Shown: positions 1 through 60,287 of the stretch, in pieces | Position numbering within the stretch: the first letter of the stretch is position 1 | Layout of the letters: each line of letters starts with the position of its first letter | Assembly: GCA_001938485.1 (NCBI GenBank) | Contig: MQRK01197295.1 | Location: 8,506 to 68,792, forward strand | Reading direction: 5' to 3' | From: Girardia tigrina | Taxonomy: Eukaryota | Length of the DNA: 60,287 nucleotides | Position numbers and translations under genes: made by a program | The notes under the pieces: model-generated | What the model saw: only the letters and a program-made list of their open reading frames with translations | The model's database searches: none | What the model was told of the DNA's origin: nothing

Positions 1-1342
1 ATTAAATTAAATTAACAGGAAAATTTGTTTTAGAAATGTGAATTGTTATATTAATAAAATTTTGGTGTTTAAAAAAATGAATTCGGATATAGACGTTGCA
101 ACCACTTCTCACACTTCCATTAACTAATAATCATTCTGTCAATTTCTATTATTTGAATAATCATTCATTTGTTCTAAAATATTCTAAATATTTTACAATA
201 AAAATCTTTATTCAGATCATTTCTGTAAATTACTAAATTTTAAAATTAAATTAACTTGAATTAAAATTCTTTTGAAAGGTATATTTAAATTAAAATATTC
301 AATAATAAAATATCCCAAACCTTTCATTTAACGAACTCCTCATAGAAATATTAAAATATTTTATTGTCACAGTGAAAGTAAATGGGAAAATACACAAAAA
401 AACATATGAAGAAAAACTTCATCATATGTTTTGATCAATATTATATTATGCGCAGTATTAGAATGATCAACTATTAAAATATTATAAAATAAATATTATT
501 ATTGTTGAATGTTTGATATAAATTTGTATAAATCCCCAGTAAAAGACAGACAAATGCCAGTCAAACAATTTTCTATGAGTTATACTCAGATTCTTCTGAT
601 ACGACAAAGTCATGTTGAGTCTTTCAATAGGAATTTCTTCCTGTAGCATATAAACCTTCGACTAGCTGAGAGCTATGGCAAATTAGACATTGGATCTACT
701 ATGCTGTTCTGCTTTCCTAATCTGTCGTTCTCGTTAGGACTTTTTATAATAAATGTTGTAATTATAAATAAACTAAGGATTATAAATGTACTGTCTTTCA
801 ATTGATGGAGCTTAAATTAGACAATAGTAATCCGTAGGTTTAACCTATGGGTTGTAGAGGGTTGCTAGGAAAATTAATAAAATATTAATGAGGACAAGAC
901 GTATTTTACAGACATTTTCTTTATATAATTGATTACAACGAGAACAATTTCTCTACAATTATTTTTAAAATCTAAGAACAATGTAGTTATAGACGAGTGT
1001 TCGCAGTACTTCCTATCAGTTATTATGACTAAATGTTAACAACAGACTCTTAGAATTGGATATTTAATGTTAGCTTTATTAGTTAAATAGAAAAAAGTTG
1101 TATATTATGTACTAATTTCTTTTCAAGAAATAAACACTTTAGATGTCATATTTAAATTACCTCGAGAAAATTCTCTTTGACCATAGCAAATGACAAAGGT
1201 CACAGTGAAAGTCTTCTAACATTCGTAATTATGACATTTCCTTATAAGTTAAGAGTATGTTTCCAAATGTTCATAAATATGCTTCAATTGCTTTTGAAAA
1301 TGTTATATAGCTAATATTATTGATAATTTGATACTAAGAATA

Positions 1343-2545
1343 TAGGTCCAAAAAGTAAGACTAGATTTCCATTTCAATGGGATAAATCTCCCATCATAAA
1401 TATTTTATATTTAAGACGAAAGCATTGTGTCAGGCATCTGAGCCAAATTTCAAGTCCAAAAATTAATTAATATTTGCTTTACACTAGATTTTGTACGTAG
1501 CCAAAAGCCTATTGGAACAATGCTTTTTCAGAAAGAAATGATTACAAGTGGCATAAAGATGGTCATGAAAGTGTTGAAGACGAAAAACATCTAAACGACG
1601 ATCCATCTCTACCGATGAACAACACGTCAAACAAATCGCAAAATTTGAGCTTGCTAATCGTTGAATTTAGTAATGACCGCAGTTTTTACGCCGGATCTCG
1701 TCAGATCTCCGAAGTTAAGCAACCAACGGCCGCATAAGTAATTATTTGGGTGACCGATAGGGAAATCGCGGGGCCCTTGACTACAAGTCAGGTCAGGCAA
1801 ACTGTCTGCTACAGATAACATGTAAACCTGTAATACCTGTCCAATAGTCGAACAGTTGGCGACTAAACCGGCTCGCTTACCCAGAGAAACCTGGGTGAAG
1901 ACGTGTGTGGACACCTAGCAAAATGAGAAACAAGACCTACCAAAGGGCGGATGAGCTCCTTGGAGCCAATGGTCATCAATACCTGGAGAAGAAATATGCG
2001 CCACCAGGCTCCTTGACTACTGAGACACTCAAAAATATGCAAAACCAACCCATTGCTTGCGCATAAGTGAGTGCACCCCCGGCCCAAAGGCTACGGTACC
2101 AAAAAAAATCGTTGAATGGCGTTGTACATATAAAATTCCTTTCACCTGGTCAAACCATCATCAAAGACTATTATATGAGTGTTATGCATCGTTTGTTAGA
2201 AACTGTTCACAATAAGTGATCGGAATAGTTGGAAGATAAATAGTAAATTTAGCATCTCAATTATGCATCTTCTAGAGACTGCACTCATTCGCCAAAAATT
2301 CGATAAATATATCATTCTAAAACCTCTATAATCTATTAATTTAGTATCTTGTGAATTAAGGCTAGTACAGAAACTACAAATACCACTGTAAAAATATATT
2401 TTTGAAACGATAGAAGAGATATATTTCGGAAGAGTATTTTAATTCATGTTTCAAGGACTCAAAATATGTGTTTGTATAAGTTTATGATTTCGGATTACTT
2501 TGAAAGTGACAAAATTGATTTGGTAGAATAGATAAAACATTTAAA
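1343..2545 (+). mobile_element. Degenerate mariner transposon relic (irritans-like), interrupted by a SINE
   Basis: Broken transposase peptides YKWHK-DGHESVEDE, STDEQHVKQI, GVVH..FLSPGQTIIKDYYMSVMHRL and C-terminal DYFESDKIDL (GDYFEGD-like). Many stops and frameshifts; right TIR not found. Confidence 0.75.
1667..2106 (+). mobile_element. 5S rRNA-derived SINE (SINE3-type), ~440 bp, with poly(A) tail and 11-bp TSD
   Basis: 1667-1783 resembles 5S rRNA (ACGCCGGATCTCGTCAGATCTCCGAAGTTAAGCA; box A-like AGTTAAGCA; box C-like TGGGTGACCG; GGGAA). Ends GGCTACGGTACC plus an A-run. Flanked by the direct repeat AATCGTTGAAT at 1656-1666 and 2107-2117. Confidence 0.85.
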
Positions 2546-3400
2546 ATACATAAGACAAATATAATATATATTAATGACTCGTGAAAGGAATTATCGTCTT
2601 ATTATCAAAGAAATTATAATCAAATAAAAATCGAATTGTGCCATTTGGCAAATTTGATGCTTGACTACTACTTGATAGAAGAACAATTTTACCGGGTGAT
2701 CAATTAGATGTTTTTTCTACTGAAATCAAACAACTGATCAAGACTGGGTCATCAATATATTTTGTGCAATGCCGCTCATTCGCAGCTTGCTAGATCAATT
2801 AAAAAGACATACAATCAAAATTGGACAATGATTTCACATTTAAAGGTGTAGTAAAACATGGCTAAAAAGATATCACTTCAGCGTTATAACCAAAAAGAAG
2901 TTGTAGGAATTCACAACAAACTTATATATGTCGGTTACAATCGACTTGGACACTCACAAAATATGATTAAGTGTAAATTTTTTAAGTGAGGCAAAATCTG
3001 GCACATTAAATCAACTTGCAAAGTATTTGGAAATGACAGTAGAGACAAGGACCTCTTTCATTTAAAGGAAATAGGACCAAATGTGCAGTTAGATGATGTA
3101 ATAGGACAACTTCTAGCAATAGTTACGTCTTTAAAACAATGTTCCGCTGAAAACTATGCCAATCATGGGAGCATGAATCATCTTAAAGATTTTCACCCTT
3201 AAAATGCAATTGATAGGTAATTGAAGGCAAGAATCTGTTCAGTGGTTTAATATATTTAAAAATTCAGTTTAAAGTTATTTACTTTATCAAAATTAATAAT
3301 TTCTTTTTAATAATTAAAACCTTGAAAAATCTTATTGTAATTTAAAATGTAAATAATGCGGGAACAATTAATCATTACGAACATCCAAATACCGAATTTA

Positions 3401-3494
3401 TATCTGTGAGGGAGAAGAACATTTCAAACACTAATCTCAACAAAGAAAATTCAACATACCGATTTCAACATACTAAATTTAACATATTCTTCAT
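3401..3494 (-). promoter_or_regulatory. Diverged copy (F) of the conserved upstream motif of the orphan ORF array
   Basis: Minus strand TGAAGAATATGTT...(GTATGTTGAA x2)...TCTCCCTCACAGATA, similar to the copies at 33371 and 39803. Confidence 0.45.
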
Positions 3495-4109
3495 ATGTGC
3501 ATAGTTGTAAGTTATCATTTTAATAATTCTTTTCTCTATCTTTCAAAATAAATGAAAAATTTTTTTGAATATTTATTATAATTAATAATAAAATTTATTT
3601 ACAAATTCGGTTTTACAAATCGAATTTTATCAAATTTATGAACTGCTCATCATTAAATTCAAAATATCAGAGACCTTGAAGACCTTTGACAACCTTTAAC
3701 ATTCGAACCTTTAACAACCCAAAAAATAAAACCGACGAAGAATAAATAAGCTGTGGTATGCGATTGTTTGTCTGACCATCTTTGTCAATGTAGAAGTTTA
3801 CGAGAATTATTATCGAATCTCCTAAGATATGATGGGTAAGCTTTAAGGAGACCAGTCACTGAAATCATAAGGATGGCGTTCACATGGCCTTCAATGAATA
3901 TTAATCAAAAGAATGTTTCAAAGTTAAATTAATTTCCATTACGAATAATCAAAATTAAAAACAACTTTTTAATAAAACAAAATTTGTGTCGTTACTTTAG
4001 TTAAATAAATATTATTATTTTCAAACAGAATCTTTTATTCGGAAAGGAAAAGTATAAAGAATAATAAAGTAGTTGTTTTTATTTGATTATCACTTCAGGA
4101 ATCAGATCA

Positions 4110-4800
4110 GAAATGAAGCATAAAATTGTTCGTTTTTAAGATGATTTTCTCTTCTTTGTAAAGCACAAATTTAATATTGCTAAAGTAGCGCTAGAAAATA
4201 GCGATACCTCGGGAGATAATTATATTTACCAGTGTCGGTTATCAGCATATCTGGGTATCAGGTTTTGTCAAAGTAGTATAATTGGTGTTTTATTTTTTAT
4301 AAATCATTCTCGTTATACCAAATGCGATTGCAGAAAACAATTTTTTGGAGAACAAAATAGTCTATATTTAAACATCTCTAAAGCCTTTTTACCTGAAAAA
4401 AACAAAATATAGGCTCAATACACGGTGACGTGAAAATCTCCGCAGAATACCTAACTGAAATGTGAGCAGTGAAATCCAAAATGCGTGCATTTCTCAGGCA
4501 TATCATAGAGGTTACGGAAACAAGTCCATCGTCATCAACCCACCATTTCACCATCTAACTAGGTCAGAGAAGACATCTTCATACCAGTGAGTTAGAGTTT
4601 GGTTAAAGAATGAACCTGCTGCTTTCATCACGTCATTTTTGTCTAGAGACCATTTCCATTTTTGATGCTTCTTCTGGTAACAGAACAGGAACAAGATTTT
4701 GGCTGAAGGGAGGATGAGAAAGTGCCACGATTTATATTCCAAGGAATACAAGGAAACTAGATATTTAATTATTTAGCTATAGAAACTAAGATCAAATCGG
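4110..4800 (+). mobile_element. Highly decayed mariner relic
   Basis: N-terminal MKHKIVRF..KFNIAKVALENSDT-like remnant and a later HH..SRD.HF remnant. No intact ORF. Confidence 0.35.
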
Positions 4801-5031
4801 AAAGCAGCATATACATAATATATGTTACTGATAATTATAAAAACAACGATTCTAGGAGTTTATCAAGCATATCAATTTGTAAATAAAAATAAAATAATCA
4901 TGTTAATTAGGATGTTTAGAAAATATCTTTGCTGTGAAATGGTGAAAACATTGTACATGAGTTAATAGAGTTTGTTTTTTATATCTTTAACAACGTAATG
5001 GTGATTGTAGAATGCCGGACAAATATATATA

Positions 5032-5111
5032 CCGTATTACTTCGATTTAACGCCGCGGCGTTTATTTCAAATGCTGATTCGAAGGTGCGGCGTTAAATCG
5101 AAGTTATACGG
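5032..5111. mobile_element. 80-bp mini-MITE with CCGTA termini (Tc2/pogo-like)
   Basis: 25-bp inverted repeats CCGTATTACTTCGATTTAACGCCGC / GCGGCGTTAAATCGAAGTTATACGG (1 mismatch); TA on the left side. Confidence 0.7.
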
Positions 5112-5174
5112 ATAAAATATTTTGATTTTATTTTTTTATTCACATATTTTGATTAAGGCTTTTTTTATATAATT

Positions 5175-5216
5175 ATTGGACATGTTTCGATGTTTACATA
5201 CATCATCATCAACAAT
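5175..5216 (-). ncRNA. Minimal hammerhead ribozyme (C3U core variant) of a PLE
   Basis: ATTG-TTGATGA-T-GATGT[ATGTAA]ACATC-GAAAC-AT-GTC-CAAT: stems I and II pair, stem III is palindromic, GUC site. Confidence 0.75.
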
Positions 5217-6880
5217 TTTCGGTTGTTTAGTAAATGAATATTGAATTGTTTGAATAATGCCATTTTTACAATTTTAATAAATATAATTTACTTTAAAGGG
5301 TGACGAAAAAAATTAAACATTATTATTTATGAAAATATTATTGGGTAATAATGTCAAAATATTTTAATTAAAAATTTTAAGTATTGAAATAACCTTACTT
5401 TGCCCATTCTGTATATTAATTGATGGGTTGTAGTGTCTTATTAGTAGAGATTCACAAAACTGTCGTTCGTAATGTGAATCAAAACCCTTTTGTAGAACAG
5501 AAAACTCATCTTTTGAAATGGATGAGGTTCTNNNNNNNNNNNNNNNNNNNNNNNNNNNNNNNNNNNNNNNNNNNNNNNNNNTAGAACAGAAAACTCATCT
5601 TTTGAAATGGATGAGGTTCTATCCTTACAACATAACCAATGATCAAGAACCTTACTCGATCGACTCATTTGCGAGTGCTCGCTAATCCGGGTTTTGAGAG
5701 TTTAAATTTGAGTTTAAATTTATATACCAGATTAGCTTTCAAATCACAAACTGTTTTCGATTTGTTTGAAAGGAAACTTTGAACTTTGGATGTGACAGAG
5801 ACTACTTTATTCACTTTTAGTTCTACAAATACTCTTCTTAAACGCTCTAAATCCTTCAGAATATGGAATTTTAATGATTTGTTTGTATTCTTCAGTATTT
5901 TCTTATTTTAATTGTTTTTTAACTCGTGCATCTGTACATAATTTGTCTAATGTTACTCTAATGTTGTGTTCTATTTGCTTGTTTGTATACATATTGTCCC
6001 TCAAGCGCCTTCTAAGAATATTTAAACCCTGATTTGTAATTTCAAAACTGGACGACAAATTCCAAACTCTGTGAACAAGCCCTTTGATCATATCCTCTCT
6101 GTATTTTTCCTCACAAAAACTCTGTGGTGTTGTGTAAAGACCTGTATCTGTTGCCTTTCTGAATAATTCAGTTTTATAGCGTCCATTCATCCTAGTGACA
6201 AGAATGTCCAGAAAAGGAAGTTTATTATCTACTTCCAATTCTGTGGTAAATTTAATATTCGAATGAAGACCATTCATGAATGTTAGGAATGGTTCTATGA
6301 GGGATTGATTTCTGAAAACCAAAAAGACATCATCCACATATCTCTTGTACAACACAGGTTTTTCACCAGGGTATGCATTCATTTTATCCTCAAGCGACTT
6401 CATAAATATTGATGCCAAAGTTGGTGCTAATGGGTAACCCATTGCGACACCGTCTTCCTGAATGTACCATTCATCATTTAAAAAAGGTACATTTTTGGCA
6501 CAAAATTTTAGAATTTCTTTCAGTGCCTGCTTGTTCAAATATTTTATTCACAGAGCTAGAGTTTTCATCCCACATCTTTTCACACAAATCAATGGTTTCA
6601 TCGATAGGTACGTTTGTGAATAAACTGGAGACATCAAATGAGACCATACACTCAGAATCACATTTCGGCACCTGATTCAAAATGAAATCTTTGAAATCAA
6701 AGCTATCTCTAATCTCAAAATCATTTGAAATTAAAGGAATCAATAGTGAATCAAGAACCTTCGCGACTCTGTACTGAACCGTGTCAATCATTGATAAAAC
6801 AGGGCGGAGTGGATGACCAGCTTTATGTATTTTTAGTTAGACCATACATTTTAGCTGGTTGTGAACCCTGGCATGTCAAC
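5175..6880 (-). mobile_element. Penelope-like retroelement, 5'-truncated, frameshifted RT plus GIY-YIG remnant
   Basis: GSQPAKMYGL/KIHKAGHPLRPVLS, SFDVSSLFTNVP, QEDGVAMGYPLAP, RYVDDVF, LPFLDI, FRKATDTGLY (ORFs 6474-6791 and 5903-6538). Endonuclease remnant NLVYKF...LKTRISEH. 3' hammerhead motif. Confidence 0.93.
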
Positions 6881-6959
6881 AATTTTGCACGTAAAACACA
6901 TAGGTGTCGACTAAAACATTTTCAAAATATTGTAAAAGATGGCAAAACAAAAAAACAAT

Positions 6960-7190
6960 TGTTGGAATGGAGCGAAGGAATGAAAACCTCGACATATCAT
7001 TTAAAAGTTGATGTAATTAAATAGGCGCATACACAAATGATCAAGGAAATTGTGGTGGTTACAGAATTTGGAAGCCGAAGAAAGATTAAATGAAGTTGAA
7101 GAAATAATTAATCTAAACCCATGAATCAGTTTAAGGAATATCAACAAGAAAATTCTTGAAACTAAGCACGGCTTCCGCAAATAAGTCATT
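6960..7190 (+). mobile_element. Possible Tc1-like transposase HTH relic
   Basis: EERLNEVEEIINLNP*ISLRNI resembles the second HTH of Tc1-like transposases; very decayed. Confidence 0.25.
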
Positions 7191-7264
7191 CCAAACTATA
7201 AATTAAACTTTAATTTTTAAATAAATTTTTTTTGATAATAAAATAAATAATAAATAAAATTTTA

Positions 7265-7830
7265 TATTTAAAAATTCCATATTCCGAAGGTGCTAGGGAT
7301 TTTAAACGAATTTTAGAAAAACAGACCCCAGCAAGTGTTACAATTAAAGTTTTGTTTCTAACTAATAAAATTTCTAATTACTTCTCAAATAAATCTAAAA
7401 CACAATTGGGTATGAAAGCAAATTTAGTTTACCAATATAAATGTCACAAGTGTGAATCCTTGTACATTGGAGAGACAAATCGTCATCTCCGTACTAGAAT
7501 TGCAAAACATACCCAATCAAGTAGAAAAAGTTCAATTTTGGACCACATAGTGAAATGTCATGGAACTCAGAGGGTATTTGATAATGATTTTCGGGTTTTG
7601 ATTAGTAACTTTGATCACAATTATGAAAGGACAATTACTGAAGCACTCTTGATAAAGTTTTGTAAACCTAGTCTAAATGTGGAAAGTGATTCGTCCAATC
7701 ATATTAGAGTATTTTGACGTAACATACTGTGACGTAATGGTCATCTTTCTATATAAACAATAACTTTCTAATTAAATACAGAACTGAAGATGCCACAAAA
7801 GTGGTGAAACATGTTTTCCAATAAAAATTT
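7265..7830 (+). mobile_element. Penelope-like element 3' fragment: GIY-YIG endonuclease plus pLTR
   Basis: KIPYSEG...ANLVYQYKCHKCESLYIGETNRHLRTRIAKH...EALLIKFCKPSLN (ORF 7352-7717), then TGACGTAA x2, TATATAAA (~7750), a hammerhead and AATAAA. Confidence 0.93.
7781..7818 (+). ncRNA. Minimal hammerhead ribozyme of a PLE
   Basis: GAA-CTGAAGA-T-GCCAC[AAAA]GTGGT-GAAAC-AT-GTT-TTC: intact core, stems I and II, palindromic stem III ACATGT, GUU site. Confidence 0.88.
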
Positions 7831-10800
7831 AAAATTAAAATGGTGTTATTTTTGTTTAATGACCATTTGATTTAAAGAAATTAAATTTATTTTAATATTG
7901 TTACTGAATATTTTAAAAGTAAAATAATTAGTTTTAAGATAAAATTTTGCTAAAAGTTTTAGTTTTAATGTAAAAAATGTTTTATTAATTTAAAGTTTTA
8001 AAATTTATTAAATTTTAACAAAATTCAATCAGAAGAAAATTTAATAGATTAATTTTTGGCGAAATAATTGAATTAACAAGGAATTTGTTTAAGTATGTGA
8101 ATTATTGTCATTAATAAAATATTTGGTATTGAATATTGAATTATGAGTATTGAATCTGATAATAATGAAAGTGGCATAAACGCTACTTCCATATCCTTGA
8201 AAAAACAATTACCAAAATCTTAATTTCAAATTTCAAACATCCGTCAGTTTTAAAAATCTCAAAAAAAATTTCAAATTTATTTTTAACTGTAAATTAAACA
8301 ATTTCTTCTTTTTTATTTACAAAAAAAAGAAATAAAGAAAGCAATCAAATTGTTATTATATTTTTTTTTGAAATTTAACTCTCGAAAATCTCATTTTAAG
8401 GTATTACATGCTCGGATTGTTCTGCTAATTTGACTGTGAAAGAGAGTGTAGGAAAACGTGAAAAACATGTCTAAAATGATATTTTTCATTATCAATCAGT
8501 GCTGCTTGTTTCATTACAAATGATATCTTTGAATTTCTAGTTTTAAAATATTTCATTCGCATTTTTTATTACTTGATAAGTTTATAATTTAGACTTAAAA
8601 CTTCGAAGAAAAGTCATTTAAAATGTATTGCGTTGCTGTTTGGTCAACAACCATCTTTTTTCATAAAAACTAGATTTGTTCAACTAAATCGTTTTAATTC
8701 AAGAATTTTTGTGGAATTTTAATTATGACAAATAAATTTTGATTTCACATTGTTTGACGAGTTTTGATTTACTACTTCGAGACAGTCAACGAAATTATCA
8801 TGTTAACAACAAGATGTGATCACAATGATATTGGTGGTACGTTCGTTGTAATTTTCAACAGTCAAGTGGAAATTAAGACCGATTCGAGTGGCTTATCGAA
8901 TAGCACTCAAGTGGCCAAAAAACCCTATAAATACAAATGTTCGCACATGGACCATAAACTTGGGTCTGAAAATGTTAATTCTAATGTCGTATCAGTGGGT
9001 CGGCAATCCCTTTCAGGGATCCACAAATATTAGGTAGGAGGACACCAAAAAATCCTCCGTAATAATATGAAACCAAGAATACTTTTGCATTCTTTTATTT
9101 GAAATCATTTAAGGAAACCTTCGGTATTGTTGTAATATTTTTTTTAGTACAACAACTTTGGTAGCTTATTTATTTGGACAGATAATTTAACCTTTGGTCT
9201 CAAAGCTAAGGCAAAGCAAGACTGTGAATAATGATATTAGAAAAGACGCGGTTATAAAGAATTTTAAAGTATTGTTTGTGTTAAGAGTACCGACACAATC
9301 ACTATGCAAACATTTATTAATATCACGTACGAGTCATCACAACTGTCGGAAATTCTTTCATCATTTGTCATCATTCTAATTAGTGTTGCTTCTGAATTTT
9401 TAAGAATGATAATTCGAACAAATTATTGTTTTAACTATAAATATTTCATAAAATTAAAAAGAAATTTACAAATTTAAAAATTTCTCAAACGCCTAAAATG
9501 TTTTTAATTAAAACATAAAACATGTTTATTTAAATTTTTAAAAAATATTATTTATATTAGACATTACACTATATTATTACTTTTTAAATTTGAATTTTAT
9601 ATGGTTATAAAATTTTCATTTATTTTAAAAATTTAAATGCTGTTCGAATGATCAGTTATCGCCAATAAAGCACCGATTTTTACTTTAGGTGGAAATTGAC
9701 AATTCAATTTCAGCACACTACATCCATACACAATTTAAAATATTCTTCACAGTTTGCACTAAAAAGAACAACATTAAACAGGTTCATCCAACGCCGTTGT
9801 CAAGATTGTTTGATGATTATCAATACAATTATAAAATTATTGTTATTGATATGGGACGAAAACATTTCCAATCTCTGTTTCTTGCAAATCATAGTTCATA
9901 AAGTATTTCAATATTTCTGTATGTTTACGCTGCCATTCCTCTTAACAAAAACTTCTAATTTTTTTATTGATTTCTTAGTACAATTTTTCTAATAACTTTC
10001 CCAATTATTTTTCTGAGCGCTGATTTTAATTTTATTGTTTTGTCCTTTTGAAAATTTAATAAATATTTATTTATTTTATAAAAATAATAAAAATATTTTT
10101 TTCAACAATTTTCTGTTCTTTTCGTAAAATAAAAAAAGCATTTTTATTGAAAATATTTTCAATTTGATTTTTTATGAAAAATACATTATAATTTAAGATT
10201 AAAAAAAATTTTTTTGGAGGTTTAAAAAAATAATTCCCAAATTCATAAAAATAGATTAAAATTACAGCCCGTTTGAAAGAGTAATTTAATACCGTCCGGT
10301 TTCGGAGAGAATTATTTTAGAATGATTTTATTTTTATTTATTTTTCTGAAATTATTTTTAAAATATTTATGTTCTAAAGAGTGGAATAAAAATATATAAT
10401 CATTCTATATTGTAAATTATAAGTATGAGAAGTGGTTGTAACATCAATATCAGAATTCATTTTTTAACACCAAAATTTATTAATATAACAACAATTCACA
10501 TATTTAAACAAATTTTTCTGGTAATTTAATTATCTCACCACAAATTAATCTATTAAATTTTTTCGATTCAATTTTTAAAATCTTGCAAATTTATTAAATA
10601 ATTTTTACATTATAACTAAAAATTTATTTAAAATCTTACAAAATTATTAAATAATTTTCATATTATAACTAAAAATATATTTTAAAATTTATATAAAATT
10701 GTTTTATAACTTCTATTAAAATATATAAATTGTTATGACTGTAAAAATATTTTTATTTATAAATAAATAATTAATATTTAATGGTTTTCTTATCATTTTT

Positions 10801-11194
10801 AATTTGAAGATATTTAATAAATACATTAAAAAGATATTTTTTATTTTTAAATAGATATTTAATTTTTTATGATTTTCTTTTATTATATCATTTTTAATTT
10901 TAAAATATTTAATAATCATATTAACATTAAAATATTTTACCTTTTAAATGAAAAAAATAAAAAATTATTCTGGCGAGTTGCAAATTTAAATTAACCCTCA
11001 TAATAAGCAAAATGGGAATATTCAATAAAGTTTTATAATTCTAATTTTCATCTATTTTTAAGTGGAATAAAATGAATCGGTAGACGTCAAAAACTGTAAA
11101 ATGCCTTCTGGTGATGAAATTCTGTCTGCAAACATAAAATATGAATTTAATAGGAGTCAAAAGTTGACCCTGTTCTCGACCTGGAAATTATATA

Positions 11195-12389
11195 CAGGGG
11201 TGACCATAAGTCGCTTTACCCAGTTTTAATAATAATAAACACAAAATTCTAAATGATACAACTTTTATTTAATCAGCGTACAATAATAATTTCAAAACAA
11301 AAACTTAAAAACAATTAAATCTTATCTTCAAAGTGTTGTCCTTCAGATTTAATACACAACTAGATTCTTCTCTGAACAGTGTGAGAGATTCGTCGGTACA
11401 AGTCTTTATCGTTGTTCAAGGCTGCAAATTCTGTAGTAATTTTTTCCTTCAACTCGGATACGGTTAGAACATTTTGTGAGTAAACGCGTTCCTTCAGGAT
11501 ACCCCACCTTGAATAATCACAAGGTGTCAGGTCAGGTGATCGTGGAGGCCATTCAGTGGTTCTTCTCCTGCCGATCCACATCTCAAAAGTGTTATCCAAA
11601 AAGTCGCGTACATTTCTACCATAATGAGGGGGAGCACCGTCTTGCATCCAAACGTCTTTATCTGTGTCAAGCTGAGGTACGGCAAAATCACGCAGCATGT
11701 CGAGATATAGCTGAGAATGGACCGTTCCATCAAAGAAGTATGGACCCAGCACACCAGTTGAACGTATTCATCCCCACACACAAATTCCTGGAGAAAGATT
11801 GTTGGTCTCCCATACCAGATGAGGATTCTCAGTGGAGTAGTACACGGCATTATGCAAATTAACGTGACCATTCAACTTAAATGAAGCTTCGTCAGGCCAA
11901 ATTATTCTGTCCCTGATGTCAATGTTCTCATGGAGTTGTTGCTGTAATCATTCGCAAAATTCTATGCGCCTGTCATAATCGTCATCATTCATTTGATGGA
12001 GCAAACGAGGTCGCCTAACTTTCAACTCCATGTCCTTCAATATTCTACGTAAACTTGTGCGTGGTATATGCAACTGTAAACTTGCACGAACTGCAGATGT
12101 TGATGGCGCATTCTGATAGAAAGTTCTAACATTTTCTTTATTTTCATCGGTATTCATATTGTTAGGGCGCCCACTTCTTTTCTTGTCGGTTACAGAGCCG
12201 ATCTCGTGAAACTTTTGTGGTGCCATGCCAATTTTACAAACAACAATGAACAAAATGAAATAATTTAAAAATTTTTTAAATAAATAATTATTAAAACAAA
12301 CAATTTTATCTGGATTTTGTTTATAAATCATTTAGAATTTTGTGTTTATTATTATTAAAACTGGGTAAAGCGACTTATGACAACCCCTG
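11195..12389 (-). mobile_element. Full-length Tc1/mariner-superfamily element (DD40D, rosa/DD41D-like) with disrupted transposase
   Basis: ~63-bp TIRs CAGGGGT(GAC/TGT)CATAAGTCGCTTTACCCAG..., TA on both sides. KKRSGRP, WPDEASFKLNGHVN, QDGAPPH...WPPRSPDLTPCDY with 40 residues between the 2nd and 3rd Asp. In-frame stops. Confidence 0.92.
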
Positions 12390-12406
12390 TATATCATATA
12401 ATTATA

Positions 12407-13520
12407 ATAGGTTGTCAAGTATGAAATTTGTACGCCTTATTACAATAAATTCAAATGGTTACAATTTGACACTGGCTTAACATTTTGTTGCTCAGTTTTT
12501 TGTTTGAATGTTGCATATCTTGGCTATTGAACTCTTCAACAAACATTAATTAAAATTATCGATAACTTTTTTTAATAATCAGTATTTTACAAATTAGAAA
12601 AGACAGTAATTCGAACTATTAGGAAGTAAGAGTTCCTACGTCAAACCTCATATTAAGAAGAATTGGGTATTTAGATGCATTGCTACTGTTGCTACTATAC
12701 AGTCTCAAATTAGTTTCGGAAATTTGTGAAAGACAACTTTAACCTCAAGAATGAATCTTGGGGTCGCCCAGGAACGTAGGCAGACAATGACGAAATGAAG
12801 GTAACCGTGGAGTCGGATCCATCACAAAGTCCTCATAATTTATCTCTAACGTTTGTTGTTACAAAGCTAACAAAATTAAATCACTGGGCTGAAAGTTGGT
12901 AAAGTAAAAAAGTTCGATAAGTAGATTCCACATGAGTCAAATGAAAAGCAGAAACAAAAACGTTTGGATGCATGTTTAATAATGCTTTCTTGGTATAATT
13001 CTGATCAGTTTTTGAAATTAATCGTCCCTTGCGGTGAAAAATGGATCCAATATTATAATTTGAAACGTTCAGCAAGTTGAGATGACACGAATGAAATACC
13101 AAAACGTAGTCCAACGCACAACATGAATCAAAATAAGCTGATAATGAGTGTTTGGTAGTCAGCCGCAGGTTTATTTCATTATAATTCCAAAAAATCTGGT
13201 GTGTCGATTTCAGAATATGTCTACTGCAACCAATTAGTAGAAATGATGCGGAAACTCAGAAAAAAATGCTGCGTTTGGTAAACAGCCAGACTTCCATCGT
13301 GCTGCATGACAATGCAAAACCAATATTCACTTACGATCGTATAAAACTACATGAATCTTAGTTGGAACTTCTACATCATCATCCATATCCACCTGACTAC
13401 CATTTCTTCCTTAATTTGAATGCCAAAAAATGACCCTCTAGTAATTTATAGATTCTCGTCCACCAAATTTTTTAAATAGGAGAATTAATTAAATAATTAA
13501 AATTCTTAAGTAGTTAACGT
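12407..13520 (+). mobile_element. Degenerate mariner (cecropia-like)
   Basis: Left TIR ATAGGTTGTCAAGTATGAAATTTG; remnants VKKFDK*IPHE, WIQYYNLKRS, LIMSVW*SAAG, LHDNAKP, HHHPYPPD-YHFF. Confidence 0.85.
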
Positions 13521-14349
13521 ACATTTGTTGTAAAATTTGATGATGAATAATTAAGAAAATTAAAATTTAAAAAAATATATAAATAAGTATTTTTGTAAAT
13601 TCTAAAAAGTAATATGGTAAATTTTAGAATCAATAAATAATAAATAATATAAATATTTTTAAAAATTTAGAATTAATAATCAATAATCAAAATCTAGTTT
13701 TAAGAGTTACAGATTTAATAATAATAATTTTAATAAGATTTAAATAAGTTGAAAATACTTTAAAAATTAAAAAAAATGAATTATTTAAAATATTAAAATT
13801 CAGGAAATGATTAGTAAAATTTGTTCGATTTTTTTTTGTTTTTATTAATCTTTTTTTTCGGTTTCTTGTAATTGATATTTTTATTTTGATGAATTTGAAT
13901 ATTGATGTAACTAACAGTTTGAAATATATATGAAGAGATTTGGAAAAGGATGTGTTCTTCAGGGCCTCATCTATTGATTGTCACAATGTAAACGATTTCC
14001 ATTCCTGCGAAGAATGTCATTCATTTGATCTAACAAAGTAAAAGATTGGTAATTAAAAAATCGGTTTGGAATAGTTATGAAAATTTATGCTTGACGTAAC
14101 ATATTTGATTGAATAAGATCAATCTTTTGTTCTTAGAGTCAGATTTAATATCAAATATTACCAGAATAACGAAAATAATATTCATAATTCAAAAAATAAT
14201 AATTAATAATTAATAAAAATAATTAATGAAGTTAGGCCCTGTTAATAATATTTATATTTATAAATAATAATTTATTATTAATATAAATTATATTTGTTAT
14301 AACCTACGAGTTGTTTAAACAAATAATTTATTAAGGTAATTTAAAGACA

Positions 14350-15100
14350 TATAATTTTTAGTAATACATTACGACTGATCCATGAATTTTCCTGATCAAA
14401 AGGATGTTAACTAAGGCATTAAATTGGTCAACAATCCAAGACTCCGTTGTGATTATCTGTATTGTGAATCATTATTGATCAGACATGAATAGAATCTATG
14501 AAAATAACTTTTTACATAAATAATTAAGATTCTATTAGGTTATTGTCAATATTGGATTTACTTCTTTCGTTCAAAAGAGTGTCTCATATAATAAATTAGG
14601 AGTAGCACGTTGAGCAACCGTATTATATTTTTCATGACACGATGAACAAAATATTTTCTTTTCTATTAAATGATGCAGCTTCGTAAATTACACTACAAAT
14701 TCACCCTTTGTGTACCCTGTAATGATGATGAAATAAGACTCCTCTTAATCTATAAGACTACCGTATTGTTCAGTTGATACAGCTATTCCTATCTATAAAA
14801 ATAGGTCTGAATTAGTAACAAATGAGCATGTTCGGTATACAAATTAAAGTTACGAGAGGTATGGCAAAACCTGGCTAGAAGTATAAATTATCTACACCAT
14901 TAGAAGGACATTTAAAATATCTAGAATTAATAAGTATGAGCAACCTTTAAAATATCATCATATCAACAATATCAGCATCACTAAATATCTTTTGATCTTG
15001 ATTTATATTATTCTTACTATACCTGTATTAGAAGGATGTATTAATTTGTTACGCTTTTACTATTAAAGAATTCCAATATATAGTTTATTTATGTTACAAA
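14350..15100 (-). mobile_element. Decayed Ty3/Gypsy pol fragment (RNase H region)
   Basis: Minus-strand RNFNLYTEHAHL resembles the F.LYTDH.PL motif; IFSDA lies upstream. No long ORF. Confidence 0.35.
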
Positions 15101-15599
15101 ATTTATTGTACTTGAACTTATTTTAAAAGTTCTCGAATATTCAATTAAAATTTTATCAATAAACACCATTATGAAATATTTAGATGGTTTCGCCGTTATT
15201 ACTTATGTAACATAAATCAACAACTAGACAATGTAGTTGAAAGTGCCGCTTGAACATAGAATTTTGATCACGAAATCTTATTAACAATGTCTCTATATTA
15301 TACACTTTCCATTAATTTTTAAAATACTTGTACAGAATCATGAAATCATTTTTACTCAAGTTACGCGTATAAGTTTTCCAAAGCCGAGTAATTGTTATTT
15401 TAGCCATTTTTGAGAGACTAAATATACAAGATGTGCTTTCAGAATGGAAATTTTATGATGTTTGAATTCATCAGACTAAGACAAGCATATTGTGTATAGA
15501 GGTACGTAAAAATGAACTTAGATGTTTAGATCCATCTCATCTCGCATTCTTCTCTTTTAATAAATTTATATATATAGCCTCAAAAGTGAGTCTTTAAGA

Positions 15600-15970
15600 A
15601 AATCATTTGCAGCAATATATGTAGTGAGACAGTGGTTTCAATCAAATCCAAAGTTAACAGCTTGTTCTCTGATTTATAAATTTAATTTTCATGAGTGCGT
15701 AAACTCACAAATCGAAGAGAGGAATCGTCATCTCAAAACCCGGATTAGTAAACATTTTCAATTCAGTCGATCGATTAAGGTTCTTGAGAATACTTTAACG
15801 ACCCATTAATTAAATTCAAAATTGACAAAATAAGGTCGTCTCAATTCTTAAAATCTTTAATTATAATTTAAATTTAAATTCTAGCATTTTACTGAATTTT
15901 TTAATAATTATTTATAACAAACTATAATTACTGATGATGACGTATGAAACATCAAAATATGTACAATGAT
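15600..15970 (+). mobile_element. Penelope-like 3' fragment (GIY-YIG remnant), same family as the 5.2-6.9 kb element
   Basis: LIYKFNFHEC..ERNRHLKTRISKH. Shares CTCAAAACCCGGATTAG...AGTCGATCGA.TAAGGTTCTTGA with the minus-strand element near 5650-5700. Confidence 0.8.
15928..15966 (+). ncRNA. Degenerate hammerhead ribozyme of a PLE, probably inactive
   Basis: CTGATGA-T-GACGT[ATGAA]ACATC-AAAATATGTA-CAA; homologous to the 5175-5216 motif but GAAA is changed to AAAA. Confidence 0.55.
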
Positions 15971-16005
15971 GATTTTTTTAAAACAGTCTTTCACTAAGTT
16001 ATTTT

Positions 16006-16178
16006 TAAGGTGTACAAGTATGAAATGCGGATTTCAGAAAACGGATTGTGCACAATGCAACGCAAACACAAAACCAACTGGCAGAGCAATTAAGTGTTAC
16101 TCAACAAGCTGTTAGCAATCGCCTCAGGCAGATGGGAAAGATTCATAAGATCGGCCGATGGGTACCATATCAATTGAA
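16006..16178 (+). mobile_element. Internally deleted mariner 5' end (mauritiana/Mos1-like), running into a gap
   Basis: TIR-like TAAGGTGTACAAGTATGAAATGCGG followed directly by QTQNQLAEQLSVTQQAVSNRLRQMGKIHKIGRWVPYQL (WVPHEL motif). Confidence 0.88.
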
Positions 16179-17370
16179 NNNNNNNNNNNNNNNNNNNNNN
16201 NNNNNNNNNNNNNNNNNNNNNNNNNNNNNNNNNNNNNNNNNNNNNNNNNNNNNNNNNNNNNNNNNNNNNNNNNNNNNNNNNNNNNNNNNNNNNNNNNNNN
16301 NNNNNNNNNNNNNNNNNNNNNNNNNNNNNNNNNNNNNNNNNNNNNNNNNNNNNNNNNNNNNNNNNNNNNNNNNNNNNNNNNNNNNNNNNNNNNNNNNNNN
16401 NNNNNNNNNNNNNNNNNNNNNNNNNNNNNNNNNNNNNNNNNNNNNNNNNNNNNNNNNNNNNNNNNNNNNNNNNNNNNNNNNNNNNNNNNNNNNNNNNNNN
16501 NNNNNNNNNNNNNNNNNNNNNNNNNNNNNNNNNNNNNNNNNNNNNNNNNNNNNNNNNNNNNNNNNNNNNNNNNNNNNNNNNNNNNNNNNNNNNNNNNNNN
16601 NNNNNNNNNNNNNNNNNNNNNNNNNNNNNNNNNNNNNNNNNNNNNNNNNNNNNNNNNNNNNNNNNNNNNNNNNNNNNNNNNNNNNNNNNNNNNNNNNNNN
16701 NNNNNNNNNNNNNNNNNNNNNNNNNNNNNNNNNNNNNNNNNNNNNNNNNNNNNNNNNNNNNNNNNNNNNNNNNNNNNNNNNNNNNNNNNNNNNNNNNNNN
16801 NNNNNNNNNNNNNNNNNNNNNNNNNNNNNNNNNNNNNNNATATATACTATCTAAATATATCACCATTAAATATATTTCAATGAAATTTATTATTTGTTTG
16901 ATAAAATTGCCATTATTTTTAAATTTATTTATATTATTAAATAACCATTTAAAAACACATACAAAGGCGGGCCATTGGAAGATAAACCACAATAACTATG
17001 AAAACACATCTTAGGGAATACAATTTTGTCCTTGTGATCCTCAGGCAGTAACTGTCTAATTAAATTTATACATCCAAACTAATGTCAAAAAAGTTTAGGA
17101 TGAGCATTATTTTTCGAAAATATAATATTTTATAATTTATTTTTCCCTTCAAAAGAGAATTTTATTTTTCAACAAAGGTAAAATCATATTATGCGAAATC
17201 TTTTTTTATTTATATTTTATTTATATTTTTATAAAAAAGATAATTCCCCTTTATAATCTTAGAATTTTGTTCTAAATTATGGTATATGATTGTGAAGTGT
17301 TAGCATAATATATATGGAAAATATTAAATGTAAAAAAATATTGTAAAAAATTGTGTGAATGTAAAAAATA

Positions 17371-17730
17371 GGCAACTCGTTACACGGACATAGGAAATAC
17401 GGGTCGATCTTTGTCGATGAGGCCAGTCTCGCTAACACCGAGTCCGAGATGAAGAATTTTGAGTTGGAGAGTTTCACGATCAATTCGCACATTGATTCAG
17501 AGTTGCACCATTACCATCACCACAACACAAAGAATCAGATGATTGTTATAAAACAATTAAAATATATGGGCCCAGCTCAATCAAAACTTCAAGAATTGAC
17601 TGCGTAACCCGACTGCATCAGTCTGATTCTCGGGGCAACCTAAGGGTCGGGCAGAACAAAGCCTTTAATGCTTGTGCATAATTGAGTGCACTCACATCCA
17701 AACGGCTACGATACCAAAAAAAGAAAAAAA
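17371..17730 (+). mobile_element. Probable 5'-truncated non-LTR retroelement 3' end sharing its tail with the SINE
   Basis: GC-elevated island with a 78-codon open frame ending TAA at 17605-17607, then TGCTTGTGCATAATTGAGTGCAC...CCAAACGGCTACGATACC plus poly(A), matching 2054-2108. Confidence 0.65.
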
Positions 17731-20660
17731 TTTAATTGAAAGTTTTGTTATAAAAATCTTTCCTGTAATATTTTCTTAAAGAAATGGATAGCTCTGATCA
17801 AAGTGTAAGAAATATTCTTCTAAATTAAACTACCCTGACTGTTTTTGGACACCTTCGTCATTGGAAGCGATTTATTATTGATTTTACTCGTGGTAAAGGT
17901 GCGCCATGTCATTGCATTTGGCTGACCGCGTGAATTCTTTTTTCACGTGTCTATCTGCCAGACTTCGTCCGTCTCTCATAGTTCCTGATGATTGATTCGG
18001 GTTGATTCGTAGAAATCGGACCCATTCAGTCGGTACTTCAGTCGTAATAAAAAAAATCGTACATCTAAGTAATGTCCGTAAAGTCTAAATATCCAAATAA
18101 AGGATTATATTTTGTTAAATTATTTCCTCCGTGAAAACAAATCAATAAGTATTTTTCTCCAGAGAAATATTTTTATACAAACAAGTCTTATTAGAATTTT
18201 TTTGGAATGCGCATTAAAAATATGAAAAACTAATTAATTAATAATAACAAAAATTGACAAATTTCAATAGTGTTTCTGAATTGACATTTGTAGGATGATT
18301 AAGCCATTTGGTTGTCTCGGAGAATGTCATTAAGCAGCACTGCACAGAATATTATCATTTGATGAAGACATCAACCGATGCTCCTCCGGCAAATCCATTC
18401 TCCCAAACCGCGCGGAAGAGTGTGGGAAAGCGGGAGACATGAATCACTCTCTCTTGCATAGATGACTGATATAATCTGGAAATGATCATCGAATATTACG
18501 ATTCTCTGGGCAAAGAAATATATGACCCAGTTTATCTTAATTTGAGCATATTTATTTTTATTAGATTAGAATTGTCTAGATAATGTCTTCTGGAAAATCT
18601 GAAGATGAGAATTTCGTCAATGAAACATTCGCTCTGCCATCTCTGCCAGAGTGACGTTTAAGTGACTAATTGATAAGCGTTTGAGCAATGTTCCAAACGA
18701 CTTTCTTTTACTTAACGCATATAAAAAGAATAAAAAACCTGATTTATTTTAATCAATCAATCAGTTTTCCAATAATATTTGACAGGAAATATTTACTGAG
18801 GGCTTTTAGGCTTATAAAAATAAATATTATGAATTTATTTGATTTCCTATCTCCAGATTTTGAATATTCAAGTGCGGCCAAGGAGCAGAATGAAGTTAGC
18901 AATTATAAGGATTATTCAATGGAGTTCGAAATAGTTTGGACCTTGTCCTTCTTTTGGATCACGTCTTGAATTTTACATTGCACTTAACGCAAGTAGCACT
19001 TTTGTTCACAGATAATGGAGGGTGTTTACAAAGTTTTTGTGCTATTTAAACTCAAATAACTTTTGATCAAGGCATAGAAAAATTGTCTATTGCGCATGAA
19101 AGTTTGTTTCTTCAAACGTTATCAATGGTTTGGAATTTCGGAAATGACTGAGTCTATGTCTATTCTATGGAATATGAAATCATTTTAATCCTTTTAAATT
19201 TGATTGTATGTTATTGCTTGCAGAGTTAAAGCCTGTTGCCACAATGATGAGAAGATTTCAGTCTTAAAAGAAGAAAACTGCATCACATAAAATCTAATGA
19301 AACTTGGATGAAAAAGTTACAATAAATACAATCAGTTTACACCTTGACGAGGATGAGCAGCAAAAAAATTTGAGACAGTTACGCATCTTAAGAAAGCATT
19401 TTAACAAAGCCTATAAAAATTGCGACGTACATTATGAAATGAAAATTTTAGTTTTTTCTTTTCCAATTAGACCATCGAAACAAAATTATACAGATACTCT
19501 TACTTAATTTAACGGTGTAAATGTTCAAAGAAAAAAAGGTTGTTTGTATTAATTGTTAAAGTGTGCAGCCAATCAATCAGCTGATTGGAATACTCTTGAA
19601 AATTTGGTGGTTTCTACCCGATAAAGAGTCTACGATTCAATACTCTGTGTGCCAATGGTGTTGTTGATTTTAAAAATTGTTGTAGGAAAATACGTTAAAA
19701 TAAAACTACAAAAATAAAATTTAAAATTATCTACAAAAGTTTAACATATAAAATTTTAGGATTAACATAAATTAAGACAAAAACTATATTGTACTATAAT
19801 AAATAAATATAAGGATTAAAAAATTTATTAATAAATTAAAATCATATTTAATTTCATTGAAAGTAAAATTTTTAGACATTATAAAATTAAAATTAAATTG
19901 TAATGTAATATTATTTAATGAAGCCACAAAATAAAATATCACAATTTAAAATTAGGATTAACGGTACGAAACTAAAACCAAATATATGAAATTTAATGTT
20001 TTAAAAATGATTAACATTTTATGTTAATAAAAAATTATATTAAATTGAAAAGGAAAGACGAAATAAAATTTAACAAAAATTGTAACAAGTAATAAAATTA
20101 ATTTTAAACTATAAACATCAATTTAAAAAATTTAAATTTATATCGATATTTATTTTATTTATTTATTTTTATTTGTTTGTGCAAAATAAGAAAACATCGG
20201 TCGTCAGAAATTTGTTTTTAAAAATAAATAATTTTTATAGAAATAAATTTTATTATTATGAATTCTCTTTTTGATCACGAACCTCACTAATAATAATACT
20301 ATTAAAAAACTGAAACTATTTATTTAAATATGTTTTAAAATTAAAATTATTATTATATAAAGTATATCAAAATTTTCAATAAATAGTTGAATATTCTTTA
20401 CAATTTACTGAGAATAGAAAATCAAATTTAATATTGGTTTACAATAGAAAAAAGTTTTAAAACGCATTTCAACGAAAATAAGCAAAAGCGCTAATTCACG
20501 TAGCTGTTGGCATACGGATATTGTGTCTTTCATTTCACTGAAAATGCTTCTCTAAAACTGTAATCCAATACATTGATCTTGCATGATAAACTTTAATTAA
20601 TATTGGCATTTAAATAATTTTTAACAGTGGAAAATGATTTTTATATTCTTTTCCATTCAG

Positions 20661-20868
20661 AGTCAGTGATCCTTGTATCCTCTGGTGCTACCCGCCGAGT
20701 TCGATTTCCGCCGCAACAACCGCTAACATCTTCATTACTGAAACTGGTCTTCAATCTGATATTTCCTCCTCCAAGCACTCAGATCGACGATAACCAGAAC
20801 CAATATAATCAAAATTTGTATATGCTTGATTGCAGCCGTCAAGAATTTGTTCCACTAAGTAGCACAGA
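20661..20868 (+). CDS. Possible internal exon of an unknown gene
   Basis: TTCAG acceptor, GTAAGG donor, open frame ESVILVSSGATRRVRFPPQQPL...STE, raised GC. No homology recognised. Confidence 0.25.
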
Positions 20869-21465
20869 GTAAGGGCTTACATTTACTTAATTTTCAAACT
20901 ATTTCTTTTAAAACAAGAAATTTATGAAATTAATCTAAAGTGAATAATTTTCTTACGAGTATTCTTACTTGGCAAGCCCTTATTTTTTAATTTTTTATCT
21001 AAACTAAAAACAAAATCTTTCTATAGATTTTAATGGCTTGATCTATTGAGTTGTTACGAAAACAAAATTTTAATAGGTAAAATATTTTTAAAGAGGTAAA
21101 TATTGCAATGTGAATGGGATAGCTATATGTATAGGACAGGCTCACTCTTAAAATTTTTGAAAAAATTAATTTTTATAAAGAATTTCTAAAATAAGGAAAT
21201 ATTTAAAATCAAAAGTTTTATAAGCAATTATAATTAAAAAAATATATTTTAATTAATTTAAAAAATTATTTTCGGAAATAATCAAATTTTAATTGTAGAG
21301 TAAAAACTTAAAATGAAATTAATTAGGAAATAATCGATTTTTAAATAATTGATTTAAAAGAAATATATAAAGACAAGGACAATTATGTTTGTACTAATTT
21401 TAAAAGTTATTCTAAAAAATAAAATAAAATTTGTTGTTAATGAATTATAATTTTGATCAAGAACC

Positions 21466-21469
<4 letters not shown>

Positions 21470-21500
<31 letters not shown>

Positions 21501-21550
21501 NNNNNNNNNNNNNNNNNNNNNNNNNNNNNNNNNNNNNNNNNNNNNNNNNN

Positions 21551-21579
<29 letters not shown>
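21470..21579. repeat. (AT)n microsatellite spanning a gap
   Basis: AT dinucleotide runs on both sides of 50 N. Confidence 0.95.
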
Positions 21580-21582
<3 letters not shown>

Positions 21583-23351
21583 TAATTATCTGTTAAAAAA
21601 TTGAAAATTAATAATAAAAAGTTGCGTTTGTTTATTTAAATCAACAGTTTTGATAAAACTTGAATTTGTTTTGAATTGATAATGCGATAATTAAATAAAA
21701 TTTTCGTGTTGTTTTGATTCTACTATTGTTTTTCAAGAACAGTTTGAATTCGTTGATTGATCAAACTAAGAATTTTGTGTATGTTGGAATGAGATTATAT
21801 CTGTTAACAATAGGGAGCACTTTGTTGTCGGCCACGAAGATCACGAGCGCCTTTTGCCAGAAAAAGCAGTTCTATCCCTCAGTGATTTGCATAACGAAGA
21901 GCAACGTTTCAATAGCTGCACTCTATCTTCAGACTTTTGTGTTTATAATTATCATTAGTAAATTGTTCGCAAGATCTTCATTGGACAACTCAGATCGGCT
22001 GAAGTTGAGCATCTGAGAGAATGTGGTACGCGATCACCGAAACGTGTCTGGCGTTCACGGTGTTTCAGGATGACTTTAGCTCGAAATTCATTGCTATGTT
22101 TATTAATAAAATCAATTTACCATTTTATTGTTTTTCTAATGTTTTTACTGACTCACTGAAGATAGAGTCGACTTCACTGAAAGGAGTCCTGTTATAGAAT
22201 AATTAGCATTATAGCTTTATCATCAACAGAGGACCACACATTCATCATCTATGCGTATCAAGTAACGGTTACGCAACTGATTTTCGGTTTTGAATACACC
22301 ATTCTCAAATTGAGTATTTTGGTGATTCTCTTTCGGTAAGTTCTTCTTACAATTGACAGTCGTCACGAAACACCATGGAATTAGAACGCTACATTCATAC
22401 TATATATTGATCTTATAAGAGATTTTCTAAAGCTTACTTTACATTTGTTATCTTTATTTATTATGAGAAACGTGCAACAACGAAAAACAAATGATCGACG
22501 ACCAAATCAGAATCAAACTTCTACTACTAAAAATGCTTTTTCTTCTTTTAAAATTTTATAAAATTATTGTTATTGTTTTTAATTAATTATTTTTATATTA
22601 AAATTTATATTAATGGTATTAGACTTAAATTTGAAAATTTTCATATACTTTTTGAAATATTTTTGTCATTTGTTTTTTGTTTGTTTCACCAATATCATTT
22701 ATTTATTTCATCCTTTTTTTCTTTTTTTAAATTTTAAAATTATATCAATTGTTTTTTATTAGTTAAGTTATTATTTAAATTAAATATTTAAAACTTTGCT
22801 TTTATTTATGCTTTTGAGTATTGAATTAAAAATTATTGAATTAAACATTTTTTTAAATATTTGTTTTTAATTTTTAAATGTTTATGCTAATGTTTTAATG
22901 GAACATATGTTAGTTTTTTGTGGTATTTTTTAAATTACTTTATTAATTTTGAAATATAGCTTTAATATATTAAATTAATTTGCCTTAACTCTTATAATTT
23001 CAAATTGCTCATATTTAAAAAAATTCTATATATGATTTGGGATTTTTACTTAATTTAAAATTAATTTTATTTTAATTTTTGAAATGATAATATTAAATTT
23101 GAATTTTCTTAATAAATTACTTAGCAAGATGAAATATTAACTACATCTTTTGAGTACATATAAAAATTTATTCGCATTTTTAGTAAAAACACCGTTTATA
23201 AAGTTATACCTAAAGTTATAATCAGCAATAACTTCATTCAGTGGAAATAATACTATTAAAAAATATTTTTTTAATAGACGAAAAATATAATAAACTCTAA
23301 AGGTCTGCTCTGTTTCGAATGGTTCCAAAAATAAATTACGTAATTTTATGG

Positions 23352-23477
23352 TTAAGCAATCTTTTTAAAAGCTTTATAATTATTAAGAACACCAATTTGA
23401 CTTTTCATATTTTTATTTACACAACAATTTTGATTGTGCTTAAGACAATCTTTGTCAAAGCTTTTGTACAATTACAT
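23352..23477 (-). pseudogene. Orphan Cys/Asn-rich family member C (stop at codon 2)
   Basis: M*LYKSFDKDCLKHNQNCCVNKNMKSQIGVLNNYKAFKKIA* aligns without gaps to the 33660 ORF (Y.SF......N.NC..NK....QI.VLNN); 262 bp downstream of the motif. Confidence 0.6.
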
Positions 23478-23738
23478 TCTAAACTAAATTGATTCATGAA
23501 TTAAGTCTTATTATTTTCTTTAGTAAATGGAGAAATAAATATTTTAATAAAATATTTACTCAAAACTTATTGGATAATAATTAAAATGATTATTAATTAT
23601 TTAAAAAATATTAATTTGAATTATTTATTAAAAATTGTAAAAACTAATTAACTAATTTAATATTTTAAAATTATTTACAATTAAAAATAAATTTAAACAT
23701 TACATTATTTTAGATAATAAGATTTCAAATATTAATCA

Positions 23739-23820
23739 TCCATCTGGGTATGGGAGACGCAATCCCAAATCAGCGCACAACATTCAAACACAAAATATCA
23801 AACATTCAAAATATTCCTCA
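23739..23820 (-). promoter_or_regulatory. Conserved upstream motif, copy C
   Basis: TGAGGAATATTTTGAATG...GGGATTGCGTCTCCCATACCCAGATGGA on the minus strand. Confidence 0.6.
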
Positions 23821-26264
23821 AATTAATGAATATTTTCATTAAATTGGTATTCTTGGCGAAGAAAATGTTAAAAAAATAAAACTCAGATATTAACTTCTTA
23901 CCGCATAGTGAATCATACATGATTCAAAATAATTTTTCATAATTTTATTACCCTAATTGCATAGCGTGACATATATGGACTGAAATGTGTTTTTGGATTT
24001 TATACATGAAAAAATCATTTATTTTAAAATAAAAAATACGTATCTCTTTATTTTTATTCCTATATATTATATTTTTTATTAAAATAAAAAAATCATGTAG
24101 TAAGGGCTAAATGGAATCATTCTTATTTTTTTTGTAGCAAATTATTTTATCCTTCAAATATTAAACTCAAAATAAATACAGCTTTTGTTTTAAGAAAAGA
24201 TTTGCACTAATTTATCTAAATGATGTATTTACTGACTTAGGTTCCAATTTTATTATATTATTTTTTTATAAAGCCGAAATTCGATGAAGATTCATCTTGA
24301 AAATGAACAAAGTAAAGTTTCAATTTGATAAAAAAATGTAAAATGAGAAAGTTAAAGATAGTTGAAGAACAGTAGAAGGAATCAGTATGTTATCTTCAGA
24401 TTCGAACAGGGAATTCAATCCTAACAAAGATAAATACGTTTTGAGGTTGTTCATAAATAAACCTTTATTGTTTATAAAATCCATCCATGGATTATATTAT
24501 CAAATTTACTATCAAAATATTATTTTTATTTAAAGGAAAATAAATCATTTTTGAAATTTTAATTAAAAATTAATGGATGAAAATGACATCGATTTGGATG
24601 AAAGATTTCTAAGAAACACATTAAAATGGAAAAGTAATTACAATCCTTAAATTTTTATATTGTTTATTTCGAAGAGATTACGAAAGGAAAATCATTTCAA
24701 ATGAGTCTTTCCTTGAGTGAATATTTTGTTGAGGTAACATAATCCGATGTATGGTCTGGAGGCCGAGGGGCACATCGGCGCGCTCTAGGGTCAATAATGA
24801 ATAATGATTAAAAATATCTTCCCTATATTTAGGAATTTTTTATAGAAACACTTTTGGGGTTCATTAAGGTTAGCATTACTATGCTGAGGTTATGCCAAAG
24901 ATTTTGATTTATCGACCTCCATTTAGAATTATTTTCAGTTAAATTAAAAGAGAATGTGTTAAAAAAATTATAAAATGTTTATTCTTTAAAATGTAAAAAT
25001 ATATTTTTTTCGAGTTTAAACATTTAATTAAACTATTAAATATTTAAGTTTGGACATGATTAAAAGAAGTAAGTTTTTTTACTGTCGGTAAAAAAATACT
25101 AAATTTATTAAAAATGACGAGGAATATATTGATATAAAGCTATTAAGTTCATTAATATTTAATCTAAATAACTTTTTATAAATATGACATCTCACCAAAT
25201 ATGTAATTCCGATGACAATATGTAGGAATCAATTAATAAATTCACTATCTGAATGATTAATTAGTCATTTTTTGCAAAAACACAAATTTATGATTGTCCT
25301 TTATTTATAAATTAAATAGAAAACCAAATAAATTATAATTTGTATTTTTTATTTTTTTTCGAAAACTTTATGAATAATTGATATCCTTTCGTAATAAATC
25401 AATTTTTAGATTGCTTATTACTTGTTGCTTGTTTGGTTATATTTTTGTCCTAAGGAATTTTCAAAACAGTATTGATTTTCTTGACTCAGGGTATCGAGTC
25501 TTTTCTATAGTTTTCTTGTGTTTTGGTAATTTAACGTGTGGAAAAGGCGTTTCAACGACCAGGCTATTCTGATTGGCTCCTGATTATTCGGTCAAAATAT
25601 TTTGATTTGGACCGAATAATTTGAGATTTTACCGTGATCCTCAGTTGCATTGCATTAAACACATTAAAATTCTCTTAAATTCTCGCATGTTATATTGTCA
25701 TCACAACTGGCTCGATTGGACAACTAGTTCTAGTTGTTTACCAAGAATATAAACTTCAAATCACTTCAATTGTTGAAAATTGAAAATTTTTAATCTATTT
25801 TGAGGAACTTTCAAAGCATGGCTTTAAAAAAGAATTGCTTTTTGGTCTACTAGTTTCGTATTGCTATTATTTTTGTTGAAGGTTTTTATTTTCCAAAACT
25901 TTAGCAAATCTCTTAAAATGAAGTCTTGGATTCCAAATTTGCCATTGACTGAAAAGTTGTTTCATAACATATCAGCCTACCTCTAACAGATCACATTCTT
26001 GCTGATGTAATATCCAGTTTCTAACTTAAAAATTACTTAAGTCAACAAAATAGACATTTTTTTCAAATGTTTTATTTAAATTCGTCCATCTTTTCACTTA
26101 TTTTTTCAGTGACAAAATATTCATTCATATTGACATTTATAACTGACACATCTAAATGACAGGCATTTTTATTAATATTATGTCCTTTGTCGATTAAATA
26201 ATGTTTTCTAATTTATACAATATTAGGAAGTAGAATTGTAAGATATGATGCAAAATATATCGAC

Positions 26265-26634
26265 TCACATTTTGCTCCACAGCAATGCATAAAGACAACG
26301 ACTAAACTATAAAAAATTGAGGTGGAACTTTTGCATCATCCTCAATACTCACCAGACAAAGTCCCTACTGATTACCATTTCTTCCTCAATTTGAACAAAT
26401 TCTTAATAGGTAAAAGTTAAATTTCGAAGCTCCAGTTAAAATAACCTTCCAGTAATTTATATATTCTTGCACACCAAAATTTTATTCAAATTTCCTCAAC
26501 AAACTGCAGCTCAAATGGGAATAGTGTGTCGATAATATGAGTGCATACTTTGATGAGTGACATAAATATTTGTATTGGTTAATCATCAATAAACTTTGAC
26601 TTTAGTTCTACAAATTTCATACTTGACGACATAA
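26265..26634 (+). mobile_element. Mariner 3' fragment with right TIR, same family as the 12407 element
   Basis: ELLHHPQYSPDKVPTDYHFFLNLNKFL. Ends CAAATTTCATACTTGACGACATAA plus TA, the near reverse complement of the TIR at 12407. Confidence 0.85.
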
Positions 26635-27216
26635 TAGAAAGTTCATGCGTATCAAAAATATATTTCCAATCCAAGTTTTTAAGTCTCTATTCATGTAGGG
26701 TTATTTGTAGAGTTAATCTTATCCTTAATTGATTTTCAAATTTTTAATAAAATTCAAATAAAATGATTATTTTTTTTAAAATACTGTTCTATCTATTTTC
26801 TGTTTTAATCCATTCATTTTTTGCTAAAATAATATTTTATAAATAATACTAAATAATATTTCAAAAAATCAAATAATATTCTAATATTTCAAAATAATAT
26901 TTTATACAGAATATTTTCAAATTCAAGGTTAAAATATTTAATTATCATTTAATTTTTTAAATTATCAGTTTGATTTTAATTCAAAACAATTTTTTAAAAC
27001 TATTTAAATTTTCATTAGCAAACTAATTTAATTACCACCTCATAGATATAATGAAATAGCGACAGAAAATTGCCTCAGAAACACTGAAATTACACATTAT
27101 AATTGAGCAATTAAATTCAAAATTCAGCGAAAAATAAAAATTTAAAAAGATTCCTGTGCTGACATTGTGGGGCGATAGATTGTTGGGTCGTTGTATGCCT
27201 TTCGAAATGGAGTTTA

Positions 27217-28191
27217 TTACCATTGCAGAGATGCAGAATTTTGCAAATATTTGCAACCAATTTGCTTTGATTTAATTATTATAAGTGAAAAGTTCAATGA
27301 GGCGGTTGCTCCAGACACCGACGTGAGGCGTCGAGCGGCGACCGCGGCAAGATGAGGCGATGACCCCGTTGTTGAGTCGACGTTGGCGTAAGCACACCTC
27401 GAGCGCGGAACTTCCGTCTGTTCCCACATTGATGCGAGTAGATAGTCCAGCTCTCTATGGCCGTCGGAGAACGGACAACTATCCTCTCGCTCGACAACAC
27501 GTTCCTGAATGTAAAAGGAAAAAAACGAAGAGGCGAATCGTTCAACCAACCGAGTTGGGATGGCAGATTTTCGAACAGAGGGGCAGCCATCACGCCCAAA
27601 CGGCCCATCGTATCTGGTTTTCCGTTCTTCTAGATATTCGATTTGGTCTTCTCTCATGCATAAAATGACTTTCGTTCCTCGGCAGATCGACTCGCTGTTG
27701 TCGGATTTGACGGTGGACGAACCGCCCGCGGACGATTCCCACAAATGCCGCTCGCCGTCGTTGCCCTTGGAAATCACTGGAACTTTGTCGGCGACCAGAT
27801 ACGATGGATAGAAACCGACACCGAATTGACCGATTTTCGAGATGTCGGCACCGGCTAGCGGTGCCTCCATAAATGCTGTGATTCCAGATCTAGCGATCGT
27901 TCCAAGATTGTAGATGAGCTCGGCTTTCGTCATGCCGATTCCTGTATCGATGAGAGCGAGAGTGTCAGCATCTTTGTCCGGGATGATTTTGATCATTGGT
28001 TCTTTGGTGGTGACGGGCACGGATGGATCCGTCAAGCTTTTGTAACGGATTTTGTCAAGCGCATTGCTGGAATTGGAGATCAATTCCCGAAGGAAAATCT
28101 CTTTGTTAGAGTAGAACGTGTTGATAATTAGACTCATCAACTGGGCGATTTCGGACAGAAAGGCGACTGTCTCGGTTTCACAGTCGGACAT
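27217..28191 (-). pseudogene. hsp90: Truncated Hsp90 copy: N-terminal ATPase domain (~191 aa, 27619-28191) fused in frame to ~133 aa of unrelated sequence
   Basis: [75 protein letters not shown]. Intronless, substituted at normally invariant sites, lacks the middle and C-terminal domains. Confidence 0.85.
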
Positions 28192-29468
28192 GATTAGAGT
28201 TTAACTGTTTTTTTTGATTTTGTGGTTCGAGTTTTGTAAATTATTGAGCTTATTTAAACAAGTGTATTTTTTGATATAATTTGCTAATTTTTTTTCGCTC
28301 GAATTTTTTATTTTTACATTTCGATCACTACGTTCACAATTCTATTTTTTAATCGTTTTTTTTTGTTATTTAAAAAAATTATTTTGATTTGATTTTTTTT
28401 AATTCACTACAATAAGTAACGGCGGTACTTTACTTTTATCTGGTATTATCAACTGAAATATAATGAGTGTTTGCTAAATCCAGAAAGATTTGAATTTTAT
28501 GACTCAACAATGACTTGTTATAGCAAATAAAAATGTAAAATCCTTAACAATTGTCTACATGATATAAACTATAGTCAAATTTCTGCCTTCAAGTTGACCA
28601 TTTATCGGAATTCATCATTGATTTCTTTAAGTATATAGGGTCTATAACATTATAAGGTCTGCGATGCTTAACAAGACAAAGAGAGCTTTAGTCTAAAGCA
28701 TGATAAGTATACCAACAGTACCGTCGTCATAAGGGACGGTAAGTTTGTTTTCATGGTTTAGGTAATCGTTGACGAGAACCACTCCAAGATGACTAATCAA
28801 CTAACTAAAAACTTTGAGACTGAAAAGTAAATAGGTTAACCTTGATTAGACTGTATATATTCCAGTAAGAACTTGCACCGACGCACAAGATAAAAAAATC
28901 AAGGCCGGATCACTAATTTTCAGGCTTTTGGCATCCATCGTTGCCAGACTGTTACCCTTTAATTACTACGTATAATGTAAGTGTTAGGAATTAATAAATT
29001 ATAGAAATAAGGTTAAAATAAATATGTACAAATTAATATTTAGATATATTTAAATATTTAAAGTTTGTGAAAAAAATTTTAAATATTAATAAGATTTAAT
29101 TAAACAGTTAATAATTAAGAAATTTTTGATATAGTTTAAAATATAATATACAAATTAAAATGTAGGTTTTTTAAATGTGTAATGATTTCAAAAATTAATA
29201 AAACTAAACGAAATGATTAAATATTTACAATGTCTTCGTAATTTACAATTGATAAAATTTAGTAAAGATAAAATTTTTAAAATTAAAATAAAATAAAATA
29301 TTAATATTATAAGTATTTTGATTTATACCGGTTTAAGATTTATAAAACTAATTGTTTCTTAAAAAAATAAGTTTTTTTAAATATTAGTTTTAAAAATCTT
29401 TTTATGTATTATAATAAAATTTGAATTTCGGAAATAATTTGTAACCATAATTCCGAGGACGTTCCAAG

Positions 29469-29595
29469 CAGGGCTGCGGACTCGGAGTCAAGGAGTCGTA
29501 GCCTAAGTCGGTGTCGTGAAACTCGACTCCGACCAAATTAATAACAAATATTATAAATTGACCTAAAAAGGAGTCGGAGTCGGCCATTTTCAAAT
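29469..29595 (+). mobile_element. hAT-like terminal fragment with GGAGTC subterminal repeats
   Basis: CAGGGCTGCGGACTCGGAGTC...GACTCC...GGAGTCGGAGTCGG. Confidence 0.65.
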
Positions 29596-32024
29596 TTTAT
29601 GCTAAACTGGGCTAAAATTATATTAGTGATTTTTATGTATATCTGAGAGAGGCTTTGCTTTCAGTATCCATTTCCAGCATAGGAAAATAATTTTATTAAA
29701 GTTTTTTTTTAAATTTATTATTTAATTAAAAATATTTTACTTCAAACCTTATTAAAGTTTTTATTTTAAATTATTTATTTCAAATTGAAACCTTACTTTT
29801 TTACGTATTTGTATTTAGAACATTTAAAACAAGTCTTACATTTTAAAATTTGTAACCAAATTATTTTATTTCAAATTGTATTACAAATATTTCATTTCAA
29901 ACTTATTAACTTTATTTTTATTTACAAAAGTCTTTTTATCAAATTTAATTACCATTTTTAATTTAAATTAATTTTTAATAAATTTCATTTGTTTATTAAA
30001 AAAATTTATATTGACATATTTTATTTTAATTGTAAAATTAATATGTTTTAATTTATGAAATCTTTTAAAATGTTTTTGAAATTCATTTTTTTAGATTTAA
30101 TTAAAAAATTTATTAATTAAAAAAGTACTTTAGTTTAAATTTCCTTTACTTTCCTAATAAATAATTATCAATTCTAATTATGTAACAAGATAAAAACACA
30201 TAGATATACATAATAAATGTTTAAATTATCAATAAATAATTTATTTATGCCATTTTTAACCTTTTATTATTAACTAAGTCAATTTATCTATTAATTTTAA
30301 TGAAATAAATTACAAAATTTATTTTATTCAGTTTGATTGTATAGAATGCGATTGATGTAATCATAATTATACTAAACATAAAAAATTTACATATTTTTAT
30401 TAAATCGAAATCCCCCACCCCTAATCGTAGTCTGACCGCCCTGCTGTGGGACTCTGATTGGTTATGTATTAGCGATTACATAATCGATTGCATGAAATCA
30501 TACTAATCGAAAATTCTCAAAAAACGCTGTTTGAGACTGCCGTTTGGACATGGGCACGTAAGTTCACGAATGACTTTTTATCAATAATTTTCAAAATATC
30601 AAAAAGAAGTCCAAAATTGAATTTTCAAATCCATTTGGAAGATGGTGAAAAATGTTGAAATTTAATTATTCCCACTGCTGTTCAGAACTCGAAAATATTT
30701 TTTACTTGTAAATTCCAGTGTGGAAATTCTGAAATTGATGTGAAATAAGAATATATAAAATCATTTCTATTAAAAGAGAGGAATGAGGTTTTTTTCTGTT
30801 TTTTGAAGTCCAGAAAATATTTTTAAAGAGCTAATTTTCTATAATATAATTTCTTAAAAGAAGGAGGCATAAATAAAGATGACAATTTCGGCTGTAATTT
30901 ATTTATTTCCCGGAATGAAGACATTAATGAAGACTGAAATAAATTTTGTCATTTGCAATCACACTGGAATTTATTTTCATTCATTATTCTTTTTTTTCTT
31001 TTTGTAAAATTTCATTTATTTTACTATTTCTGTATTACGTTATTAAATAAATTCTAATTTATATTAAATTTTTTATTTACATTTGAAGAGAATTTTCAGA
31101 TGTTGAGTTTCTGGCGTCCACGTCGTATCAAGAAAATTTTGCAGTGTAACTCCAGGAAATATAGTTTGAGGATATCACTTAATTTAGTATTTCCTGGGGT
31201 TGTATGAATAGAGGAGGGAGGATGTATTTTACTGGTTTTCTGGAAACAGGAAGAAAATGGAGACTTATAATTGTTTCTTAATATGTTATTACAATACTGG
31301 GATTTCCAAAAAATGGGTCTTTTAAGACAGACGTAGAAGTTGTTGTTGTTTGTAGAGCTAAAATCAAGGAAAACACATATTGTTACGGACTCATTCGACT
31401 AGATTTATACCATAAATTCTTTTTCTGTTCTTTCCGTTAACTCTTAAATTCGATAATTTCTGAATTGAGATCGTTGACAAATATTCCACGAAAGTGTTGC
31501 AAAAAATTTGTAATTATAAGTATATCAAAAATAATAAAAATGTCTTTTCTGATAGCACTACGCTCACTGTCAAAAACAATTTGTAAGTTTGTGAAGTCAA
31601 CAATAAAGGAATAGTAGGACTGGAAATCACAGGTGTATATTCGGTTCCTGATGAAAGTATGGCGGACTCAAGTATCGTTTTACTCAGTTATTCTTACTTC
31701 TTTACTTTTTTTCTAATACTTCCTGTGTTTTTATTGGAATAATTTTAGACTTTCACTTAGTTTCTTTTTCAATAAATGTGGAAGGAAAATTATTTTTTCA
31801 TTTATAATCTTCTTAGGATAATCTAAACATTATCACCACTTGTAAATGCTTCCGTTATTGCTGCCTTTCTTTATTTTTTATAACATGATCATCCACTTCC
31901 TGAATATTATTTAGAGTTCTTGTTGGTATTTAACACAGTATGATATGATGAAAATGTTTACAATCCATTCTTCAGCAAATAACGTTTCAGAAATGTGTAT
32001 GCTTCATATTTATATTCAATTTTT

Positions 32025-32160
32025 TATTCAATTTTTATGCAGACAGAACTCTACTAGACCCATAAAATTTTATTAAAAAAATATTTTCAAAAAAGCACAA
32101 TAAAAAATTTAAAAATTCTGTTGACCATGCAGAGTTCCGCCCACATAAAGCATGGATATA
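32025..32160. mobile_element. Degenerate MITE-like inverted repeat
   Basis: TTTATGCAGACAGAACTCTAC vs GCAGAGTTCCGCCCACATAAA, imperfect inverted arms. Confidence 0.35.
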
Positions 32161-33370
32161 AAAATATTTTTTTTGATTTACTAGTTAGACTTTAAATTGA
32201 TTTACTTTATTTATTTTTTAGTTTATTTTTTGCATATCATTAACTACTTATAATTTATAAGTAGATCTTTTTCTGCTAATATTGTTCAGGAACGCTGAAC
32301 GCAGTTTTGTTCCAATTTTGAGACCTTAAAAAAAATTTTTTTGATCAAATTTTTCACAACCTTATTTTATCATCGAAGATGAATGGGCAATCGAATAAAG
32401 TGGGCAAAGTTTAAAGATAATTGATTGAGTAAAAAAAGGTTTCTAAATTCTAGATATAGAGAGCAAGCTATTTAAAAAAATGGAAAAATGAAATACTTGA
32501 ACAAATTTTTTTACAAAAATTTGTTTTTGTATTAAAATATGGTTTTTATGTGGTGCTCCTGATAATTGTTTTAAAAATGGTGATAGATATATTTTAGATG
32601 AAAGTGAAACAAAAATTACTGTAAAAAATATCAAGGGGCTCTTTAAGCTAAGGCAGACTTTAGATATTCACAGGAGCGTCAGAGGGCGCCGCGGTCGATT
32701 TGAATCACCCAAACACAGGGCTGGTCCTTTAGAAGCAGAATGACTGTAGGATCCAAACGGCTCTCCAACGCCGATTCGACGTTCGATCGGAATTTCTGGT
32801 CGATAGAACTCTCCACTGTTAAAAAGCCCGGAGCGGAGATGACTGACCTGGCTCCGATAATAAATTAAAAACTGTCAAAAACAAATTATGTTAATTTTCA
32901 GTAATTATTATTATCAATAATTATTAGATTTGAATTTGATTCTTGATTATAGCGATTGAGAGACTTTTACGAGTGACTTCATTAATTAATTATAACCGTT
33001 TTTAATTATAACCGATATTAGATGTAGAAGCCACTTTTCTCGAAAAGTAATCAGAATTCTCCTTTAATATAAACTTTTATTTTATCTCCAATAGAAAAAC
33101 TAATAACAAATATTAATTTATTTAATTTTTTCACTCCCCACAGTATTTAAACAACTTCCACAGTTTAAATAAATTCTTAAAAAAACACTTTTTTCTGTAA
33201 ATTTTTATCTTACCTGCAAAAAATATTCTTAATATTTAATTTATATTTTATATTGTGTATTTTCGTTCCAAAAAAATTCTTTTCACTTATTTTATCACTT
33301 TAATAAATAATTTCAAATGACCTTCAATTTTCTAATAAACAATAGAAAAAAATATTTCAAATAATCTGTG

Positions 33371-33450
33371 TGAGGAATATTTTTGAATGGTGTTTATTGT
33401 GCGTTGTTTGGTATGTTGTTTTAGGATTGTGTTTCTCCCACCCAGATGGA
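33371..33450 (+). promoter_or_regulatory. Conserved upstream motif, copy A
   Basis: TGAGGAATATTT...TG-rich spacer...TCTCCCACCCAGATGGA; the 17-mer is identical to 39872-39888. Confidence 0.65.
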
Positions 33451-33659
33451 AGATTGATTTTTTTAAATATTTTAAAAATAAATATTTTTAAAATATTTTT
33501 AAAATAATATTTTAATAATATTTTCTTAAAATAAATAAAAATTATTTCAAATTTAAAGTATAAATTATTTTTGTAATAATTAAATTGTAATTTAAATTTG
33601 TTTGAATAGTATGACGTTAAAGAATATTATTAAAGATCAATGCGCATCAATCAAGAACG

Positions 33660-34142
33660 ATGACGAACTACGCAAGTTTTACAGAGAATTTTTCTAGTGG
33701 CAATTCAAATTGTGATATAAATAAATGTAAAGAAAACCAAATCTCTGTTCTTAATAATCTGTATATTCAAACGTTTTACAACCCGGATCTTTGTTTACTA
33801 ACAGCCGATACTTTACAAAATCATCTAAAAACAATACATAGGTAAAATATCGATAAAAATATATGATTTTAGATACAGAAGAAATATACAATTGCTAATT
33901 TTAATATTTTTACTTTTAAATAGTATGTTTTATTTTGTAGAATTATTCCATCGGAAAGCGTTATTCTCTGTGAATATTTCAAAAACTCAAACAATCTTAT
34001 TTCCAAGTCTTCTTGTCAATGTAATTCCTTGGATAGTGTTCTATCAAAGTCAGTCACCAATACCATATCACAGTCTTTCTCAGGATCAGACATGAGCAAA
34101 AATCGAGTTACCTTGGATCAAACGTCAAATGTGAGCAAATAA
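33660..34142 (+). CDS. Orphan small Cys/Asn/Ser-rich protein, family member A; 2 exons (33660-33841, 33941-34142), 127 aa
   Basis: ATG, phase-2 AG|GTAAAA donor and TTTTGTAG acceptor; the spliced frame stays open (MTNYASFTENF...KTIHR IIPSESVILCEYF...QTSNVSK*). Paralogous N-termini elsewhere in the window. Confidence 0.6.
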
Positions 34143-34708
34143 TGATTGATTTTGTCTGTTTGTCTGTCTGTTTTTTGCGAATTTAATTATTATAAATGAC
34201 ATTGACACATAATTACCTCTAACATTACTTAATAACAAAATAATAAAATTGAGACATGAAACATATAATTAAATTATCACAATACCGCATTACTTTTTCA
34301 ATTTTTAATTTGAATTTAAAATAATTGTAAATATTATCTTATCTTATATAATGATTATATTTTGACGAAATCATACGATAAAAAGTGGATCTCAAAAAGT
34401 AGAACATATATTTATTGTATCGTTTAATCAAAATATAATCCTTAAATAGCCATGCATTTGTCTTGCTAGGTATAATACATTATTTTGTCTGTTCTCTTCC
34501 TTTATAATATGTTTGTCAAACGAGTCCTCCTGCTTCCTCAATTAATGCGAGTATTTTCTAACCTTCCCTTTATCTTCTTCATTTATTATATAACATTATA
34601 CACAAAATTTACAACGTTGAGAAACCTCAGTCGAACCATTTCAGAAAATATACATGGATTTTTGCGGACCGTTTAGAAGGACAAGGAATGGATTTCCATA
34701 AAAGCCTG

Positions 34709-35162
34709 TATTTTTACTTTCAGTAAATAAAATAAAACTCTCATGATTTTTTAATTGATTCATTAGTATTTTAATTTGAATTCTCAGTATTTAAAAAAAC
34801 CATTTTAATATAGTAAATAAATGCGGCCCGCTATTTCATCATATATACTACAACGTGAGGAATGTTAAAGTAGGATTGGTATATTGATTGGAACTCTGAT
34901 CTCTATGAAAATTAGAGAAATAATATGTCAAGGAAAGAATAATGCAAATAGAGTGATGTTTAACCATTTCGTTACTGGTAACCTATGTCCACGTTTTGCA
35001 TATATGGGTCGATTAACCGAGGAACATATATCTTCGATTAATATTTTTACGGAGTTTAAAAAATTTTACTGTTTTTGTTAAATACTGAGAATTCAATTTA
35101 AAATACTGAGAAATCAATTTTAAAAATACTGAGAGTTTTATTTTTTTTACTGAGCAAAAATA
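34709..35162. mobile_element. Foldback-type MITE with ~100-bp inverted arms containing CTCAGTA subrepeats
   Basis: Left ...TCAGTAAATAAAATAAAACTCTCA...TGAATTCTCAGTATTTAA is inverted at ...TTAAATACTGAGAATTCA...TGAGAGTTTTATTTTTTTTACTGA. Confidence 0.75.
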
Positions 35163-35525
35163 ATTGTCGCCATCCATAAATACTGACAATAATAGATCAA
35201 TTCAGCAGATACATCAGTTTGACTCCATTAACGATTGTAATATTAATAATATTTATTTATATTAATTTAAACTTTTAATAGACAGTCTCTTATTCTATTA
35301 TTTTGAAATGATTCATTATTTTTACAAAAAAATGATTGAAACAAATAAAAGAAAATAAAAATAAAAAATTGTATTTTTATATTTTTTTAAAGGATAAATG
35401 GTTTTGTTCATTGTGCGACTTTGACATTTTTCATTTGAATAATATTGTTAATTATAATCTGTTGAAATTATATAGTTTCATGCCATATTGATTATATTAT
35501 TAATTATATCTTATTACAAACTTAC

Positions 35526-35689
35526 CTTTAAAAAAGTAAGATATCCTATAATTCGAACAGAAGAACCAAAAGTTTGAGGACTTCTGCCTTGTATTATTGA
35601 TGTTAAAAAAACACACATTTGTAAGAACGTTTTTTGCAATCCCAATTTGGATCATTTTTATGACAATCCGTAATAGTGCTTTTGCTCAT
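35526..35689 (-). pseudogene. Orphan family member D, first exon (frameshift in a T7 run)
   Basis: MSKSTITDCHKNDPNWDCKKRSYKCVFF*; with one T fewer it continues NINNTRQK...FFK to a G|GTAAG donor. 278 bp downstream of the motif. Confidence 0.45.
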
Positions 35690-35966
35690 ATTCATCAAGC
35701 AATGTTTAATACTTCACATCCCAAAATCTGAAGTAATTTGAGCATATATATTATGTTTAAAATATTTACTACAAATGTTATTGATTAAAATAAAATTACT
35801 ATTAATCATTTAAAATTATTAATTTTATTTAATACATAAAATTAAATAAAAAATAAAATTAATAAAATCAATTTCAATTTAAAATCATAATAAATTCAAA
35901 ATTTGAATATTAAATCTTAATTTGAATAAATTAGTTTCAGATAATAAGAATTAAAATATTAAACAG

Positions 35967-36050
35967 CCACAAGAGTAGGAGATGCACAATCCCAAATCAA
36001 CACACAACATTCAAATATTCAAACAACACACAATTCCAAATATTCCTCTC
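35967..36050 (-). promoter_or_regulatory. Conserved upstream motif, copy D
   Basis: GAGGAATATTTGGAATTG...TGAATGTTGTGTGTTGATTTGGGATTGTGCATCTCCTAC, closely matching copy C. Confidence 0.6.
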
Positions 36051-38449
36051 ATTATAAACAAAGTATATTATACACTTGTAGTGCTCAGAAAAACTAACAC
36101 TTAAAAAAATTGAAAAATTGAAAAAACTTTCAATTTTGATTTTTGTTTTTTTAAAGTAAAAGTGTGCAAATCAAGCGCACAAAATTTGAAATCTCAAATA
36201 AATATTATTGATGTTGAATTTTCTCTTTTTCTTTCTTATTTCCCACAAATAATGAGACATATGTGGTCTCTGAATTCCTCACAACTGGCGGAACCGATCC
36301 GACCGACTAAGATGCCGGAACATATCGACACGCATTTCACATTTAATGAAACCGCCCGGTGTCGCGAGAGCAGATCGTGGAAACCAACCACAGTTCCAAG
36401 TGGAACCCACTGGCGGGCACTCGACATGTGGGGATTACGAGCGATAGCGAAACGGTCGGCTAATCTGTAAACCTCTGCACAATTAAGAGGTGCTGATCGC
36501 CACCACTCAACCCAGCAGCCGGTACCTCAACATTCAAAATATAACTTCATATATGAATTCGTACATAAAGCGATTTACGTTTTACGGTGGAAAAATAGTA
36601 AAGAAGATATACCCTTTTATTGTATTATGTTTTGTTTTTCAGTTATCCTTTTTCTTGAATTAGTGCATCTTTTGTATTTCCTAAATTTGCAAGCGGCTAC
36701 AGAAATATTTTTATGTCTCTCAATTCGGTTGCAAGTAAGCCTTGGAACGTTTTTGAAGAAGTAATGGAAAAAATAATCATAACATTTAGTTGTGGCAAAT
36801 TTATTCAAACCCTCATTCTTGTAGTGTTCCTAAACAACTTATACTATTTACTTCATTAATATAAGCCTCCCCCGATTGAAAGGATAACTGAGTATTGTAG
36901 AGACTATAGTACTAGCATTGGTGTACAGGGTAGTGATTCATAGACTCTGTATCGGGTAGAAACCATAAATAGACAAAACAGAGCCTACTGACTTTCTCAC
37001 ACGGCTTTAGATGCACTTCATTAATATAATAGACTTTTCCAAATATAACTTTTTAATTTTAATCTACGATATTTCACGAAAGAAAAATATTCCAATGAAA
37101 GAAAATAGTATTAATTATTTAAAAATTTATTTAGAAAAAAAATTTATTATTTTGTACAGTTCATTTCTTCAGAAAATCTATCAATATTAATTTATTTTCT
37201 AATTTATATTTTCTTTATTTTTGTAATATTTTTACAAGTTTTTATTTTGAAGTCACTAAATGAAATTAATGAAAAATTTCAAATTTCAAGACATCTCAAG
37301 AGAATTTTAATAATTAAATAAACCCAGAGAAAGAAGATACATTGACCAAATTCCCCAACCTCACGACATCTAAACTGAAAATTAGCTATTCAACATAAAA
37401 ACAACAAAACAAAATTAAAATTTTGTTTGAATCAATAAATAATATAATGAGATTTTAAAAATAATATTATTAAAACAATTTGTTCAAATAAATCTTTTTC
37501 ACGCATTTGATAATAAAATCCCCAGTGGAATTCATTCATATTTATTCTATTAATTTGTTTCAATATTGTTATTTATTTGTTTTTTTATTGAAAATAGTTT
37601 TATTTAATTAATGATAAAAAATAAAATTATTAATATTATTATCAAATTTAGATTTGTAAAAATTATGCCTGGTTAAAATTCGTTTTCCTTCAATTGTATA
37701 AAAAAATGGAAATAAGCTTTTTATTTGATTGATCTAAAAAGTCATTAATCAAATATTTTTTATGAGATGATAGCCTCGTTAAAATAATTAAATGACTGTT
37801 TAATTCGTTATTTTTTAAAAAAAATAATGTTAGGAATTATTTTTTTAATAAAATAATACCGGAACAATAAAAACAATATGAGACAAAATATTCAATTATT
37901 CAGAATAAAGTTTCTTTTTAATTAATTTTATTATTTATTTTGAATGTGTGCGAAAATTGTGTGTGTGTGTCAATTGTGACCAATCGGAATGAAGATTCAA
38001 CAGAAAATGAATTGATTAGCTTTTCATTACATATTTTTTTTAAAAAAAGGCCTGTCAAGAATTTCAGAATTATATATTGAATTTTTAAAAAAAATAAATA
38101 ATAAAAATTCAATTAATTAACTTTGAAATTATAATCAATACTTGAAATAATTTTCCAATATTTTGTACAAATAAAAAATTTACACAATAATCTTCAGTTC
38201 AAGAGCAAACAGTGAGCCAATAATTTACATTACAACCACTAATAAAAGCCTTCAAGTAAATCTATTTTGAAACTAACAGCACTGTAAGAGATCGAAAATG
38301 GTTACAAGATTGCTCGTACACTGATGAACATGAAAAAATTCATTCTTGCATTTTCTAGAATCAGAAAAAGCCGAAAAACGGCAAAAATCTCATATTAGGT
38401 TAAGGTAAATATATAAAATAATCAACCTCACTTTATTAATATAGTTATA

Positions 38450-38544
38450 TTAATTAGCAACATTACAATTAGCGTGAAAACATTTGTTAACAGCACAGAC
38501 TCATCTTTACAACAATTTTCAGTAACACTATCTTCAGTAAGTAT
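38450..38544 (-). pseudogene. Orphan family member E (ATG changed to ATA, frameshifted)
   Basis: AATCAAGAAAG-ATA vs AATCAAGAACG-ATG in member A; ILTEDSVTENCCKDES then, after a shift, VNKCFHANCNVAN. Confidence 0.45.
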
Positions 38545-38778
38545 CTTTCTTGATTAATATGTATTTTGTAAATTTATTTAAATCTTTGATTAATGAATGA
38601 GATTATAAAATTAATAATCTTTAATTTCTCAAAACTTTATTGGTTAAAATATTTAAAGTAAATTTTAAAAATAATAGTAGCTTTTTAATTATATTAAATT
38701 TAATAAGTTAAATTATTTACTCAAAAAGTATTATTAAAATTTCAAATTACAAAACTTTTAATTAATTAGTATTTAAAG

Positions 38779-39133
38779 CAGCGGTTCTCAACCCTTATAG
38801 TGTCACGACTCTTTTAATACTATTCCTAATGTTGTGGCGACCCCCAACTATAAAATAATTTTTGTCAATAGGTAAATTATTAATTAAAAAATGCAGTATT
38901 CTTCTATTACGTCACGAATCACGCAAATTACCTGCACAGATGCAATAGAAATGATATCTATGATATTATAGTATAAAACTAGTAACTACCAATGGAAAAA
39001 ACTTTTACAATAACATACTATACAGTTGACACAATAGAATACAAAACAACACATTTTCAATGGTCTTTGGCGACCCCTGGCAAATCTTCATTCGATCATC
39101 GAGGGGTTGCGACCCACAGGCTGAGAACTGCTG
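38779..39133. mobile_element. hAT (Charlie-like) MITE, 355 bp
   Basis: TIRs CAGCGGTTCTCAACC / GGCTGAGAACTGCTG; 8-bp TSD ATTTAAAG / ATTTAAAC. Confidence 0.9.
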
Positions 39134-39184
39134 ATTTAAACATTAATCTCATTATATTTAAGTAATTAATCAATAACATATCAA

Positions 39185-39262
39185 TCCCGTCTGAATTGGA
39201 GAGTAACAAATCTAAACAGCATATAAACAACTATCTCACAGCATTCAGAATTTTTCTTCACA
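39185..39262 (-). promoter_or_regulatory. Conserved upstream motif, copy E (diverged)
   Basis: TGTGAAGAAAAATTCTGAATGCTG...CTCTCCAATTCAGACGGGA on the minus strand. Confidence 0.5.
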
Positions 39263-39802
39263 ATATTATTCTTTTAATTTAATTAAATAATGTAGAAAAC
39301 CCGAAAGAAATGGCAATAAAAATAAAAAAACAAATTTTCGTTAGACATTCTGGCGCGAGTGGTCAAATGACATTTAGATGACAATTCAATGCAACAACAA
39401 CAATTATCTGTTCCACCTCCAATTTTAATTATTATTTTCTATATTTGTTTATTTAAATGTTGTATTTTGTTTAATATTTAGTTGAAATTCGCTCGACAGA
39501 CGACACTTAAAATTAATTTTATTTACTTGTCATTCTTGTTGGTGGTCAAATAATTTTGGGCTTACTGTTTAAATCTATGAATCTACCAATAAATTGATTC
39601 TTTTTGTTTTTCTTCATGGTTGCTAGGTTAGTTTATGCGTGAGTAGGATCATGGACACTGTTTTCAACATACTTTGTTGGCACATTTTTGACTTGATGAG
39701 TCACAGATTTTTTAAATAAGGCGACTGGATGCTTTGCATTGGCGTAATGTAAAGGATTTTGTGTTATTCAAGAAGGGAATAATAAAAATGGAATTATGAA
39801 TG

Positions 39803-39888
39803 TGAGGAATATTTAAAATTGTATGAATGTGTGAATGTATGAATGCTGTATGTTGAATTTAGAATGGTGATTCTCCCACCCAGATGGA
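39803..39888 (+). promoter_or_regulatory. Conserved upstream motif, copy B
   Basis: TGAGGAATATTT...(TGAATG)x3...TCTCCCACCCAGATGGA. Confidence 0.65.
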
Positions 39889-40192
39889 ATTTTGTATTTA
39901 CGGTAAGTGACTATTCGAACATAATTAAAATAAAAGTAATGAAATGGTAATAATCTGATAAGTTTAAATTTTGAAATTAGTAATTAAAATCAACTTTAAT
40001 ATTTTTTTAAAAAAATAAAGATAAGTATTTAACTGGATATAAAATAAACTAGTGAAATTTAAATTTAAATTTCTTTTTTTTATAATTCGATAAAATATTT
40101 TTATTATTTACAGTTTTTATACAGAAGTGGTTAAAATTATTAATTTTAATTAATATTATATGAAAATATTGAAATAAAAACCAATTACAACG

Positions 40193-40330
40193 ATGTCAAA
40201 TTGTGGGAAATCTTCTGAGAGATGTGATGACTGGAAAGGTGATAATAATAAATGTACAAGCAATAATTGCCTCAATGCTCTTAACAATGGATTATTTCAA
40301 AGAAAGTTGTGGGATATGAGTTGTGGTTAG
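40193..40330 (+). CDS. Orphan family member B, 45-aa Cys/Asn-rich ORF
   Basis: MSNCGKSSERCDDWKGDNNKCTSNNCLNALNNGLFQRKLWDMSCG*; shares D.NKC..N...LNN...Q with member A and the ACG-ATG start context. Confidence 0.45.
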   Translation: MSNCGKSSERCDDWKGDNNKCTSNNCLNALNNGLFQRKLWDMSCG

Positions 40331-41970
40331 GTTTTAGATAATACATGTTTGTATGAAAATTTTATTGTAGGATAATAATAAACTGTAAAATTACTTAAAA
40401 GAGTTTATTAGGTCTTACAATTGGAAAGATAATATTGTCTGAACGAATAAAAAGATTATTGTAACTACCGAAACGCTCGGATTATTCGAGATCCATTAAG
40501 TAGCCTAGCACAAATATAAAAGACAAATTCAACTGTTAATATTTTCCATTATAAGAAAAATATTTTTACTACATATTAGCCATTTGTCTTTTGTGTGAAT
40601 GAGTTTCTTTGCGAAGATTAAAGATGTTGATATTTTTTTTCTGACAGAATGTATAGAAATATATGTGGTTAGAAAAATTAAAATTTTTGGTTGTTCGACT
40701 AGTCACATTAATCATTTATTCCAGCTCGCAACTGTCGCGGGACGCCATCGGGCGCGTCACTTACCCCCCCCCATATTTCTTACAATTTACTTTTGTTCCT
40801 TCCATTTCCACGGCATACTACTAAGCTTTAGTTGTTTACTACTTCATCTATCATAAAATTCCATCTTTAACCCTAAAAATTCTAAAGTTTATTTCAATAA
40901 TATTGCAAATTTGTATGTAATGTGAAACATTTAGTAGGTTGACTGAAAGGAAAGAAGGTTCATATTATAAGGATACAGATAAGAAAAGGTTATATATTAT
41001 TTATGGTGGTCTATTCAATCATATTTGTTAACAAATAGGCAATGTGGGGAGTGATGATGTCTAAGATGACCAAAAAATAATTTTACTTATTAAAATAAAT
41101 CATTTCAATATTTTTAGAAATTCTTTTCGTGAATAATCAGTTCATTTAGGTCTGTATCTGAGTTAGTCATAGACTTCACATATATATGTCTATTTGACAT
41201 CAGTTCCACAAACTCCTCCTACAAAAGGATGTTACCAAGATGTGAAGTATTCCCATCACTTGATGTTGTCGATCATAGTTTGAGCGTATGTGGGTAGAAA
41301 CAAGACACCTATGACTAGGAACGACAGGTGTCTCTGGCAGAATACAGACAAACAGCCGCGCCGCAAGATTATCTGCAACAAAATATTGTCTATACAGAAT
41401 TGTCTGAAACAAGATTACTTATGTATCAAATCGTCTGCAAAAAAAATGATTTGTAAACAATATTGATTTGTTTACCATAAAAATTACATTATTACATAAG
41501 ATAAATCTTTCATTTAATTTTGAATTTTGATTTTACTTAACTCTTCTTTTCATTTGGTTTCAGATTTGCTTCATAGCCAAATATGTCATAACAAAGTACT
41601 TAGATATCAAATAGTCAACAATTTTCGACGTGTATTATTTATTTAAAATACTTACTGCTTATTAGGTTTACAAATGCTTCACAACATATTTGTTAAATCA
41701 GTTAAACATTAATATTGTCATTCATATAATGTGTTATTTAGTGAATTTTAAAATTAAAAACTGAAATATTACTTTAGTAGGTTAAATAATTTTATAGTAA
41801 AGCAGGAGACCAAGACCTTTCCGTTAGTTAAAAGAACGTTTAATAATGACGTTTTAGATATATGTAGAAATACAAGATTTCAGTTTTTGTATATATTATT
41901 AGTAAAAATACAATATGTATATAATTTATTCATTAATAATACAAAAATAATATTTGTTAAATTTCTTCAG

Positions 41971-42574
41971 TCAAATTCATCTGTCCCTCGCCAAAATTCT
42001 CCTCAACACAAAATATGCTTGCCACGAAACAAAGTTATTCAAACTGCAAAAGCGATCAGCTCAACATCACAACAACCTGTTCAAATTCCCATTTATTTAA
42101 ATGAGGCACAGATTGCAGTGCTCAATTCTAAACATTCCCCAAAAGACGCCTCCAGACCTCACACCAACGAAGCCAATAAGTGTACGAGTGCGACCGCCAA
42201 ATTAGGAACTAATCCCGCCTTAATATCTTCAACACTTCAACAACAACAGCAACAGCTTATAGCACAACATCTCCATCAACATCAAACTCACAATTACTTG
42301 CATCATGTTGCCTTAGGTGGCAATAATGAGAACAGCGTCCATAATCCCGATCACACCAGTGCAAATCAGAGTGGCAATACAGTCAGCTACTTGATTTCAC
42401 CCAACCTTTTGGTCAGTCACAGCCAATTGTCCCAGCTTCACCCAAGAGATTTAGCAATAATTCAACAGAAATTACTCCATCAGCAGCATTTGTATCAACA
42501 CCAGCAACAGTTGCAGTCGGGCTCAGTATCCAATCAGCATTTATTGTGTACTTGTCCCTCCGAACTACATCGAG
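41971..42574 (+). CDS. Large internal exon of an unidentified Gln/His-rich protein gene
   Basis: TTTCTTCAG acceptor (phase 0), GAG|GTAGTC donor (phase 1), 201 open codons, Q/H-rich, raised GC. Confidence 0.8.
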
Positions 42575-43074
42575 GTAGTCTTCACACTCTTTTCTCTATT
42601 CCTATTTTTCTTACTCATATTGATTTTTTACTTTTTAATTAATTATTTTTGATAAATAATTTTCCAAGACTGAAAGAAGTTAGTTAATTAATCAATAAAT
42701 TATTAACATATCTTAAAGAATATTTTAAATATTTTTTATAATAAATATAAATAATATTCTCCTTGAAATCTTAAAATTATAAATCATTAAATCAGAGTTT
42801 TTCAAGCCAGTTTTTATGTTGAATATTTATTTTTTGATTTTATATAAATATTCTTTTTAATAGGAATCGATAAACAGCTAAAGTTTATACTTTTTTATTT
42901 ATTAACGGGTTGAAACATTACAGATTCAGATTCTTAAACTATGTGATTATATGAAGCAACATGGATAACAACTACCATTAAGGGTAGAAGCTTCATCGGT
43001 CTTGAAGATGATTTTTCCTTCAGGAGCATAACATATATTATTTTCTTCTATCAAGTTCAGATTTATTTTAGGTA

Positions 43075-44428
43075 TTAAGTTGGTCGAAGAATAATGGCGG
43101 TTTTTGAACTTTATACTTTGTTTATCTACTTTGATATGTATATAAGTTTAAATGCATTAGTGTTAGATATTATTTGAAATCTTATGCCTAGCTGTATATT
43201 CCTATAGCNNNNNNNNNNNNNNNNNNNNNNNNNNNNNNNNNNNNNNNNNNNNNNNNNNNNNNNNNNNNNNNNNNNNNNNNNNNNNNNNNNNNNNNNNNNN
43301 NNNNNNNNNNNNNNNNNNNNNNNNNNNNNNNNNNNNNNNNNNNNNNNNNNNNNNNNNNNNNNNNNNNNNNNNNNNNNNNNNNNNNNNNNNNNNNNNNNNN
43401 NNNNNNNNNNNNNNNNNNNNNNNNNNNNNNNNNNNNNNNNNNNNNNNNNNNNNNNNNNNNNNNNNNNNNNNNNNNNNNNNNNNNNNNNNNNNNNNNNNNN
43501 NNNNNNNNNNNNNNNNNNNNNNNNNNNNNNNNNNNNNNNNNNNNNNNNNNNNNNNNNNNNNNNNNNNNNNNNNNNNNNNNNNNNNNNNNNNNNNNNNNNN
43601 NNNNNNNNNNNNNNNNNNNNNNNNNNNNNNNNNNNNNNNNNNNNNNNNNNNNNNNNNNNNNNNNNNNNNNNNNNNNNNNNNNNNNNNNNNNNNNNNNNNN
43701 NNNNNNNNNNNNNNNNNNNNNNNNNNNNNNNNNNNNNNNNNNNNNNNNNNNNNNNNNNNNNNNNNNNNNNNNNNNNNNNNNNNNNNNNNNNNNNNNNNNN
43801 NNNNNNNNNNNNNNNNNNNNNNNNNNNNNNNNNNNNNNNNNNNNNNNNNNNNNNNNNNNNNNNNNNNNNNNNNNNNNNNNNNNNNNNNNNNNNNNNNNNN
43901 NNNNNNNNNNGATGCTGGAATCATCCACTATAGTTTCTTGAATCCAGGTGAAACAATCACAGCGGAGAGGTACTGTCATGAAATTGATGAAATGCATAAA
44001 ATATTGAAAACCCTTTGTCCGGGATTGGTTAATCGAAAAAGTCCCATCTTTCTTCATGATAATGCTAGACCTCATATTTCAAAAGTGACTCTTCAAAAGC
44101 TTAATGAGTTGGGCTATGAAACCCTGCTTCATCCACCATATTCACCAGACCTCTCGCCAACGGACTTCTACTTTTTCAGGCATTTGTACAACTTCCTACG
44201 TGAAAAAAATTTCATAAACCAAAATGATGCTCAAAATGCCTTCCAAGAATTCGTCGCTTCGAGAACCGATGCATTTTATGCGGATGGAATAAAACGACTT
44301 GTTTCTCGTTGGCAAAAATGTATTGATACCAACGGTTCATACTTTGATTAATAAATTTTTGTTTCTGTGAATTTGCACGTCTTTGAAGTTTGTGTCCCAA
44401 AACCGCCATTATTTTTCGACCAACCTAA
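43075..44428 (+). mobile_element. Mariner DD34D (cecropia/Hsmar1-like TIR), both ends present, centre in a gap
   Basis: TIRs TTA(A/G)GTTGGTCGAA(G/A)AATAATGGCGGTTTT with TA on both sides. HDNARPH...HPPYSPDLSPTDF (34 spacing), RWQKCIDTNGSYFD; visible ORF uninterrupted. Confidence 0.95.
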
Positions 44429-46079
44429 TATTTAAAAAAACCTTTCCCCTGGGAAAATAGTCTTTAGAATAAAGTAAAGCACATTTCTTAAGTACAAATA
44501 GGATATAAAATATTTCGAACATTTAAAATTATTTTGTTTTTTTAATTATTTATCTTCTGACTTCTAAAGGAAGACATGCCGCGTTCATCGGTGATGCATT
44601 CCATGAGTTCTGTCAATGGATTATGATCGTATTTGTGAGTTTGATCTTGAAATGTCGTTACAAATCTTTTGAATAATATTGGATTGGTGAAAAATTCTCT
44701 TGTATTTTAAATAAAATATTCGGATCAGTTTTAATATCTTGTTTTGCATTTTATTCAATAATATAAGATTCATTATTAGCAACCACTCGTTGTCACCTTT
44801 CAGATAGATTGCTGATCTCTCTATCATCACTGTTTTCATCCTTGGAGTCAAGGTATTTAACAAGAGCCAGGAAGACCGATTGGAAAGAACTACTTGATTT
44901 CCCGTTTTATGATTTTAAAGCGATCAAAATAGATAGTAATCTGGTTGAGCTATATTGGGGGAATATTATGGTTGACTAAGAACTACTCATCAATGCAGGA
45001 AAAGGTGTTGACTTATTTTGATTTGACTTTTCTTGGTATTCCATTTATTAAGTTGGTTCATCAAGTTAATCATTTACCCCTGTTTCAGTAGTACTTAGTA
45101 TACTGGACGCCTTCTATCTCACCTCAGGAATCTTTCAAAGATGAAGATTTATCTAAGGAATAATCTTATGATCAACTTTGAGACTGAAGTATTCTGAAAG
45201 ACATTTTTCAAACCATTGTTGGCAAACCATAACTTCACTTTCTCCGTTATTCACTTAGTGATTTTGCTACTAACTAATGGAGAATGTAACAAACAATCTT
45301 TATGTATCCGACACGAGGTACGCTAAATCATAAAACTGTAAATTACTCATTTATAACTGTTAACGTTTACGTTGACAGATAAAATTTACTGATCATAATA
45401 AAATACGTCTGAATTTTCCAGTCAACACAAAATTTTCGAGGTGTATAGGAAAGGGCATCCAATCTTTCTACCTGTTTTAATAGATAAAGGGGTAATATTG
45501 AAGGAAATATTGTGACGTCTATATAATTATCTGTTTGTCAACATAACTTTTCTCTCTAGAAACATCGAATATTATTCTTTGGACAAATATCGTTTATCAA
45601 AAGTATGATACAGACGGTATATTGTCAGAAAATACTTTAAGATGGAAGCAGCTAATGTTCTTAATCTAAGATTTCCACAAATTTAGTTTAATTTTAAAAA
45701 GTTGAATTTATAAATTAATCAGTACCTGGGAAATGCAGCTTTAAACCATTTAAATAAACAGGGATTTCAATTAAAAGGTCCCGAGATACCGAACGACAGT
45801 TCTGAGATTTTACTGTCTTACAAACACAGGAATTGAGCGGCATATCTGTACATTCGTATGTTGATAGTTCCACAAATGATTTACTCGAGAAAAAGTTTTC
45901 AACCCTGAAAAATTGGTTGATCGGTTTATTCATTTACCAGTTAGACACGTAAGAACATCATATAATGGTCGCAGATTGGGTATCCATGGCTGAAACATTC
46001 ACATAATCTATTTTTTAATTCTTTTCGCGTATATAAAACAGAGAAGTTATCATATTTTCGAGAAAATATTTTGTATAAA

Positions 46080-46317
46080 CCCTTTCACTGCGCAATACCT
46101 TTGGAGATTTGATGTCCGTGAAGTTTATGTTGTGGGTTTATTCTTGTTGAGCAGTTTGAGAATGTTATTCGCGTATACAGTGAGTGTTTTGTTCATGTAG
46201 AACAGAAAGAGGTGTGTTGAGCAGAAAACTAAGTTAAAAAATAGTGAAAAAATACACGTTCACAGATTTTGAGGTCCGCATTTTTTGCGAATATATACGT
46301 GTAGAGCAGTGAAAGAG
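46080..46317. mobile_element. piggyBac-like MITE
   Basis: CCCTTTCACTGC / GCAGTGAAAGAG termini; TTAA on the right and TAAA on the left. Confidence 0.65.
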
Positions 46318-48729
46318 TTAAAGAAGAGACTTTCTTTTGTCCTAAGATAACTATTTTGGGAAAGTGTTAATCGTTTTTTAATAATAAAAATTTGAAAAAC
46401 ATATTTAATTTGATTTGTCTAAAATCTATTTTGATAAAAGTGTTATCCTTTTTATGGAAAAAAATTCAAAATATGTCCTATTCCTTTCCATTGATCATGT
46501 CTTGACTCCACGTTGATCCGTATTTATCATTCGATGCGTTAGTATTGCCGAAGAGCAGATCCGTTGTACAGACAGAAAGTGATGTATTTCCTGGAGGTCC
46601 ATGTTCTCAGTAAGAATCCAATCACCATTAAAACATCATTAATAACTCGTTTAATGTCATTTTATTTCAGTCGAGCATTGCAAGCATTTTTATAATACTA
46701 TGTTAATTAATATTTCCACTAATAAAAACGAGTTTATTCAACATTAAAAATAGGTTTTCATTAGACAGGCCTAATGTCAATTTGGTTAACTTAATCGAAT
46801 TTTCCTACCACTTTTTAATATAAAATTTATTATAATATGTATTATTTACTACTTGTGTACTCGTACTCATTCATTACTTTTCGTTAGGGTAAATTATCTC
46901 TTATATTACCTAAATCATTCTTTACAGAACGTATCTGAAAGACCGTTCATATATAAGCATTGTTTACCTTAATAATATATAAATATTAATTACTGAATAT
47001 AATATGAGTAACTGAAGATATTAAACTAGGTTGGAGGTCCAAAACCCTTCGCGGCATTCTAATCAACCATTGTTCCTCTTAAATGACCGAATTCGTTTTT
47101 CTTCATTTAGGAATACCACAAATCAACCAAAATACCTTTTTGGATTCATCACAGATATGAATAAGTGTTTCTAAACCGGCTATTTTTGTTGATTGATATG
47201 TGGTAGTAATAACGTAGATTGTGACATGGTCTGCTGCAATACATTTAGTAGCTACACTGATAAAAAATTAGGGCTATGAAACATTTACTAAATGCAAAGT
47301 AGTAAAAGATAAATACTATGAACAGATATTTGTCTCATTAGAATCAGAAAACAAACACATGATCAGAAATTTTTGGATGGCCATTTTCTAAAATGTACAT
47401 AGTCACAATTGTGGTATCATAATATCCCACAGAGGTCTGTTACTCTCTTGACATTCCAGAAACGTTGAAATCGCTCCTCAAATAAATATGTGTCCTCGTT
47501 AAAATGTTTTTAATGCTCATCACTCATGATACCAAAAGTTTCAGTAAAAAAGTCTATGAAGACGTGTAGGTCGCGTCAAGAGCATGTTAAAAACCATTCT
47601 CTGGTATGAATCAAAAAATATTTCACTAAATTCGGAATACTTTTAGTTAACTAGTTCTTTTGTACATAAGAAGAACTCTTGGAAATTTTCATCTTGCAGA
47701 ACAGAAATAGTTAGCCATTTTTAAATTTTGTTTTCAAATTTTCGATTTCGAATTCAATCCAAAAACCAAAACTCAATTCACCTTTTTAAAACTTTTATAT
47801 TTTATTCAATTACGTTTTTATTACAATTGATGCAGTTAAACAAACTGTAATTTAATCAATTTATTTTTTTTACAAATTTCAAATATTTAATCAAAAAAAC
47901 TAATTTTAATTTGTGACAAAACAAATCAATCAGTGAAAATTAAAGAGTTCGAGATAAGTAAACAAAAGTAATTATACACACAAATGTTTATAATTAGTTG
48001 ATCATTAATCTGAATCTTCAAAGAACTCTTAAAGATTCTTTCTTTTATTTCGAAACTAATAAATTGAGGAACTTGGGAATAAGATGAAGAAAATCTGCAC
48101 AGTTTATCTTATCCATCTATTTTACAAGGGTTTCACCAAACTGAGTTTGATGAGGAGAGTAGGGAAATATATTTTTGTGTTGATCAACGAGAGATGAAAC
48201 TGACTCACAGATACTTATTGTCCTTCAGATACTTTTGATGCAAATAGCAGCTATCTAATACATACACATTATAATAAACAAAGTTATAAGAGGCGTCACG
48301 GTTTAAATTAGTAATCACTGCTCTAAATTTCAATCAACAATTTTCCTTCCATTACAAAGCTTGTTAATTCTTCCAATCAGTTTTGCGACATTCTCAAATG
48401 ACGAATTCAATATATTTGATAATATTAGTAGTCGTAGGTAACATGTGCTTAGTCACATTTCATAACACCAAGTTATGAAACCTAAATGCGATTAATGGAA
48501 ATTTTAGTTATGTTTTAATTTTATTTTAGGACGATTTCATTTACTAAGGCATTTATGTTTACGTTAAGGGTTTTTGATGCTCACTAATTATGTCACTTTT
48601 TGTCTGTGAAACAGATTTTGTCTATATTAACAACGATTTAATTTCTATACTCATCTTGACAAAAACGTAACAAACTAAATCTAAATGCAGATTCAAATTT
48701 AGCACTAAATTTTATACAAGAGTTCCATA

Positions 48730-49884
48730 CCAGGTTGAATCAAAAGTTATTCATACTTTTTAGTGAATAAAAATTTTTGTTTTTAAAGCCAATAAAAAGG
48801 TAAATCAAACTACATTTTAAAAGTTAAATCTTTTAACTTCTTTCCCTTATGTTTTTACATTTTAGAATAATTGAAGAAAAAGCAGTAATTTGTGTCTTAT
48901 TAGAACATTATTGGAAAAAAGGCCCAACAGCAGCAGATGCTACGCGAGAAATCTGTAACGTGGAAGGCTAGTTTATGGTTAAGGAAAAACAGCTCAGGGG
49001 GGTTTCGTCATTTTAATTAGATAGATAACAGTCCTGAAAATCAGGAACGTTCAGGTCGACCATCAAAAGTGAACAAAGAGGTATTTCGTGCCCTGTTGGA
49101 GCAGCCCTGTACTAGCGCCCGCAGGATATCAGAGGAGCTTTGCTATTCTCGAAGCACCATTATTTGTCGTCTGCATAACTTGGGTTTAGTAAATAAAATC
49201 TACTCTGAGTTTCCCATGAATTGACAAATATTTAAGCCCAGCTTCGATTTTATGTTTACCTTCAACTACTGAATAACTTCTGTGGCAACCTTTTTTGGGA
49301 GCGAATTATTGTTCGTCAAGGTCGCATCAAAAGGGACGTGATGTTTGGTGGAATTATGATGGACCTGTGCACTTGGAACTTGTTTCTGATGGTTGAGCTA
49401 TGGATGGCAATCTTTACGCTGAATAATTACAGCGTCTTTATGATGCTTTGAGCACTTGCTACTCAGGATTGTTGAATAACGGTAGAGCAATCCTGCAGCA
49501 TGACAATGCTTCAGCTCATTCATCACGAAGGATGAAGCAGGAAATTCAGGAACTGCAATGCATTGAAGTCATTCTCCACCAAGTGTATAGCTCAGACCTT
49601 GACTATTGTGATTATTTTCTGTTTCGATCTCTCTCAAACTTTTACCAAGGGAGATGCTTGGGTTTAGAGGAATAAGTCAAAACTGGAATCACCGAATTTT
49701 TGCCTTCTAAACAACTGCATGGTATCGCCATGGGATTGAGGAATTGTCAGAAAGTTGGCTTTGAGTCATTGAAAACGATGGACTGTGTTTCGAGGAATAA
49801 TATAATCAGTATCATAAAACTTTGTGTAAACATAATATTATTAATAGTCACATAAAAACATGAATAACTTCTGACTCAACCTGG
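48730..49884 (+). mobile_element. Full-length degenerate mariner
   Basis: TIRs CCAGGTTGA(A/G)TCA(A/G)AAGTTATTCAT with TA on both sides; ERSGRPSKVN, ILQHDNASAH...YSSDLDYCDYFLF; many stops. Confidence 0.92.
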
Positions 49885-51099
49885 TAACATTTATTCTGAT
49901 TAAAATTCTCAGTTGATATTTTTCATTTTTAGGTCTTCTATATTATAATTATATGCAAAAATTCAAAAATAAAAATATATTTTGAACATTTCTCAATTGT
50001 CTTTTAAATCAGAGAAACCCGTTTGTTGTGATAAGAAACTTATTTATTTGGAAGTTTTCGTGACATTTGCGTGTTTTTTTCCATTAAAATAAAGTAAATA
50101 AATTCTATCGAATGTATCAATCTTTGACATAGAAATAATCAGTTTTTAATGCTGTCAGTTTGAGATACTGTCAATTTACGACGGCCCAAGAGTCCGAGGA
50201 ATGACTACTGGGGATGAGAGCACGAGCAAGAATACTGCTCATTACCATAAATATTAGAAGTGAAAAAACGGCGAAAATTGTTAACAAAAATAAAACAAGT
50301 CAATAAGTCTGTTATTTTAATTTTGCTTCCTGATTTGTAATGGCAAATAAATGGTCGATAACGATCGGAATCGTCCAAGCGGGAATTATCATTCATGTCA
50401 AAAAGATAATTGAGGAACATTTAAAAGATATTTGAGGGGGTAAAATTTCAAATATGAAAATCTTGCAATTACAGTAAAAGATAGTAAAAGGTACAAAGCG
50501 TTTTAATTTTATTTAACAACAATAGATTTATCATTTTTAAAACTTTAAACTGAAATTAGTTTTATTACAATTTTATAAATATTTAATAGAAACATGAATA
50601 AAATCTGATAAAAATAAGATTTTTAATAAAATTAAACACGAATTAATGAAGGTGCAACATAAAAATATATTTTTGTATTATTCAATTCCCTCATGTATAA
50701 TGTAGAGAAAATGAATTTTAAAATTCTGTTTCCTCAGTTTAATAATTATAGGGAGAGAGTGTGCTGTGATTAGGTCCTAAGATAAATGTGCAATCGGATC
50801 TCTTGACAACATTATTGAGTGTGTTTAGATGGCACAATTATTCATTGATTAATTTATCACTGCTTGCCTAAGTAATATTTTCATATTTTCTTTATGAGCT
50901 AACGATGATTTTCTAGTAATTTATTTTAACAAAATTTACAAATTTTCTACCAAAAAATTTACACCATATTTTAACATTCTCTTGTCTCAATTATATTGCA
51001 TAAAACAGCAGTGGTGAAGTTTCCCTGCAGCTTGAATTTAGTTCATTTGATAGTGATGTCTCTGATAATTAAGATAATTTTACAATTCAATAATTGCCA

Positions 51100-52900
51100 T
51101 TAATTTAAAAGAAGTTTCTAAAATTTGTTAAAAAGTTAAGCATACTTTTAGCTTACCGTACCCTACTGAGATATTTCAGCTAACCAACAGTTGATAAATG
51201 CTGGTTTGGATAATTGATTTTTAATGTTATCGTATATGTCTTTCTGTGATCTTCTGAAGAACTTAAAAATTCTTAGTAAACTCTTTGATAGTCTTAATTC
51301 TTTAATGTCTTATAAACGTTCTAAAAGAGTATTTTCTTGTTGAGATTTGTATGTATTTCTTCTGTATCCATGATTTTCTAGAAATTTAATCTCTTTATAA
51401 GAATTTTGAACTTGTTTGGGTTCAAAGATAAACCAAAGCTGTCAAATCTCTTGATAAACTCTTTTAAAACGGTGTGATATTTATTTAATATTTGTTTCGC
51501 AACTTATGTCTTATAAATATATTGAGACCCCACTCGTCATAAATTTCTGTCGCAGCTATCCGGATAGGAATTCTTTTGAAGCTAAACTGAGTCAATTTTG
51601 TCAGAAGTAAAATCAATAGATGGTTTTATTTTTGCTCCTAGTTTGCGGTTCACAATATCGGAGGTCATGATATTCATTCTTACCTCTTTGTATAACAATT
51701 AATCGACTTGTAAGCCTTAGATTTTCACGGTTAAATTCTCACCATGCATTTTGTGGTAGAATATTGTTTTTCGTTGTTTTACTTTTTAGGGTCCTGTGTG
51801 AAGCCTCATTTCTGATTTTGAAGATCTAGTTTGCTTCATGTTTAAGATTTTAACACTATAATTTTTCTAAATTGTTGGTACTTTATTGAAAGGCTCCGGT
51901 TGACTTGTTTGACCTTCTTCTTTTGTGTTGTATATTAATTTCTTCTATCTGTAGCGATTTGGATCATTTGGGAAATTCTTTCTATACTTTTTGACATCGT
52001 ACATTGGAAAGTTTTCTTACTGCCTCTCTTTCTTCCTCAGATTTTTACGTCTTCTTGGTAGACTTGCATTGCAATTTTCATAATTGTAGCCTTTCGTACC
52101 GAATCCAGGGCACTTGATGGTACAGTAGTATTTAACTTCACCAGTTCTACCACATCCGAAGCAAATCTGGAGCTTCTGTTTCGGGGCTGGATGGAAGAAC
52201 AGCATTTCCTTGTTCCTCTTTGTCTTTGCTGAGTAAATATCCGGCCTGGTTGGTAAAGTGTATTCTTTCGTTGGTCTTGCAATACACTATATTATGATGA
52301 CCTGATGTACGATCAGTATTTCTTCATGTGTCTCGTTTTTTACCATCTGTTCTTCTCAAATCGCATTGATTTTATCAAGTTTGCTTGGATCGTATCAATT
52401 TCCTTAATTGTTACTTTGATGTATTCATTTGAACATATCAACTTCTTTTCAAATATTATTATCGTCTAAGTAGTGTAGTAGGATGTCTTTCGCTATCTCT
52501 TAATCATTTCATTTTATACCTCTTATTTACGCTAATTTTATGATGGTCTTGAAACACATGATCTATCCGAAACACAGTATATCATTTAATTTTTCGTCAA
52601 AATATTCGAATAAAGATGCTTTATAGACAAATGGTTTTCGCAAAAATGTCTCTCAAATTGTTGATTCTAAAGTAGACTTCTTCATATCTTTTGATAGTAT
52701 CTTTGTCCAGTACCATCTTCTCAAAAACAGAATAAGTATTTTCTGTAGTTTTCGTCTGCTCAAAGAATCACCCACATTTCGTTATGAAAAATTTCATGTA
52801 CTTGTCTTTTGTGTACCCACCCGAAGAATTTTCGAGGTCGAGGTCTTCATATTTTAAAAATAGAACTATGATATATCTTTCGAACAATTTAGTTTAACAA
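51100..52900 (-). mobile_element. Decayed Ty3/Gypsy LTR-retrotransposon internal region
   Basis: Degenerate double zinc knuckle CFGCGRTGEVKYYC..CPGFGTKGYNYENC (52017-52205); RT remnant RFDSFGLSLNPNKF downstream; gag-before-pol order. Confidence 0.65.
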
Positions 52901-53511
52901 ACATTTTTTTACTTTAATCCAATAAATTGTATATTTAAATACTTCATTTTTATTTTTATGTCATTCTTTTTCAACTGTTTTTAATGATACACCTGTTATC
53001 TTCTTAATAGAGCATTGGTTCACTTAAATAGGACATTCTATACATAAGGGTTAAAAACCTAACTAGATAAATGCTAACTCACCAAAGAAAATCAACCATT
53101 TTTCATTTTGATATAACGTCGTCATTTTTAAAGGGCATTAATATATGAGGAGAGAAGAAAAAAATAAAAATAGATACAAAAACACATACACACACCACAA
53201 ACACACCAAAAAATTCGAAGACAGATTAATATACATGCATATTATTTTTGTATTCTTCTGAGGCAATTTCGTTTTAATAGGGCAAATTAAAATTAAAATA
53301 TACAGAAAGAAAACCAAAATAAAGATGAAATACAAGAAAAAGGAAATTTGGAGTCCTTTCCAAAAACTAAAAATGACAAATAATTTTGTTTCAGGACGGT
53401 TAATAAACCTTCATCCAACATTGACGAAATATTCCTCACACGATCGTCATTTATCTTTTATATACAAAATAAAGAAAAACAGAAAATAAAAAAACAAATA
53501 TTCATTAAATT

Positions 53512-53881
53512 TTATCTAATAATAACAGAGATATGTTTCTCTGAACAAAACGTTCCTTTACCAAATCGATTGGTATTTTTCGTCATTTCAAGAAATCTAA
53601 ATGTAACTCGCCGATATGGGGCACCCACAATACAAAACTTTAAAGTCCCTCTAGCATGTTGAAGTAGATTACCTGAGGAAATTCCAACATGATTCGGTAG
53701 TGGTTAATGAGCAGTGATTTTTTGATGCAGCTAAATCCGAGTTGATACTGCCGGATTTATTTATGAAGTAAACATCGGAAATCTCGTAATCTGAATTAGA
53801 TTTCGAGTAGCAGCCCATTTCGAATTTACGCTTTATAAAGAACGAGCTATCGAGAACGCTTTTGCTGCATTCTATTCGCAT
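53512..53881 (-). CDS. Possible nested antisense 2-exon orphan gene (53881-53673, 53596-53512), 97 aa
   Basis: ATG, 69 codons, phase-2 AG|GTAATC donor, 76-nt intron, TTTAG acceptor; the frame stays open to TAA. Confidence 0.3.
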
Positions 53882-54624
53882 GTTTTCCAATTAAATAATA
53901 CTAGATTTCATTCGATATCGATAATAAATAATAGAAATAAATGTGGAGTTTTTCTTTGCAACGGTAAATTAAAATTTAAATATACATTAATGTATATTAT
54001 TGTACATAGGGTCCTTAACAAATGACAAAATGCCCTATTAAAATGAAAACTGGTGTATACAAATATTACTTGAAGGTCTTTAAATATTGAGAATTAAAAT
54101 ATCTAATAGTTAATAAATATCAAACAATTATTTGTACTATTGAACAATTTGAAATGATTTTATTCTAACTTATTTTGTAGAAATTTGATAATTATTATTA
54201 TATAAATTTAATATTAATATTCGTTTTGTATTTCTAATTGTAAAATTTCAATTTTTAAAAAAATATAAAAAAAAACAACAGTAATAATTTTCCTTTTCCA
54301 TTCGATAAGGCAAATATTCTCCAGAAAATAATAATTAATACTCTAATTTCATTTAAATATTTTTCAGCTAAATTTCAGTGAAATCGTATATAACTCAAAC
54401 ATAAACCCATTATAGCAATGGGAAACAAGCACGACAGAGAGTGAAGAGGTAAATGGATTTTGCATAATTTGCCCACTCCAGTCTTCATTAGATTCGATCG
54501 ATAAGAGCTGCCTCGCTGATCGGGACATGCGACCAGCCACCGGGGCAGCCGACACACATGCTCACTGCTTCACACACACATGCTCTCAATGGGACGGCCG
54601 ACCGACCAACTGATTGACCGGCAG

Positions 54625-54660
54625 ACATACATACATACATACATACATACACACATACAC
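54625..54660. repeat. (CATA)n microsatellite
   Basis: ACATACATACATACATACATACATAC... Confidence 0.9.
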
Positions 54661-55675
54661 TATCATCTGAATCAGTTCTGTTAATCGCAGATGAGATTCT
54701 GGTGACTGAGATTAATTGTTGTCATTGTGAACAGATCCCGGTTCTGATTGACGGCCACTGATCGAGGAGACCGGGTGATCTGAACCACTTGAATCAGATG
54801 AGGATCATTCCATTATTAGAATATACCTTTCTATTTTCTAATTACAAAAAATAAAAATCTATTTTGTTTTCATTAAATTTTTATCTGTTTCTTTTTATTT
54901 CATCTTATGAGACATAAAACATCTTTTTATTATTTTACAGAACGATTTTTATAAAAATTATTTGATTTAGATTTTATGTTGTCGGAATTGATATTTTGTG
55001 ATTGAAAAGGAAAATAAAAAATAATAATTTAATTAAAATTTGATTTCAATAATTAATAATTTTACCTCCTGAAGTCATTAAGTACCAGATTTATATTTTG
55101 AAATATTTTAACTATAGATTTGTACTAAAATGAATTAAAAATGCGTATTTTAGACAATAAAAGAAAAACATCAACAAATATTTTTTTTACCAATACTTTT
55201 GGGGATTGTGGGAGGTACAATGGGAAAAACTAACGCAAATTGAACAAAACATTTATTCAAAAACTAGAGATAGCCAAACTAAACTTTTTCGTCTACTGCG
55301 AGTATAAGACCCCTTTAAAAATTTTAAAAACAAGATAACACTCTTTGAAAATATTAAGAGCGATAAAATACTTTATTTTTTTGTAAATTTGCAAGCTCTT
55401 TCAGTTGTTTATTTTTCTTAAAAAATCTGAAATAAAAATCATTGAACATCCTCATCACTTTTAAATTATATTTTTAGAACATTTCCTTTCTTGAAAAACA
55501 AGAAAACCCTTGTGATTCGAGTATAATACCCCCCAAAGCTTTTTAACTAAAATTTTGAAAAGGCATAGGATAATACGGATTATCTTATTTATTAAACCTT
55601 ATAAAGTATATTTAATAATTTTTTGGGATCATATTTATTTAATGTAAATGACTTATTTTAATTATCCCATTGTAG

Positions 55676-55698
55676 CGATGCATGTGCAGCAACAACAA

Positions 55699-55733
<35 letters not shown>

Positions 55734-56078
55734 ACGATTGCTGGAACAAAGAAAGCTTTTAGCAGCTCAATTGTCGACGATGCATCCTGGTCAATCGATG
55801 AAGATCACACCAGTTGCAGCCAGTACGTTGCCAAGGGATCAGCATAGTGCTACCCATCATATGCATTTGGGGAAAGTCGATATTCAAACGCAAATGGCAG
55901 CCGCTAGTCAAGCACATTTGTGTCATAATCATCAATTAAATCTTCAGAGACAAGTTGATTTGGTAGACAATGCCAACGCCGCCGTCGTTACGAACACAGA
56001 ACTGACCGACACTCAAGAGAAGGATGGGCATACGTGTGTTCTAAACAGCTCTGCTGACTCTGGGTACAGTTCCAACAG
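55676..56078 (+). CDS. PolyQ-containing internal exon of the same Gln/His-rich gene
   Basis: TTGTAG acceptor (phase 1, compatible with the donor at 42574, giving ...ELHR-A-MHVQQQ), long CAG/CAA tract, CAG|GTATGC donor (phase 2). Confidence 0.8.
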
Positions 56079-56341
56079 GTATGCAATCTACTCAAAAAGT
56101 TCATTTTTTTCTTTTCATTATTCCATTAGTGATGTCGAAATTGATTTGGGAAAGATTTTAAAACTGTAATTGATTTTAATAGATTTGGAGATTAATTATG
56201 CTTTTGACAATTTTTGTTCTCACAAATAATATTATTAATTTTCTTTTTTATCAATTTAAGTACATTAATCTCAGATAAATCGTACTTTGAATAATTATTT
56301 TAGCTTTGTTGAAATGTTTGGGAAAATACAAATACATATAT

Positions 56342-56542
56342 GAGCCGTTTATTTTGAAAGTGGTCTAATTCCATTTATGTTAAAATCAAGATATTTAAGG
56401 GTTAGCGTTAATCAACTAATATTTGTTATAAAAAAACTTAATGATTTTATACAAATTTAGATCACGACAAAATGTAATTATTTAAATTGTTAGCTTAAAT
56501 TTTTGGAAAATGGAATTAGGACACCTTCAAAATAAACGGCTC
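56342..56542. mobile_element. MITE with GAG...CTC ends and ATAT flanks (Sola-like)
   Basis: ~35-bp TIR GAGCCGTTTATTTTGAA(A/G)GTG..CTAATTCCATTT; ATAT on both sides. Confidence 0.8.
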
Positions 56543-57979
56543 ATATATAAGAATGGAATTCGTTACGTTTAGTGTATTTTTGTTTAATTTTTAAGAAAAA
56601 TGGAATGAGTTCATTTTAATCCAATGATTTATTTGTTTAAATTATTTTATAGACCCGTATCATAAGTTAGTTTAATATGTGGTGTGCATTGACCTGAATA
56701 TGGGAATTGTATTTGCACAAAGTGAAATATAATTTAAAATTTGATTTTATTAAATTATAAATATAAATTTATTTAAAAAGGAAATATAAATAATTTTGAT
56801 ACAGTATAATAAGATATATATATATATATATATAGTTAAATATTCAAATATAAAGTATTTTTAATTTATTATTTCCCTCTTGAAAAATATAAATAATATT
56901 CCACTTTCAATTTTTATTAAATTTGAGGGAAGTTTAAAGTTTTGCAAAATGTTAAACTTATTCATAATTTCTATTTTAACAAACGTTATTAACTAATTTA
57001 ACAAAATCATTTACTTTTTAGATTTTATTTTTGGTTTAATATTGATGGATTAATTATCTTCATCTGTGAAGCAGCAAATAATCCTTCCCAGCATTCCCAT
57101 AATACCAAAGATTATCACATTATAAGCCAACAGAACCTAATTGAATATTATAAAAATAGTTTGTCTATTTGAATCAGTTGTAAATATTGTTATTTTATGT
57201 TTTTTTTCTTATAATTTTTAGTTATCAAGAAAATATATTATAAGATATTCAAATATAACAAAAAACAGCCATTTTAGAACGCATTTTGTCTCCTAGTTTA
57301 TACATGTTGTTCTAGACCCTCCTTTTGTCTTGTGCTCCTTGTTATCAATAAAAGAATTTGATGAAAATTGAATCTTCCTTGATAACTTATTGATAATTTA
57401 ATCCTCCTAATGAACGTCATGCTTATCAATTAGGATAAATCTTCTTGCATTGGAGGATGTCATCAAATAGCGCAATATTCCTTCGGGAAAACATACAAAT
57501 TTGGATAGGCTAAAGTATTTTTCAATGTATCTATTTTTAGTATTAATATTAATTTTATAAAAATTAAATAATTATATATATATTTTGCTAATATTAAATT
57601 AATTGCAAACATTTTTTACAATTTAAAATAATTTTCTTCGCCGCCTCTTTTCACAGATAATGAGCAGCTTAATCAGGCTTTCAAAACAGAGTTTTTAGAT
57701 TATGTTTTGGCGGAGTATTTTTAATTAATAATAATCGCAACTATTTTACTTGTCAAAAGTGATGAATTGAATCAGCGCATCCCAGATGTGAGGAGGAAGA
57801 TGTGGAGGATGACCGGGGATAAAGGGAGAATGGGTCGTTGCAGTCAGACTGAAACACCATCTTAATGAATGCAGTCCAAGTTGCAAATAATGTTAATGAT
57901 TAAAGTGGTGATAAATATTATTCTTAAAAAAATAAACTAATTTAAAGTATTTATTAAAAACAAAAACACGTCATTTGTT

Positions 57980-58675
57980 AAATTTATTTTTTACGACAAT
58001 TAATTTCGACGGTATAACCGTCATCGTCAGGTCTCAAGAAAGAAATGAATTTTAAATCTGCTTATATAGGCNNNNNNNNNNNNNNNNNNNNNNNNNNNNN
58101 NNNNNNNNNNNNNNNNNNNNNNNNNNNNNNNNNNNNNNNNNNNNNNNNNNNNNNNNNNNNNNNNNNNNNNNNNNNNNNNNNNNNNNNNNNNNNNNNNNNN
58201 NNNNNNNNNNNNNNNNNNNNNNNNNNNNNNNNNNNNNNNNNNNNNNNNNNNNNNNNNNNNNNNNNNNNNNNNNNNNNNNNNNNNNNNNNNNNNNNNNNNN
58301 NNNNNNNNNNNNNNNNNNNNNNNNNNNNNNNNNNNNNNNNNNNNNNNNNNNNNNACGTCTCTCCAATGTATGTGGCATTACACCCATTACATGTAAATTT
58401 ATATACGAGATCCGAACATAATCCAAATGGGGTTGGAGATTTATTACAAAACACATTTTGGATTTTATATTTTGTGATATTATTTTTAAATTAAAGACAT
58501 TATTTACGCATTTTAAAATTGAACGTATCATATTATATTTGTATCGAGATTCACAAAAACTATTTGGGGTTGTATATAACCCAGTATCAGTTTTTTGTGA
58601 ATCTCGATACAAATATAATATGATTAGAGGACTAATTTTTCGATCTTGGTCATTATCATCAACTTATACAAACGT
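57980..58675 (-). mobile_element. Penelope-like element 3' fragment with an internal inversion
   Basis: TDTGLYTTPNSFCESRYKYNMIR (RT thumb) and DLVYKFTCNGCNATYIGET (GIY-YIG), then a gap, then TATA and hammerhead. The plus strand carries FCESRYKYNMIRGLIFRSWSLSS. Confidence 0.9.
57995..58033 (-). ncRNA. Minimal hammerhead ribozyme of a PLE
   Basis: GAC-CTGACGA-T-GACGG[TTATA]CCGTC-GAAAT-TA-ATT-GTC; palindromic stem III ATTAAT; TATATAA ~30 nt upstream and AATAAA downstream. Confidence 0.85.
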
Positions 58676-59192
58676 TTTTTTTAAACATAATTTGCCATTA
58701 TTTTTAAATTTTAGAATATTTATTAAAAGATTTAAAAAAATTTTCATGTGTTAAAAAAGTATTTGGTGACAGTCATAAAAATTAATTTATACATAGTGCC
58801 TCACAATTACGTGAACTAATAAATTTGCTAATCCTCCATCCGAAGGTTGTTAAAAATGAACTCTCAATTTAATTTTGTAAATTCAACGGTTCTCGGATTA
58901 TAATTTCATTGATATTGTAAATACAGGATGTAATATTTTTTTTAAAAAAAGATCCAAGTCTCGCAAGCAATTTGAGGCATTCTAAGATTGTAAAAATTTG
59001 AAAAGTAGAAGTGGGTAAGATCGACATTTTATAAGATCGAATACTTTAATATGAACGTACACTTAAATATACGCAGCCGTCCTTTTAATCCTGAAAGTCT
59101 CTGAAATTTAGTTATATAAGGAAAGAATGAAATTGCAATGAATTTTTCATAATGTTTTAACATTTAGTCTTATGTTAATTCCATTTAATATA

Positions 59193-60140
59193 TTAGGGTG
59201 AAACAAGAGTTCTTTCTAATTTTCTTAAACAATTTAAATAAAATTTTATAACAACTCAAAAACAACCCTGAAGCAAAGTGAAGACTATTTAAATATATGG
59301 CTTGAGTCCATCTATCAGCAAGTTTATCAATCCCGTTTTGATACCATCCTACGTCTTAGCATCGGTTTCCCACCTCATTCAGATTTTTGAAGAGGCAATT
59401 ATCAAGTAAGTACATCATGAAATGGAAAAGGCAACAGTTATATAGCGTAAGTTTCGGGCGGAAGTATGGAGGAAGTTCATTGAAGTCAAGATTTACGTTG
59501 GTGATATGTGGTTTTTGGTTATTTTAATGGAGAAAAAAGTGTTTTAAATTGATCAAAGTTGGCTATTTTCGGCTAAGCACTGCATATATCCAATCAAGTT
59601 TGTTGCAATACAGACCATTGAGGATAGTTCAACCATTGGAAAAAAATTGAAGTGAATTACGTGTTCGGCATTCAATAAATCGATGAGAATTGAATATAAT
59701 ATGAGGAATCATTTCTTTTCAGTTTAACAGTTGATTTTGTTTTTCTGGATTGTTAAAATATATAGACATTTAGTCAAAAGTAACGATTCAGTGAATAAAC
59801 GGTTATTAAATGGATTTCGCATCAATTTTCAGTTTGTCTCCACACATCGTGGAGCTTGAATTTCAATCAATTCAAAAAGCAGCTCTCAGAAATACCTATT
59901 GACTTTTCTAAGATCTATGAGTACTGGCTGAGGGATTTGTTTCATTCGCTTCACGGATCGCTTTAGAATTAACTATGGTATGTGAACGCTACTTGTCTCT
60001 AAACTCAGGGTCGCAGTCATTGAAGTTTGTAACCAACTTTGCGTAGTACGACCCGAAACATCATTTTCACCTCAATTACGTATATCTTCTTTGTTGCTGC
60101 CGTTTCATTATATCCTTGTTTTCAATAATAGTGTAAAAAG
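59193..60140 (-). mobile_element. Degenerate mariner relic
   Basis: Minus-strand LH*NNQKPHIT (LHDNAKPH-like), ELPPY..., WYQNGIDKL; TIR-like TTAGGGTGAAACAAGAGTT at 59193. Confidence 0.65.
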
Positions 60141-60170
60141 ACAAATTTCTAATTTGTTCATGATATACTA

Positions 60171-60287
60171 CAGTGCGTTCAAAAAGAAACTGTGCACCTG
60201 CAATTTCAAAACAAGAACGATATCCTGTGTTCTAAAAATCAATAACAAAATATTTTGAATAGTCAATTTTATGTGAAGAACAATGAC
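60171..60287. mobile_element. Possible terminus of a Tc1-like element at the window edge
   Basis: TA-CAGTGCGTTCAAAAAGAAACTGTGCACC resembles Tc1-type TIR starts; the partner TIR is not in the window. Confidence 0.4.

Follow-up and report, generated by a model that had tools for sequence, protein, structure and literature searches.

Background

SINEs with a head derived from 5S rRNA (SINE3 type) are uncommon; they have originated on several occasions. In Ped-1 of the springhare the 5S head is combined with parts of an RTE-clade LINE, its partner being BovB_Pca (PMC3747384), and the element is listed as bipartite in the accessible part of Kojima 2018 (PMC5786205). In the same text, CoeSINE5 (coelacanth), HaSE3 (Helicoverpa) and SINE-1_Pmo (python) are given a 5S head, a middle part from an RTE 5' UTR and an RTE 3' tail, while SINE2-1_EC (horse) has a tRNA head and keeps both extremities of an RTE. 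Structured RNAs have been described at the 5' ends of RTEs themselves, namely twister variants in Perere-3 of Schistosoma mansoni (PMC8501958) and HDV-like ribozymes (Ruminski 2011, via PMC5786205). For planarians, expansions of SINE/5S and LINE/RTE have been reported in Dugesia as class labels (bioRxiv 10.64898/2025.12.11.693146, as far as the accessible part of that report goes).

The DNA analysed here is a stretch of 60,287 nucleotides from Girardia tigrina (hereafter, the window), in which an initial annotation had placed a 5S-derived SINE, flanked by target site duplications (TSDs) and inserted in a mariner element. The element is a real SINE3, whose combination of 5S head and bipartite RTE design is known from other animals. 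Added to this are a class of headless copies starting at the junction of head and LINE, and an unclassified, covarying fold predicted at the 5' end of the partner LINE.

Results

Anatomy of the window copy

The head (1667-1784, plus strand) accounted for the sole Rfam match above gathering cut-off within the window. The cmsearch proposed for 1667-1783 with the 5S model RF00001 gave a significant match at 1669-1783 (41.7 bits against a gathering cut-off of 38 bits, E 4.9e-7, model positions 1-120). Aligned with a 5S gene of the host (L031), 94 of 119 positions were identical, among them 15/15 in box A (1713-1727, plus strand; gene positions 50-64), 5/6 in the intermediate element and 16/18 in box C (1743-1760, plus strand; gene positions 80-97), the box limits being those of standard 5S numbering; the 5S-like head with box A- and box C-like elements is thus borne out. 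The whole insertion is framed by the 11-bp TSD first described, exact at 1656-1666 and 2107-2117 (plus strand); no other pair of flanks that was compared gave a longer match. Head and body meet at 1783-1786, and on the plus strand the body (1787-2052) is followed by a tail (2054-2100), of the ~50 nt originally reported, and a short A tail (2101-2106), which together with the first two bases of the 3' TSD makes up the 8-nt A-run (2101-2108) taken for poly(A). The initial annotation had called the body unrelated sequence of ~270 nt; the length holds, and the sequence turned out to be the 5' end of a LINE (first ~266 nt), comprising its 5' UTR and first codons with an ATG at 2037-2039 (plus strand). 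Five of the six reading frames of the body contained stops, and one reverse frame was open over 105 codons.

In the family majority, which was built from 16 heads (one of them entered on the wrong strand), similarity to the host 5S gene rose to 104/119, and the type-1 internal Pol III promoter was retained, with 14/15 identical positions in box A, 6/6 in the intermediate element and 16/18 in box C. Conservation was higher in these boxes than in the 5' part of the head (40/49). A 4-nt deletion upstream of box A was accompanied by a 3-nt extension at the 5' end, an offset that would be expected if the internal promoter sets the start by distance. No T run of at least four was present in 12 of the 15 correctly oriented full copies. 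The window copy has a run of five Ts at 1683-1687 (plus strand), near its start, which is likely to act as a Pol III terminator, and this copy is therefore probably silent. It is also only 86% identical to the young reference copy L296, and in itself represents an ordinary insertion.

The SINE probably lies inside a decayed mariner, as had been claimed. On its left, 1347-1655 (plus strand) was 67-71% identical to two decayed copies elsewhere in the genome (L188 and L189); the match to L188 ends where that locus has one copy of the target word, and the translation of L189 is what we take to be a mariner-like DDE fragment. On its right, a DDE-domain fragment resumes at 2118-2216 (plus strand), where a weak Pfam match to Transposase_1 (PF01359) covered 33 aa in translation and, at 21.6 bits (E 2.1e-4), fell below the 24-bit cut-off. 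The piece of transposase that should link these flanks seems to have been deleted, and a tblastn search with another mariner ORF of the window returned no match in the SINE flanks. Further Tc1/mariner transposase fragments are presumably present at 11360-12331, 16024-16170 and 43167-44351, to judge by their motifs. Elsewhere in the window, fragments of Penelope-like RT and GIY-YIG sequence occupied 5903-7717 and 58052-58754 (a YIGE motif near 58400 is followed directly by an assembly gap), an intronless and decayed reading frame at 27217-28200 (minus strand), which we assume to be Hsp90-like, is probably a processed pseudogene, and glutamine/histidine-rich open frames at 41758-42642 and 55648-56169 (both plus strand) may be exons of a host gene.

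The copy family

Searches of the 1.43-Gb genome with the body and with a near-majority copy gave 3,124 and 3,620 first-look candidates, respectively, which are rough counts, with 40 candidates scored per search. From 140 fetched loci, 80 distinct copies were obtained, 68 of which were at least 90% identical to L296 and are referred to as young. These samples consist of the top matches of a few queries, one of them itself a headless copy (L007), and are biased towards young copies with a complete body or tail. Young copies diverged by 2.9% from their majority sequence, ended in 57 of 68 cases in a run of 6-9 As, and carried a TSD of at least 8 bp in 28 of 68, relative to a mean of 0.69 (maximum 3) in 200 random pairings of flanks. 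The full element is short (439 nt), non-coding, dispersed and multi-copy. Older headed subfamilies exist at 73-84% identity, although searches aimed at them returned mainly LINE copies or the young family. Members were also present in contigs of public runs under four organism codes and in some metagenomes, where the summed depth does not amount to a copy number.

That the locus could be a one-off 5S pseudogene, or a unit of a 5S array with its spacer, can be dismissed almost entirely. One-off joins of 5S and LINE sequence do occur in this genome (L039, L044 and L047), but the same head, 4-nt deletion and junction recurred in 30 of the 68 distinct young copies, in different flanks and many with TSDs, and these dispersed headed copies refute such an origin. 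The true 5S genes of the host, which scored up to 107.8 bits, are followed by T-runs and other sequence without the SINE body; all or part of the body followed 9 of the 29 fetched 5S loci. The genome-wide search with the body, which the initial annotation had recommended, accordingly returned a multi-copy family with TSDs and not an array spacer, and with the 5S head, its promoter and the high copy number the SINE3-type assignment stands.

Some further loci deserve mention. In two copies (L023 and L028) the 5' part of the head was inverted, resembling twin-priming inversions. Within the window, 53 nt at 17669-17721 matched the SINE tail and A-run beside an unrelated repeat; the DNA upstream of it is a different repeat without a link to the LINE, and the segment itself is probably a strongly 5'-truncated copy of either SINE or LINE. 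In L037 and L041, complete genes for 7SL (SRP RNA), scoring 212 and 203 bits in Rfam, were arranged in tandem with a second, divergent type of 5S.

The partner LINE

Loci encoding APE endonuclease domains were collected by genome search, and in 16 of 60 (several of the 16 being duplicates) the DNA immediately upstream of the APE ORF matched element positions 121-386 at 76-82% identity. In the loci that were extended, the match to the body began at the first base of the LINE, and the SINE tail matched the last ~47 nt of the LINE in 5 of 17 (76-80%). Both SINE-matching ends were found 3.2 kb apart in L143, which terminates in GAA repeats. The LINE encodes APE and RT domains, and its homologs are single ORFs of ~1,000 aa, several of them named 'craniofacial development protein 2-like', a name that we take to mark RTE/BovB endonucleases. 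An element of ~3.2 kb with a single APE-RT ORF and a 3' end of short repeats has the characters of an RTE, the single ORF being read from layout and homologs since the genomic copies are broken. Judged by its layout, its domains and the names of its homologs, the partner is thus an RTE-type LINE.

None of 24 LINE rows carried the 5S head, and 19 of these copies started at the first base of the LINE. The SINE can be described as a bipartite RTE derivative, with the middle from the RTE 5' UTR, the tail from the RTE 3' end and the interior deleted, which places it in a sub-type described in the accessible text of Kojima 2018 (PMC5786205). Older headless bipartite forms with larger pieces of the LINE (L282, L287 and L341) comprise LINE positions 1 to ~330 plus 3119-3227 and fit a stepwise shortening. 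As SINE and LINE were only 76-86% alike and differ in their ends (A-run and GAA repeats, respectively), the active partner may be a sister subfamily outside the sample.

Proposed origin and mobilisation

Taken together, the window element is very probably a decayed member of an abundant SINE family with a 5S head, built on the two ends of an RTE LINE and likely to be transcribed by Pol III and copied by LINE enzymes. By analogy with the general SINE/LINE model, and from the anatomy of the copies, boxes A and C would direct Pol III to initiate at position 1, the RTE endonuclease/reverse transcriptase would bind the shared 3' end and act in trans, and insertion would proceed by target-primed reverse transcription at AT-rich sites. 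The element itself probably arose when an RTE RNA with an internal deletion was joined, at its 5' end, to the 3' end of a 5S RNA. With the partner LINE, older intermediates and one-off chimeras all in one genome, the assembly of the SINE is traceable.

The chimeras just mentioned (L039, L044 and L047) have a 5S copy that lies 2-6 nt ahead of an element whose 5' end carries an HDV-like core; L044 continues into the APE ORF of another LINE family. All three look like one-off 5S/LINE joins of the same shape as the proposed origin of the SINE. Of 15 loci with the HDV-like core, seven (L087, L091, L100, L101, L102, L137 and L039) had upstream of it coding sequence for a Penelope GIY-YIG domain that stops at the YIGE motif or close to it, which suggests that the LINE family with this core targets Penelope.

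Headless copies

Among the 68 young copies, 38 started downstream of position 11 and were thus 5'-truncated. The 5' starts were distributed as follows: 30 copies started at positions 1-11, 17 at 117-128, five at 310-317, four at 30-31 and 12 elsewhere. The 17 headless copies, about a quarter of the sample, were concentrated further, with 13 starting at reference positions 119-121 (1783-1785 in the window), 2-4 nt before the start of the LINE; only one started at the LINE's own first base (reference 123). An initial sample contained 19 truncated copies, of which 12 had their starts within 6 nt of one another (binomial p 3e-11, the 6-nt interval having been picked post hoc). TSDs were about as frequent in headless as in full copies (8/17 and 13/30, respectively). 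Reference positions 119-121 correspond to the last two pairs of the terminal helix of the head or the base that follows: in young heads the two ends close a helix of 13 bp (last pair at 1784), compared to 9 bp in the 5S gene. The cluster at 310-317, similarly, coincides with the foot, on the 3' side, of a further predicted hairpin.

The likeliest cause of the headless copies, with roughly an even chance of being correct, would be arrest of the reverse transcriptase, which, running 3' to 5' on the RNA, may halt at the foot of the 13-bp helix. It is favoured by the position of the starts, at the end of the helix and not at the first base of the LINE, and by the second cluster at the foot of a predicted hairpin. 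Against it, four of the 68 starts, at 30-31, lie inside a 5' strand and at no helix foot, and the predicted feet at ~140, 167, 186 and 209 were without starts in 28 tail-anchored rows. If a cellular nuclease cut or trimmed the transcript where the 5S-like helix ends on its 3' side, in the manner of the 3' maturation of 5S RNA or tRNA, and the downstream piece was then copied, this would coincide with the same positions and make a separate headless lineage unnecessary, but leaves unexplained the second cluster, which is inside the LINE-derived body; this explanation is considered rather improbable. The headless copies could also be transcribed by Pol II from a promoter inside the LINE 5' UTR, or descend from a separate headless master of the same age, that is, a bipartite non-autonomous RTE. 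Headless bipartite derivatives are a known class (PMC5786205, accessible text), longer headless forms exist in this genome (L282, L287 and L341, above), 5' ends of L1Tc are described as a dual promoter/ribozyme in the accessible part of PMC3383444, and an AU test did not reject a single headless clade (p 0.056), a result that also counts against arrest. Headless (13) and headed (24) copies, on the other hand, did not differ in majority sequence and were equally diverged, hence of equal age; the headless label required 12 changes on a tree, relative to 11.2 when shuffled, on branches none of which was well supported; and headless copies retained the 2-4 linker bases of the SINE junction that are missing from LINE copies. 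An own promoter or master is therefore regarded as unlikely.

A final candidate is a pseudoknotted RNA at the 5' end of the LINE, which might act as a self-cleaving ribozyme and remove the head from some SINE transcripts ahead of their copying. A predicted fold of six helices and two pseudoknot pairings accommodates the first ~90 nt of the LINE (1787-1873 on the plus strand of the window, where the structure is worn). Across nine sequences, the same from which the fold was drawn, 95.5% of cells paired and 5 of 30 pairs changed on both sides, which was equalled by 2 of 500 shuffles; three of the five two-sided changes come from one distant sequence, L192. This metagenome RTE, with only 36% identity in APE, has the motif, with compensatory changes, at the corresponding 5' end (1512-1608). 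The covariation and the retention of the fold at such protein distance speak for a functional RNA of this kind, as do the sharp starts of the LINE (one base in 19 of 24 rows) and the position of the fold, which occupies the very 5' end of the LINE; in other RTEs this is the site of HDV-like or twister ribozymes (PMC5786205 and PMC8501958, accessible parts). Against it, the headless starts were spread over three positions, all 2-4 nt short of the first base of the LINE, and the head was kept in 30 of 68 copies. Rfam gave no match for the fold (best E 4.9), and on 20 related RTE loci one weak HDV match (L202, E 0.042) besides chance matches of miRNA type. A descriptor for HDV-like ribozymes (P1/P2/P3/P1.1 nested pseudoknot, 3-bp P3, 7-8-nt loop) found nothing in L141, L151 and L192, having recovered two of four expected positives, and a twister descriptor, run without positive control, was likewise empty; the twister UAA cleavage loop and the conserved G-A after P2 were absent at the matching places of the alignment (table in the accessible part of PMC8501958). 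A pattern search for the motif in viral contigs gave no matches, and a covariance model of it recovered, from 96 sources, only its training members (the window and L192). Beheading by a ribozyme is accordingly rated as a quite doubtful cause of the headless class. More doubtful still is the stronger form of this proposal, that the fold would be a self-cleaving ribozyme of an undescribed class, captured intact behind the 5S head, so that part of the SINE transcripts behead themselves and seed promoterless copies. If true, it would provide an instance of the conflict predicted by Kojima, who expects 5' truncation of SINEs carrying such ribozymes (PMC5786205, accessible text).

With arrest of the reverse transcriptase as the preferred explanation, the large headless class would offer a measurable case of RNA structure limiting the copying of a SINE, and it bears on why SINEs seldom keep the extreme 5' end of an RTE.

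Comparison with known systems

A literature search, conducted outside subscription journals, Repbase, Dfam and SINEBase, found no account of the anatomy of this family or of its RNA fold. The suggestion in the initial annotation that the SINE3 might be undescribed in this lineage is weakened: SINE/5S has already been reported for Dugesia as a class, and the accessible part of that report gives no anatomy. The Dugesia classes resemble the present case in that 5S-type SINEs occur with an RTE expansion in planarians; the numbers there are class-level counts, without anatomy, partner or truncation pattern in the accessible text, and may include the family of the window. A gene on another contig of the genome points, weakly, to a flatworm host: among its named top matches Macrostomum showed the highest identity (46%), while the best score went to a bivalve.

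In having a structured RNA, here a predicted one, at the exact 5' end of the RTE, the partner LINE is comparable to Perere-3 with its twister variants and to the RTEs with HDV-like ribozymes (accessible parts of PMC8501958 and PMC5786205), whereas the fold itself matched neither class by Rfam or by the descriptors, whose controls were weak (HDV) or lacking (twister). Ped-1 is like the SINE described here in its 5S head, joined to a 5' and a 3' part of an RTE-clade LINE; it is mammalian and of independent origin, and the likeness is one of architecture as given in the accessible sources. The architecture of CoeSINE5, HaSE3 and SINE-1_Pmo is also the same, although the RTE-derived segment of CoeSINE5 and HaSE3 measures ~50 nt and comes from within the UTR, whereas here it comprises ~266 nt from the first base of the LINE (PMC5786205, accessible text). 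In this last respect it resembles SINE2-1_EC, in which the extreme 5' end of the RTE (positions 1-221) and its 3' end are likewise kept (same text), with a tRNA head in the horse element and a 5S head in the planarian one.
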